In this document: in pieces, positions 1 to 51,699 of the stretch | Position numbering within the stretch: the stretch's first letter is position 1 | Layout of the letters: each line of letters starts with the position of its first letter | The notes under the pieces: model-generated | What the model was told of the DNA's origin: nothing | Databases searched by the model: none | Seen by the model: the letters and a program-made list of their open reading frames with translations, nothing else | Position numbers and translations under genes: made by a program | Origin: Armatimonadota bacterium | GTDB lineage: Bacteria > Armatimonadota > UBA10988 | NCBI GenBank assembly: GCA_016235455.1 | Contig: JACRKZ010000107.1 | Location: 1-51,699 of the forward strand | Direction: 5' to 3' | DNA: 51,699 bases

Positions 1-1
1 G

Positions 2-1393
2 ATGGACGCGCTGGAAGAAGAGCGCGAGCAGAACGTCACCATCGACACCGCGCAGACCTACTTCAAGACCGACCTGCGCCGCTACGTGATCATCGATGCG
101 CCGGGGCACCGCGAGTTCCTCAAGAACATGCTGACCGGCGCCGCGGCGGCCGACGCGGCGTTGCTGCTGGTGGATGCGGCCGAGGGTGTACGCGAGCAGA
201 CGCAACGCCACGCCTACGTGCTGTCGCTGCTGGGCATCCGGCAGGTCATTGTGGCCATCAACAAGCTCGACCTGGTCGGCTTCTCCGAGCGCCGGTTCGA
301 GGAGGTGCGCCGCGAGGCCACGCTGTTCCTCAATGGACTGGGCATCACGCCCAGCTACACCATCCCCATCTCCGCGCGCGAAGGCGACAACATCGCCACG
401 GGCTCGGGGCGCATGAACTGGTACGACGGACCGACCATCGTGCAGGCGCTGGACAGTTTCCAGGAGGTGCGCTCGCCCATCGACGCGGCGCTGCGCTTCC
501 CGATCCAGGATGTCTATCGCTGGGACGACACCCGCTACTACGCGGGCCGCGTGGAATCGGGCATCGTGCGCGTGGGTGACGAGGTGGTCATCGAGCCCTC
601 CGGCCGGCGCTGCCGCGTGCAGACCATCGAAGTCTGGGGCGAGCCCCGCCGGCAGCGTGCCGCGGCGGGCCAGTCGGTGGCGCTGACCTTCGACCAGGAG
701 CTGTTCGCCGAGCGCGGCGAGGTGGTGGCGCATGTCGGCCGAGCGCCGCGCGTCAGCTCCGAGCTGGCCACCAGCGTCTTCTGGCTGGGCCGCGACCCAC
801 TGACCGTGGGCCAGAAGCTCACGCTCAAGCTGGCCACCACCGCCGTCGAAGCCGAGGTGGTGCGCATCGACGAGCGCCTCGACAGCTCCACGCTACAGAT
901 CATCGAGCGCCGCGCGCAGCATCTGGACAACACCGAGTCGGGCACCGTGACCTTTGCGTTGCGCCGGCCGCTGGCGCTGGACACCTATGAGGAGAACGAG
1001 CGGCTGGGCCGTTTCGTGCTGGTGGTGGACGGCATCGTGCGCGGCGGCGGCACGGTCCGCGAGGCGCGCGCCGCCGGCGCCGGCTCCGCCGTGCGGCTGG
1101 TGGCGCTGGACGACCGCCTGACCGACGGCGACGATGGCGCGCGGGTCGACCTGACCAACGAGCCGGGCCTGTTCGAGGTCAGCGCCTCCGAATCACTCCG
1201 CTGGCGCATCGATCACGGCGAGAAGGTGCTCATCCGCCTGCGTGGACCCGAGCAGATGCCGCCGCTGGTGCGCTTCGCCTACGACCGCCGGCTGGACCTG
1301 CACTTCCACCGCGCCGACGACGGCCTGATCGACCTGCTGGTCTATCGCAAGCCGGTACGGCGGCATGAAGAGTTCGACGACGTGGCCATCTGA
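2..1393 (+). CDS. cysN: Sulfate adenylyltransferase subunit 1 (CysN-type GTPase), 5'-truncated by the window edge, with a ~105-aa non-kinase C-terminal extension
   Basis: DALEEEREQNVTID switch I, DAPGH (G3), NKLD (G4), ISAREGDNI, LRFPIQDVY and LGRFVLV are CysN/EF-Tu-like motifs. G1 lies upstream of the window. No APS-kinase P-loop follows. Confidence 0.88.
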   Translation: MDALEEEREQNVTIDTAQTYFKTDLRRYVIIDAPGHREFLKNMLTGAAAADAALLLVDAAEGVREQTQRHAYVLSLLGIRQVIVAINKLDLVGFSERRFEEVRREATLFLNGLGITPSYTIPISAREGDNIATGSGRMNWYDGPTIVQALDSFQEVRSPIDAALRFPIQDVYRWDDTRYYAGRVESGIVRVGDEVVIEPSGRRCRVQTIEVWGEPRRQRAAAGQSVALTFDQELFAERGEVVAHVGRAPRVSSELATSVFWLGRDPLTVGQKLTLKLATTAVEAEVVRIDERLDSSTLQIIERRAQHLDNTESGTVTFALRRPLALDTYEENERLGRFVLVVDGIVRGGGTVREARAAGAGSAVRLVALDDRLTDGDDGARVDLTNEPGLFEVSASESLRWRIDHGEKVLIRLRGPEQMPPLVRFAYDRRLDLHFHRADDGLIDLLVYRKPVRRHEEFDDVAI

Positions 1394-1414
1394 GGGCTGG
1401 TGGGCGCCGGCCAG

Positions 1415-1492
1415 CCCCCCTGTAGTCCCCCCGCGAGCGGGGGGACGGGCATCTGACTCCCTCCCCGCTCGCGGGGAGGGTCGGGGTGGGGG
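1415..1492 (+). repeat. Family A palindromic doublet repeat, copy 1
   Basis: Hairpin GTCCCCCCGC-GA-GCGGGGGGAC (1425-1446), hairpin CCCTCCCCGC-TC-GCGGGGAGGG (1459-1480) and a GGGGTGGGGG tail. Four further copies occur in the window. Confidence 0.9.
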
Positions 1493-1503
1493 CTGCTGCC
1501 GGC

Positions 1504-1536
1504 TCACTCGAAGCTCGGCAACACCGTATTGCCCTG
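1504..1536 (-). pseudogene. Fossil 3' end of an HzsA-like gene (QGNTVLPSFE*)
   Basis: Aligns codon for codon with the last 11 codons of the 3580..6603 gene (EGKVVLPSYE*). The downstream flank and family A repeat are also shared. Confidence 0.7.
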
Positions 1537-1574
1537 ACACGGCCACCTGAGGAGCGCGAGCCCTCCACGTCGCC

Positions 1575-3455
1575 TCAGTCCGCCGTGGCGAAGGCCCAGT
1601 CGCGCACCAGTTTGCCCTGAGCGTCCAGCAGCCTGACCCAAGCCAGCGTCTGCCGGCCCGGCGCCGTGGCCAGGTCCAGGCGCAGAGCGCCGATGGGCTG
1701 GGCCGGGGTCAATGCCACGCGGTACTCATGCCAGGCGCCGTCGTGTTCGATGGCAAACGATGTGCCCGAGCCGGGCACCCAGCGCTTCGCGGCGCCTGAG
1801 CGGAAGACAAGGCCGTTGCCCTTGGCGCTGGAGCGCAAGCGCAGGGCCATCGTGTATTCACCCGCGGGCAGATCCAGCATCTCGGCGCTGATGAGCATGG
1901 GGTCGCCGTCGGTGACCTCCAGCGCCAGGCCTTCGGGCGTCTCGCTGGCGCTGAGGTGGCCGTTGGCGCCGGTGGCCCAGCCGTGGTAGCTCGACCGCGC
2001 TTCGGCCCGCCAGGCGGGGTTGGGCAACGGCGTCAAGGCCTTGGTGTCGGCCAGGAACCGGTCGATCAGCGCACCCAACGCCGCCACTCGCGCCGGCTCG
2101 CGGTCGGTCAGGTCGGTCGTCTCGCCCACATCGTCGCGCAGGTTGTACAGCAGTTGCCGATCGCGCAGCTCGGGGCCTTCGCAGAACAGCCGGATCAGCT
2201 TCCAGTCGCCCTGTCGCACGGTCACCGACGGCGGCAGCGTGTCGGGCACGCCGGGGCTGTGGGGGAAGTAGACGAACGACTCCTGCCTGGGGCCCTGGCC
2301 ACCGCGCAGCGCCGCCATCTGGCTCACGCCGTCGCACGGCTGGTCGGGTGTTGGGGGCAGACCGGCAGCCTCCAGCAGCGTGGGGTAGATGTCGCAACTG
2401 TTGATCAGCGAGTCGTTGCGGGTTCCCGGTCGGGTCACGCCGGGCCAGCTGGCCAGACACGGCACACGCACACCGCCTTCCCACACCGTGCCCTTGCCGC
2501 CGCGCAGGGGCGCGTTGCTGGTGGGCGTGGTGCCGTCGACGGTGTTGTACATGTTGCCGCCATTGTCGCTGTAGAACAGCAGCAGCGTGTTGTCGGTCAG
2601 GCCCAGTCGGTCGAGGGCGTCCATGACCTTGCCCAGGTTGTCGTCGAACGACTGCACCATGGCGGCGTAGGTCGGGCAGTGCTGCGGGTTGGCTGGGTCG
2701 GCGCTGGCGCGGTAGCGCGCGATCAGGTCCTGCTTCGCGTCGAACGGCGCGTGGACCGAGAACTGCCAGTAGTCGATGAAGAACGGCCGGTCGCGATGGA
2801 CGGTCATGAAGCTGACCACCTCGTCGCCCATGCGGTCTTCGAGATGCTCGCCGGGCGTGCGTTCACGGAAGTTTGGGAACTTCCACGGCGCGACGAAGCT
2901 GCCCGCCGGGCCCGGGCCGTACCAGTGCGGGATGTCCACGTCGAAGCCCTGGTGCAGCGGGTCATAGGGCTCGCGGCCCAGATGCCACTTGCCAAAATGG
3001 CCGGTAGCATAGCCGGCCGCCTTGAACCGCTCGGCGAGCGTGACATAGGTCAGCGGCAGGCGTGTGGCGCTGGTACATTCCAGCCGTCGCGCGGTGGGCG
3101 GTGCCTTGGTCGCGCGCTCGGCGGCGAGTTGCACGCGCTCCTCATGACAGCCGGGCGTAGTGATGCCCGTCCGCGCCGGATGACAGCCGGTCAGCGCCGA
3201 GGCGCGGGTCGGTGAGCAGAGCGGGCTGGCCGAGTAGGCACAGGGGAAGTAGACCCCGCGCTGGGCCAGCCGCTCGACATTGGGCGTGCGGTAGTAGCGG
3301 CTGCCGGTGAAGCTGGTGTCGCACCAGCCCAGGTCGTCGGCCAGGATGAACACGATGTTCGGCGGCTTGGCCTGCGCCTGACCGCGCCGGCGCGCCAGCA
3401 GACCGGCGGCGGCGAGGGCGCCGGTCCGTAGGAAGGTACGGCGATCGCTCGTCAT
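1575..3455 (-). CDS. Tat-exported formylglycine-dependent sulfatase (S1/arylsulfatase A family) with an extra C-terminal beta-rich CBM-like domain
   Basis: MTSDRRTFL twin-arginine signal, PNIVFILADDLG, CSPTRASALTG (CxPxR), GKWHLG, SDNGG, KGTVWEGGVRVP. A GGAG SD precedes the ATG at 3455. Confidence 0.92.
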   Translation of the reverse strand: MTSDRRTFLRTGALAAAGLLARRRGQAQAKPPNIVFILADDLGWCDTSFTGSRYYRTPNVERLAQRGVYFPCAYSASPLCSPTRASALTGCHPARTGITTPGCHEERVQLAAERATKAPPTARRLECTSATRLPLTYVTLAERFKAAGYATGHFGKWHLGREPYDPLHQGFDVDIPHWYGPGPAGSFVAPWKFPNFRERTPGEHLEDRMGDEVVSFMTVHRDRPFFIDYWQFSVHAPFDAKQDLIARYRASADPANPQHCPTYAAMVQSFDDNLGKVMDALDRLGLTDNTLLLFYSDNGGNMYNTVDGTTPTSNAPLRGGKGTVWEGGVRVPCLASWPGVTRPGTRNDSLINSCDIYPTLLEAAGLPPTPDQPCDGVSQMAALRGGQGPRQESFVYFPHSPGVPDTLPPSVTVRQGDWKLIRLFCEGPELRDRQLLYNLRDDVGETTDLTDREPARVAALGALIDRFLADTKALTPLPNPAWRAEARSSYHGWATGANGHLSASETPEGLALEVTDGDPMLISAEMLDLPAGEYTMALRLRSSAKGNGLVFRSGAAKRWVPGSGTSFAIEHDGAWHEYRVALTPAQPIGALRLDLATAPGRQTLAWVRLLDAQGKLVRDWAFATAD

Positions 3456-3488
3456 GGGCTGCTCCAGCGCGTGGCGCACTCCGGGTGG

Positions 3489-3567
3489 CCCCCCCTGTCG
3501 TCCCCCCGCGAGCGGGGGGACGTATACTTGACCCCCTCCCCGCTCACGGGGAGGGTCGGGGTGGGGG
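3489..3567 (+). repeat. Family A palindromic doublet repeat, copy 2
   Basis: GTCCCCCCGCGAGCGGGGGGAC ... CCCTCCCCGCTCACGGGGAGGGTCGGGGTGGGGG. Confidence 0.9.
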
Positions 3568-3579
3568 CCGCTGCCGGCC

Positions 3580-6500
3580 CTACTCGTAACTTGGCAGCAC
3601 GACCTTGCCCTCGGCCTGCGCCATCAGCTCGTGCTCATGGCCAAAGAACAGTCCGTTGGAGTCCATCCAGATGGTCAGCCGGCGCCATTCATCGGCGTCC
3701 AGCTTCACGTCGTGGTGGCCCTTCTTCAACAGGTCATAGAGCCGCGAGCCGTGCGCGCCGAAGTTGCCGGGCACGGTGTAGGGCTCCACCCAGTCGGCAT
3801 TGTCGTAGAACTTGACGAAGCCGCGCAGGTTGGCGAACGACGTGTACCACAAGTTGGCGTTCTGAGCGAAGTTCCCGCGGGTCAGGTCGGGCCCGTTGCC
3901 GCCAGGCTTGTGGCAGCTGACGCATTTCGCGTCGAGCACCGGCTGCACGAGCCGCGGGTAGTTGAACGGATGGGTGCCGTCCGGGTCGGGCTCGATGGTC
4001 GAGGCGGCGCGCTTCATGGCCAGCGGCTGGCGCTTGATGCTCGTGCCCTGCACGCGCTGGTTGTGGCAACCGGTGCAGGTGAGCGTCTCGCCGGGCTGCA
4101 CATACGACGCGCTCCTCATGCCCTGCACCGCCGCGCCGGTCTCGTCCAGCGCGTGATAAAGCAGCGGCACGCCCACGGGCGCCTCGAACCAGGCGCTGCC
4201 ATCGGCTTCCACGGGCACCGTGCCCAGCGACGCCTTGGCCGGCTTCTGCGAGCCATAGCCGATGCGCGGCACGTCGGCCAACGGCGTGCTCTTGGGCAGG
4301 ATCTGCCAGATGCGCAGCGCGGTGACCTTGGCCCCGGCGGGCAGCGGTCGCAGCGAATCATAGACGTTGATCAGGCCGATCCGACCGGTCTTGGGGATCT
4401 GGTCGGCCGGCAGCGGCACCGGCTTGGTGCCATCGGCCAGGCGCGGCAGGCCGACGGCGGTGCCGTGCGGGATGACCGGCGGCTTGGTCCGCGGCCGCAG
4501 CGGGATCGGGTCAAGGCAGGAGATGCGCGGGTCGCGGTAGATGATCTCCTTGTTGCCGTAGACATCCAGCAGCGTCAGCGCGTAGTTGCGCTTGGCCGGG
4601 TCGAGCTCGCCCCACTGCGCGTTGGCGTCGTGGTCATAGACGCACAGGAAGTACTTCTCCGACAGCGGCCACGGCGTTGCGTAGGCCGACGAGCCGCGGA
4701 AGCTGTACCACTCAGCCTCGGGGAAGAGCTGGTCCGGCGTGACGCGTTTGATGGCCGACATGGCGCCGTCGTCCTTGGCGCGCGGGTCGATCAGCACAAT
4801 CGAGCCACGGGCCTCGGTGTGATGGCCCGAGGTGATGGCCACCAGCAGCGGCGAGTTGGGCACGGCGCGCACCTGCATCTCCTGATGCGGGGCCGTGCGC
4901 TGGTTCTCGTGAGTGTTGCCGTTCAGCGCGCGGGCATCGCGGCCGTCGGGGTAGGTGACCCAGGCGTGGTGGGCCTGGTTGAACCCGCGGTCCACATAGT
5001 CCCAGCGGGTGTAGATGATGCGGCCGTCGTTGGCCACGCTCGGCTGCCACTCGTTGGTCTCGTGGGGGCTGAAGCGCACGATGTCGGTGCCGTCGTCCAG
5101 CATCGAGTGCAGCGTGTAGCTGGGCACGGGCCGGCCATGGCAGCGGCCAAACCCGCCGCGCCGCTCGGAGATGAAGGCGATGCGCCCGTTGGGCAGCCAG
5201 CACGGGTCGAAATCATTCACCGAGCCGTCGGTCAGTTGGGTCAGCCCGGTGCCATCGGTCCTCACGCGGAAGATGTGGAACGTGGTGTCCTCTTTCCACT
5301 GCCGCAGGTCGGGCCTGCCCTCGGTCCAGGCGAAGAGGATGTCCTTGCCGTCGAACGACAGGTCGGGCGAGAGGAACCCGCCGTGGTCGAGCTTCTGGCC
5401 CTTCATCAGGCCGCTCTCGACCACCGAGTTCTCCAGCACGTTGCGCACCGTCGGCTTGGCGCCAAAGGGGTTCGACAGCACGTAGACGCCGTCGCCCTTG
5501 GTCTTGCCGTGCAGCGTGGCGTGGAAGCCGAAGAACTGGTCGCACATGTGGTTGCCGTCGTTGTACTCGTCGGTCGGCAACGCCTCGCGCGTGATGAACA
5601 GGATCTGGTCCATGCCGCGCAACAGCGGGTTGGCAAAAGCGATCTCGCGGCGCAGCGCCACGGTGCGGCCGAACAGCGCCAGACGCGCGTCCAGGTCCTC
5701 GACCTTGGCCGTCTTGTTCTCGGCCTCCAGGCCGGCCAGGCGCTTGCCCTGGTCATCGAGCTTGACCTGCGCGCTCAGGTCGTCGAGCAGCGCGCGTGTG
5801 CGGCGCAGTACGACATCCACCGGGTCGCGATCCTCGGTCTTGAGCATGGCCTGGTCGCTGACCGACTGCCGCGCGCGTTCTTCGGGGCCGGCGATGCCGC
5901 CATTGAAGGTCTGCGTCCAGCCGCGGCGCTCCAGGTCCTTCTGGAGCTGGATGAACTCCTTGGCCACCTCGCCGCTGTAGCGCCTGGTCAACTCGGCGAT
6001 GCGCTGCTGGTAGGTGGGGTCGGGCGGTTGCTGCACGCCCAGCATGGCGCATTGCTTGGCGGTGGGCACACCGGTGATGACTACGAACTGCACGCTGGAG
6101 GAATCGCTCTGGTTGGCGCCGGAGTCGTCGATACCCGCGCGCGCCTGGAAGCGATCGTAGCCCTCGGGCACGGCGAAGAGGACCAGGCCCGGCGAGTGGA
6201 TGCCGAGTCCGTCGGCCTGCGGCTTGCCATCGATGCTCATCGGGCTGCCGGCCGGGCTCTTGCTCTTGCTGAGCGTGCCCCAGCCGGTGACGCCGAAGAT
6301 CCAGTCAAGCTCTGTCAGGCGCTTGGTGCCCGCCGGCCCGACGAACCGCGCGTCGACCCAGTCGCAGTGGTCGCAGGCGTAGCTGTCGCCGCCTTCGCTG
6401 ACCAGCAGCGTGATGAACTTGGCCCCGCCCAGGGCCACATCGATGTCGACCGACCGGCCCGGTGTGCGCTTGGTGACCACCTCGCTGACGAAGCCCACGT

Positions 6501-6603
6501 TGGGCCCCGCCTCGGCCATCTGGTCTTTGTTGACCACCGGCGGCGCGGCATACACCGCACCGGCCACCAAAGCCACCATCCATGTAACGCGCAACCTGGC
6601 CAT
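3580..6603 (-). CDS. Secreted HzsA-related protein: NPCBM/NEW2 domain + TolB/PD40-like beta-propeller + hydrazine synthase alpha middle-like domain + two c-type heme motifs
   Basis: Signal peptide; NPCBM-like GLGIHSPG...FQARAGIDD; propeller motifs DFDPCWLPNGRIAFISER and DGRIIYTRWDYVDR; LGTVPVEADGSAWFEAP...VQGMRS; CTGCH and CVSCH. Confidence 0.85.
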   Translation of the reverse strand: MARLRVTWMVALVAGAVYAAPPVVNKDQMAEAGPNVGFVSEVVTKRTPGRSVDIDVALGGAKFITLLVSEGGDSYACDHCDWVDARFVGPAGTKRLTELDWIFGVTGWGTLSKSKSPAGSPMSIDGKPQADGLGIHSPGLVLFAVPEGYDRFQARAGIDDSGANQSDSSSVQFVVITGVPTAKQCAMLGVQQPPDPTYQQRIAELTRRYSGEVAKEFIQLQKDLERRGWTQTFNGGIAGPEERARQSVSDQAMLKTEDRDPVDVVLRRTRALLDDLSAQVKLDDQGKRLAGLEAENKTAKVEDLDARLALFGRTVALRREIAFANPLLRGMDQILFITREALPTDEYNDGNHMCDQFFGFHATLHGKTKGDGVYVLSNPFGAKPTVRNVLENSVVESGLMKGQKLDHGGFLSPDLSFDGKDILFAWTEGRPDLRQWKEDTTFHIFRVRTDGTGLTQLTDGSVNDFDPCWLPNGRIAFISERRGGFGRCHGRPVPSYTLHSMLDDGTDIVRFSPHETNEWQPSVANDGRIIYTRWDYVDRGFNQAHHAWVTYPDGRDARALNGNTHENQRTAPHQEMQVRAVPNSPLLVAITSGHHTEARGSIVLIDPRAKDDGAMSAIKRVTPDQLFPEAEWYSFRGSSAYATPWPLSEKYFLCVYDHDANAQWGELDPAKRNYALTLLDVYGNKEIIYRDPRISCLDPIPLRPRTKPPVIPHGTAVGLPRLADGTKPVPLPADQIPKTGRIGLINVYDSLRPLPAGAKVTALRIWQILPKSTPLADVPRIGYGSQKPAKASLGTVPVEADGSAWFEAPVGVPLLYHALDETGAAVQGMRSASYVQPGETLTCTGCHNQRVQGTSIKRQPLAMKRAASTIEPDPDGTHPFNYPRLVQPVLDAKCVSCHKPGGNGPDLTRGNFAQNANLWYTSFANLRGFVKFYDNADWVEPYTVPGNFGAHGSRLYDLLKKGHHDVKLDADEWRRLTIWMDSNGLFFGHEHELMAQAEGKVVLPSYE

Positions 6604-6680
6604 CCGACTCTCCGCGAGATCCTAAGCATACCCTGACGCCGGGCTGGTTGGAAGGGTTTCGCCGCGACGTTGCCGCGTTC

Positions 6681-6733
6681 GTTGTACCGGCTTCAGCCGG
6701 CCTCGTCGGGCAGCCGGCTGAAGCCGGTACAAC
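6681..6733. repeat. REP-like inverted doublet (family C)
   Basis: Perfect 21-bp inverted repeat GTTGTACCGGCTTCAGCCGGC (6681-6701) / GCCGGCTGAAGCCGGTACAAC (6713-6733). Each arm contains an internal CCGGCT..AGCCGG hairpin. Confidence 0.8.
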
Positions 6734-6749
6734 AGACGCGAGCGCTCTC

Positions 6750-7514
6750 TCAGCCGATGTTGCACACGTCGTAGGCCGCCTTCAGCGCTGCCAGCTTGTC
6801 CGCGCCCTTGGGCGAGAACTCGTGGCCGACATAGCCGGTGAAGCCGGTCTCGGCGATGGCGCGGACGATGGGCCGGTAGTTGAGCTCCTGCTCGTCGTCC
6901 AGATCGTTGCGGCCGGGGTTGCCCGCAGTGTGATAGTGCAGGAAGTATCGGCCGCCATAGTCGCGGATGTTGCGGATGACGTCGCCTTCCTGGATCTGCA
7001 TGTGGTAGATGTCATACAGCAAGCCGACGCGCGGCGAGCCCACCAAGTCGCACATGGTCACGCCCCAGATAGTGTGATCGCACATGTAATCCTTGTGGTT
7101 GACCTTGCTGTTGAGCAACTCGACGGCCAGGTTGACGCCCTTGTCCTCGGCCAGTTCGGCCACGCGCTTCAGGCCGTCGGCGGTATTGCGCATGCCGACC
7201 AGGTCGTCCATGCCGTTGCGGTTGCCCGAGAAGCAGACCAGCGTGCCCACGCCGTGGTCGGCGGCGAAGGCGATCCGCTCGCGCAACTCGGGCTCGATGC
7301 GGTCGTGGTTCTCGGGCTTGTTGAGCCCGTCGACCAGCGACTGATGGCCGCCCATGGTGGCGATGCCCAGCCCGTATTTGGGCGCTACCTCGCACATCTC
7401 CGGGCTGGCCAGATCGACGCCCTCGAAGCCGATGTCGGCCATGGCCGGAAACAGCTCGTCGAGCGCCATGCCGCCCAGCGGCCAGACGGTGAATGCTTGT
7501 CGGATGTGTGCCAT
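6750..7514 (-). CDS. Hydroxypyruvate isomerase (Hyi)-family / xylose isomerase-like TIM barrel protein
   Basis: CFSGNR, ELLNSKVNHKDYMCD, LLYDIYHMQIQEGD, HYHTAGNPGR, GYVGHEF. A GAGGA SD precedes the ATG at 7514; the longer ORF upstream is repeat-derived. Confidence 0.88.
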   Translation of the reverse strand: MAHIRQAFTVWPLGGMALDELFPAMADIGFEGVDLASPEMCEVAPKYGLGIATMGGHQSLVDGLNKPENHDRIEPELRERIAFAADHGVGTLVCFSGNRNGMDDLVGMRNTADGLKRVAELAEDKGVNLAVELLNSKVNHKDYMCDHTIWGVTMCDLVGSPRVGLLYDIYHMQIQEGDVIRNIRDYGGRYFLHYHTAGNPGRNDLDDEQELNYRPIVRAIAETGFTGYVGHEFSPKGADKLAALKAAYDVCNIG

Positions 7515-7547
7515 CGTGCTAAGTCCTCTCGTGGGTCCTAGCGTGGG

Positions 7548-7572
7548 CTTCGCGAGCCGCTCGCGGCTTCCT
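7548..7572 (-). promoter_or_regulatory. Putative sigma-H-like promoter of the Hyi gene
   Basis: GCAGGA-N17-GAAG on the minus strand. The same spacing occurs at four other gene starts. Confidence 0.5.
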
Positions 7573-7585
7573 GCCGGAGTCTGAG

Positions 7586-7661
7586 TCCACAGATTACGCA
7601 GATTACACAGATGGCGTGGCGGGTGGATCAGCTCATCTGTGTAATCTGCGTAATCTGTGGA
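7586..7661. repeat. Family B inverted repeat (9-bp periodic CAGATTACR arms), copy 1
   Basis: Perfect 28-bp IR TCCACAGATTACGCAGATTACACAGATG (7586-7613) / CATCTGTGTAATCTGCGTAATCTGTGGA (7634-7661) with a 20-nt spacer. Confidence 0.92.
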
Positions 7662-8443
7662 TCTGAGCGATCGTCGCCCAGCGGATGGCCCATGGCCAGA
7701 AACAGGCCGTGCAGGATCATCCACGGATGAGGCGGGCCGCCGGGCACGTAGACGTCCACGGGCAGCACGGCGTCGACGCCGTTGGCCTCGGCGTAGCCGC
7801 CGGCGTGGATGCCGCCGGAGATGGCCGCGCAGCCCAGCGCGATCACCAGTCGCGGTTCGGCCATGGCGGCGTGGCAGCGGCGCAGCGGCTCGGCCATGGC
7901 GCGGCCCACGGGGCCGGTGACCAGGAGCGCGTCGGCATGGCGTGGCGAGGCCACGAAGTGCAGGCCGAAGCGGAAGCAGTCGTAGATCGGATTGCAGGCC
8001 GCCTGGATCTCCATGTCGGCCGCGTTGTCGCCGGTGGACACCTCACGGATATGCAGCGACCGCGCGAATGGCCGGCGCCGTGGCGCGGCCGGAGTGGGCC
8101 GGTCCAGCGGGCGGTTGGAGTGCAGCAGTTCGGCCCGCGTGCGTACCGCAACGCGCGTGTTCCGGTCGGCGACCAGCGTGGACGTGGGGCAGCCGTCGGT
8201 ACAGGCGCGACAGGCCAGGCAGCGGCCGCGGTCGACGGTCACGGTCGGGTCGCTGTTCGCCTCGGGCAGCACCGTGACCGCCGAGGTAGGGCAGGCATCG
8301 AGGCAGGCGCGGCAGCCGTCCGCCGCGGCGCAGGGCTGGTCGGAGACCGTGGCCAGCGTCAGCGCATGGTCGGCCAGGTCGGGCAGCATATCGCTCGTGG
8401 TGTGGCGCTTGGTGTGCAGCAGGCCGAGCAGTGTGTTGATCAT
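7628..8443 (-). CDS. Ehr/Hyf-like small subunit: 2x[4Fe-4S] ferredoxin domain fused to a NuoB/HyfI-like domain with degenerate N2 ligands
   Basis: CAAADGCRACLDACP and CLACRACTDGCP; RFGLHFVASPRHADALLVTGPV; VDVYVPGGPPHP. Confidence 0.88.
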   Translation of the reverse strand: MINTLLGLLHTKRHTTSDMLPDLADHALTLATVSDQPCAAADGCRACLDACPTSAVTVLPEANSDPTVTVDRGRCLACRACTDGCPTSTLVADRNTRVAVRTRAELLHSNRPLDRPTPAAPRRRPFARSLHIREVSTGDNAADMEIQAACNPIYDCFRFGLHFVASPRHADALLVTGPVGRAMAEPLRRCHAAMAEPRLVIALGCAAISGGIHAGGYAEANGVDAVLPVDVYVPGGPPHPWMILHGLFLAMGHPLGDDRSDPQITQITQMS

Positions 8444-8467
8444 GACAGCCTCATATCAGATTGCTCT

Positions 8468-8537
8468 CTGAGATCCACAGATTACGCAGATTACACAGAT
8501 GGACAGATCGGGCATCTGTGCAATCTGTGGATCTCAG
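8468..8537. repeat. Family B inverted repeat, copy 2
   Basis: CTGAGATCCACAGATTACGCAGATTACACAGATG (8468-8501) / CATCTGTGCAATCTGTGGATCTCAG (8513-8537). The right arm is one 9-bp unit shorter. Confidence 0.9.
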
Positions 8538-8557
8538 GGGCTCGATGGCATTGGACC

Positions 8558-10066
8558 TCACAAGTCGTTGCCGCTATAGGACAGGCCGAAGCTCTTGTTG
8601 CAGAGCGGGAAGTCGCTGACCACTTCGCCGCGCGCGGCCACGGCCAAGCCGGTCCAGTTGTTGAAGCTGGGGTCCTTCACCGCATAGCGCAGGATCTGTC
8701 CCTGGTCGCCGGTGAGGACCAGGTGCACCAGCTCGCCGCGCCAGGCCTCGACGAGGCCGCAGGCCCAGCGGTCGGCCGGCAGTCGGTCGGGCAGGTCGAC
8801 ACGGGTCGGCGCGTCGGGGTTGTGCTGGGCCAGCAGGCGCCGCAGCAAGGTCAGGCTGGCACGGATCTCGGCGCAACGCACCGTGCAGCGGGCCAGCACA
8901 TCGCCGTCGCCGCCGCGCGCGGGCTGCCAGCCGAGGTCCGCATAGGGCGGCTGGCTTAGCGCGGAGCGCACATCGTAGTCGAGGCCCGCGGCGCGGCCGG
9001 CGGGCCCCACCAGGCCGATCTCGTCGGCGATGGGCCGCGGCACCACGCCGGTGCCGGCCATGCGTTCCAGCGCGCCGGAGTTGTCCAGCAGCAGCGGCTC
9101 GGCGCGCTCGAAGCCGTCGATGAGCTGCGTCACGCAGTGTTCGGCGCCCTCGCGCTGGTCGCCCGGCAGCGGTCGCGCCAGGCCGCCGGGCACGATGGCG
9201 TGGGCCTGGTAGCGGCTGCCGCACAGCCACTCGCTGAGGATCTGCGCGCGTGGCCTAAGCAACGAGAAGGCCGTGGCGCCCGCGGCGAATCCCGTGTCGG
9301 CGCAGTAGCCGATCAGATCACCCAGGTGGCAGGCCACGCGTTCGCATTCCAGCAGTGCCGCGCGCAGAGCCACCGCGGCCGGCGGCGGCTCGATGTCCAG
9401 CAGGCTCTCGACCGCCAGCGCATGGGCCAGGGCGTTGCCCGCCGCGGTGTCGCTGGAAATGGTCGACACGACATGGTGCGCCTGACGCCAGGGCGTACGC
9501 GCCAACTGCTCTTCGAGCCCCCGGTGCTGGTAGCCGAGGCGGATCTCCAGGTGCTGAATGACCTCGCCATGGCAACTGAACCGGAAGTGGCCCGGCTCGA
9601 TGATGCCGGCATGGATGGGGCCGACGGGGATCTCATAGACGCCCTCGCCACCGACTTCGAGGAAGCGGTAGCGCGTGGCCTCACCGGTCTCCGCGGCGCC
9701 GTCGCAGGGCGTGGGTCGCAGCGGGTGCAGGTGAGCCGGCCAGGCTTCGTGCAGCAGCAGCGGGTTCGGCCGGGCCTGGTCGGCCGGGCGCAGGCCAAAG
9801 AAGTCGTAGAGTGCGCGTTTGGCCCAGTGCGCCTGGGGCACCAGCCGGGTCAGCGGCGGCAGCGTGTCGTCGTCCAGCGGCGTGCGCCACAGCGCGGGTC
9901 GCAGCTGGCCGGCGGCCTGGCCGTCGGGGCTCAGCACCAGGGCGGCCAGCGCCAGCCTGGACTGGCCATCGTCGGCGGCGGTCAACAGCGCCAGCCGGCC
10001 GCCGCGCTCGATGAGCGCCTTGAGTTGCGGGGCCAGGTCGGCCCGGCTCACGGTGGTCGGCGTCAT
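8558..10066 (-). CDS. Ehr-type large subunit (NuoC+NuoD / HyfG-HycE-like) lacking NiFe-binding CxxC motifs
   Basis: EIPVGPIHAGIIEPGHFRF, RLGYQHRGLE, VEAWRGE, DPSFNNW and the C-terminus DFPLCNKSFGLSYSGNDL. The ATG overlaps the upstream stop (ATGA). Confidence 0.9.
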   Translation of the reverse strand: MTPTTVSRADLAPQLKALIERGGRLALLTAADDGQSRLALAALVLSPDGQAAGQLRPALWRTPLDDDTLPPLTRLVPQAHWAKRALYDFFGLRPADQARPNPLLLHEAWPAHLHPLRPTPCDGAAETGEATRYRFLEVGGEGVYEIPVGPIHAGIIEPGHFRFSCHGEVIQHLEIRLGYQHRGLEEQLARTPWRQAHHVVSTISSDTAAGNALAHALAVESLLDIEPPPAAVALRAALLECERVACHLGDLIGYCADTGFAAGATAFSLLRPRAQILSEWLCGSRYQAHAIVPGGLARPLPGDQREGAEHCVTQLIDGFERAEPLLLDNSGALERMAGTGVVPRPIADEIGLVGPAGRAAGLDYDVRSALSQPPYADLGWQPARGGDGDVLARCTVRCAEIRASLTLLRRLLAQHNPDAPTRVDLPDRLPADRWACGLVEAWRGELVHLVLTGDQGQILRYAVKDPSFNNWTGLAVAARGEVVSDFPLCNKSFGLSYSGNDL

Positions 10067-11511
10067 TGGCCCACTCCCTGCGCAATGGCCAGCAGGCCCG
10101 GCGACAGCGCGACGCCCAGCGCCACCAGGCCCGCCAGCAGCGCGGTCGGCACCAGCCAACGGCTGGCATCGTGGGCCGGCGGGTCCAGGTCGGCCGGCGG
10201 TTCGCCGAGCAACAGGCCAGCCAGATGGATGGCCAGCGCCACAAACGCGACGGCCAGCGCCAGGCTGAGCACGACCACCACCAGCGCATGGCCCGTGTCA
10301 GCTGCCTGGCTGAGGATGTGCCACTCAGCCAGGAAGTTGCCGAACAGCGGCGTGCCGGCCACCGCGGCGACGGCCAGGGCCAGCAGCAGCGCCTCGCGTG
10401 GCCGCCGCTGCGCCAGGCCGCGCACGCGGTCCAGTGCCTTGGTGCCGTAGTCCTGCAGCACGTTGCCGGCGAGCAGGAACAGCGCCACCTTGGCCAGACT
10501 GTGACACAGGGCTTGCAGCGCCAGGCCCTGGCCGTCGAACAAGGCGATGGCGGTGGCCATGATGCCCACGTTCTCCATGCTCGAGTAGGCCAACATGCGC
10601 TTGAGGTCGTGCTGGCGCAGCAGCATGAGGCTGGCGGCGACCACCGTGGCCAGCGCGAGAGGCAACAACGTCATGGCCACGAAGCGCTGCTGGCCGGCGG
10701 CCTGCAGGATGCTCGCGGCGCGCCACAGGCCGATCAGCGCGCAGTTGAGCAGCGCGCCCGAGAGCATGGCGCTGGCTGGCGCGGGCGCCTCGCTGTGGGC
10801 GTCGGGCAACCAGGTGTGCAGCGGATAGAGCCCGGCCTTGGTGCCATAGCCCAGCAGCACGAACAGGAAGCCCAGCCGCAGCAGCCTGACCGGCAGCAGT
10901 GCCGCGTGGTCGGCCAGCACCGCGACCGACAAGCTGCCCTCGGGCAGCGCGCCGACCTGCTGTGAAGCGGCGAACAGCAGCGCCGTGCCGAAGAAGGCGA
11001 AGGCGATGCCCACGCTGCAGATGATCAGGTACTTCCAGGTGGCTTCGAGCGAGGTGCGCGAGCGGTGGTAGTAGACCAGCGGCGCCGAGCAGACGGTGGT
11101 GGCCTCGATGCTGATCCACAACAGACCGAGGTTGTCCGCGCAGCAGACCAGGCACATGGAGGCGCAGAACAGCGCGGTGAACCCGTAGTACTGGCGCACG
11201 GCACGCGGTGTGGGCGGATGCGGGCCGGCCAGCTCGCGGTCGAAGAAGCCGACCGCGTGAGTCAGCGCCGCGGCCACGACGATCAACGTGAGCAGCAGGA
11301 ACCAGGCCGCAAGCGAGTCCAAGCGGCAGACACCATCCGGCTCGGGCGCGCCACCGGCCAACAGGCGCGGCACGGCCACCACGGTGGCCAGCGCCAGATG
11401 CGCCCAGGCCAGCACGGCGGCGCGGCGCGTGAGCTGCGCGATGGTCGGTTGGCTCGCGGCCAGGGCCAGCGTCAGCAGCGGCACGAGCAGCAGGATCACG
11501 GCGAGGATCAT
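10063..11511 (-). CDS. hyfF: HyfF-like antiporter-type membrane subunit
   Basis: Polytopic; LWISIEATT, SLEATWKYLIICSVGIAFA, GYGTKAGLYPLHTWLPDAHSEAPAP, LKRMLAYSSMEN. Confidence 0.88.
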   Translation of the reverse strand: MILAVILLLVPLLTLALAASQPTIAQLTRRAAVLAWAHLALATVVAVPRLLAGGAPEPDGVCRLDSLAAWFLLLTLIVVAAALTHAVGFFDRELAGPHPPTPRAVRQYYGFTALFCASMCLVCCADNLGLLWISIEATTVCSAPLVYYHRSRTSLEATWKYLIICSVGIAFAFFGTALLFAASQQVGALPEGSLSVAVLADHAALLPVRLLRLGFLFVLLGYGTKAGLYPLHTWLPDAHSEAPAPASAMLSGALLNCALIGLWRAASILQAAGQQRFVAMTLLPLALATVVAASLMLLRQHDLKRMLAYSSMENVGIMATAIALFDGQGLALQALCHSLAKVALFLLAGNVLQDYGTKALDRVRGLAQRRPREALLLALAVAAVAGTPLFGNFLAEWHILSQAADTGHALVVVVLSLALAVAFVALAIHLAGLLLGEPPADLDPPAHDASRWLVPTALLAGLVALGVALSPGLLAIAQGVGQ

Positions 11512-11515
11512 GGGG

Positions 11516-12136
11516 TCAGTCCCGGAGCGAGTCGAGCGCGGTCACGTCGATGTGCTCGAAGCGGTCGTTGATGCGGAAGGCCAGCAGCCCGGCCAGCATG
11601 GCCACGGCCAGCAGCTCGAGCAGAACGCCCAACTCGACCAGCAGAGGCATGGAGCGCGGCTGGGCGATGGTGTAGTAGAAGATGCCGTTCTCCAGCACCA
11701 GGAAACCGATGATCTGGCTGACTGCCATGCGGCGCGAGATCATCAGGATCATGCCGATGAGCAGCAGCGCCAGTGCCGGCAGGTCGGCGACGCGCAGGGC
11801 ATCGTGCATGGGCCGCAGCAGCAGCAGCGCGGACAGCACACCGACGGTCAGCAGCAGCAGCAGCGGCGGCGCGATGAACAGGCCCTCGTCCCGCCGGCAG
11901 CCGATGTGCCGCGTCAGGTGCAGCAGGTAGGTCGGCACGGCCAGGCCCTTGAGCAGCGCCGACACCAGGCCGACGACGATCAACGCCAGCTCGCCGTGCT
12001 GCCAGCCGATGCTCACCGCCGCCGCGTCCAGCGCCAGGGTCTGGACACCATAGACCACCAGCTTCGTGCGCAGGTTCGTCAGGCCGACCATCCACAGTCC
12101 GGTCAGCACCAGGAACGCGGCCATCGTTTCAGACAT
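11516..12136 (-). CDS. hyfE: HyfE-like membrane subunit
   Basis: Hydrophobic, 206 aa; SQIIGFLVLENGIF, MPLLVELGVLLE, FRINDRFEHIDV. Start MSETM at 12136. Confidence 0.85.
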   Translation of the reverse strand: MSETMAAFLVLTGLWMVGLTNLRTKLVVYGVQTLALDAAAVSIGWQHGELALIVVGLVSALLKGLAVPTYLLHLTRHIGCRRDEGLFIAPPLLLLLTVGVLSALLLLRPMHDALRVADLPALALLLIGMILMISRRMAVSQIIGFLVLENGIFYYTIAQPRSMPLLVELGVLLELLAVAMLAGLLAFRINDRFEHIDVTALDSLRD

Positions 12137-13214
12137 GCTCAGCACCTGACCTTGGGGCGAATAGCACGGCCCGTGCCGGACCGCCACGCTCCAGCGTGGC
12201 ATCGGGTCGGAGACCCGACCGTTGCGGCGGGATCGCGGTTGTCTCGTCCGACGGCTGCGCCGACGGCCGATGCCATGCTGGAGCATGGCGGTCCGGCGCA
12301 GGCGACGGTGCCTCGCTTTTGAGCGCGACAATCAGGCAGGCCATGGTGGCCGCCGTCAGGCCGAAGGCCATGAGCGCGGGGATGCGCCGCCAGCGCAGTC
12401 GCACCATGACCGTCTCGATGAAGGCCACCACCGCGCAGGCGCCGACGATCAGTGCCAGGCTGGTCGCATGCGCCGCCCAGGGCGCCAGGGCCGGCGTTCC
12501 CATCAGCAGCACCTGGGCCAGCAGGCCGAACAGCACGGCCAGCTTGATGCCCGCGCCCAGCTCCACCAGCGCCAGATTGCGTCCGGAGTTCTCCAGGATG
12601 AGCGCCTCGTGGATCATCGTCAGTTCGAGGTGCGTGGTCGGGTCGTCGACGGGCATGCGCGCCAGTTCCGCGGTGATCGACAGCCACAGCGCGGTGCCGA
12701 CCAGCGGCAGCAGTGTGCCCAGCTCGGCGCCGGGCCGCGAGGCGAAGAGCACCGCCAGGTCCGACGAGCCGGCCTGCACGGCCAGCGCGGCCAGCGCCAA
12801 CACCAGCGCCGGCTCGGCCAGCACGCCGACCGCCGCCTCGCGGCTGGCGCCCAGCGCGCCGAACGTCGTGCCGGGGTCGAGCGCGGCGAGCGACATGGCG
12901 AACTTGCCCAGCGCCAGCAGGTAGACCAGCAGGAACACATCACCATGCAGCGGCGCCGGCAAGCCCAGCCAGGGCACCGACAGCGCGCAGACCAGCACGC
13001 AGCCCAACGCCACCGACGGCGCGGCGGCAAAGACCCAGGTGGTCGTCTCGCTGATCGTCTCGCCCTTGCGCGCCAGCTTGGCCAGGTCGCGGTAGACCTG
13101 CCACACGGGCGGGCCCTGTCGACCTTGCAAGCGCGACTTGAGCTTGCGCAACAGACCGATCAGCAGCGGCGGCAGCAGCAGCGTATAGGCCAGATAGAGT
13201 GCCCAGCCGATCAT
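12129..13214 (-). CDS. hyfC: HyfC/HycD (NuoH-like) membrane subunit with a 62-aa repeat-derived C-terminal tail
   Basis: LQGRQGPP, DLAKLARK, FGALGASRE, AELARMPVDDPTTHLELTMIHEALILENSG. The start MIGW overlaps the hyfB stop. Confidence 0.88.
   Translation of the reverse strand: MIGWALYLAYTLLLPPLLIGLLRKLKSRLQGRQGPPVWQVYRDLAKLARKGETISETTTWVFAAAPSVALGCVLVCALSVPWLGLPAPLHGDVFLLVYLLALGKFAMSLAALDPGTTFGALGASREAAVGVLAEPALVLALAALAVQAGSSDLAVLFASRPGAELGTLLPLVGTALWLSITAELARMPVDDPTTHLELTMIHEALILENSGRNLALVELGAGIKLAVLFGLLAQVLLMGTPALAPWAAHATSLALIVGACAVVAFIETVMVRLRWRRIPALMAFGLTAATMACLIVALKSEAPSPAPDRHAPAWHRPSAQPSDETTAIPPQRSGLRPDATLERGGPARAVLFAPRSGAEHV
12175..12297. repeat. REP-like inverted doublet (family D) inside the 3' end of hyfC
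   Basis: 31-bp arms GCCGGACCGCCACGCTCCAGCGTGGCATCGG (12175-12205) / CCGATGCCATGCTGGAGCATGGCGGTCCGGC (12267-12297), with 2 mismatches. Confidence 0.85.
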
Positions 13215-15184
13215 GGCACCATCCTTCCCACGACCAGCAGCAGCAACAGCACGACCAGCATGGCGGTCAGGTAGGCATGGATGCTGCCCGCCTGACACCG
13301 CGCGATCCAGCGGCCACAGCGGTCGATGAACTGCACCGCGGGCCGGTAGACGTGCGCCCCGAGGATCGGGTCGGTGCTGGGCACCACGGTGATGCGCCGG
13401 GGGAACAGGTCGGCGCGGTCGCCCTCCACACGGCGGGTCACCGCGTAGCGCATCAGGTTGCCGAACAGCCGTAGCAACGGCTGGGCGAAGCTGCCGGCGG
13501 TAGCCTGCATGCGCGGGCCCAGGTCGCCAAAGCCGCACTCCCAGGTGATGTAGGTGCGCGACGGCTGCGCCAAGTCCGCGGTGCGTCGCAGGCACCAGGC
13601 CGCGGCCACCGTCAGCGCCAGCACCGCGGCCAGCGAGCCCATGGGCAGCGTCCATACCGTGGTCAGCGCGGCGGCGGCGGGCGCCAACGGCGCAACCACC
13701 GGCTCGAGCGCCGCCAACACCCAGGGCGCGCCCAGTCCAAGCAGCAGGCAGACCGCGGCCAGCCCAATCTGCGCGATGCGCATCCCGCGGCCGACCTCGA
13801 CGGCCTCGGCCATCTCCGCCGAGCGCGGTCGGCCCAGGAAGGCGATGCCCGTGGCTTTGACAAAGCAGGCTAACGCCAGCACGCCAGCCAACGCGATCCA
13901 GCCGACCAGCAGCATCGCCGCGAAGCGCGGCAGCGGCGCGGAGCCGCCAACGGCCAGCCCCAGCGCGCTCTGGTAGAGCAGCCACTCGCTGGCGAAGCCC
14001 GACAGCGGCGGCAGCGCGCAGATGGCCGCGCTGCCGGCCACGAAGCAGGCGAAGGTCGTCGGCAGGCGCCGGCCCAGACCGCTGAGCAGCCGCAGATCCC
14101 GCGTGCCCGTGGCCACATCCATCGCGCCGGCGGCCAGGAACAGCAGCGCCTTGACCACGGCGTGGCTGAGCACATGGAACAGCGCCGCCGCCAGCGCCAG
14201 CCGCGCGGCCACCGGCAGCCCCAGCCCGCTCGCGACCATGGCCAGGCCCACACCCACCAGGATCAGGCCGACATTCTCCACGGTGCAGTAGGCCAGCAAC
14301 CGCTTGAGATCATCCTGCAGCAGTGCGAATAGGACGCCCCAGAAGGCAGAGACAGCGCCCAGCACCAGCACCGTCACGCCCAGCGCGGGATGGCTGAACG
14401 CCGCCGGCAGCACAAACAGCCGGACCAGCGCATAGACCGCCACCTTGACCATCACGCCGCTCATCAGCGCCGACACCGGCGACGGCGCCGCGGGATGGGC
14501 AATGGGCAGCCACAGATGGAACGGCCACATGCCCGCCTTGACACCCAGGCCCAGCAGCACCAGCAGCCCCGGCCCTAGCGCCGCCGCGCCGCTCAGATGC
14601 CAGTCGGAAAACGTCCAACTGCCGCTCTGCGCATGGGCCCAGAGGAACCCGCCCATCAGCGCCGCCGTGCCCACGCGCGTGGCGCCCAGATAGACCAGCG
14701 CCGCCGACCGCACCGCCGGCGTGCGCCCGTCGGTGGCCACCAGCGCGAACGAACTGAGCGACATGACCTCCCAGGCCACGAGGAAGGTCGGCGCGTTGGC
14801 CGCCAGCACCACGCCGACCATGCTGACCAGCAGCAGGCCCAGGCTCGGCCAGTAGGCGCGGGTCTCGGCATGCCGCGTCAGATGCCGCAGGTAGCCCGGC
14901 TGATACGGCGCCGTGCCCGCCGCTACCAGCCCGATGACCGCAACGAACCAGCCCGCCAGGGGATCAAGCCGGAAAGCAAAGGGCGAACCGCCTAACGAGA
15001 ACGGCGCGGCCAGGTAGACGTCGCTCGGCGCCGCGGCCATCAGCAGCACGCCACCGATCAGTGCCGCGCACCCGCCGCTGAGCAGTAGGAGCGCTGAGCG
15101 CCGATGCGCCCGACCACCCGACAGCAGCAGACCCCAGGCGAGCACGGCACCCGCTACCAGCAGCGCTGGCAGGCCAAACGTCAC
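13211..15184 (-). CDS. hyfB: HyfB/HycC-like antiporter-type membrane subunit
   Basis: FLVAWEVMSL, GVKAGMWPFHLWLPIAHPAAPSPVSALMSG, LPPLSGFASEW, FLGRPRS, TWECGF, RMQATA. The GTG start overlaps the ArsR stop. Confidence 0.88.
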   Translation of the reverse strand: MTFGLPALLVAGAVLAWGLLLSGGRAHRRSALLLLSGGCAALIGGVLLMAAAPSDVYLAAPFSLGGSPFAFRLDPLAGWFVAVIGLVAAGTAPYQPGYLRHLTRHAETRAYWPSLGLLLVSMVGVVLAANAPTFLVAWEVMSLSSFALVATDGRTPAVRSAALVYLGATRVGTAALMGGFLWAHAQSGSWTFSDWHLSGAAALGPGLLVLLGLGVKAGMWPFHLWLPIAHPAAPSPVSALMSGVMVKVAVYALVRLFVLPAAFSHPALGVTVLVLGAVSAFWGVLFALLQDDLKRLLAYCTVENVGLILVGVGLAMVASGLGLPVAARLALAAALFHVLSHAVVKALLFLAAGAMDVATGTRDLRLLSGLGRRLPTTFACFVAGSAAICALPPLSGFASEWLLYQSALGLAVGGSAPLPRFAAMLLVGWIALAGVLALACFVKATGIAFLGRPRSAEMAEAVEVGRGMRIAQIGLAAVCLLLGLGAPWVLAALEPVVAPLAPAAAALTTVWTLPMGSLAAVLALTVAAAWCLRRTADLAQPSRTYITWECGFGDLGPRMQATAGSFAQPLLRLFGNLMRYAVTRRVEGDRADLFPRRITVVPSTDPILGAHVYRPAVQFIDRCGRWIARCQAGSIHAYLTAMLVVLLLLLVVGRMVP

Positions 15185-15546
15185 GGCAACACCTCCGGGT
15201 CCACGCCGGTCGGCGTGGCCGCCTCGGCCTGAATCGACAACAGGAGATCGCTGGCCTGGCTAAGTTGCTGCTCGAAGTAGGTGCGCAGCGAGGCCAGCAC
15301 GTCCAGCAGCAGCGGGCTGCGAATGGAGTAGAACACCTGGTTGCCCTCGCGGCGCGCCACCACGATGCTCTTGCCGCGCAGCACCGCCAGGTGCTGCGAC
15401 ACATTGGCCTGCTCCAGCCCCAGACGCACCATGATCGCGCCGGCGGTGATCTCACCGTCGCGCAACAACTCCACGATGGCGATCCGCGTGGGATGAGCCA
15501 ACGCGGAGAAGATCTCAGCTTTGAACCGGCGCAACGCGTCGTCCAT
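15181..15546 (-). CDS. ArsR/SmtB-family transcriptional regulator heading the Ehr operon
   Basis: FKAEIFSALAHPTRIAIVELL...QANVSQHLAVLR...RREGNQVFYS winged helix; 121 aa. Confidence 0.92.
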   Translation of the reverse strand: MDDALRRFKAEIFSALAHPTRIAIVELLRDGEITAGAIMVRLGLEQANVSQHLAVLRGKSIVVARREGNQVFYSIRSPLLLDVLASLRTYFEQQLSQASDLLLSIQAEAATPTGVDPEVLP

Positions 15547-15572
15547 GAGAGCAGTCCCTCTATCTCGATTGC

Positions 15573-15610
15573 ATGATATCGCATACCGGTATATTCGCAA
15601 GTTCGAATAT
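15573..15610 (-). promoter_or_regulatory. Sigma70-like promoter with an overlapping ArsR-type operator palindrome
   Basis: Minus strand TTGCGA-N16-TATCAT. The inverted repeat ATATTCG-N6-CGAATAT (15591-15610) covers the -35 box in an AT-rich patch. Confidence 0.65.
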
Positions 15611-15642
15611 GAGGTGCTCTCCGGCGGCGCCAGAGCCGCGGA

Positions 15643-15667
15643 AGGCAATCGAGCGGGCCTGGCGAAT
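15643..15667 (+). promoter_or_regulatory. Putative sigma-H-like promoter
   Basis: AGGC-N17-GAAT, 21 nt before the ATG at 15689. Confidence 0.5.
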
Positions 15668-15688
15668 CCGCGCGCGGAGGTCGCTCGC

Positions 15689-16759
15689 ATGCTCAGCGCC
15701 AAACCCGATTTCGACGAAGCCAGGACTCGCTGGGAGCACTTCTGGCACGGTGAGGTCGACAAGCGGCCGCTGGTCATGGCCCATGCGTTCCATGGCCAGG
15801 TGCGCGAGTGGCCGGGCTCGCGGTCCTATGAGCGCGCGGTGCTCGGCCGGTACGACGAGACCCTCGACCTGATCGACGAGTTCATGGATGTGGCTGAGTA
15901 CCTGGGCGAGGCCATGCCGTCGTTTGGCGTCTGCCACGGGCCGGACCAGTACGCCGCCTTCCTGGGCGCGGAACTGAAGTTCAACGACAGTTCGGGCAAC
16001 ACCAACTGGGTGGACCCGCTCATCGACGATTGGGCCACCGCCGACCTGACGCTGCACGAGGCCAACCCGACCTTCCAGAGCGTGCTGGCTTTCGGCCGCG
16101 CCATGGCCGAGCGGGCGCGAGGTCGCTATCTGGTCGGGCCGATCGATGCCCACTCGCACCTCGACACGCTCAGCGCCCTGCGTGGGCCGCAACGGCTGCT
16201 GATGGACCTGTACGACTGCCCCGAGCAGATCGACCGCGCCATGGCGCAGGTGCGGCCGCTGTTCCCGCGCGTCTACCAGGCGGTGTGGGACGCGGGTGAC
16301 ATGGGCGGCGCCAAGGGCTGCAGTCAGGGCGAGTTCTGGGGGCCCGGCAAGTTCGGCGTCATCCAGTGCGACTTCATCTACATGATCGGGCCTGAGCACT
16401 TCCGCCGCTTCGCGCTGCCGGCCATCGCGGAGGAGGCGGCGTGGCTCGACCAGGTCTACTTCCACCTTGACGGGCCCGGCTCGTTCCGCCACCTCGACGA
16501 CCTGCTGGCGGTGCCCAACATGGGCATCATCTCCGTCGACTCCGGCGACGGCCAGCCAGAGAACCACACCTGGGTCGACCTGTTCCAGCGCATCCTGGCC
16601 GCCGGCTGCAAGGTGCGCATCTACGGCTCCGGGCTCGATCTGGAGCGCATCAAGGTGCTGCACCGCGAGTTGGGCCCGCGCAACGTGATCTACAGCCCGG
16701 CCGTGGGCACGAGGGCCGAGTTCGAGCGGATCTGTGATTGGCTCGTCGCCAATACGTGA
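15689..16759 (+). CDS. Uroporphyrinogen decarboxylase/MtaA-superfamily TIM-barrel protein of unknown function
   Basis: GPDQYAAFLG, LSALRGPQRLLMDLYD, IQCDFIYMIGPEHFRRFALP, FHLDGPG; GGAGG SD. Confidence 0.75.
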   Translation: MLSAKPDFDEARTRWEHFWHGEVDKRPLVMAHAFHGQVREWPGSRSYERAVLGRYDETLDLIDEFMDVAEYLGEAMPSFGVCHGPDQYAAFLGAELKFNDSSGNTNWVDPLIDDWATADLTLHEANPTFQSVLAFGRAMAERARGRYLVGPIDAHSHLDTLSALRGPQRLLMDLYDCPEQIDRAMAQVRPLFPRVYQAVWDAGDMGGAKGCSQGEFWGPGKFGVIQCDFIYMIGPEHFRRFALPAIAEEAAWLDQVYFHLDGPGSFRHLDDLLAVPNMGIISVDSGDGQPENHTWVDLFQRILAAGCKVRIYGSGLDLERIKVLHRELGPRNVIYSPAVGTRAEFERICDWLVANT

Positions 16760-16825
16760 CGTTCGCCGCGGGCAGACGCCACGTTGTTCCGGCGACAGGC
16801 CAAGTCGAGCGAGGAGGACACAGCG

Positions 16826-17359
16826 ATGGGCGTCCACCAGCTTGTCACGCCCTACGACGCAGGCTGGACGCAATGGGCACAAGAGTGTGGCGTGCCTCTG
16901 ACCGGCGACGAACCAGCTGGCCGGAAGCCGACGCTCGCGGAGTTGCTGGCCGCCGTGGCGAGCCTGGCCGAGCACGACACGACGCTGGCCGAAGGCCACG
17001 ACGACGCTCCGGTCGCCAGCCTGCCGCCGCACTGGTTCCAGATCCATGCCAGGTCGCGCGCCATGCGCCGCTTCGCCTGCGAGGGCCAGTGGCGCAACAC
17101 CGTGGCGCCGGGCATCGCCGAGGAGCCGGCCTCTTGGCTTGTGATCGACGGGCGCGTCGACGCCGACGGTAGCGTCGCGCTCATGTCCTGCCAAGGCCAT
17201 TCCGCGCCCCTGCTGGCCGTGGTGCGTGCCCTGGTCGCCGCGTGCGGCCCGCAGGTCATGTTCGCCGACTGCGCTGGCATCCCGTGGCTGGTGCTGACGT
17301 CAGACAGCGTGCCAATCGGGCCGGAGCCGTGGTGGGGAGACCTGCCGGACGGCGGGTGA
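16826..17359 (+). CDS. Hypothetical protein (177 aa)
   Basis: Strong GAGGAGG SD, protein-like composition, fills the gap between neighbours. No family recognised. Confidence 0.65.
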   Translation: MGVHQLVTPYDAGWTQWAQECGVPLTGDEPAGRKPTLAELLAAVASLAEHDTTLAEGHDDAPVASLPPHWFQIHARSRAMRRFACEGQWRNTVAPGIAEEPASWLVIDGRVDADGSVALMSCQGHSAPLLAVVRALVAACGPQVMFADCAGIPWLVLTSDSVPIGPEPWWGDLPDGG

Positions 17360-17365
17360 CAGCGC

Positions 17366-18208
17366 TCAACCGATCTGTCCCCAGGCCCGGGGCCGTTGTG
17401 TCGCGGCGCGCTCGGGTGGCAGTGGCCGCAGTTCGATCTCCGCGACGATGGGCCGATGGTCGGAGGCCACGGGCTCGTCGATCACCGCGCACGAGACGAC
17501 CCGCGCCTCACGCCGGCCGGGTCGCAAGTAGACGTGGTCGATCTTGGCCGTGGGTCGATCCGCGGGGCAGGTAGGACCGTTGGCCGTGGTGACTTCGAGC
17601 CAGCCGGCCGCCAGCAGCCGCGCCAAGGGCGGCGAGCCGGGCTCGCAGTTCAGATCGCCCGCCAGAATCACCGCCGCATCGCTCGGCACCTTTCCGGCCT
17701 CGGCCAGAATGGCGTCGATCTGGCGAACGCGACTGGCTTGACCGGCGGCGTCGCCCTCGAAGTCGAGATGCGTGGCCATGAAGACCAGCGGCTCGGCCAG
17801 GCCCGGCACCGCGATGTCTGCGCGCAGACAGCAGCGTGGCTCGCCATGGACGGGCAACGGCGTGACGGTGGGGTGGGCGAGGGGATGGCGGGCCAGCAGG
17901 GCGTTGCCATACTCGCCACCCGCGAAGTCGATGGCCCGGCCAAACAGCCCGCCCAGCCCCGTCTGCTGAGCCAGCACGGCCGGCTGGTCGACGCGGCTGG
18001 TGCGCGTCGTGCGGCGCTCGACTTCCTGTAGTGCCACCAGATCCGCATTGGCGTTGGCGAGGATCGCGCCGATGCGGGCCAGGTCCAGCTTGCCATCCAG
18101 CCCGGCGCCGTGGTGGATGTTGTAGGAGACGACGCGCAGCCGCACGGGCTCGGCGCCGGCCGGCGCCGCCAGCGCCGTCACGGCCAGGCAGACAAAGACA
18201 GGTGTCAT
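17366..18208 (-). CDS. Secreted endonuclease/exonuclease/phosphatase family protein
   Basis: Signal peptide; SYNIHHG, DLVALQEV, YGNALL, ATHLD, LAGDLN, KIDHV, ASDHRP. Confidence 0.92.
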   Translation of the reverse strand: MTPVFVCLAVTALAAPAGAEPVRLRVVSYNIHHGAGLDGKLDLARIGAILANANADLVALQEVERRTTRTSRVDQPAVLAQQTGLGGLFGRAIDFAGGEYGNALLARHPLAHPTVTPLPVHGEPRCCLRADIAVPGLAEPLVFMATHLDFEGDAAGQASRVRQIDAILAEAGKVPSDAAVILAGDLNCEPGSPPLARLLAAGWLEVTTANGPTCPADRPTAKIDHVYLRPGRREARVVSCAVIDEPVASDHRPIVAEIELRPLPPERAATQRPRAWGQIG

Positions 18209-18367
18209 GTGCGGGCTCCCGCGGCCGAGCCTACTCCACGCAGGCCGTCACGTCCATTCCGCGCCACGGCGACCGGGGGCGGGTCCTGGGAGGATTCTGC
18301 CTGAGTCTGCCCAAACAAGCCACCCTGGCGCGTCCTGCGGTTTCGGCTCGCGCGAGGAGCACAGCCG

Positions 18368-21300
18368 ATGACACCGATCGACAGCGATGGTAGCGACGCC
18401 GCCGCGCGGCTTGGGCCGCGGCACGGGCTCGCCGTGGGCGAAGGCGTCAGCTTCGGCGCCATCCTCGCCTCCCTGCCCGAAGGTGTCGTCTTCCTGAACC
18501 ACCGCGGCGAGCTGGAGGTGGTCTACCCAGCAGTCTCGGGCCTCCACGGCGACGGCTCAGAGAGCCGAGCGGCACTCGTCCAGGGACTGGACATCCGGCA
18601 CATCCGAACGAACGGGGCACCATTCCCCACCGAAGAGCAGCCTGCGGCCGTGGCCCGGCGCACCGGGCGGCCGGTGCGCAACGTGGAGGTGGGCACGGCG
18701 TTGGCTGACGGACCGATTCGCTGGCATCTAGTCACCGCGGAGCCGGTCTGGGACGGCGAGGACGGAGAGCCGCGCGCCGTGGTCTTCTTCCTCGACGTCA
18801 CCGAGCGACGGCAGGCGGAGGCGGCGCTGCGCGAGCGCGAGGCGCAGCTCGAGGCCATTGCCAACGGCACGACGGACGCGGTCTTCCTGAAGGACACGCA
18901 GGGCCGGTACGTGCTGGCCAACACGAGTACGCTGCGCTTCCTCGGGCTGCCGGCTGAGCATGTCCTGGGCCGCGACGACACTGCCGTGTTCCCCCCCGAC
19001 GAGGCCCGCAAGCTCATGGCGCTGGACCGCGAGGTCATGCACTCGGGGCGGGTCCAGACCAACGAGGAGGTCATCACCGTCCAGGGCGGGCCACGCACAT
19101 TCCTGGCCACCAAGGGCCCGGTGCACGATGCTGACGGGCAGTTGGTGGGTCTGTTCGGCATCTCCCGCGATATCAGTGAGCGCAAGCTCGCGGAGCAGGT
19201 GCTGCGCGACAGCGAAGCGCGGCTGCGCTATGAACTCCAGCTCAGCCAGGCCCTGTCCGCGCCGTTCGAGCTGGACGCGGTGCTGCAGATGGTGGTGGAC
19301 GGTGCCACCCAATTGCTGGACCTGGACACCGGCGCGGTCTACCTGCAGGACGGCGACCAGGTCGTCCTGGCGGCCACCTCGCCGCCGCTGCCACCGAACT
19401 TCCCCGACGAGCTGCGCCGCGCCGCGCTGAGTGACCACCCGCATCTGCGCGCGGCCATCGCCGAAGGCACCGCGATCACCTTGCCGGACGCCGCCACCGC
19501 CCAGCTCACGCCTGCCGAGCGCTCGGCCTGCGACGTGCGGGGCCTGCGGTCACTGGTTTACATCCCGCTGTTGGCGGCGGACCGCGCGGTCGGCGCGCTG
19601 ATTCTGGGCGCCACCAGGGGCGTGCGTACCTTCCAAGACGAGGAACTGCTGCTCTCCACGGGGTTCGCGGGTCAGGCCGCGCAGACCATCGAGAACGTCC
19701 GGCTGTTCGAGGCCTCCCAGGAGCACGCCGCGGCCCTCGCGCGCGAGGTGGCCGAGCGCACGCGCGCGGAGCAGGCGCTGGCGGCCGAAGCCGAAAACGT
19801 GCGTGAGTTGCTGGGCCAGGCTGAGCGGGCGCGCTCGTCACTGGTCGAAGTGCTTGAGGACGAGCAACGCGCGCTGTCGGCTCTGCGTGACAGCGAGGAG
19901 CGGTTCCGCGTGCTCTTCGAGCAGGCGGGCGACTACGCGTTCGTGCTGGAGCCGCACGAGCAGCTCGGCCCGGTAATCGTCGACGCCAACGAGGCGGCCT
20001 GTCTGGCACATGGCTACACCCGCGACGAACTGATCGGCCAGTCCGTGCTTGCCATCGACGTCAGTGGCGTGTCCGACCAGGTTGCGCGCACCAGGCTCGA
20101 GCAGGTGCTGGCCGGCGAGACGATGCGCATGCGCACGGTCCATCGGCGCCGTGACGGCTCCACGTTCCCCGTGGAGGTGACGGCCAAAGTCGTGCGGCGT
20201 GGCGGGCGGTCGCCCCTGATCTTCAGTACCGAGCGCGACATCTCGGAGCGGGTTCGGCTCGAGGAAGAGCGCGAGCGGCTGCAGGCCGAGTTGGCGCAAG
20301 CGCAGAAGATGGAGTCGATCGGCCGGCTGGCTGGCGGCATCGCCCACGACTTCAACAACGTGCTCGGCGCTATCCAGGGCTACACGGAGCTGGCACTGCA
20401 AGATGTGCGGTCCGAGGAAGCCCTGCGCGCCGACCTGGGCGAGGTGCTCAAGGCGTGCGATCGCTCGGCGGATCTCACGCGCCAGTTGCTCGCCTTCGCC
20501 CGCCGACAGACCATCCTGCCGCGCGTGCAGAACCTGAACGAGACCATCGCCAGCATGTTGGCCATGCTCAGGCGGCTGATCGGCGAGAATGTCGAGTTGT
20601 TGTGGCGGCCGGGGCGCGATCTGTGGTCCGTCCGGGTCGACTCCTCTCAGATGGATCAGATCCTGGCCAACCTGTGCGTCAATGCCCGCGATGCCATCAG
20701 CGACGTGGGCACCGTCACCATCGAGACCGGCAACGCGGACCTCGACGAGACCTGCGGCCTGACACAGGTCGGCTGCCCGCCCGGCGAGTACGTGCGGCTC
20801 AGCGTGACTGACAGCGGCTGCGGCATGAGCGAGGAAACGCGCCTGCACATCTTCGAGCCGTTCTACACCACCAAGCCGCTCGGCGAGGGCACGGGCCTGG
20901 GCTTGGCCACGGTCTATGGGGCGGTGCGCCAGAACGGCGGATTCATCCGCGTGGTGAGCGAGCCCGGCCAGGGGTCGACGTTCGATCTGTACTTGCCCCG
21001 CTGCACCAGCGCGGTGGACGACCAGGTTGTCAGCGCTCGCGCCACGGGCACCGCCGGCGCCGGCCAGACCATCGTGGTGGTCGAGGACGACCCCGGCATC
21101 CTGACCATGGTCAAACGCCAGTTGTCCAGCCGTGGCTACCAGATCCTGGCGGCCGGCACCGCCAAGGAGGCCATGCGGCTCGTCGCCGAGCACGACGGCC
21201 AGATCGAGCTCCTGCTCACCGACGTGATCATGCCGGAAATGAACGGCCGTGACCTGGCGAACGCCCTGACGGCTGCGCGGCCCGACCTCAAGTGCCTGTT

Positions 21301-21427
21301 CATGTCGGGCTATCCAGCGGATGTGGTCGCCCAGCACGGCGTCGTGGCCGAAGGCACGAGCTTCATTGGCAAGCCGTTCGCCGCGTCGGCCTTGCTGGAC
21401 CAGGTCGGCGCGCTGCTCAAGGGGTGA
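18368..21427 (+). CDS. Cytoplasmic hybrid sensor histidine kinase (PAS-PAS-GAF-PAS-HisKA-HATPase-REC)
   Basis: PAC ends DVTERR, DISERK, DISERV; AGGIAHDFNN H-box; NLCVNARDA; DSGCGM; FEPFYTTK; GTGLGL; receiver VEDD...LLLTDVIMP...KPF. Confidence 0.95.
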   Translation: MTPIDSDGSDAAARLGPRHGLAVGEGVSFGAILASLPEGVVFLNHRGELEVVYPAVSGLHGDGSESRAALVQGLDIRHIRTNGAPFPTEEQPAAVARRTGRPVRNVEVGTALADGPIRWHLVTAEPVWDGEDGEPRAVVFFLDVTERRQAEAALREREAQLEAIANGTTDAVFLKDTQGRYVLANTSTLRFLGLPAEHVLGRDDTAVFPPDEARKLMALDREVMHSGRVQTNEEVITVQGGPRTFLATKGPVHDADGQLVGLFGISRDISERKLAEQVLRDSEARLRYELQLSQALSAPFELDAVLQMVVDGATQLLDLDTGAVYLQDGDQVVLAATSPPLPPNFPDELRRAALSDHPHLRAAIAEGTAITLPDAATAQLTPAERSACDVRGLRSLVYIPLLAADRAVGALILGATRGVRTFQDEELLLSTGFAGQAAQTIENVRLFEASQEHAAALAREVAERTRAEQALAAEAENVRELLGQAERARSSLVEVLEDEQRALSALRDSEERFRVLFEQAGDYAFVLEPHEQLGPVIVDANEAACLAHGYTRDELIGQSVLAIDVSGVSDQVARTRLEQVLAGETMRMRTVHRRRDGSTFPVEVTAKVVRRGGRSPLIFSTERDISERVRLEEERERLQAELAQAQKMESIGRLAGGIAHDFNNVLGAIQGYTELALQDVRSEEALRADLGEVLKACDRSADLTRQLLAFARRQTILPRVQNLNETIASMLAMLRRLIGENVELLWRPGRDLWSVRVDSSQMDQILANLCVNARDAISDVGTVTIETGNADLDETCGLTQVGCPPGEYVRLSVTDSGCGMSEETRLHIFEPFYTTKPLGEGTGLGLATVYGAVRQNGGFIRVVSEPGQGSTFDLYLPRCTSAVDDQVVSARATGTAGAGQTIVVVEDDPGILTMVKRQLSSRGYQILAAGTAKEAMRLVAEHDGQIELLLTDVIMPEMNGRDLANALTAARPDLKCLFMSGYPADVVAQHGVVAEGTSFIGKPFAASALLDQVGALLKG

Positions 21428-21438
21428 TCCGGCCAGCG

Positions 21439-22965
21439 CTACTCCTCGATCTGAGTCACATCGTCGGCCGGCTTCGGGTAGCCCTTGGCGGCAACCGCGG
21501 CGCGGCATTCGTCCACCATGGCCTGGGTCACGGTGAACTCGAACTTGCCGTAGTCGTCGATCTTGTAGTCGCCCACCCAGAAGAAACCCCACTTGTCGAA
21601 GAAATCGGTCAGGTCGAGCTTGAGGCCGTCGCAGGCCAGTTTGACGAACTCGAACTGGTTGCGGAACGACTCCTTGCCGCGACCCGCATCCGGCCGATTG
21701 CGCATGGTCTCCATCAGGTCGGCGTAGAAGTCGGGCTTGCCCATCTTGAGCGCGTAGAGCTGCAGTTGCCAGAACGGCACCAGGCGGTCGAACACATCGG
21801 CGCACTGGAGGTACGAGATCCTCGCGTCGATGATGTTCTTCCGCGCCGAGGCGTAGTTCTTCTGGTGCCGGATACGGCTCTCGTTGCCCATCTTGCCCAG
21901 TGTGTAGAGCGAGAAGAAGTTGCAGCTCACCTCGGTCATGCCGCTCCACGTCACCTGGGGGCGCATCTGCAGCGCGTGGCCGGTCTCGTGGCTGAAGCCC
22001 CAGCAGGGGTCGCCCTTGATCACCGTGTCGGGGTTGGCCACCATGCCCATGACGCTCTTCGTGCCGAGGTAGGCCACGCCGTCGCCGTCGCGGAACATGT
22101 AGTAGTTGAAGTTGACCCGCGCCAGGATGTGGTTGCGCGGCACCTTGTCGTACTTGACCAGACCCATGAACGTGAAGTGGTGCCCCAGCAGCGTGTCGTA
22201 GTTGCGGATCAGCTCCACGCCACGGCTGCGAGTATGGACGTTGAACCACTCCACGGGATAGGCCACCTGGATGTGCTGGCCGCGCGCGTCCATGATCGGG
22301 CTGACGGCGTGGTCCAGTAGCCGGTCCCAGTCCTCATTGCTCTGCTTCGTGCCGTCGAAGTACCCGTTGACCCGGCCCGTGGGGAAGTGCACGCGGATGC
22401 GCGGCGCCTTTTCGGCCTGGTCGTCGTAGTAGCTGACATAGACCAGCCCGCCCTTGTCGATGTGGACGATGTTGGCGCCCTCGCGCAGGTCGACCGCCTG
22501 CCGATGCAAGCCCCAGCCGTTGGGGTCCTTGGTCGGCTCAATGCCCTCGGCCGGCTTGCGCATCCAGTCGGGGATGAGCAGCTGCAATCGGTGGCCCGCG
22601 GTCGGCCCGACCAGCACCAGGTGCTCGCCGGCGTCGAGCACGATGCCGGTGATGCCTTCATAGCGGCTGAAGCCGTCGCCCAGCTTGAGCGTTCGGCCCA
22701 ACTCCGTGGGCGACGGGTAGGCAGCGTAGTCGGCGACGCGGTAAGCAGGATCGTAGGTCCCAGCGAGCATCGACTCGGCCACGGCGCGCAGCACATCCGT
22801 CTTGAACCCGGCCAGGTCCGCTGCCTTGACCTCCGGCCGCAGCGCCGTGCAGGTCGCGTCGGTGAAATGCGCCAGGTCGGCGGTGACGGCCTGCGCGTCG
22901 AGCGGCGCGGCGGCGGCCGGCAGGCTGGCCGCCAGCGCGGCCATCAGCGTGCATCGCAAGGTCAT
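21439..22965 (-). CDS. Secreted M60-family (enhancin-like) metallopeptidase
   Basis: Signal peptide; WGFSHETGHALQ (HExxH) followed by TEVSCN; RLVPFWQLQLY; DLTDFFDKWGF. Confidence 0.9.
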   Translation of the reverse strand: MTLRCTLMAALAASLPAAAAPLDAQAVTADLAHFTDATCTALRPEVKAADLAGFKTDVLRAVAESMLAGTYDPAYRVADYAAYPSPTELGRTLKLGDGFSRYEGITGIVLDAGEHLVLVGPTAGHRLQLLIPDWMRKPAEGIEPTKDPNGWGLHRQAVDLREGANIVHIDKGGLVYVSYYDDQAEKAPRIRVHFPTGRVNGYFDGTKQSNEDWDRLLDHAVSPIMDARGQHIQVAYPVEWFNVHTRSRGVELIRNYDTLLGHHFTFMGLVKYDKVPRNHILARVNFNYYMFRDGDGVAYLGTKSVMGMVANPDTVIKGDPCWGFSHETGHALQMRPQVTWSGMTEVSCNFFSLYTLGKMGNESRIRHQKNYASARKNIIDARISYLQCADVFDRLVPFWQLQLYALKMGKPDFYADLMETMRNRPDAGRGKESFRNQFEFVKLACDGLKLDLTDFFDKWGFFWVGDYKIDDYGKFEFTVTQAMVDECRAAVAAKGYPKPADDVTQIEE

Positions 22966-23021
22966 CTGCGGCTCCTCAGCAAACGTTGCTGGGAGGCAGT
23001 GTACCCGAACCGGTGCCGGTA

Positions 23022-23047
23022 CGCCAAGGTCCAGATAGGCCTTGGCG
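23022..23047. other. Intergenic 10-bp hairpin downstream of rhaT
   Basis: CGCCAAGGTC-CAGATA-GGCCTTGGCG with one G-T pair. It has no U tract. Confidence 0.5.
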
Positions 23048-23071
23048 CAGCCGCCCGGATTCGAACCGCTC

Positions 23072-24145
23072 CTATTTTGGCGCCGCCGCCGTCAGGAAGT
23101 TGCCATAGCCGATGACCAGCGTCGAGCCGACCAGCACGGCCAGGCCGAGCGCGATGAGCCGGTGGGTGCGGGCGCTGGTGCCGCGCCATTCGTGCAGCGC
23201 CACGCCCCACAGCGTGCTGAAGATGATGATGCTGGCCATGTGCAGCGTCCAACTCGAGAAGTCGTACGCGCCCATCTTGGTCTGGCCCATGGTGTAGAAG
23301 AAGAACTGCAGGTACCAGGTGACGCCGGCCAGCGCCGCGAACAGGTAGTTGGCCCGCAGCGGCACCTCGGCGTCGCGGCTCAGGTACTCGCCGCCGGACT
23401 TGTTGCGCCGGTTCAGCGAGACGCACCACAGCAGGTTGGTGGTGAACCCGCCGGCCAGCACGACGATCAGCGCCGGCAGGCCCTGCCAGATGGCCGAGCC
23501 GCCGCTGGCCTGGAGGTGCTCCTTGGCCAACTCGGTGATGGGCTTGGCGGCGGTCAGGGCGAAGGCCATGCAGGCGGACATGATGCCCGCGAAGGTGGCC
23601 ACCAGCAGGCCCTTGACGAAGCTGAACTCGCCGATGGCCTCGGTCTTCTGCTCGGCGGTCAGCTCGCGCTCCTTGGCCATGCCGGCCATGCCGCTGACGG
23701 CGATGCCGCCCAGACAGACCAGCACGCCGAGCAGCACATAGGGTCCGCCGGCCTCGGACAGCAACTTGCCGAAGGTACCTTGGAAGAGTGGTGGGATGAG
23801 CGTGCCGAACGCCGCGCAGAAGCCCAGGGCGATGGCGTAGCCCAGGGCAATGCCCAGATAGCGCATGGACAGGCCAAAGGTCAGCCCGCCGATGCCCCAC
23901 AGCACGCCGAACACATAGGCCCAGGCGATGCTGCCCGCCGGCGCTCCGGTGAGCACGCCGAGCAGGCCTGGCACGAGCAGCGAGCCCATGACCCACGGCG
24001 CGAAGATCCACGAGAACACGCCGCCGACCAGCCAGTAGGTCTCCCACGACCAACGCCGGACAGACTTGTACGGGATGTAGAAGCTCGCGGCGGCCAGACC
24101 GCCGATCCAGTGCAGCACCACGCCCAGGAACGGATTGGCGTCCAT
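23072..24145 (-). CDS. rhaT: L-rhamnose/proton symporter family transporter
   Basis: WSWETYWLVGG, LWGIGGLTFGLSMRYLG, GIMSACM, GGFTTN, WYLQFFFY, SSWTLHMA. Confidence 0.93.
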   Translation of the reverse strand: MDANPFLGVVLHWIGGLAAASFYIPYKSVRRWSWETYWLVGGVFSWIFAPWVMGSLLVPGLLGVLTGAPAGSIAWAYVFGVLWGIGGLTFGLSMRYLGIALGYAIALGFCAAFGTLIPPLFQGTFGKLLSEAGGPYVLLGVLVCLGGIAVSGMAGMAKERELTAEQKTEAIGEFSFVKGLLVATFAGIMSACMAFALTAAKPITELAKEHLQASGGSAIWQGLPALIVVLAGGFTTNLLWCVSLNRRNKSGGEYLSRDAEVPLRANYLFAALAGVTWYLQFFFYTMGQTKMGAYDFSSWTLHMASIIIFSTLWGVALHEWRGTSARTHRLIALGLAVLVGSTLVIGYGNFLTAAAPK

Positions 24146-24163
24146 GTGGACCTCCCCAGTGGC

Positions 24164-25603
24164 TTAGCAGACTTGGGTGAACTCGATGCCCCACAGCGCG
24201 GCCAGCTTGGCCAGTCGCGAGGCCTGATGGCCCAGGCCGATGGCGCAGTGGTGCGCCGGTCCGGCCTGTGACCAGGCGTTGACGAACGCCTTGGCGCCGA
24301 CCGAGAAGCGGTAGCGGCTGTTGGTGTTGCCGATGTGCATGATCGGGCCCGGCACGGCCTCGCCCTCGGCCGCCAGCAGGCTGAGCCGGCCGGCGCCGTC
24401 CTGCACCACCGACAGCAGCGTCACGGGCCCTTGCTTGACGCGCATCTCGATGGACAGGCCGCAGCCGGGCTTGCCGTGGTAGACCGGTAGCGGCACCAGC
24501 TTGACCGGCCCTTGCGCGATGGCCATGTGGCCCGGCCCGTCGTGGCCGAGGAGCACCACATCGTCGACCAGATCCATCAGGTAGAACTCAGAGAATGAGC
24601 CACCGGCCCCCAGCAGGTCCATGATCTTCATGGCCTGCACGTTCTTCACCTCGCACTCGCCGGCCACGGGCACATGGTGCGCGGTGAGCAGCGAGTTGCC
24701 GGCGATGACCGAGGTGACGATGTTCTCGTACTCGTTGCCCGGCTGACCCTCGTAGTAGTAGGCCATGGAGCCCAGCCCGTGCGCGGCGACCAGCGCGTCG
24801 AGGGCACAGGACGTGCGCGCGGCACGCTCCATTTCCACGGCGCTGCACTCGGGTACCACCTCGAACTCGGCGCGGAACTGGGCCAGCTTGGCGGCCACGT
24901 CGGCTTCGCTGGCCTCCTGGCGCAGGCGGGCCAGCTCGCACATCTCCAGCAGCTCGAAGTGGCAGCCGAACGTCGCCGCCTGCTGGGTCATGTCGCTGTA
25001 CACATCCAACATGCCGCAGTAGTAGTGGCCGAGCACGCCCACGCGGTTGGCGCGCATGGCGGCGGCGACCTTGGCGGCGGTCAGCCAGTCGTCGATCTCC
25101 GCCCACGACTCCGCGTCGTCCAGCGTGCCCGTGACCAGGTGGTAGGCGATGCCCGCGCGGTTGAACACGCAGGCGATCTCCGGTGCCGAGCAGGCCTGGC
25201 AGTGCGCCAACCACTCGCCGGTCATTGTGCCGCGGTCGCCCAGCGCGTTGAACCGCTCGTAGTCGAGCTGCGCTGTGGGCTGCAGGTTGAGCACCACCAC
25301 GGGCACCTTGGTCTGCTGCACCACGGGCAGGACGGTAGAGCTCAGCGCGTACGTCGAGACATACAGCAGGATCAGCTCGACGCCTTCGCGCTGGAACAGC
25401 GCGGCGGCCTCGCGCGCGGCGGGCGGGTTGTCCACCAGCCCGGCGTCGACCACCGTCACGCCGGCCTCTGCGACCCGCCGGGCGATGCCGGCCTGATAGC
25501 CCAGCAGGCGCTCGTGCAGCCCCGCGAACTGGGGCCAGTAGGTATCCAACCCGATGCCGTACAACCCGACGCGGATCGGCTGGGACGTGGCAGGATCTGG
25601 CAT
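24164..25603 (-). CDS. L-fucose/L-arabinose isomerase family protein
   Basis: VGLYGIGLDTYWPQF, PVAGECEVKN, GGSFSEFY, LLGHDGPGH, IGNTNSRYRF, GPAHHCAIG. An AAGGAG SD precedes 25603. Confidence 0.88.
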   Translation of the reverse strand: MPDPATSQPIRVGLYGIGLDTYWPQFAGLHERLLGYQAGIARRVAEAGVTVVDAGLVDNPPAAREAAALFQREGVELILLYVSTYALSSTVLPVVQQTKVPVVVLNLQPTAQLDYERFNALGDRGTMTGEWLAHCQACSAPEIACVFNRAGIAYHLVTGTLDDAESWAEIDDWLTAAKVAAAMRANRVGVLGHYYCGMLDVYSDMTQQAATFGCHFELLEMCELARLRQEASEADVAAKLAQFRAEFEVVPECSAVEMERAARTSCALDALVAAHGLGSMAYYYEGQPGNEYENIVTSVIAGNSLLTAHHVPVAGECEVKNVQAMKIMDLLGAGGSFSEFYLMDLVDDVVLLGHDGPGHMAIAQGPVKLVPLPVYHGKPGCGLSIEMRVKQGPVTLLSVVQDGAGRLSLLAAEGEAVPGPIMHIGNTNSRYRFSVGAKAFVNAWSQAGPAHHCAIGLGHQASRLAKLAALWGIEFTQVC

Positions 25604-25624
25604 CTGCGCGCTCCTTGGGCGGGT

Positions 25625-25649
25625 GTTCGGCGTGTGGGGCGGGGCACCT
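25625..25649 (-). promoter_or_regulatory. Putative sigma-H-like promoter of the isomerase-rhaT operon
   Basis: GCAGGT-N17-GAAC, 21 nt before the ATG. Confidence 0.5.
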
Positions 25650-25684
25650 GCGCGAATCCGGGGCATGTTGGTGGATCGTGGCAG

Positions 25685-25747
25685 CCCCCCTGTAGTCCCC
25701 GGCGAGCGGGGGACGGAACATCCGCTCGCGGAGGGTTGGGGTGGGGG
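25685..25747 (+). repeat. Family A palindromic doublet repeat, copy 3 (degenerate)
   Basis: CCCCCCTGTAGTCCCCGGCGAGCGGGGGAC...TCCGCTCGCGGAGGGTTGGGGTGGGGG. Confidence 0.85.
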
Positions 25748-25816
25748 CTGTCTGGCGCCGTCCCCGTCTTGCGCCGACCCCAGCGATGTGCCACCATGGC
25801 CCTGCGGAGCGGCATC

Positions 25817-28645
25817 ATGAACCACGGCTGGGTTGCGCTGCTGGGCTGGTCCATCACCTCGGGCGCATTGGCGGAGTTCTACGTCTCGCCGGCCGGCAGC
25901 GACGCGGCCGCCGGCACCCGGCAGGCGCCGTTCGCCACGCTGGCCCGCGCCCGCGATGCCGCGCGCGGCAAGGCACCGGCCACCATCTACTTGCTGGGCG
26001 GCACGCACTACCTGCCTGAGCCGCTGGTGCTCGGCGCCGAGGACTCGCGCACCACCTGGTCGGCGGCGCCGGGCGCGCAGCCCGTGGTCAGCGGCGGGCT
26101 CAAGCTCACGCTGAGCTGGCGGCCCTATCGTGATGGCATCATGATGGCCACGACGCCGCCCAACCTGACCATCGACCAGCTGTTTGTCGACGCCGTGCGC
26201 GAGCCGATGGCGCGGTACCCCAACTACGATGCCAAGGTGCCGCACTTTGGCGGCTGGGCCGAGGATGCCTTCAGCCCCGAGCGCGCCGCGCGTTGGGCCG
26301 ACCCCGCCGGTGGCTACATCCATGCCATGCATGTGCACGAGTGGGGCGACTATCACTACCGCATCACCGGCAAGGACGCGCGGAACAAGGTCAGTTACGA
26401 GGGCGGCTGGCAGAACAACCGCCAGATGGGCATGCACCCGCGCTACCGCATGGTGGAGAACATCTTCGAGGAGCTCGACGCGCCGGGCGAATGGTTCCAC
26501 AACGCGAAGACGAACACGCTCTACTACTACCCGCGCGCCGGACTCGACCCGGCCCGGGCGACATTCGAGGTGGTGCGACTGCGCAGCCTGATTGAGCTGC
26601 GCGGCACGCCGGCCGCGCCGGTGCGCGGCGTGACGCTGCGCGGGCTGACCTTCCGCGGCTGCGCGCGTACGTTCATGGACAACCGCGAGCCGCTGTTGCG
26701 CAGCGACTGGACCACCTACCGCGGCGGCGCGTTGTTCTTCACAGGCGCCGAGGATTGCGAGGTGGCCGACTGCTTCCTCGACCAGCTCGGCGGCAACGCC
26801 ATCTTCGCGAGCGCGTACAACCGCCGCCTGACCGTGCGCGGCTGCCGCATCGAGAACGCGGGCGCCAACGGCGTGGCCTTTGTGGGCGATCCCGGTGCGG
26901 TGCGCAACCCGCTGTTTGAGTATGGCCAGCGCCAGAGCCTGGCGCAGATCGACCGCACGCCCGGCCCGAAGACCGACAGCTACCCCGCCGACTGCCTGGT
27001 CGAGGAGTGCCTGATCACGCGCACCGGTCGGGTGGAGAAGCAGACTGCGCCGGTGCAGATCGCCATGGCGCAGGCGATCACCGTGCGGCACTGCTCGATC
27101 TATGATGTGCCGCGCGCGGGCCTCAACATCGGTGACGGCTGCTGGGGCGGCCATGTCATCGAGTGGTGCGACATCTTCGATACCGTGCTGGAGACCGGCG
27201 ACCACGGCAGCTTCAACTCCTGGGGTCGCGACCGCTACTGGGGCCTGACCAACGCTCCGGCGGACCTGCTGCCCGAGCTGGCCAGGCTCGACGCGGTGCG
27301 CCCGGTCTACCTGCGAAACAACCGCTGGCGCTGCGACCACGGCTGGGATGTCGACCTCGATGACGGCTCCTCGAACTTCGAGATCACCGGCAACCTGTTC
27401 CTCAACGGCGGGCTGAAGCTGCGCGAGGGGTTCTGGCGCGTGGTGCGCGGCAATATCACGGTCAACAACACGCTGCATCCGCACGTCTGGTACGACAACT
27501 GCCAGGACGTCGTCTCGGGCAACATCTTCATGGGCGCCTACCGCCCCGCCGGCGGCATGCCCCGCGGCCAGTGGGGCCAGAAGGTCGACGGCAATCTGTT
27601 CACCGCCGAGGCCGATCGCCTGCGCTTCGCCGGCAACGGCTGCGATGCCCATTCGGTGGCCGGCGACCCGCTGTTCGTCGACCCGGCGAAGGGCGACTAT
27701 CGGGTCAAAGAAGGCTCGCCGGCCCTGAAGCTCGGTTTCGTCAACTTCGCCATGGACCAGTTCGGCGTGACCCGGCCGGAGCTGCGCGCGCTGGCGCGGA
27801 CGCCGGAGCTGCCCGGCACCGCGCGGCCCGCCGCAGCCGGTACGCGCGCCGCCCTGGCCGCGTACTGGCTCGGCGCGCCGGTGCGCGAGCTGGCTGGCGA
27901 AGAGTACTCGGCCTTCGGTGTCGGGCGTGACGACGGCGGCGTGGTGGTGGGCGAGCTGCCCGCCGACTCAGCCGCCGAGCGCGCCGGCCTGCGCCGTGGC
28001 GACCTGGTGCGCGGCGTCAATGGCGCCGTGGTGAAGACGCTGGCCGACCTGACGCGGCTGCGCGATGCCGCGGCGGGCGCGCCGCTGAAGCTGACGCTGG
28101 TCCGCGGCCAACAGCCGGCGCAGGCGACGGTGGTCGACTATCCGCATGTCGTGGCGGAATCGGCCGAGGCCGACGGCTTCCGCACCATCGCGCCACCGGC
28201 GGCCAGTGGCATCGCGGCGATCACGGCGCGGCCGGGCACGCACAACGAGCCGGTGGCGGTGCTCATCGACGGCAAGCTCGCGGCCAACTACGGCCCGGTC
28301 TTCGGCAACGACACGGCCGACGGCGTCTACCGTGCCGATCTGGGCCAGACGCGCGCCGTGGGCGCGGTCTGCACCTGGTCGTACAACCAGAACGAGAACC
28401 GCGGCAGCCAGCGCTTCATGCTGTACGGCAGCGTGGCGCCCGAGCCTGGCTTCGACGTGGCCAACGCCAAGCTCTGGACGCCCATCGCGCTGGTCGACAG
28501 CCCTTGCGCCAGCCGCTTCCTGGCTACGCGCCTGCAGGCGCCCGGTGGGCTGGGTGAGTACCGCTGGCTGGCCTGGGCCGTGGCACCGGTCTCGGCCATC
28601 GGCGAGAACACAGCCTATGTGGAGCTGGCGGTGGCTGCGCGCTAG
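25817..28645 (+). CDS. Secreted right-handed beta-helix protein (GH141-like architecture) with a PDZ domain and a C-terminal discoidin-like domain
   Basis: Signal peptide; FYVSPAGSD...PFATL, ARYPN, ENIFEELDAPGEW, ETGDHGSFNSWGRDR, DLDDGSSN; PDZ-like DSAAERAGLRRGDLVRGVNG. GGAG SD before 25817. Confidence 0.8.
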   Translation: MNHGWVALLGWSITSGALAEFYVSPAGSDAAAGTRQAPFATLARARDAARGKAPATIYLLGGTHYLPEPLVLGAEDSRTTWSAAPGAQPVVSGGLKLTLSWRPYRDGIMMATTPPNLTIDQLFVDAVREPMARYPNYDAKVPHFGGWAEDAFSPERAARWADPAGGYIHAMHVHEWGDYHYRITGKDARNKVSYEGGWQNNRQMGMHPRYRMVENIFEELDAPGEWFHNAKTNTLYYYPRAGLDPARATFEVVRLRSLIELRGTPAAPVRGVTLRGLTFRGCARTFMDNREPLLRSDWTTYRGGALFFTGAEDCEVADCFLDQLGGNAIFASAYNRRLTVRGCRIENAGANGVAFVGDPGAVRNPLFEYGQRQSLAQIDRTPGPKTDSYPADCLVEECLITRTGRVEKQTAPVQIAMAQAITVRHCSIYDVPRAGLNIGDGCWGGHVIEWCDIFDTVLETGDHGSFNSWGRDRYWGLTNAPADLLPELARLDAVRPVYLRNNRWRCDHGWDVDLDDGSSNFEITGNLFLNGGLKLREGFWRVVRGNITVNNTLHPHVWYDNCQDVVSGNIFMGAYRPAGGMPRGQWGQKVDGNLFTAEADRLRFAGNGCDAHSVAGDPLFVDPAKGDYRVKEGSPALKLGFVNFAMDQFGVTRPELRALARTPELPGTARPAAAGTRAALAAYWLGAPVRELAGEEYSAFGVGRDDGGVVVGELPADSAAERAGLRRGDLVRGVNGAVVKTLADLTRLRDAAAGAPLKLTLVRGQQPAQATVVDYPHVVAESAEADGFRTIAPPAASGIAAITARPGTHNEPVAVLIDGKLAANYGPVFGNDTADGVYRADLGQTRAVGAVCTWSYNQNENRGSQRFMLYGSVAPEPGFDVANAKLWTPIALVDSPCASRFLATRLQAPGGLGEYRWLAWAVAPVSAIGENTAYVELAVAAR

Positions 28646-28663
28646 GCCGCGCGCGCGTACGGG

Positions 28664-28688
28664 AGGATCCGGCTCTGACACCCCGAAC
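28664..28688 (+). promoter_or_regulatory. Putative sigma-H-like promoter
   Basis: GGAGGA-N17-GAAC in the intergenic region upstream of 28745. Confidence 0.5.
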
Positions 28689-28744
28689 ATCCGCGGCGGG
28701 GGCGTCGGCTCGCCCCCAGCGCAGACACCTGCCCGGAGACCCTC

Positions 28745-31700
28745 ATGCCCTGGCGATCTCGACTCGTCCTGCTCCTCTCTGGCGCGCTGCTGGCCGCCAC
28801 CGCCGGTGCCCGGACCGTCGAGGCCGACTGGTGCACCGTCGAGCTGCCCGACGAGGCCACGGTCGGCAAGCCGTATGAGTTCTCGGTCCGCCTCAAGGGC
28901 GTGGCCGCCGGGCCCAAGCTCGCCGCCGACCTGCACTTCCAGCAGACCGACGGCAGCTACGGCGGGTTCGACGCGTGGGGCGGCGACGCCCAGACCGTGA
29001 CCGGTGACGGCCCCTATCGGTTCCGGCCGACGGTGGCCGACAAGCCGGGCCTCGGGGCTGTCACGGTGTTGCTGTACCTGTCGCCAACCGGTGGGTTCGC
29101 CGAGCGCACCAAGGAGTTCACCAGCCCGCCGGTCCCCGCCAAGTGGCTGGGCAAGTCCCTGGCCAACGCCACCTTCAAGCGGAGTTGGCTGTGGATCGAC
29201 GACACCGCGGTACGCCGCGAACTGGCCGAGGGCGATACCTGGGAGGTGCCGGTCGAGTACTCGCTGGACGCGAGCGAGGATGACGGCGAGACCAAGATCG
29301 TGCTGTGGGCCGCCGGGCCGTGGATCGACAATCCCGACGGCAAGTACACCACCGACCGCCACCACATCGGCTACCCCGGCACGTCGGCCGCCACCACGGT
29401 CGCCGCGGGCCGCGGTCGCCACGTGTTCAGCTTCAAGGTCCCACCGGCCCAGCCGCGCAACAGCCTGATCCTCATCGGCGCGTTTCAGCGGCGCGACGGG
29501 CAGCGCTGGCCGTGGGAGGTGCGCGCGCCGGCGACCTTCTTCCATCGCGTCCGCGGCTGGTTCGAACTGGAGTCCGCGCAACCGGGCAACCTGTTCACCT
29601 ACGCGCAGCCAGTGGAGATGGCGGCGCGCCTGCTTCAGTCTGACGGCCGCGACCACACGCTCAACTGGACCGCGCTCGACACGACCGGCGCCGAGGTGGC
29701 CCGCGGCAGCGTGCCCTTCGTCGCGCGGCAGGTCGGGCAGGTCGTACCCATCGTCGTGGCCACCCAGCGCCGTGGCACGCTGCTGCTGCGGGCCGAGGTG
29801 GCCGGCTGGGAGGCGCGCGCGGTCACGCTGGCGCGTATCCCCGATGTGCTCGCGCTCACCCGCCGGGAGCCGACGCAGTTTGGCATGACCAACGTGGTGC
29901 TGCCCGGTCCCCCGGCGCGGGTCGAGGCGGCTTGCCGCATCGCGCGGCGGCTGGGCCTGACCTCGTGTCGCACCTTCATGGACTGGAAGACGGTCGAGCC
30001 CGGCCGCGGCGAATATCGCCTGGCAGGTTGGGAAGAGGCGGTGGCCACGGCGGCGCGTCTGGGCGTGGTGCCCTGGTTCTGCCTGGTCGACCCGCCGGCC
30101 TGGGCCCAGCTCGAGGCTCCGGTCAATCTCGGGTACACCGCCTTCCGCGGCGATCTGGACGGCTGGCGCGGCGTGATCACCCGGGTCACCAACCAGTTCC
30201 GGGGACGGTTCTACGGCTGGGAGTGGCTCAACGAGATCACCCCCGGCGGCACGCCGACGCCTGTGGACGACTACCTGGCGCTCTGTCGCGCCGGCACCGC
30301 CGCAGCCAAGGCGGCCGATCCGGCCACGCACACCATCCTGGCAGGCGGGCTGTGGCCGAGGAGCTTCCGGCAGGCGGTACTGAAGGCAGGCGCCGGCGGG
30401 TTGGTCGATGTGCTGCCGGTCCACTACGCCGATGGCGCCGGCGTGGCCGAGGCGGCCGGCGACCTGGCGGCGGTCGGCCAGCCCAAGGTCGAGGTGTGGG
30501 ATGACGAGACCGCCCGCGGCATCAGCATTTGGGGTGCGCCGCCCGAGTTCGACCTGACCCATCCGCTACAGAGGCAGTGGCTGCTGAGCCACTGGCCTGA
30601 CGAACTGCTGGCCGGCAGCCGACGCATCATCTGGTTTGGCGGCTGGGGCGATGCGGCGGGCAACTGGTCGTATCTGCTCGACGACCTGTCGCCACGGCCG
30701 GTGGCGGCCTCGATGGCTGTGCTGGTGAGCCGGCTGCACGGCGCGCGCCCGTTGGGCAAGCTGGCCGCCGGCCAGGGCGGCGTGGTTGACCTGTTCGAAC
30801 GCGACGGCCGCGCCGTGGTGCTGGTCAGCAGCAGCGTCGAGGGGGAGAACGTGCCGCTGCCCGTGGGTGTCGAGCAGCTCACGGTGGTCGACGACCAGGG
30901 CAACGAAAGCCCGCTGGCCTGCCCGGGCCGTGTGGCCCGGCTCAAGCTGGCGGCGATGCCGGTGTGGCTCGACGGGGCGGACCTGGACGTGCTCAAGAGC
31001 GCGCTGGTGCCCGACCTGATGACGCGCACTGGTGGCGAGGGGACGCCCAAGATCAATGTGCTGCGCGGTGGCCGGACCACGCTCACGATGCGGCTGCGCA
31101 ATCTCTATGCGCGGCAGCTCACGGGCCGGCTGAGCCTGAGCCTGCCCGCCGGCTGGACCGGGCCGGCGCCGTTGGCCTTCGACCTGGCGCCCGGCGCCGA
31201 ACGGCTGGTGCCGTTGCCCATCGGCGTGCCCGACAGCGCGCGCACCGAGGACTTCGCGGGTAGTGCGGGCATCAGCTTCGGCTGGGACAAGCTGCCGCCG
31301 GTCACCAAGCCGCTGACCATCGCGGTCATCGCGCCCGAAACGCTGGGCAACCTGGTGGCCAATGGCGAGCTGGAGCAACCCGGCGGCTGGACCGGCAATG
31401 CCGAGCGCATCGCCTCGACCGCGCTGGGTGATGGGCTGGGTGAATGGCTGCTGCGCTTTGGCGGCGGCGCCGACTGGCAGCACGAATCGACCGAAGTGCC
31501 CGTCCGGGGCGGCGAGAGCTACCTCTACTCGGCCTGGGTCTGGAACCGCGGACAGCACGCGGGCTCCAACGTCACGCTGCACTTCGCCGACGGCACCAGG
31601 CGCGAAATGTACGACGTGCAGGTCTTCACCTGCGGCGAGGACAACCCCGGCTGGCAGCTCTATACCAGCCACTTCGACACGCCGCCCAACACGGTCAAGG

Positions 31701-32440
31701 TGAGCCTGACGCCGGTGGTCCGCGGCGCCGGCAGCACGCTGTACGACAACCTGCGCCTGACCACCTACGACGGCACCGACTACGCCGCCGAGGCCCGCCG
31801 CGCCGCGCGGCCGCCGGTCATCGACGGGCAGCTCGACGATTGGACAAACGCCGCGCCCATTCCGCTGCTGGGGCCGAACCAGCTTACCCGACTCGACCCG
31901 GCGTATCGCCCGACGGCGGACAACCTGAGCGGCGTGGCCTGGCTGCGCTGGGATGAGGACAGCCTCTACCTGGCCGCACGCCTGCGTGACGACCGCCATG
32001 TGGCACAGACCACGGGCGAGGCGACGACCCAAGGCGACAGCCTGACCCTGGCGCTGGACCCGAGCAACCGCGGGCCGGAGTCGAGCCGTCGGGCCTTCTG
32101 CTACCTGCTGAGCAGCGCCAGCCCCGGCGGCGGCAGCGGCCGGCAGACGCTCTATCGTCCGCCGACCCGCTCGGGCGGTCTGTCCTCGGGTCAGTTGGCC
32201 AAGGACAGCTCGGTCTACAGCCTGGCCATCCTGCGCGGCGAGGGCGTCACGGTCTACGAGCTGCGTATGCCCTGGAAGGAGCTCGGCGCGGTGACGCCCG
32301 ATGTCGGCACCCGCCTGGGCCTGTCGCTGTCCGCTTTCGACAACGACGGCGCCGGGCCGGCGGCGGCCATGGGCTGGGGTGAGGGCCTGCTACCGGCTTG
32401 GGCGCCGCAGCGGCTGGGCGTGCTGACGTTGGTGCCGTAG
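28745..32440 (+). CDS. Secreted multidomain glycoside hydrolase (clan GH-A-like TIM barrel) with Ig-like, CBM4/9-like and C-terminal CBM9/DOMON-like modules
   Basis: Signal peptide; WKTVEPGRGEY, WEWLNEI (acid/base-like NE), DVLPVHY, VWDDET (nucleophile-like), NLVANGELE, PVIDGQLDDW, WDEDSLYLA, YELRMPW. Confidence 0.75.
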   Translation: MPWRSRLVLLLSGALLAATAGARTVEADWCTVELPDEATVGKPYEFSVRLKGVAAGPKLAADLHFQQTDGSYGGFDAWGGDAQTVTGDGPYRFRPTVADKPGLGAVTVLLYLSPTGGFAERTKEFTSPPVPAKWLGKSLANATFKRSWLWIDDTAVRRELAEGDTWEVPVEYSLDASEDDGETKIVLWAAGPWIDNPDGKYTTDRHHIGYPGTSAATTVAAGRGRHVFSFKVPPAQPRNSLILIGAFQRRDGQRWPWEVRAPATFFHRVRGWFELESAQPGNLFTYAQPVEMAARLLQSDGRDHTLNWTALDTTGAEVARGSVPFVARQVGQVVPIVVATQRRGTLLLRAEVAGWEARAVTLARIPDVLALTRREPTQFGMTNVVLPGPPARVEAACRIARRLGLTSCRTFMDWKTVEPGRGEYRLAGWEEAVATAARLGVVPWFCLVDPPAWAQLEAPVNLGYTAFRGDLDGWRGVITRVTNQFRGRFYGWEWLNEITPGGTPTPVDDYLALCRAGTAAAKAADPATHTILAGGLWPRSFRQAVLKAGAGGLVDVLPVHYADGAGVAEAAGDLAAVGQPKVEVWDDETARGISIWGAPPEFDLTHPLQRQWLLSHWPDELLAGSRRIIWFGGWGDAAGNWSYLLDDLSPRPVAASMAVLVSRLHGARPLGKLAAGQGGVVDLFERDGRAVVLVSSSVEGENVPLPVGVEQLTVVDDQGNESPLACPGRVARLKLAAMPVWLDGADLDVLKSALVPDLMTRTGGEGTPKINVLRGGRTTLTMRLRNLYARQLTGRLSLSLPAGWTGPAPLAFDLAPGAERLVPLPIGVPDSARTEDFAGSAGISFGWDKLPPVTKPLTIAVIAPETLGNLVANGELEQPGGWTGNAERIASTALGDGLGEWLLRFGGGADWQHESTEVPVRGGESYLYSAWVWNRGQHAGSNVTLHFADGTRREMYDVQVFTCGEDNPGWQLYTSHFDTPPNTVKVSLTPVVRGAGSTLYDNLRLTTYDGTDYAAEARRAARPPVIDGQLDDWTNAAPIPLLGPNQLTRLDPAYRPTADNLSGVAWLRWDEDSLYLAARLRDDRHVAQTTGEATTQGDSLTLALDPSNRGPESSRRAFCYLLSSASPGGGSGRQTLYRPPTRSGGLSSGQLAKDSSVYSLAILRGEGVTVYELRMPWKELGAVTPDVGTRLGLSLSAFDNDGAGPAAAMGWGEGLLPAWAPQRLGVLTLVP

Positions 32441-32563
32441 CAGCGTAGCCCGCCTCGCACCAACTGACCAGGTGCTCCGCCTGGCCGGTCAATGGGCTGC
32501 GCTGGCAGTTGCCGTCAGCAGGGCGCACCTACGCGCGACCACGTCATATCCTCGCAGTCCAGC

Positions 32564-33991
32564 TCAGGGCCGGGCCCGGCCCGCTCGTCTGCCAGGCTTC
32601 CCCGCCGCGTCGTCAGCATCACGCAGCCGCGGTGTGTAGGCGTTGGCCTGATTGGGCCCGGGGGTGCTGCGGCCGTTGGCGATGTACTGACGCATCAACG
32701 TCGTCAGCCGCGCGGCGACGTCGGGATACCGCACCAGAACGTCCTTGGTCTCGCTCAGGTCATCGGCCAGGTTGTAGAGCTCGCGCGCGCCGGAGACGGC
32801 GAAGATGAGCTTCCACGGCCCTTGGCGAATGGCCAGATCGCCCGCGCTGGACTGATGGACGGTGGCCTCGCGCACCGGTGCCTGGGCCGTGCCCAGCAGA
32901 TCGGGCAGAAGGCTGACGCTGTCCACCCCGGCGCCGTCGGGTAGCCTAGCGCCCGTGACCTGCGCGGCGGTGGCCATCAGGTCGTTGAGGCAGACGACAT
33001 CGGCACAGGTGGCGCCGGGCTTGATCTTGCCGGGCCAGCGGGCGATGAACGGCACGCGATGACCGCCCTCGTAGATGCTGCGCTTGGAGCCCCGCAGGGG
33101 CGGGTAGACGCGCTGCTCCGCACCGTTGTCGCTGGTCACGATGACCAGCGTGTTGTCGGCCAGCTCGTTGCGCTCCAGCGCGTCGAGGATCCGCCCGGTC
33201 ACGCCGTCGCCTTCGGCGATCCAGTCGGCATACTCGCTCACGCCGGTCGTGCCCTTGTATTCCGGCGCGGGGACGATGGGCAGGTGAGGCGTCGACAACG
33301 GCACGTAGAGGAAGAAGGGCTGGCCTGTCTTGGCGCGCTGGTCGATGTAGTCGACCGTCCGCCCGGCCAGCCAGGGCTGGACCTCGACCGGTGGCAGGTT
33401 CGCCGCCACTCGGTCCTGCTCGATGACCATGCCGATGTTGCCCGAGTGGGTGTAGCCGCAGAAGGTGTCGAAGCCGCGCGCGGTCGGCCCGTCACCCGCC
33501 GTGGTGCCGACGGGCAAGGCCTTCTCGGACGCCTTGACGCTGGCGGGGACGGCCCTGTTCATGCCCAGGTGCCACTTGCCAAAGGCCGCGGTGTGATAGC
33601 CCTGTTGCCGGAGCAGCGCGGGCACCGTGAGTCGCTCCGCCTCGATGATCGGCGCGGAGAAGGTCTTGAGCACGCCGAACTGCCCGATGCGCATCGGGTA
33701 GCGCCCGGTCAGCACACCGTAGCGGGTGGGGGTGCACACCGCCGCCGCCGTGTGCGCGTCGGTGAAGCGCATCCCCTCGCGCGTCAGCCTGTCCAGCGTG
33801 GGCATCTTGAAGCGCGACTCCGCCCGGAAGGACGGCGGTTCGCCGTAGCCCAGGTCGTCGAACAGGATAAAGACGATGTTGGGCGGCGCCGCGGGCGGCC
33901 CGGCCGGCGCCTCGGGGGGCTGCCCGAAGGCTCGGGCCACGGCCAGAGCGGATCCGGCCAGACTGGTTCGCAGCAGTTCACGGCGGTCCAT
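32564..33991 (-). CDS. Tat-exported sulfatase (S1/arylsulfatase A family)
   Basis: MDRRELL signal, PNIVFILFDDLGYG, CTPTRYGVLTG, GKWHLG, TSDNG, IYEGGHRVPFIARWPG; GGAG SD. Confidence 0.92.
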   Translation of the reverse strand: MDRRELLRTSLAGSALAVARAFGQPPEAPAGPPAAPPNIVFILFDDLGYGEPPSFRAESRFKMPTLDRLTREGMRFTDAHTAAAVCTPTRYGVLTGRYPMRIGQFGVLKTFSAPIIEAERLTVPALLRQQGYHTAAFGKWHLGMNRAVPASVKASEKALPVGTTAGDGPTARGFDTFCGYTHSGNIGMVIEQDRVAANLPPVEVQPWLAGRTVDYIDQRAKTGQPFFLYVPLSTPHLPIVPAPEYKGTTGVSEYADWIAEGDGVTGRILDALERNELADNTLVIVTSDNGAEQRVYPPLRGSKRSIYEGGHRVPFIARWPGKIKPGATCADVVCLNDLMATAAQVTGARLPDGAGVDSVSLLPDLLGTAQAPVREATVHQSSAGDLAIRQGPWKLIFAVSGARELYNLADDLSETKDVLVRYPDVAARLTTLMRQYIANGRSTPGPNQANAYTPRLRDADDAAGKPGRRAGRARP

Positions 33992-34086
33992 GAGCCAACT
34001 CCGTTTCCGGCGCGTAGCGACCTGTGACGCGCTCCCAACCACATTGTTCATTGCGGCGTCCTCGCCTGCTCGCGGCGACCGCACAA

Positions 34087-34111
34087 AGGACCCGCTCCGA
34101 ATGTCGCGAAC
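34087..34111 (+). promoter_or_regulatory. Putative sigma-H-like promoter of the GH78 gene
   Basis: AAAGGA-N17-GAAC, 19 nt before the ATG at 34131. Confidence 0.5.
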
Positions 34112-34130
34112 ACGACCCGCGGAGTAGCCC

Positions 34131-36848
34131 ATGCTCATTCTGCCCATGCTGGCCGCCATCACGGCCGTCGCGCCTGTCACTGTCGTCGAGCCGCGCTGCG
34201 AAGGCCGGCGCGACCCGCTCGGCATCGACGCGCCGCGGCCCGCGCTGAGTTGGCAACTGCGCGCCGATGGCCGGCGCGACGTGCGCCAGACCGCCTATGA
34301 GATCCGCGCCGCGGGCCGCGCCGACGCGCTGGCCAAGCCCGATCTGTGGGCCAGCGGGCGCGTGGTGTCCCGTCAAAGCGTGGCGCTGCCGTGGGCCGGG
34401 CGGCCGCTGGGCAGTCGGCAGACCGTGTACTGGCAGGTGCGGGTCTGGACCGACAGCGCCCAGCCCACCGCCTGGAGCCCGCCCGCGCGGTTCGAGATGG
34501 GCCTGTTGCAGCCCGGCGACTGGCAGGGCAAGTGGCTCAACGATGGTCGCGCCACTCCCAAGGACGAGGCCGCGCAGTACGGCGACGATCCGGCCCCGCT
34601 GTTCCGCCGCGAGTTCGCCCTGCGCCAGGGCGTCGAGCGCGCACGGCTCTACATCACGGGGCTGGGCTACTACGAAGCCAGCCTCAACGGCGCGCGCGTG
34701 GGCGATCGGCTGCTGGATCCCGGCTGGACCACGCCGACCCAGCGCGTGCTGTACAGCACCTACGATGTCGCCGCGGCGCTGCGCCAGGGCCGCAACTGCC
34801 TGGGCGTGACGCTGGGCAACGGCTGGTACAACCCGCTGCCGCTGCGCCTGTGGGGGCATCTCAACCTGCGCGATCACCTGGCCCACGGCCGGCCGCGGCT
34901 GCTGGCGCAGCTCGAGATCACCCACGCTGACGGCAGTCGCCAGATCGTCGCCAGCGACCTGGACTGGAAGGTCGGCGACGGGCCGATCCTGCGCAACAAC
35001 GTCTACCTGGGCGAGGTCTATGACGCGCGCCGCGAGCAGGTGGGCTGGGACCAGCCGGGCTTCGCCGATGCCGTGTGGCGCACGCCAGCCGTGGCCACCG
35101 AGCCCGTCGGCGCCTTGCGCGCGGAAGCGCAGCCACCCATCCGCGCCACGGCCATCATGGTGCCACGGGCCGTCACCGAGCCCCGGCCGGGCGTCTATCT
35201 GTTCGACCTGGGCCGCAACTTCGGCGGCCTGGTCACGCTCCGGACGAATGCGCCCGCCGGCACGCGCCTCACGCTCCGCTATGGCGAGCTGGTGCGGCCC
35301 GACGGCACGCTGAACCCCATGACCAGCGTGGCCGGCCAGATCAAGGGCGTGCGGCAAGGCACCAACGAAAGCGTCGGCGGGCCCGGCGCGCCGCCGGTGG
35401 CCGAGCAGACCGACACTTACATTGCGCGCGGCGGCGAGCAGACCTACACGCCACGCTTCACGTTCCGGGCCTTCCGCTACCTGGAGGTCAGCGGCCTGCC
35501 CGCCAAGCCGCCGCTCGACGCCGTGGTCGGGCATCGACTGTGCGCCGATGTGCCGCGCGTGGGCTCGTTCGAGTGTTCCGAGCCGCTGCTCAACGAGATC
35601 CAGACGATGTGCGACTGGACCTTCCTGAGCAACCTGTTCAGCGTGCAGTCGGACTGCCCGCATCGCGAGCGCTTCGGCTACGGTGGCGACCTGGTGGCGA
35701 CCAGTGACGCTTTCATGGCCAACTACGACATGAGCGGCTTCTACGCCAAGGCCGCGCGCGACTGGGCCGATGCCGCGCGACCCGACGGCATGTTGACCGA
35801 TACGGCGCCGTTCGTGGGCATCCAGTACTGCGGCGTGCCCTGGGCCATGGCCCATCCGCTGCTGCTGCGCCAGCTCTATCAGTACTACGGCGACCGCGCG
35901 CTGGTCGAGGAGCAGTACGGCGTGGCGCGGCGCTGGCTGGAACTCGTGGCCAAGAAGTACCCCGGCCACATCGTCACCGACGGCCTGAGCGACCACGAAT
36001 CGCTGGCCGGCAGCCCCGCGCCGGAGCTGGTCACGCCGCACTACGCGCTGAGCGCGCGCATCCTGGCCGAACTGGCCGAGATCCTGGGCAAGCAGGACGA
36101 TGCGGCGCGCTACCGCCGGCTGCACGCCGACATCGCCGCCGCCTATCGCGCCAAGTTCATTGACGCGACGGGCAAGGTGGCGCCGGGCACGCAGGCGGCG
36201 CAGGCCGTCGCGTTGTGGACCGGCATGGTGCCCGACGCGCTGCGCGCGCAGACGCTGGCGCGGCTGACCGAGACCGTAGGTACAGCCAACAATCATCTGA
36301 CCACGGGCATTCTGGGCACGAAGTACATGCTTGACGAGCTGTCGCGCGGCGGGCGCGCCGACCTGGCCGCGACGGTGGTGCGCCAGACCGACTTCCCCGG
36401 CTGGGGCAACATGCTGTCGAAAGGGGCGACCACGCTGTGGGAACACTGGGCCGGCAGCGACAACACGTTCTCCAACAACCACCCGATGTTCGGCTCGGTG
36501 AGCGGCTGGTTCCAGCACTGGCTGGGTGGCATCCAGGTCGCGCCCGACGCCGTGGCGGCCGACAGGCTGTGGATCCGGCCGCAGCCCGTTCCAGGGCTGG
36601 CCTGGGTGCGCTGTCGCTGGGACTCGCCCTTCGGGCCGGTGATCAGCTCGTGGCGCAATGAAGGGGGGCGCTTCACGCTGGATCTCGACATCCCGCCGGG
36701 CGCGACGGCGACGGTGACCGTGCCGAGCGACGATGCGCGTATGGTCACCGAAAGCGGGCGGCCGTTCGATGCCGGCACGCTGGTGGGGTCGGGGCACTAC
36801 ACGTTCACCGCGCCGCTGGCCGCAAGTCGCAGGCCGCCCCCCCTGTAG
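34131..36848 (+). CDS. Alpha-L-rhamnosidase (GH78)
   Basis: PLGID.PRPALSW, PLFRREF, GEVYDAR, FDLGRNFGG, PRFTFRAFRY, SDCPHRERFGYGGD, GATTLWEHW, SNNHPMFG. Confidence 0.95.
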   Translation: MLILPMLAAITAVAPVTVVEPRCEGRRDPLGIDAPRPALSWQLRADGRRDVRQTAYEIRAAGRADALAKPDLWASGRVVSRQSVALPWAGRPLGSRQTVYWQVRVWTDSAQPTAWSPPARFEMGLLQPGDWQGKWLNDGRATPKDEAAQYGDDPAPLFRREFALRQGVERARLYITGLGYYEASLNGARVGDRLLDPGWTTPTQRVLYSTYDVAAALRQGRNCLGVTLGNGWYNPLPLRLWGHLNLRDHLAHGRPRLLAQLEITHADGSRQIVASDLDWKVGDGPILRNNVYLGEVYDARREQVGWDQPGFADAVWRTPAVATEPVGALRAEAQPPIRATAIMVPRAVTEPRPGVYLFDLGRNFGGLVTLRTNAPAGTRLTLRYGELVRPDGTLNPMTSVAGQIKGVRQGTNESVGGPGAPPVAEQTDTYIARGGEQTYTPRFTFRAFRYLEVSGLPAKPPLDAVVGHRLCADVPRVGSFECSEPLLNEIQTMCDWTFLSNLFSVQSDCPHRERFGYGGDLVATSDAFMANYDMSGFYAKAARDWADAARPDGMLTDTAPFVGIQYCGVPWAMAHPLLLRQLYQYYGDRALVEEQYGVARRWLELVAKKYPGHIVTDGLSDHESLAGSPAPELVTPHYALSARILAELAEILGKQDDAARYRRLHADIAAAYRAKFIDATGKVAPGTQAAQAVALWTGMVPDALRAQTLARLTETVGTANNHLTTGILGTKYMLDELSRGGRADLAATVVRQTDFPGWGNMLSKGATTLWEHWAGSDNTFSNNHPMFGSVSGWFQHWLGGIQVAPDAVAADRLWIRPQPVPGLAWVRCRWDSPFGPVISSWRNEGGRFTLDLDIPPGATATVTVPSDDARMVTESGRPFDAGTLVGSGHYTFTAPLAASRRPPPL

Positions 36849-36915
36849 TCCCCCCGCGAGCGGGGGGACGGCTTTGTGGCTCCCTCCCCGCTCGCGGGCA
36901 GGGCTGGGGTGGGGG
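36837..36915 (+). repeat. Family A palindromic doublet repeat, copy 4; contains the GH78 stop codon
   Basis: CCCCCCCTGTAGTCCCCCCGCGAGCGGGGGGAC...TCCCTCCCCGCTCGCGGGCAGGGCTGGGGTGGGGG. Confidence 0.9.
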
Positions 36916-36955
36916 CCGCCCCCGACCACTCAGCGCACCCAGACAGGAGCTCCCT

Positions 36956-38720
36956 ATGGCGATACGCGTTCTGCTGCTGCTCGCCGCGACCGCCGCCAGC
37001 GCCGCCGACCTCGACCTCCAGGCCCGCCTCGACCAGGCTGTCGCCGCCGGCCAGCGGGAGGTGACCATCGCGCCCGGCGTCTACCGGCTCACGCCGCCCA
37101 AGCCCGTGGGGCCGCATCTCAAGCTCTACGGGGTCAACGGCCTGACCATCCGGGCCGAGGGCGTGACGTTGGTCTGCACCACGCTCAACACCGCGCTGTG
37201 GCTTGAGAAGTGTCGCAATGTACGGGTCATCGGCCCGACCATCGACTACGACCCGCTGCCCCAGACCCAAGGCACCATCGTCGCGTTGTCGCCCGACCAT
37301 CGGTTGACGGACGTGCGCCTCCACACCGGCTACCCCGCGCCGAACCTGCGTCCGCCGGGCCAGGCCGGGCATCTGTGGGTGGCCGACGCGGCCACGCGCC
37401 GCATCAAGCCGGGCGTCTTCAACCGCGGCTACCAGGCGCTGACCGACCTGGGCAACGGGGTGTGGCGGCTCGACCATGGCCACGCCATCCCCGACACGGC
37501 TGCCGTGGGCGACCTGATCCGTCTGGTGCAGAACTGGCAATCGCCCCACGCGGTGCTGCTGCACCTCAACGACGGTGTGACGCTGGAGAACGTGACTATC
37601 GCGTCCGCGCCCGGCTTCGGCATCGTCGACCGGCGCAGCACGGGCGGTGTGTTTCGGGGCGTGCGCATCGTGCCCGGCCCGCCGCCGGCGGGTGCCAGCG
37701 AGCCGCGGCTGTTCTCGTCGTGGGCGGATGGGCTCAATGTGGCGGGCTGCCGCGTCGGCCCGCGCATCGAGAGCTGTTCATTCGAGGGCACCGGCGACGA
37801 CGCCATCGCCGTGTACAACGAGTCCAACCTCGTGGCGCGCGCCGCGGCGGGCAGCGAGGTGGTGCTCGGCCTGACGCAGTACTCGCCGACCTGGCAGGTG
37901 GGCGATCGCGCGCGGCTGTTCGGGTACCGTGATGGCACGACCTCCGACCGCACCGTGACCGCGGTCGCGCCGGCGACGGTCACGCGCGAGGAGCTGCAGC
38001 CCATCCACGCCGCTAGTTTGCCCCGGGTGGATGCCGGCCACTTCGCCCAGGGCGCTGTTCGACTGACGCTGGATGGGTCGGCGGAGCTGGCGGCGGGCGA
38101 CATCGCGGTCAACTGGAGCTGCCGTGGCGCAGGCTTCCGCATTGTCGACAATACCGTCGTCAACGGCGGCTCGCGCGGCATCGTGGCCAACATGAGCGGC
38201 GGCGAGGTGCGCGGCAACCGCATAACGCACACCGTGCTGTGCGGCATTCACCTGTTTGCCTTCGCGCATGACGAAGGCGGCTCGAGCTTCCAGGAGGATG
38301 TGACCATCGCCGACAACGAGGTGGCGGAGTCGTGCGTGACGCGCCCGCAACGCGATGTGTGGCAGGGCGCCATCAGCGTCGTCAACTGGGACCGCGACTG
38401 GCCCGCGGTGGCCCGCGGCGGACGGCCATCGCAACATCCGCATCACCGGCAACACCGTTGGCGACGCCTATGGCCTGAACCTCCAGGTGACCGGCGCTTC
38501 GGGGCTGACCATCACCGACAACACCTTCCGAGACACGCACCGCGAGCCGCTTGGGCCAACCGGGCCGCGGCGCGTGGAGCTGGCGGCGCTGGTGCTGCTC
38601 GACCATGTCACCGGCGCGCGGCTGGCGGGCAACCGCGTGGTCGGGCTGGGGCCGCACGCAGACCGCGGCCGACTGCTGGTGCAGACGGGCGGGACGAGCG
38701 GGGTGGAGGGCGGGTTGTAG
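36956..38720 (+). pseudogene. Secreted right-handed beta-helix protein (GH110-like), frameshifted by a 10-bp duplication
   Basis: Signal peptide; IDYDPLPQTQGTI, RLFSSWADG, FEGTGDDAI. TGGCCCGCGG is duplicated at 38399-38418; removing one copy joins ...RDWP to AADGHRNIRITGN...EGGL* and gives 584 aa. Confidence 0.8.
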
Positions 38721-38772
38721 GCCCTTCGCCGTTCGTTCGGCCGAGCGTGGCATGGCCACGGGGCGCGGGCGT

Positions 38773-41076
38773 CTACTTGACTGCATGCACCTGCACCGCG
38801 TCGCAGTGCACCATGCCCTGTGCGCCGGCGGCCGTCAGCAATACCCACGCCGGCCGGCCGGCCTCGAAGCGGAACCGACCCAACGAGCCGAACCCGCGGC
38901 CGGCGGTCGCCGCCTTGGTCTGGTCCACGGTAGCCTGTCGCTCGCCCTCGGCCGTGAGAATGGTCACCGGCAGGGCCTTGGCGCGGTTCTCATGCGGGCG
39001 CCAGGCCAGCCGCACCTCATAGGTGCCCGACTGGGGCACATCAAACCGGAACCGCGCCGTGGCCGTGGCATCGCTGGTGAAGACGTAGCCATCGTTGACA
39101 TAGCCCTCCAAGCCGCCGGTGCCCGACCATTTGCCGGTCAGTTCGGCCTGCAGGTCATCGACCACGATCCCCGGCAGGCTGGCCGGGTCGATGCCCGTGC
39201 CGAAGAAGGTCTGGATTTTGGCGCCCGGCGGCAGCGTGAGCGCGTCGTCGAGCGTGGTGCGGCGCAACGCGCCCGGCTGCTGGAGCAGTCCCTTCAGGCC
39301 CTCGAGTTGCGTCTCGTAGACCCCGCGCGGCGTGGTGTCATGCCGCACGCACAGGTAAGCCGCGCGGCCCACGACTTCGCCCATCATGCCCGTTGTGCGC
39401 ATCACCCGCACCGCGCCGAGCGCCTCGTGCGTCACGCTGATGTCGCGACCCGCCATGAACAGGTTGGCGATGTTGCGGCTGTACAGGGCGCGGTAAGGCA
39501 CCCAGTAGGCGCCCTCATAGGTGTAGTCTTTGCCTCCGGTGCAGACAGAGATGAACTCGGTGCCTTGTTGGCCCTGGTTGTAGTCGGGGCTGGGCGTGTG
39601 CACATCGATCGGCCAGGTGCAAGGGAAGCTGGCGTCCGGATAGACCTTGCCCGTCCGGAAGTCGTCGGCCTGCACCTGCACATCGCCCAGCAGCCGCCGC
39701 GACTCGCGCTTGCCCGCGATGTAGGCCGCCCAGCCCAGGCGATGGTTCGGGTAGAGATGGTCGACGTTCTTCAGCGCGTCCCAGGCACCGTACATGGCGC
39801 GGAAGTTGTTGTCGCGAATGTACTCCGTCTCCGTGGCCTGGTCGCGGTTGAAGCCGCTCTCCCAGAACCAGCCGCCCAGGCTGCCTAAGCCCGACGGCGA
39901 GCCCTGGCTGACACGGCCGGCCCGGCCGGGAAACGGCTTGTCGGACAGGTCGATGGCCCACGGGCAGCGCGGGAACGGCGCGGCCACCTGGCCCTGTTGC
40001 ACCGCAACCGTCAGCGCCTCCTTGTCCTTGCACTCGCAGCGCAACACCTGCGCCGGGTCGGACTGGTCGATGGGCCACCACAGGTTGGTCGAGCCCATGA
40101 CGCTCTCTTTGTTGACCTCATAATCGGCGCCGGCCAGGTAGCCCACGGTGCCGTCGCCGGTGCAGTCGGCAAACAGCCGGCCGCGCACGCGGACGCGTCG
40201 GGCGCTGCGGATGTGTTGTGCGATGACCGCCTCGACGCGGCCGGCGCGCGCTTCGACGGCGTTGACATGCTGCTCGAGCAGCAGCGTGATGCGCGGTTCG
40301 GCCGCCACCACCGCGGCGCGCTGGGCGTCGTTGGCGTCGATCTCCTTGACGATGTCGCCCACATGCCGCCATGGCGGTCGGTTGGTGCGGCCGGCGGGTC
40401 CAACGCGGACCTCGCGACTGGCATTGCCGCCGAGCACCGGGCGATCCCCGATGAGCGCGACACGCAGGCCCTGCCGCGCGGCCGAGACCGCCGCGGCGAT
40501 GCCGGCCAGGCCACCGCCGACCACCACCAGGTCGTAGCTGCCGCCATCGTCGGGCTGCGCGGGCAGGCCCAACGCGGTGCGCCGCCAGGTGGCCAGCGCC
40601 TCCTTGACCTCGGGCGGCACAAAGCCCTGGTCGGCCGACAGCACCACGGCATCGCAGCGGCCCTCGAAGCCGGTCAGGTCGTGCAACGCCAGACGCGCCT
40701 CGGCGCCCAGCGCCACGGTGCCGCCGTCCTGCCAGTGCCAGTCGGCGCCCTCGGTACCGAATGTGGTGGCCAGAGGCCGGCCATCGACCAGTATCTGGAA
40801 CCGACCGGGCGCGCCCGGCGCCTTCCACGGCGCCACCCAATCGCGCGTGCGCGCCCACAGGTGCCAGGTGCCCGCGCGCGGCAGCTTGACGCTGGTGACC
40901 GCGTCGCGCACCGGCACGCCGAGGCCGTGCGCCAGCATGTAGGGCGAGCCCATGGTGTCCATCGACTGCTGGTCCAGGTCCCAGCCGCCGAGGTCGGCGA
41001 ACTGCTCGGCCTCCAGCAGGACGGTCTGGGCGGCCAGCGGGCAGAGGGTGAGCAGCAGGATCAGGATAGGCTTCAT
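38773..41076 (-). CDS. Secreted FAD-dependent oxidoreductase (FAD_oxidored type) with N- and C-terminal CBM-like modules
   Basis: Signal MKPILILLL; DLVVVGGGLAG, VLGGNASREV, DCTGDG, KRESRRLLGD, PYRALYSRNIANLFMAGRDIS, RVMRTTGMMGE; C-terminal IVVDD...DAV module. Confidence 0.88.
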   Translation of the reverse strand: MKPILILLLTLCPLAAQTVLLEAEQFADLGGWDLDQQSMDTMGSPYMLAHGLGVPVRDAVTSVKLPRAGTWHLWARTRDWVAPWKAPGAPGRFQILVDGRPLATTFGTEGADWHWQDGGTVALGAEARLALHDLTGFEGRCDAVVLSADQGFVPPEVKEALATWRRTALGLPAQPDDGGSYDLVVVGGGLAGIAAAVSAARQGLRVALIGDRPVLGGNASREVRVGPAGRTNRPPWRHVGDIVKEIDANDAQRAAVVAAEPRITLLLEQHVNAVEARAGRVEAVIAQHIRSARRVRVRGRLFADCTGDGTVGYLAGADYEVNKESVMGSTNLWWPIDQSDPAQVLRCECKDKEALTVAVQQGQVAAPFPRCPWAIDLSDKPFPGRAGRVSQGSPSGLGSLGGWFWESGFNRDQATETEYIRDNNFRAMYGAWDALKNVDHLYPNHRLGWAAYIAGKRESRRLLGDVQVQADDFRTGKVYPDASFPCTWPIDVHTPSPDYNQGQQGTEFISVCTGGKDYTYEGAYWVPYRALYSRNIANLFMAGRDISVTHEALGAVRVMRTTGMMGEVVGRAAYLCVRHDTTPRGVYETQLEGLKGLLQQPGALRRTTLDDALTLPPGAKIQTFFGTGIDPASLPGIVVDDLQAELTGKWSGTGGLEGYVNDGYVFTSDATATARFRFDVPQSGTYEVRLAWRPHENRAKALPVTILTAEGERQATVDQTKAATAGRGFGSLGRFRFEAGRPAWVLLTAAGAQGMVHCDAVQVHAVK

Positions 41077-41133
41077 GGCGCGTCTCGTGGCAGATAGGGT
41101 AGCGCGCGCGCGGTCGAACCTCAAGGGGCGGAA

Positions 41134-41697
41134 CTACGGAAGACCCGCTTGCTCGCGCTGCTCACGCCGGAACTCCCACGGTGCCTGGGGCGCGGGCCTG
41201 GCCCACAGCCCGCGACGGGCGGAGCGCGCGCTGGTCTCGGCCTCTTGCAGCGCCGTGTCACGCAGGGCATGCTCGCGGTACCACCAGGCCAGGCCCTCCT
41301 CGACCAGCGTTGTGCCCAGGTCGCGGCCGTCCGCCAGCCGGACCCGCGCCACGACCCGGCCGTAGCGGTCCAGTTCGCGCGGCAACACGTCCACCGCGCG
41401 GCCCAGCACCAGTTGCCGGGCCCGCGTGCGCGCCCCGGGGCCGAAGGGCTGCTTGAGCTCTGGGCAGTCGATGCCGTCGAGCCTGATGGCCAGGTCTTCG
41501 CCGAACCGGCGGACGCGTATGGTGTCGCCGTCGTGCACGCGCACGCAGCGGCCGTGCCAGGCTTCGGGCAGGCGGCGGCGCGGCGCGTCGGTCGGCGGCG
41601 GCCCGGCGGCGGGTGGCGTGACCAACCGCACCACGCCGTAGGCCAGCGCGGCCACCAGGGCGGCCCGAGTTACGGTTCGCCAACGTTCAGACATCAT
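41134..41697 (-). CDS. Thermonuclease (staphylococcal nuclease-like) family protein
   Basis: N-terminal TM; VHDGDTI, IRLDGIDCPE, QPFG, DRYGR, GLAWWY, ARRGLW. Confidence 0.93.
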   Translation of the reverse strand: MMSERWRTVTRAALVAALAYGVVRLVTPPAAGPPPTDAPRRRLPEAWHGRCVRVHDGDTIRVRRFGEDLAIRLDGIDCPELKQPFGPGARTRARQLVLGRAVDVLPRELDRYGRVVARVRLADGRDLGTTLVEEGLAWWYREHALRDTALQEAETSARSARRGLWARPAPQAPWEFRREQREQAGLP

Positions 41698-41758
41698 CGC
41701 CCCCTGCCAGCCGGCATTGGCTGGCGCGGGGCCACCTTCCTTCCCTCGCTCCGTGACG

Positions 41759-41764
41759 TATAAT
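41759..41764 (+). promoter_or_regulatory. Putative sigma70 -10 box
   Basis: Perfect TATAAT 22 nt upstream of the ATG at 41787, in a high-GC background. No clear -35. Confidence 0.4.
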
Positions 41765-41786
41765 CGATGAAAGGCTGGAGAGCGTC

Positions 41787-43469
41787 ATGCGTCTGTCGCT
41801 GGGTCGCACCTGGCTGGTGCTGTGTACGTGCTGGCTGCTGAGCGCCTGTACCGCCGATGCCCAGGTGACGCGGGCGATCACCTTCACCACCGAAGGTGAC
41901 TCGTTCGCGCCGGTGCTGGTGGTCGAGGGCACGCCCGCCATCGAATGGACATGGTCGGACGGGGGCACGAGCCGCGAGGCGCGGCCGACCAAGCGTTTCG
42001 GCACCGCGGCCAGGCGTACGCACGCGCTGCGGGTCACGCCGTGGAGCGCGCTGCGCCGCATCAACATCGGTTACGACGCGGGCGATGGCGGCTCGGGCGA
42101 GATTGAGCGGGTGCCCGACCAGCATGTCTCCGCGGTCACCGGCCTGGAACTGGTGGCGCCCACACTGGGCCAGTGGTGTTCGTCGTACAACCAGATCCCG
42201 TCGCTCGAGTTCGTCAACTTCGCTCAGCTCGACACCATCGAGTGCTTCCTCTCGGGCAAGCTGACCAGCGTGACGTTGCGCAACCTGCCCCGGCTGAAGC
42301 GGGCCTGCTTCGAGGACTGCGACCTGCGCGAACTGGACTTGACCCAGTGCCCCGCGCTGGAGGATCTGCGCGGCGCGCAGAACGCGTACTCGACCATCGC
42401 CTTTGGCCGCATCGGCGCCCAGGTATGGCACATCTGCGTGCGCGACAACCCGCAGATGACGGACCAGAAGGTGTTTGCCGACCTGGCCCAGTTCCCGCGC
42501 ATCTCCGAGTTGTTCATCTGGAACGACAACCAGGCGGGCAGCATCCGCATCCCCGCCACGCATCCCGAGAACGGCGTGGCGCTGCTGGCCGATGGCAACC
42601 ACTACGAGAGCCTGGACCTGTCCGGCGCGCTGCGCAACGCCAAGTCAACGGCCTCCGTCGCCTTCCGTGGCAATCGCTTGCGTCAAGTCAAGCTCGACGG
42701 CTGCGTGCAGATCACCGAACTGATGCTGGAGAACAACCTGTTGCCGGCCGAGCAGGTGGATGCGCTGCTGGTGGCCATGGACAAGCTCGGCCGGGGGCGT
42801 GAGAACATCCCCGACTGGACCAAGCCGCGCATCGACCTTCGCGGCAACGCGGCGCCCGGCGAGGCGGGTAGGGCAGCCATGGCGCGGCTGGCGGCCAAGG
42901 GCTGGACGGTCGCTGCCTCGGACCGCACGGTCCAGCCGCCGCCGCCGCCGAACACCGGCGAGACACGCATCGACTTCGTGACCGTCGGCGACGCCACGCA
43001 CCTGCGCTGCGACTTCGACGCCTCGGCCAGCGCCACCTGGCACTGGTCGGACGGCACCACCGCTCCGGCCGCCTCGGGCGCCGCGGTGGCCAGGACCGGG
43101 CTGGGCCAGGGCGAACACGCGGCCTGGCTGGTGATCAGCAACGGTGCCGCCCTGACTCGCTTCGGTGCGGCCGACGGCGGCGGGCAGGGCCACCTGACGG
43201 CCATCCGCGGGCTGGAGAAGGCACCGGCGCTGGCCATCCTCTATGTGTACAACGAGGGCGAGTTGAAGACCCTGGCCCGTACCAGCCAGACGCGGATCCG
43301 CGAGTACCACCTGCTGGGCACCGCGCTGTCGCTCGAGCGCTGCGACCAGGTGTATGCGGATCTCGTGGCGTCGGGCGTGCGCAACGGCACCATCTGGTGC
43401 GCCAAGGGCACGCCGGCCAGCGACGCCGACCGCGCCAAGGCCGCCGAACGGGGCTGGAACCTGAACTGA
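41787..43469 (+). CDS. Probable lipoprotein with leucine-rich repeats and a duplicated cap module
   Basis: Lipobox LSAC; LRR-like LTSVTLRNLPRLK, LRELDLTQCPALEDL, LRQVKLDGCVQITELMLENN. Confidence 0.7.
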   Translation: MRLSLGRTWLVLCTCWLLSACTADAQVTRAITFTTEGDSFAPVLVVEGTPAIEWTWSDGGTSREARPTKRFGTAARRTHALRVTPWSALRRINIGYDAGDGGSGEIERVPDQHVSAVTGLELVAPTLGQWCSSYNQIPSLEFVNFAQLDTIECFLSGKLTSVTLRNLPRLKRACFEDCDLRELDLTQCPALEDLRGAQNAYSTIAFGRIGAQVWHICVRDNPQMTDQKVFADLAQFPRISELFIWNDNQAGSIRIPATHPENGVALLADGNHYESLDLSGALRNAKSTASVAFRGNRLRQVKLDGCVQITELMLENNLLPAEQVDALLVAMDKLGRGRENIPDWTKPRIDLRGNAAPGEAGRAAMARLAAKGWTVAASDRTVQPPPPPNTGETRIDFVTVGDATHLRCDFDASASATWHWSDGTTAPAASGAAVARTGLGQGEHAAWLVISNGAALTRFGAADGGGQGHLTAIRGLEKAPALAILYVYNEGELKTLARTSQTRIREYHLLGTALSLERCDQVYADLVASGVRNGTIWCAKGTPASDADRAKAAERGWNLN

Positions 43470-43806
43470 ACCCGCGGGCAGCCCGCAGCGCCGAGACGCA
43501 GAGGGCTTCGTTCTCGGCCTTGCGGCCCTCGCGTCGTCGCGCCACGACACCAGCGGATGCGCACGCCGCGTCGAACGCATCCCGAGTCGGCGCCTCGCCG
43601 TACGACCTGTCCCCCCACACGCCACGGCAAACGACGTGCGTTGCCTGGCCCTCACCACCCCATGCTGCATTTACGACTTCGTTATCTGTTGGTCGGGAAA
43701 TCCTCTAGATATCCAGAATCGGGAGTGCTACCCTCCGGGGTAGCGACAGTCCATAAGTGGATATACAAGTCGTGATTAGCGGGCAGGTCGTCCGAGGAGG
43801 TGCGCT

Positions 43807-45618
43807 GTGTCGGACTTCGTGGTGAAGGTCGGCGGTGAGGGCGGAACCGATTCGCCGACGACGGCCGGTGAGTTCATGGCTCAGGCGGCGATTCGCGAGG
43901 GGAATGCGATCTTCACGATGCGCAGTTTCCCCGCGGAGATCCGTGGCGGGTTGGCGACGTATTCCACGCGTCTCTGCGACCACGACGTGCTCAGCCAGGG
44001 CGACCGGCCCGACGTGCTGTTCTGCATGAACCAGGAGGCCTACGACAAGCTCGTCGGCGAGTTGGCGCCGGGCGGGGTGCTGGTCTTCGACACCGACAGC
44101 GTGACGCTCGACGCCGGCGCGCATGCCGACCTGACGCTCTATGGCGTGCCCATGCAGTCACTGGCCCAGGGCCATGTTGGCGAGAAGCGCACGAAGAATA
44201 TGGTGCTGCTGGGTGTGTTCTCGGCGCTGTTCGGCATGCCGCTCGATACGCTGAAGCAGTGCGTGCGCGACAAGTATGGCAAGCGCGGCGAGGAGCTGGT
44301 GGCGGTCAACCATCGGGCCCTGGAAGTGGGCAGCGAGTTCGTCGCCGAGTCGCTGACCAAGACTGATCCCTTCGCCTTCGAGCCGCATCCCGAAGCCGCG
44401 CGCCGGCAGATGATCATCGATGGCTCACAGGCCATCGGTATGGGCGCGCTGGCGGCCAAGGTCGAGTTCTTCGCCGGCTATCCCATCACCCCGGCCACGG
44501 ATGTGATGCAGTTCCTGGCCGAGCATCTGCCGCAGCTTGGCGGGCAGGTCATTCAGGTCGAGGACGAGATCGCCTCGCTGGGCGCCTGCCTGGGCGCGAG
44601 CTACACCGGCGCCAAGTCGATGACGGCGACCTCCGGCCCGGGCCTGTCGCTGATGGTGGAACTGCTCGGCCTGGCCACGATGGTCGAGCTGCCCGTGGTC
44701 ATCGTCGACGTGCAGCGCGGCGGACCCAGCACGGGCCTGCCCACCAAGACCGAGAACGGTGACCTGAACCTGGCAGCCTTGGGCGCGCATGGCGATGCGC
44801 CGCGCGTGGTCGTGGCGCCGGCCAATGTGCAGGACTGCTTCTACGACACGGTTGGCGCGTTCAACCTGTCCGAGGCCTATCAGACGCCAGTCATCCTGTT
44901 GTCCGACCAGTCCATGGCCATGCGCGCGCAGGCCATGGCCGTGCCCGACATGGATGCGGTGGAGCTTCGCGAGCGGCGCATTGTCGACGGCGAGCCTGGC
45001 CCGGGCTACCGGCGCTACGAACTGACCAGCGATGGCGTGTCGGCGGTGGCACTGCCCGGCACGGGCACCCGCGCCTACCACATGATCACCGGGCTCAACC
45101 ACGACGAGCTGGGCTATCCGTCGACCAACGACGGGCCGCTGAGCATGGCCATGATGAACAAGCGCCAGCGCAAGCTCGATGCCGTGCGCGGCGAGCCCGG
45201 CTGGTCGCGGCTGCATGGGCCGGACGAGGCCCGCATCGGCGTCATCTCGTGGGGCACCTGCGAGGGCGCCGTGGCCGAGGCCGTCGACCGCCTGAACGCT
45301 GAGCACCCCGAGGCGGCCCGAGCGCTGCATCTGCGCCTGGTGTGGCCGTTGCCGGTCGAAGAGATCATGGCCTTCGCCGCCACCGTGAAGCGCGTGGTGG
45401 TGGTGGAACTCAACTTCAGCGGACAGCTCAACCAGCTGATCCGCGCCGAGACCTTGCTGCCCACCGAGCTGGTGCGCAAGTTCGATGGCACTGTCTTCAC
45501 GCCGGGCGAGATCGCCGACCAGTTGCGCGACCTCATGCCCGAGCCCGTCGTACCACCTGCCGTACCGTCGTCCACGCTTCGCCGCCGGCCCACGCTGGCG
45601 AGCACTTTGGCTAAGTAG
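43807..45618 (+). CDS. korA: 2-oxoacid:ferredoxin oxidoreductase subunit alpha
   Basis: PAEIRGG, KNMVLLG, FAGYPITPAT, EDEIA, ATSGPGLSL, DVQRGGPSTGLPTK, VVELNFSGQL. GAGGAGG SD with a GTG start. Substrate not determinable. Confidence 0.92.
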   Translation: MSDFVVKVGGEGGTDSPTTAGEFMAQAAIREGNAIFTMRSFPAEIRGGLATYSTRLCDHDVLSQGDRPDVLFCMNQEAYDKLVGELAPGGVLVFDTDSVTLDAGAHADLTLYGVPMQSLAQGHVGEKRTKNMVLLGVFSALFGMPLDTLKQCVRDKYGKRGEELVAVNHRALEVGSEFVAESLTKTDPFAFEPHPEAARRQMIIDGSQAIGMGALAAKVEFFAGYPITPATDVMQFLAEHLPQLGGQVIQVEDEIASLGACLGASYTGAKSMTATSGPGLSLMVELLGLATMVELPVVIVDVQRGGPSTGLPTKTENGDLNLAALGAHGDAPRVVVAPANVQDCFYDTVGAFNLSEAYQTPVILLSDQSMAMRAQAMAVPDMDAVELRERRIVDGEPGPGYRRYELTSDGVSAVALPGTGTRAYHMITGLNHDELGYPSTNDGPLSMAMMNKRQRKLDAVRGEPGWSRLHGPDEARIGVISWGTCEGAVAEAVDRLNAEHPEAARALHLRLVWPLPVEEIMAFAATVKRVVVVELNFSGQLNQLIRAETLLPTELVRKFDGTVFTPGEIADQLRDLMPEPVVPPAVPSSTLRRRPTLASTLAK

Positions 45619-45629
45619 GAGAAAGACGT

Positions 45630-46646
45630 ATGGCACCCATCAACGAGACCCCCGATGCGGCCGTGCCGGCCTTGACCGCCGCGCCAACCGCCACCGTGGC
45701 CCGGCCGCAGCCCGGCACTCGCCGGCGGCCGGTGCGCCCGGCCGCGCTGCCCGAGGTGCTGCCGCTGGTGACGCCCGAGCCGCAGCCCACGGTCGAGCCG
45801 AGCTACACCGCCAAGGACTACCGCAGCGACAAGGAGCCCATCTGGTGCCCCGGTTGCGGCGACTTCGGCGTGCTGGCGGCGGTGACCGAGGTGTTCGCGC
45901 AGCGGCACATGGACCCGGACAACACGGTGCTGGTCTCAGGCATTGGCTGCAGCAGTCGCTTCCCCACGTTCCTCAAGGGCTTTGGCTTCCACAGTGTGCA
46001 TGGCCGCGCGCTCCCCGTGGCCACGGGCGTGGCCATGGCCAACCCGCGGCTGGATGTGGTGGTGGTGGGTGGGGACGGTGACGGCCTCAGCATCGGCGGC
46101 GGGCACTTCACGCACGCCTGCCGGCGCAATCCGAACATGACCTACCTGATGCTGGACAACGAGATTTATGGCCTGACCAAGGGCCAGGTTTCACCGACGA
46201 CCACCGACCTGAGCCTGGCCAAGAAGGCGCTCACCACGCCGTTCGGCACCTGGGAATGGCCGCTCGACCCGGTCTCGCTGGCGCTGGCCTACCAGGCCAC
46301 GTTCGTGGCCCGGGCCTACAGCGCGCGCAAGCAGGAGATGGTCGACATCATCGACCGCGCCATCGCGCATGACGGGTTCAGCTTTGTGCAGGTGATCAGC
46401 CCGTGCGCGTCGTTCTACAACAGCTTCCGCGCCAAGGCGCCGCAGGTCAAGGCGTTGGACGAAAGCCACGACACCCGTGACCGCGCCGCGGCCACCGCGC
46501 TGGCTGGCGATCATGCGGCGGTGTGGTTGGGCGTGTTCTACCAGGATACGCAGCCGACGCTGCGCGAGCGTTTCCACGACCTGGGCGAACTCGCGCAGAA
46601 GGGCCGCGAGCATGTGCTGGGCGAGGTCTTCGCCAAGTACATGTGA
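45630..46646 (+). CDS. korB: 2-oxoacid:ferredoxin oxidoreductase subunit beta
   Basis: WCPGCGDF, SGIGCSSR, HGRALP, GGDGDGLSIGGGH, DNEIYGLTKGQ.SPT, ISPC. Confidence 0.93.
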   Translation: MAPINETPDAAVPALTAAPTATVARPQPGTRRRPVRPAALPEVLPLVTPEPQPTVEPSYTAKDYRSDKEPIWCPGCGDFGVLAAVTEVFAQRHMDPDNTVLVSGIGCSSRFPTFLKGFGFHSVHGRALPVATGVAMANPRLDVVVVGGDGDGLSIGGGHFTHACRRNPNMTYLMLDNEIYGLTKGQVSPTTTDLSLAKKALTTPFGTWEWPLDPVSLALAYQATFVARAYSARKQEMVDIIDRAIAHDGFSFVQVISPCASFYNSFRAKAPQVKALDESHDTRDRAAATALAGDHAAVWLGVFYQDTQPTLRERFHDLGELAQKGREHVLGEVFAKYM

Positions 46647-46667
46647 GGGACGCCGGTAGGCGAGAAG

Positions 46668-46744
46668 CCCCATTGGAGTCCCCCGCGAGCGGGGGGACGG
46701 TGATCTAGCGCCGTCCCCGTGCGCGGGGAGGGCTGGGGTGGGGG
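46668..46744 (+). repeat. Family A palindromic doublet repeat, copy 5 (degenerate)
   Basis: CCCCATTGGAGTCCCCCGCGAGCGGGGGGAC...CCGTCCCCGTGCGCGGGGAGGGCTGGGGTGGGGG. Confidence 0.85.
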
Positions 46745-46779
46745 CCGAAGCCAGAGCCACCCCCAGCGCCCACCAACCC

Positions 46780-48204
46780 CTACTTGATGCCGATCTTGGC
46801 CAGCGACTCCTTCATCTCCTCGGCGTCGTGCAGGCCCGTGGTATCGGCTTGGACCACGCCGTCGCGGTCGATGAAGAGCGTGCGCGGGATGGCCGTGATG
46901 CCGTACGCCTTGTCCGTCGCTTTGCCGCCCTCACTCGTGGGATCGAGCCACAGGATGCGGAAGCCCACCGGGTTGTCGGCCAAGTGCTTGCGCACCAGGT
47001 CGCTGGTGCGGTCGGTCGAAACGCCGACCACCTTGAGGCCCTTGTCACGGTTGGCCCGATAGACCTCGTCGAGCACGGGCATGGACTTGCGGCACGGCGG
47101 ACACCAGGTGGCCCAGAAGTCCAGCACCACCGGCTTGCCCCTCATGCTCTTCAGCGACACGGGGTCGCCATCGAGCGTGGCGGCGGTGAAGTCAGGGGCC
47201 TTCTCGCCCACCAGGCTCTTCTCCTCGGGCGCCTTGAAGCCCTCGGGCGGCAAGCCAAGCAGCGCGCTGGGCAGGTCGGTCCACTTCTTGGCGGTGTTCA
47301 CCTTGGCCTGTTGGGGCGGCTGATAGCGGAAGCGATCCGCCGCGATGGCCACGTTCTGTCGGCAACTGGTGAAGCTGATCAGCACCTTGAGCTGCATGCC
47401 CTCCAGGCCCTTGGCCATGTCGGCCAGCGTGGCCTTGTCCTGCTTGGCCATGGGCGATTCCGCCATGACCCGGGCCAACTGCTTGCCCGAGATGTCGTAG
47501 GCGAGCTGGCGCGGCAGGCGTGTGCGGAGATCAACCCAGGCGGTGAAGCCGAGACCGTTCTTCATCTCCGCGGTGACCGGCACAGTGAGTCCGGGGCGCC
47601 GCAGCGTGCGCATCCACGCGCTGCCGCGGGCCACGCCCACGTAGCAACGCGTGATCTGCTTGGCCATGCTCTCGGGTTTGCTCGGGTCGATGCCCGTGCT
47701 CTTGGCCATCTCGGCGACCTGCTTCTTGAGCTCGGGATCATCCATGAGCTTCTCGAAGTCGGCCGGCGCCGGCGCCTTGGCGACGGACTTGCCGTCGCCC
47801 GCGTCGAGGTAGATGTCCTTGCCGTCGCTGACCGCGACGAAGTGCTGCTTCTCCTTGGTGCCATGCTCCACGCGCAGCAGGTTGGGCTTCTTGGCCTCCA
47901 CCGCGAAGCGGTTCTCCAGCTTGGTGCTGAACCCACCCATGCCGATCTCGAGCATGTAGCTGCCGGCCATGGCCATGCTCGTCGGCGGCTTGCCGCCCAG
48001 GAGCCGGTCGACCACGCCGCGCGGATTGGCGCGTACCGAGACGGCCAGCCCGCCCAGCAGCACCAGCGCGATGATGGCCAGCGAAGCCAGCACCACCACC
48101 ACGCGCCAGCCGCGTCGGCGGCGCCTGGGCGCGACCGGCACGGCGGGCAGCGCCTGCGGCTCGGGTGCCTCGTGAGGCACGCCGAGTTCGTCTTGCTCGT
48201 CCAT
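46780..48204 (-). CDS. Membrane-anchored TlpA/ResA-type redoxin with an N-terminal LolA/DUF2092-like domain
   Basis: Single TM; KKPNLLRVE...AVSDGK; APDFTAATLDG, VVLDFWATWCPPC, YGITAIP.TLFIDRDG. Confidence 0.88.
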   Translation of the reverse strand: MDEQDELGVPHEAPEPQALPAVPVAPRRRRRGWRVVVVLASLAIIALVLLGGLAVSVRANPRGVVDRLLGGKPPTSMAMAGSYMLEIGMGGFSTKLENRFAVEAKKPNLLRVEHGTKEKQHFVAVSDGKDIYLDAGDGKSVAKAPAPADFEKLMDDPELKKQVAEMAKSTGIDPSKPESMAKQITRCYVGVARGSAWMRTLRRPGLTVPVTAEMKNGLGFTAWVDLRTRLPRQLAYDISGKQLARVMAESPMAKQDKATLADMAKGLEGMQLKVLISFTSCRQNVAIAADRFRYQPPQQAKVNTAKKWTDLPSALLGLPPEGFKAPEEKSLVGEKAPDFTAATLDGDPVSLKSMRGKPVVLDFWATWCPPCRKSMPVLDEVYRANRDKGLKVVGVSTDRTSDLVRKHLADNPVGFRILWLDPTSEGGKATDKAYGITAIPRTLFIDRDGVVQADTTGLHDAEEMKESLAKIGIK

Positions 48205-48234
48205 GGCTGATACTCCCCTTGTTGCCGGCCGCGG

Positions 48235-48777
48235 TTAGCCGCCGCCGTTGCTGCCGCCCGCCTTGGGCGCTGGGGCCGGCGCGTTACCGCCGGCGGGGCC
48301 GCCCTTCATGCCGCCCTTCATGGCGCCGGCCATGCCGCCGAGACCCTTCATCATCTCTTCGCCCGTGGCCATCAGGTCCACTTTCCAGGCGCCGTCCTCT
48401 TTGACGGTGACGAAGTTCATGGTCATCTCGGTCATGCCCGACATCTTGGCCATGGCTTCGGGCATCTTGTGGGTGACCGGTACCTTGGCCTTGTCGCCTT
48501 CGATGACCGCCTTGCCGATGGTCGGCTGCGGCGCGTCCTTGTTGGCCTTGGGCATGGCGCCCATGCCGGCGGCCATGGCTTGCGAGTTCTTGGACAGCAC
48601 GGCCTTGAGCGCCGTGGCGTCACCGGCTGTCTGCGCTGCCATGAAGCCCGTCACGGCCTTTTCCGGCCCGCCGCCGCCACCGCCCATGAAGTACCAGGCC
48701 GCGCCGCCGATGGCTGCGACGACCAGTACACCAATGACCAAACCGATTTTCGACTGTCCCCGTTGACGATGCCCCAT
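48235..48777 (-). CDS. Membrane-anchored Met-rich protein with a DUF4878/NTF2-like domain
   Basis: N-terminal TM; PEKAVTGF...GD...IEGDKAKV...VKEDGAWKV; GGGAG SD; 18 Met in 180 aa. Confidence 0.7.
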   Translation of the reverse strand: MGHRQRGQSKIGLVIGVLVVAAIGGAAWYFMGGGGGGPEKAVTGFMAAQTAGDATALKAVLSKNSQAMAAGMGAMPKANKDAPQPTIGKAVIEGDKAKVPVTHKMPEAMAKMSGMTEMTMNFVTVKEDGAWKVDLMATGEEMMKGLGGMAGAMKGGMKGGPAGGNAPAPAPKAGGSNGGG

Positions 48778-48820
48778 GAGATTCTCCCTGTCGTGGCCGG
48801 TTGCCGCGAACGATCCACAC

Positions 48821-48846
48821 AACGTAATCGCTGGGCGCGTCGTTCC
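48821..48846 (-). promoter_or_regulatory. Putative ECF sigma promoter
   Basis: GGAAC-N17-CGTT on the minus strand, 43 nt upstream of the ATG at 48777. Confidence 0.55.
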
Positions 48847-48930
48847 TCGCGCCGCGCATGCTTGCCCGCGCGCGCGAACCGTCGCCCTGCGAGGCCATTC
48901 TGCCACACAATAGTCAGCGAGGACAGGAAG

Positions 48931-49518
48931 ATGGGCAAGTCGCGCATGGAAGCCTTCTCCGATGGCGTGCTGGCGATCATCATCACCATCATGGTGTTGG
49001 AGTTGCATGCGCCGCACGCCACGGATCTGGCCGCGCTACGGCCGCTGGTGCCGGTGCTCCTGTCGTATGTGGTGAGCTTCGTCTACATCGGCATCTACTG
49101 GAACAACCACCACCACATGCTGGCCACGCTGACGCACGTCACCGGCGCGGTGCTGTGGGCCAACCTCAACCTGCTGTTCTGGCTGTCGCTGCTGCCGTTC
49201 GTCACCGCCTGGGTCGGCCAGAACGGTCTGGCGCCGACGCCGTTGGCGCTCTACGGGGTCGTGCTACTCATGGCCGCCGTCGCCTACTTCGTGTTGCAAG
49301 GCGCCATCATCACCGCGCAGGGGCCCGAGTCGCTGCTGGCGCGGGCCGTGGGCAACGATGCCAAGGGGCGCGCCTCGCTGGCCATGTATGCCGCCGCCAT
49401 CGCGCTGGCCGGCCGCGCGCCGGGCCTGGCCGCCGGCTTGTATGTGGCGGTGGCCGTCGTCTGGCTGGTGCCCGATCGCCGCATCGAGCAGGTGCTGGCC
49501 GAGCAGCGGCGAAGCTGA
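48931..49518 (+). CDS. TMEM175-family (DUF1211) potassium channel
   Basis: RMEAFSDGVLAIIITIMVLEL, SYVVSF, YWNNHHH, LLPFVTAW, WLVPDRRIE. Confidence 0.93.
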   Translation: MGKSRMEAFSDGVLAIIITIMVLELHAPHATDLAALRPLVPVLLSYVVSFVYIGIYWNNHHHMLATLTHVTGAVLWANLNLLFWLSLLPFVTAWVGQNGLAPTPLALYGVVLLMAAVAYFVLQGAIITAQGPESLLARAVGNDAKGRASLAMYAAAIALAGRAPGLAAGLYVAVAVVWLVPDRRIEQVLAEQRRS

Positions 49519-49523
49519 TCGCC

Positions 49524-50126
49524 ATGGCACTCCTGCCCATGGGCTCCAAGGTGGCACTCACCGCTCAGGCCCAACGTAGCCTGCGCTACCCGCCGGCCGC
49601 CGACGCGGTGTTGACCATCGTCGTCCACCCCAACGCGGTGCGCGCGCCGGCTGATCCGCACACGCAGGCCGCGCACCTGGTCGACGGCGACCTCCGCTGG
49701 CTCGGCGCGCTGGGCGAGCCGCTGCTGGTGCCGGTCGACGCCGCGGTGGACCCCTACGCCCGCGCCGCGTTGGCGCCGTGCCTGGGCGGCGGCGAGCGCG
49801 CCTGGGAGGTCGTCTGGCCCAAGCTGCTGGTGGCCGACGGCGTGCGCCGCCCGTTGTCTACGGTCTACGACGGGCTGCGGCCTTGGGTCGTGCTCGGCCA
49901 AACCCGCGCGGGCGACCTGATTGCCGCGCCGCTCAACGACGTCACCAACCCTAAGTGGTTCACGCCCGTCGTGCGCTGGGATGAGATGGACTTCGACGGC
50001 AATGTCAAGGACTCGCAGGTGGAGCTGGCGCACCTGTGGACCCTGCCGGCGCACGTGCCCGGCATCGGCTGGTTCCTCGACGACGCCATCGACCGCGTTG
50101 AAGCGGCAGTCATGCAATACTTCTGA
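49524..50126 (+). CDS. Hypothetical protein (200 aa) with a C-terminal PemK/MazF-like domain
   Basis: Starts 5 nt after the TMEM175 stop. WEVVW...GLRPWVVLG...LIAAPL...DSQVELAHLWTL...IG...DRVEAAV follows the PemK pattern by eye. Confidence 0.6.
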   Translation: MALLPMGSKVALTAQAQRSLRYPPAADAVLTIVVHPNAVRAPADPHTQAAHLVDGDLRWLGALGEPLLVPVDAAVDPYARAALAPCLGGGERAWEVVWPKLLVADGVRRPLSTVYDGLRPWVVLGQTRAGDLIAAPLNDVTNPKWFTPVVRWDEMDFDGNVKDSQVELAHLWTLPAHVPGIGWFLDDAIDRVEAAVMQYF

Positions 50127-50142
50127 GTTGTGCGCTCCCAGG

Positions 50143-51675
50143 CTAGTCCTTCAGGCCGGGGTCCTTCTGGTTGACCCACTCGAACACCACTCGCCCGTCC
50201 GTGGCGCCGGACAGTTCGCGCTTGGCGCTGGCCCATTGGGCGAACGTTGCGCGCTGCTCCATGCCCGTGTAACCTGGGCCGTAGGGGTCTTCCTTGAGCG
50301 GGAAACCGTCGCCGCCGATGGCCAGGAAGTCGGTCATGACTACGCTGTAGGTCCGTGCGTCGTCCAACGGCGCGGCCGCCGCCGCGCTGGTGCCGACCCG
50401 CACGTCGGTCAGCTTGCCATCGACATAGCGGATGCGCAGTCCGCTGACCTGCGGGAAGCCGCCGTCGCCGTACTGCTGCGCGCCGTAGGTCAGGCACTCG
50501 CGCAGCTTGGCGCCGGTCAGCTTGACCTTGACCAGGAAGTTGTCGAACGGCAGCACCGAGTAGAGGTCGCCCGCGGTCATGTCGCCCTTGGCCAGCGGCG
50601 CGCGGAAGTTGCCGCCGTTGAACAGGCCGATGTCGGCGCCGGTCTGGAGCCGCAACGCGTCGGCCACCATGTTGGCCAGCGCGTTCTCGCGCGTGCGCAC
50701 GGTTTCGACCGAGAACTCCTGGAGCGATGTCGCGACGACCTTGCTCATCTCCTGCTTGATGCGCTGGTCGTAGTCGGTGATGAAGGCCTTCAGCCCGTCA
50801 TCCTCGGGCAGGTCGGGGCTCATGGCCTTGTACTCGTTCTTGGTCTCGGCCAGCCGGAAGCGCTGTGTCTTGTCAGCCCGTTCGAAGGTCAGCCGCAGCA
50901 CGCCCAGATAACGACCCCAGCCGTTGGTCTGCGTGACGACCACGTCGCCCACGCGGGTCGGCTCGTCGAGCTTGGTGTGGGTGTGACCGCCGACGATCAG
51001 GTCCAGGTCGGGCACCTCCTTGGCCAGCGCCAGATCGCGCTGGTAGCCCTGGTGGGTCAGCGCGATGACGATGTCGCAGCCGCTGCCGCGCAGGTAGCTG
51101 GCCAGGCCCCTCACGATCGGGCTGGGGTAGGCCAGCACGGAGTCCTTGACCTTGGGATGCGTCTCGCCCGGCAGCGTCTCGGTGGTCACGCCGATGATGC
51201 CGATGCGGTACGGGCCGCGCCGCAGCACGCAGTAGGGCTGTGAGACAGACAGGCCGCGCTCACGGTCGACGATGTTGGCGCAGAGCAGCTTGAAGTTGAC
51301 ATCGGCCAGCCGGCTGCGCAGCACCTCATACCCAAAGTCGAACTCGTGGTTGCCCAGGCACATGGCGTCGTAGCCCATCTGGTTCATGCATTCCAGGTCG
51401 AGGAATCCGGTCAGCAGGTTGGAGATGGGTGTGCCTTGGAACACGTCGCCGGCGTCGAGCAGCAGCCACTGGTAAGCGGTATCGGCCCGCTCGCGCTGGA
51501 TGGCCACACGGCGCCGAGCCACGCCGCCCCAGCCATCACGGCCGTCGTTGCGGAAGGGCAGGAGATGACCGTGGTGGTCGTTGGTGTGCATGACGCCAAG
51601 TCGGAACGTCTCGGCGGGCACGGCGGTGACGGCGAGCAGCAGGGCGACGACGGCACGGCACAGGACGCGACGCAT
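50143..51675 (-). CDS. Secreted bifunctional metallophosphatase / 5'-nucleotidase
   Basis: Signal peptide; HTNDHHG, LLDAGD.FQG, LGNHEFDFG, IVGGHTH, NGGNFR, LPFDN, PQVSG, GGDGF; AAGGAGG SD. Confidence 0.94.
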   Translation of the reverse strand: MRRVLCRAVVALLLAVTAVPAETFRLGVMHTNDHHGHLLPFRNDGRDGWGGVARRRVAIQRERADTAYQWLLLDAGDVFQGTPISNLLTGFLDLECMNQMGYDAMCLGNHEFDFGYEVLRSRLADVNFKLLCANIVDRERGLSVSQPYCVLRRGPYRIGIIGVTTETLPGETHPKVKDSVLAYPSPIVRGLASYLRGSGCDIVIALTHQGYQRDLALAKEVPDLDLIVGGHTHTKLDEPTRVGDVVVTQTNGWGRYLGVLRLTFERADKTQRFRLAETKNEYKAMSPDLPEDDGLKAFITDYDQRIKQEMSKVVATSLQEFSVETVRTRENALANMVADALRLQTGADIGLFNGGNFRAPLAKGDMTAGDLYSVLPFDNFLVKVKLTGAKLRECLTYGAQQYGDGGFPQVSGLRIRYVDGKLTDVRVGTSAAAAAPLDDARTYSVVMTDFLAIGGDGFPLKEDPYGPGYTGMEQRATFAQWASAKRELSGATDGRVVFEWVNQKDPGLKD

Positions 51676-51699
51676 GGCGGATCCTCCTTGGCGACAGCG

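Follow-up and report, generated by a model that had tools for sequence, protein, structure and literature searches.

An Armatimonadota Ehr-type operon encoding a small subunit without the ligands of the proximal iron-sulfur cluster

Ehr (Ech/energy-converting hydrogenase-related) complexes were reportedly described by Coppi 2005 and Marreiros et al. 2013, with EhrA-D/L/S of Geobacter sulfurreducens as an example. Four proximal-cluster cysteines are the usual state of Ehr, although they are not known to be part of the original definition of the family. The N2-type cluster is regarded as the sole cofactor common to complex I, membrane-bound hydrogenases, and their relatives, and it is seen as the point at which redox energy is handed over to the ion-pumping machinery. 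The function of Ehr is stated as unknown in excerpts of three papers (PMC10284858, PMC10432482, PMC6349859). According to proposals in excerpts of two papers, Ehr links redox reactions in the cytoplasm to the translocation of charge, and formate dehydrogenase is suggested as its partner (PMC6349859, PMC7894505). The window analyzed here, a 51,699-nucleotide stretch of DNA from an Armatimonadota bacterium, contains a complete Ehr-type operon. It shares with described Ehr systems the six-gene set, a large subunit without a NiFe site, and a small subunit in which a ferredoxin domain is fused to a NuoB-like domain. However, the Ehr loci of Geomonas (L089), Desulfovibrio, Myxococcota, Planctomycetota, Thermoplasmatota, and Melainabacteria encode four proximal-cluster cysteines, whereas those of the window's clade encode none or few. 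No published description of a cluster-less Ehr variant was found in the literature.

Organization of the operon

The operon occupies positions 7628-15546 of the minus strand and consists of seven open reading frames, all intact, the family assignments of which were confirmed by Pfam and NCBIfam. The first gene, arsR (15181-15546), encodes a 121-residue ArsR/SmtB-family regulator of the Rv0081 type that matches HTH_5/HTH_20 and NF033788. It is followed on the same strand by genes for a HyfB-like subunit, which is a NuoL-type antiporter-like membrane protein (13211-15184, 657 residues, GTG start; Proton_antipo_M; hydrogenase 4 subunit B model, 550 bits), a HyfC-like NuoH-type membrane subunit (12129-13214, 361 residues; NADHdh, E 5.8e-35), a small HyfE-like membrane subunit (11516-12136, 206 residues; hydrogenase 4 membrane subunit model, E 1.1e-17), and a HyfF-like NuoM/N-type antiporter-like subunit (10063-11511, 482 residues; Proton_antipo_M; hydrogenase 4 subunit F model, 341 bits). 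The last two genes encode the large subunit, composed of NuoC-like and NuoD/HycE-like parts (8558-10066, 502 residues), and the 271-residue small subunit, a fusion of ferredoxin and NuoB/HycG-like domains (7628-8443). The NuoH-like, HyfE-like, two antiporter-like, and NuoB-like small subunits of the Ehr gene set are all present. The stop codon of arsR overlaps the start codon of hyfB; the overlaps at the arsR/hyfB, hyfB/hyfC, and hyfF/large-subunit junctions are 4 nt long, that of hyfC and hyfE is 8 nt, and hyfE is separated from hyfF by 4 nt. The seven intact frames with overlapping stop and start codons confirm the original prediction of an intact, mostly translationally coupled Ehr-type operon. 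The order hyfB-hyfC-hyfE-hyfF-large-small recurs in 57 of 80 related loci according to our own assignment of open reading frames, and the remaining loci are mostly on cut contigs.

The 114-nt spacer between the large- and small-subunit genes is occupied by a palindromic REP-like repeat (8474..8535, exact arm 8474-8500). A second REP-like palindrome (7586..7661) reaches into the 3' end of the small-subunit gene, where its arm 7635-7661 encodes the final codons. The resulting tail, DPQITQITQMS, is absent from all homologs; the MINTLL start of the protein is common to them. REP-like arms occur 31 times in the genome, compared with none for a control pattern, and the depth of metagenome contigs over the 8474..8535 repeat is 10-50 times that of its flanks.

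The solved structure most similar to the ArsR protein is that of Mycobacterium tuberculosis Rv0081 (6jmi_A, E 2.8e-18, query residues 4-107), followed by a match with E 1.9e-12. The regulator has the winged-helix HTH_5 domain but not a single cysteine in its 121 residues, and metal-sensing cysteines are absent. ArsR homologs adjoin the operon in 16 of the 80 related loci. The Rv0081-Rv0087 operon of M. tuberculosis, which belongs to a different phylum, is likewise a hyc/hyf-like Ehr operon headed by an ArsR-family regulator, and it is termed the EHR complex in an excerpt of PMC6728331. A sigma-70-like promoter match is positioned 27 nt upstream of arsR (15573..15600, minus strand); it is weak evidence, since one promoter-like site was found in 7300-16000 and 0.4 are expected in shuffled sequences.

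The four membrane subunits retain all the lysine, glutamate, histidine, aspartate, and arginine residues conserved in their families, except for a conservative replacement of arginine by lysine at HyfC position 104. The retained residues include E139, K216, H223, K294, E303, H337, H341, and K345 of HyfB; E134, E183, D190, E197, E203, and E267 of HyfC; E149, E168, and R135 of HyfE; and E136, K225, K304, E313, H337, K341, and E396 of HyfF. The antiporter-like subunits belong to one superfamily with those of Mrp, which moves ions without a redox cofactor. Mrp has an MrpA/MrpD pair and MrpE/F/G-type subunits, the latter linked to Na+ handling, and no NuoB/NuoD/NuoH-like arm. By contrast, the seven operon proteins contain only the Pfam domains Proton_antipo_M, NADHdh, Oxidored_q2 (weak), Complex1_49/30kDa, Oxidored_q6/Fer4, and HTH, and no MrpE/F/G-type subunit is found among them by Pfam. 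The operon was rejected as a member of Mrp because these subunits are missing and a peripheral arm is present; the analogy to Mrp is only partial for the former reason.

Catalytic and proximal-cluster sites of the peripheral arm

The large subunit contains a Complex1_49kDa domain, and its best solved relative is HycE of Escherichia coli (7z0s_E, E 1.6e-51). The CGIC motif of HycE is aligned to a four-residue gap, so that the first CxxC is deleted, and the DPCYSC motif corresponds to GLSYSG, which has no cysteine at the ligand positions. The sites of the missing motifs read STISSDT (9446-9466, minus strand) and DFPLCNKSFGLSYSGNDL (8561-8614, minus strand). Ehr large subunits carry the family motif DFPLCNKSF.LSY.G.DL, and the Ehr-type motifs are common to all 82 aligned sequences. 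The predicted loss of both CxxC motifs as an Ehr signature is thus borne out. Group 4 [NiFe]-hydrogenases are defined by four L1/L2 cysteine ligands; these are missing from the large subunit, and the assignment of the operon to this group was rejected. As had been noted, the window contains no hyp maturation genes; however, other contigs of the genome encode HypD and also carry three genes for genuine NiFe large subunits, which is uninformative about this operon.

The operon shares with respiratory complex I the homologous core modules and the conserved chain of charged residues in the antiporter-like and NuoH/NuoK-like subunits. By contrast, it lacks the N2 cluster, the quinone-site histidine and tyrosine, and NuoEFG. 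In the alignment to 2fug_4, the positions of Thermus Nqo4 His38 and Tyr87, described as quinone-site residues in an excerpt of PMC4758237, are occupied by isoleucine and serine. The absence of these residues and of N2 led to the rejection of the operon as a respiratory complex I.

The best solved relative of the small subunit is HycG (7z0s_G, E 8.7e-27). The membrane subunit types are shared with the HycE/HycG complex; however, the window's proteins lack both the NiFe and the proximal-cluster ligands, and the ferredoxin is fused to the small subunit. The ferredoxin domain, of the NuoI/HycF-like 2x[4Fe-4S] type (8108..8356, minus strand), has the complete set of ligands C38, C44, C47, C51, C75, C78, C81, and C85, each of them retained by 118 or more of the 120 best homologs. 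In the NuoB/HycG-like domain (7688..8074, minus strand), by contrast, all four ligands of the proximal cluster are missing. The segments vdcggcngceiei, ygacgnsgg, and pgcpp of HycG correspond to vst.gdnaadmei, lgcaaisgg, and pggpp. The ligand positions are occupied by D139 (8027-8029), A142 (8018-8020), A206 (7826-7828), which is preceded by C205, and G236 (7736-7738), all encoded on the minus strand. Alignments to MbhJ and to NuoB chains, including bacterial and mitochondrial NuoB/PSST, agree, and the loss of N2-type ligands at three sites that had been predicted is upheld.

The substitutions are unlikely to be errors of one assembly. Two studies contributed metagenome contigs of the locus, one with three runs and the other with a single run. 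All four runs match the window in ligand codons 3 and 4, and those of the three-run study match in codons 1 and 2 as well; one run is possibly the source of the window. Long public contigs differ from the window only at 7859 and 7901, in both cases by a synonymous change of the third codon position.

Ligand loss across the clade

None of the 120 best homologs has cysteines in all four ligand columns; 88 have none, 17 have one, five have two, and ten have three. The columns 1-4 rank 31st, 16th, 14th, and 3rd most variable among the 129 columns of the NuoB domain. Position 1 is aspartate in 84 of the 120 homologs, position 3 is aspartate in 20, and position 4 is aspartate or histidine in 72. The columns that once held the ligands now rank with the most variable ones, so that no conserved substitute ligand set exists for the proximal cluster. 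Two suggestions of the original prediction are not supported: the shifted C205 occurs in four homologs and C150 (AACNP) and C156 (YDCF) in three each, and an aspartate-based ligand set finds no support in positions 2-4, which are highly variable, whereas only position 1 is mostly aspartate. Outside the clade, reading of the alignment columns gives four cysteines in 62 of 64 Ehr sequences, and the two exceptions look like alignment slips. The view that the N2 cluster belongs to the conserved core, Ehr included, is therefore correct outside the clade but does not apply to the clade itself or to a lineage of Actinomycetota.

In a tree of 82 large subunits, the 18 cysteine-poor sequences form an Armatimonadota-centred cluster (SH-aLRT 80; sub-clades 99* and 100*). 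Its sister is a group of 33 four-cysteine sequences from Melainabacteria (joint clade 99*). Three-cysteine forms are basal and paraphyletic to the cysteine-less ones, with four changes between at least three and fewer than three cysteines. Inside the clade, loss of the cysteines occurred in steps and on more than one occasion. The loss is not a recent decay but the state of the whole clade, and relatives retaining all four cysteines, which would have pointed to decay, are absent from the 120 best homologs.

The NuoB domain is the most conserved part of the cysteine-less proteins, with a median identity of 0.71 compared with 0.55 for the large subunit. The ratio of NuoB-domain to large-subunit divergence is 0.65 in the cysteine-less clade (152 pairs) and 0.68 (515 pairs) and 0.74 (463 pairs) in four-cysteine groups. 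The ferredoxin domain has not diverged faster either, with relative values of 1.15 in the cysteine-less and 1.18 in four-cysteine clades. Pairwise comparisons of the small subunit gave dN/dS values of 0.10 (L015/L019, dS 0.57) and 0.13 (L005/L006, dS 1.43), compared with 0.12 and 0.04 for four-cysteine pairs. The scaffold, ferredoxin domain, large subunit, and charged membrane residues have stayed under purifying selection, and the proposed search for a cysteine-less clade under such selection was thus successful. At the 85% level, only small-subunit position 139 and large-subunit position 30 separate the clade from its four-cysteine sister, which indicates that the loss was not accompanied by coordinated remodelling. 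No neighbor gene is shared among ten cysteine-less loci and the window, and none of them is adjoined by a formate dehydrogenase, CODH, or NuoEFG module. No RNA runs containing the locus were found.

The Actinomycetota lineage, with proteins named by NCBI as Streptomyces and Micromonospora, reads GSDG..E / GTDA / PGSPP at the proximal-ligand sites. It has converged on aspartate at positions 1 and 3, and it is independent of the window's clade. Its operon is Ehr-like, with the order hyfC-E-F-large-small-hyfB, and the large subunit is also without CxxC motifs. Unlike the window's clade, which has ligands for two full ferredoxin clusters, the Actinomycetota form has exactly four cysteines in its N-terminal domain, enough for one cluster.

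Possible mechanisms and implications

The operon may plausibly, if tentatively, encode an Ehr variant maintained by selection in which the electron wire has been cut, leaving a redox-independent or redox-gated ion translocator. The wire would end in the ferredoxin domain, one cluster before the NuoB-NuoD pocket. The pocket, which is the site of quinone reduction in complex I and of H2 production in hydrogenases, would also be without a catalytic metal. With the wire cut and no metal in the pocket, ion movement would not be driven by electron transfer through it. By analogy to Mrp, the membrane arm of HyfB, HyfF, HyfE, and HyfC may act as a gradient-driven, redox-independent exchanger of protons and cations, with the peripheral arm as a lid and gate over the HyfC entry. 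The two surviving clusters may serve folding, or sensing of redox state or oxygen that gates transport, and the Rv0081-type repressor would set the expression of the operon. The comparative data favor, at the level of interpretation, the redox-decoupled or rewired ion-translocating complex of the original prediction. Some observations do not fit such a mechanism easily: the eight ferredoxin cysteines and the unrelaxed rate of their domain are expected if electrons still matter, and the ten relatives with three cysteines may still bind a cluster, so that the clade is perhaps functionally mixed. In addition, the prevalence of aspartate at position 1, together with the Actinomycetota convergence, hints at a selected role of a carboxylate that an empty site does not explain.

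It is possible, but rather unlikely, that the complex is instead a rewired redox enzyme, in which electrons from the ferredoxin clusters exit to an acceptor or to a partner protein docked close to the ferredoxin domain, or cross to the pocket in one long tunnelling step, so that translocation is redox-driven and NuoB serves only as a scaffold. The near-invariant ferredoxin cysteines, a ferredoxin domain as constrained as in four-cysteine clades, and the otherwise unchanged complex relative to the four-cysteine sister are consistent with rewiring, as is the redox/charge coupling with a formate dehydrogenase partner proposed in the cited excerpts (PMC6349859, PMC7894505). However, the catalytic metal site is gone from the large subunit, no partner oxidoreductase is conserved beside the operon, and the Actinomycetota ligands suffice for one cluster only, which makes a wire impossible there. 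In the geometry of complex I and MBH, moreover, electrons would have roughly twice as far to travel between the last cluster and the pocket once the proximal cluster is removed.

It is improbable that the pocket binds a cofactor through non-cysteine ligands, whether an iron-sulfur cluster held by aspartate, histidine, or serine, or a mononuclear metal or cation. Single aspartate or histidine ligands to [4Fe-4S] clusters occur in other proteins, and the frequencies of aspartate and histidine at positions 1, 3, and 4 and the convergence of Actinomycetota on aspartate would agree with such a site. By contrast, no more than one of the residues D, A, A, and G of the window could act as a ligand, positions 2-4 are highly variable with no conserved alternative cysteine, and no iron-sulfur cluster is known to be held without any cysteine.

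It is very improbable that the operon is a decaying relic, that is, unused here, in early pseudogenisation, or an assembly error, because, although it is missing from all five genomes of the same family, REP-like insertions lie between the large- and small-subunit genes and in the 3' end of the latter, and the end branch of the large subunit is long (0.69), the seven frames are intact with overlapping stop and start codons, the ligand state is clade-wide with a dN/dS of about 0.1, the conserved membrane residues are all kept, and independent contigs carry the same ligand codons.

A broader version of the cut-wire interpretation is more doubtful: that Armatimonadota-centred and Actinomycetota Ehr lineages independently cut the last station of the wire and kept the pump, with the two clusters of the window's clade sensing redox state or oxygen and thereby gating a secondary ion transporter. 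If this were true, they would be the first iron-sulfur clusters in the complex I superfamily used as a transporter-gating sensor, and Ehr complexes as a whole would have a conserved core function that is not electron-driven. The clade is a natural experiment on the role of the NuoB-NuoD-NuoH module without electron transfer, and the Actinomycetota version, present in the cultured Streptomyces and Micromonospora, is a tractable entry point. The finding constrains the function of Ehr complexes, a widespread group that is found in nitrifiers and Geobacter and has its counterpart in an operon of M. tuberculosis.

Operon and metal sites

The Ehr-type operon (energy-converting hydrogenase-related complex) at positions 7628–15546 is intact, as the original prediction had described it, and consists of seven genes, all encoded on the minus strand and delimited by ORF listing and inspection of start codons. 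They encode an ArsR protein (arsR, 15181–15546), a HyfB-like antiporter-like subunit (13211–15184), a HyfC/NuoH-like subunit (12129–13214), a HyfE-like subunit (11516–12136), a HyfF-like antiporter-like subunit (10063–11511), a large subunit composed of a NuoC-like and a NuoD/HycE-like part (8558–10066), and a small subunit (7628–8443); all seven assignments are backed by Pfam and NCBIfam. The junctions include four overlaps of 4 or 8 nt and one gap of 4 nt, and the genes for the large and small subunits are separated by 114 nt, which are occupied by a palindromic repeat. In the small subunit, a 2x[4Fe-4S] ferredoxin domain (approximately residues 30–112) is fused to an Oxidored_q6/NuoB domain (approximately residues 124–252).

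The ligand sites of the small subunit were read from HMMER alignments to solved chains. At the first site, the window has VST-GDNAADMEI, whereas HycG has VDCGGCNGCEIEI; at the second, LGCAAISGG is aligned to YGACGNSGG; and at the third, PGGPP is aligned to PGCPP. Alignments to MbhJ and to bacterial and mitochondrial NuoB give the same result. The four ligand positions of the proximal, N2-type [4Fe-4S] cluster are thus D139, A142, A206, and G236, with Cys205 one residue before A206, and the loss of N2 ligands that had been read from the DNA stands against all of these chains. Of the two NiFe motifs of HycE, the first, CGIC, is aligned to a gap in the large subunit, and the second, DPCYSC, is replaced by GLSYSG. 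Judged by its sequence, the complex has neither a NiFe site nor a ligand set for the proximal cluster. The ligand codons match public contigs wherever these cover them (three runs from one study, a single run from a second), and the long public contigs differ from the window at two positions, both synonymous third positions. The window may itself derive from one of these runs, and therefore this agreement, which the original prediction had asked of raw reads, is a check of the assembly and not of independent biology.

The palindromic repeat is REP-like, with 27-nt arms in inverted pairs, and is present on both sides of the small-subunit gene (7586–7661 and 8474–8535). The copy at 8474–8535 fills the space between the genes for the large and small subunits, and that at 7586–7661 overlaps the 3' end of the small-subunit gene, where it codes for a C-terminal tail absent from all homologs. 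The genome contains 31 copies of the arm. In metagenome contigs, the depth of the repeat is 10–50 times that of its flanks, and contigs end at it.

A single, weak promoter-like site is located 27 nt 5' of arsR. A terminator scan returned two sites, with 2.0 expected, and none of the RNA runs searched contained the locus. The Rfam scan of the whole window matched no family, riboswitches included. The ArsR protein contains no cysteines, and its homologs adjoin the Ehr operon in 16 of 80 loci. Its closest solved relative is Rv0081 of M. tuberculosis (E 2.8e-18; runner-up 1.9e-12), which heads the operon Rv0081–Rv0087, termed an EHR complex in the accessible part of PMC6728331. A 412-residue ORF divergent from arsR (15521–16759, plus strand) has no Pfam match at E 1e-5.

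Distribution of the ligand loss

The four ligand columns were examined in an alignment of the 120 best homologs of the small subunit (identity 55–72%); those with a name are labelled as Armatimonadota or Chthonomonadaceae. None has all four cysteines; 88 have none, 17 have one, five have two, and ten have three. The residues, with the number of homologs, are D (84), C (22), and S (14) at position 1; S (50), T (41), A (19), C (nine), and G (one) at position 2; S (65), D (20), C (15), A (13), G (four), and P (three) at position 3; and D (53), H (19), S (11), C (11), N (nine), and others (17) at position 4. Among the 129 columns of the domain, ligand columns 1–4 rank as the 31st, 16th, 14th, and third most variable. 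Each of the eight cysteines of the ferredoxin domain is retained in at least 118 of the 120 homologs. The suggestion that nearby cysteines serve as alternative ligands fails, with C150, C156, and C205 occurring in only 3–4 of these sequences. The invariant C190 is not a replacement ligand either, because it is also invariant in the four-Cys sister clade from Melainabacteria.

With one genome scanned for each species, 80 Ehr loci were identified, 57 of which have the order hyfB-hyfC-hyfE-hyfF-large-small according to our own ORF assignment; most of the others are cut contigs. All large subunits of these loci have Ehr-type motifs. The small subunits are found in two states: four-Cys, in Melainabacteria/Obscuribacterales, Geomonas, Desulfovibrio, Myxococcota, Planctomycetota, Thermoplasmatota, and others, and Cys-poor, in the loci closest to the window. 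The large-subunit tree does not depend on the trait; in it, the Cys-poor rows, 18 in number, cluster together (SH-aLRT 80) as sub-clades of six rows including the window (99) and 12 rows (100), and are sister to 33 four-Cys rows from Melainabacteria, with a support of 99 for the joint clade. Outside the Cys-poor clade, 62 of 64 rows are CCCC, and the remaining two resemble local alignment slips. The Cys-less clade that had been proposed as a check on the prediction therefore exists, and the loss of the cluster is a clade-wide state, not a recent accident. The fused ortholog is present in five of 40 other genomes of the phylum and in none of five genomes of the same family, and its distribution is thus patchy. 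In a small-subunit tree built with the ligand columns removed, three-Cys forms (C-T-C-C) are basal and paraphyletic to Cys-less forms within a clade of 75 rows, all members of the group that includes the window are Cys-less, and a minimum of four changes separates forms with at least three cysteines from those with fewer.

When 150 representatives from clustering at 50% were screened at the three sites, several had sequences of the type GSDG..E.E / GTDA / PGSPP. A search with one GSDG..E.E-type sequence returned 120 proteins which, where named, belong to Streptomyces, Micromonospora, Pseudonocardiaceae, Streptosporangiaceae, and Acidimicrobiales. This Actinomycetota lineage (proteins P0151 and P0271–P0389; loci L093–L137) lacks the proximal-cluster cysteines and retains ligands for a single ferredoxin-type cluster: the only four conserved cysteines of its N-terminal domain are the Cys-Pro of motif 1 and the CxxCxxC of motif 2, presumably the ligands of one cluster according to the textbook ferredoxin pattern. 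In metagenome contigs, its Ehr-like operons have the order hyfC-hyfE-hyfF-large-small-hyfB, and their large subunits, too, are without CxxC. The lineage is independent of the window's clade, which, by contrast, keeps the full two-cluster ferredoxin domain upstream of the cut; this complete domain sets the window's variant apart from other cluster-less Ehr.

Constraint on the complex

With the ligand columns excluded, the NuoB domain is better conserved in the Cys-less clade than any other part of the complex: the median pairwise identity is 0.71, compared to 0.55 for the large subunit. When the divergence of this domain is expressed as a ratio to that of the large subunit, the value is 0.65 in the Cys-less clade (152 pairs), which is not above the values for the four-Cys groups, 0.68 in Melainabacteria (515 pairs) and 0.74 in other Ehr (463 pairs). 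Most pairs are saturated for the Nei–Gojobori dN/dS (dS undefined or above 1.5), and the only usable Cys-less pairs, L015/L019 and L005/L006, have values of 0.10 and 0.13, within the range of four-Cys pairs (0.12 and 0.04), as expected for the purifying selection that the original prediction had set out to find. The value of 0.30 for the window and locus L016 is unreliable at 70% G+C, and that for L070/L072 was disregarded owing to over-long ORF calls. At the 85% level, the Cys-less clade and its sister are distinguished by just two positions across both the small and the large subunit, one of which is ligand 1, changed from Cys to Asp. These results suggest a cofactor that could be dispensed with from the base of the clade onward and whose ligands were then eroded repeatedly, on a scaffold that was otherwise constrained.

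Columns with a charged residue in at least 85% of the family were compared in the membrane subunits, and the window keeps all of these charges except for one conservative replacement, K for R. They include E139, K216, H223, K294, E303, H337, H341, and K345 of HyfB and E136, K225, K304, E313, H337, K341, and E396 of HyfF, which we take to be the TM5 Glu, TM7 Lys, and later Lys/His/Glu of the antiporter-like subunits of complex I. Those of HyfC (E134, E183, D190, E197, E203, and E267) and HyfE (E149 and E168) presumably correspond to the carboxylates of NuoH and NuoK. Among the conserved membrane charges, just one is changed in much of the Cys-less clade: at residue 92 of HyfC, Asp is replaced by Asn in eight of 11 members, whereas the window keeps the Asp.

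Function and genomic context

In the accessible parts of PMC6349859, PMC10284858, PMC7304191, PMC10432482, PMC4758237, and PMC7894505, Ehr is defined by missing NiFe ligands and its function is called unknown, and there is no mention of the small-subunit cluster. Full-text searches of the literature found no statement on an Ehr small subunit without the proximal cluster; Marreiros 2013 and Coppi 2005 may contain one.

The complex keeps two ferredoxin-type cluster motifs and its membrane machinery, with selection throughout. Because electrons would be unable to reach the NuoB–NuoD pocket by the normal path and would find nothing there to reduce, the favoured, though tentative, reading is that the complex may be a redox-independent ion translocator, in which the peripheral arm would act as a lid or gate and the remaining clusters of the ferredoxin domain would be structural or sensory. 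A redox-decoupled ion-translocating complex, one of the forms originally proposed, agrees with the absence of a NiFe site and of proximal ligands and with the retained membrane charges. The main rival, in which a redox drive is kept via the ferredoxin domain to some acceptor, is less probable; the strict retention of the eight ferredoxin cysteines is its best argument. A cofactor in the pocket with ligands other than cysteine is improbable for the D/A/A/G of the window; however, simple loss does not explain the recurrent Asp at position 1. Decay or artefact is very improbable for a loss that spans a clade.

The neighbourhoods of the window and of ten Cys-less loci have no gene in common, and no conserved partner gene was found there; nor does a formate dehydrogenase, a CODH, or a NuoEFG-type donor module lie beside any of these operons. 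Among individual neighbours, a 1007-residue protein of the window (3580–6603, minus strand) has an NPCBM/NEW2 domain, a match to the middle domain of hydrazine synthase alpha (HZS_alpha, E 6.3e-18), and CxxCH-like motifs close to its C-terminus. A URO-D-like gene adjoins the Ehr operon at locus L015 (10746–11843) and may be the same neighbour as the 412-residue ORF of the window. Two hemerythrin-domain genes are located directly 3' of the Cys-less operon at one locus only, L013 (10980–12245), in a complete metagenome chromosome. The window's genome has only one Ehr operon; its other contigs encode three genuine NiFe large subunits (contigs C1, C37, and C41), HypD (C35), and two ordinary complex I NuoD proteins (C113 and C143). 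Therefore, the Ehr operon adds to, and does not replace, the hydrogen and NADH metabolism of the bacterium.
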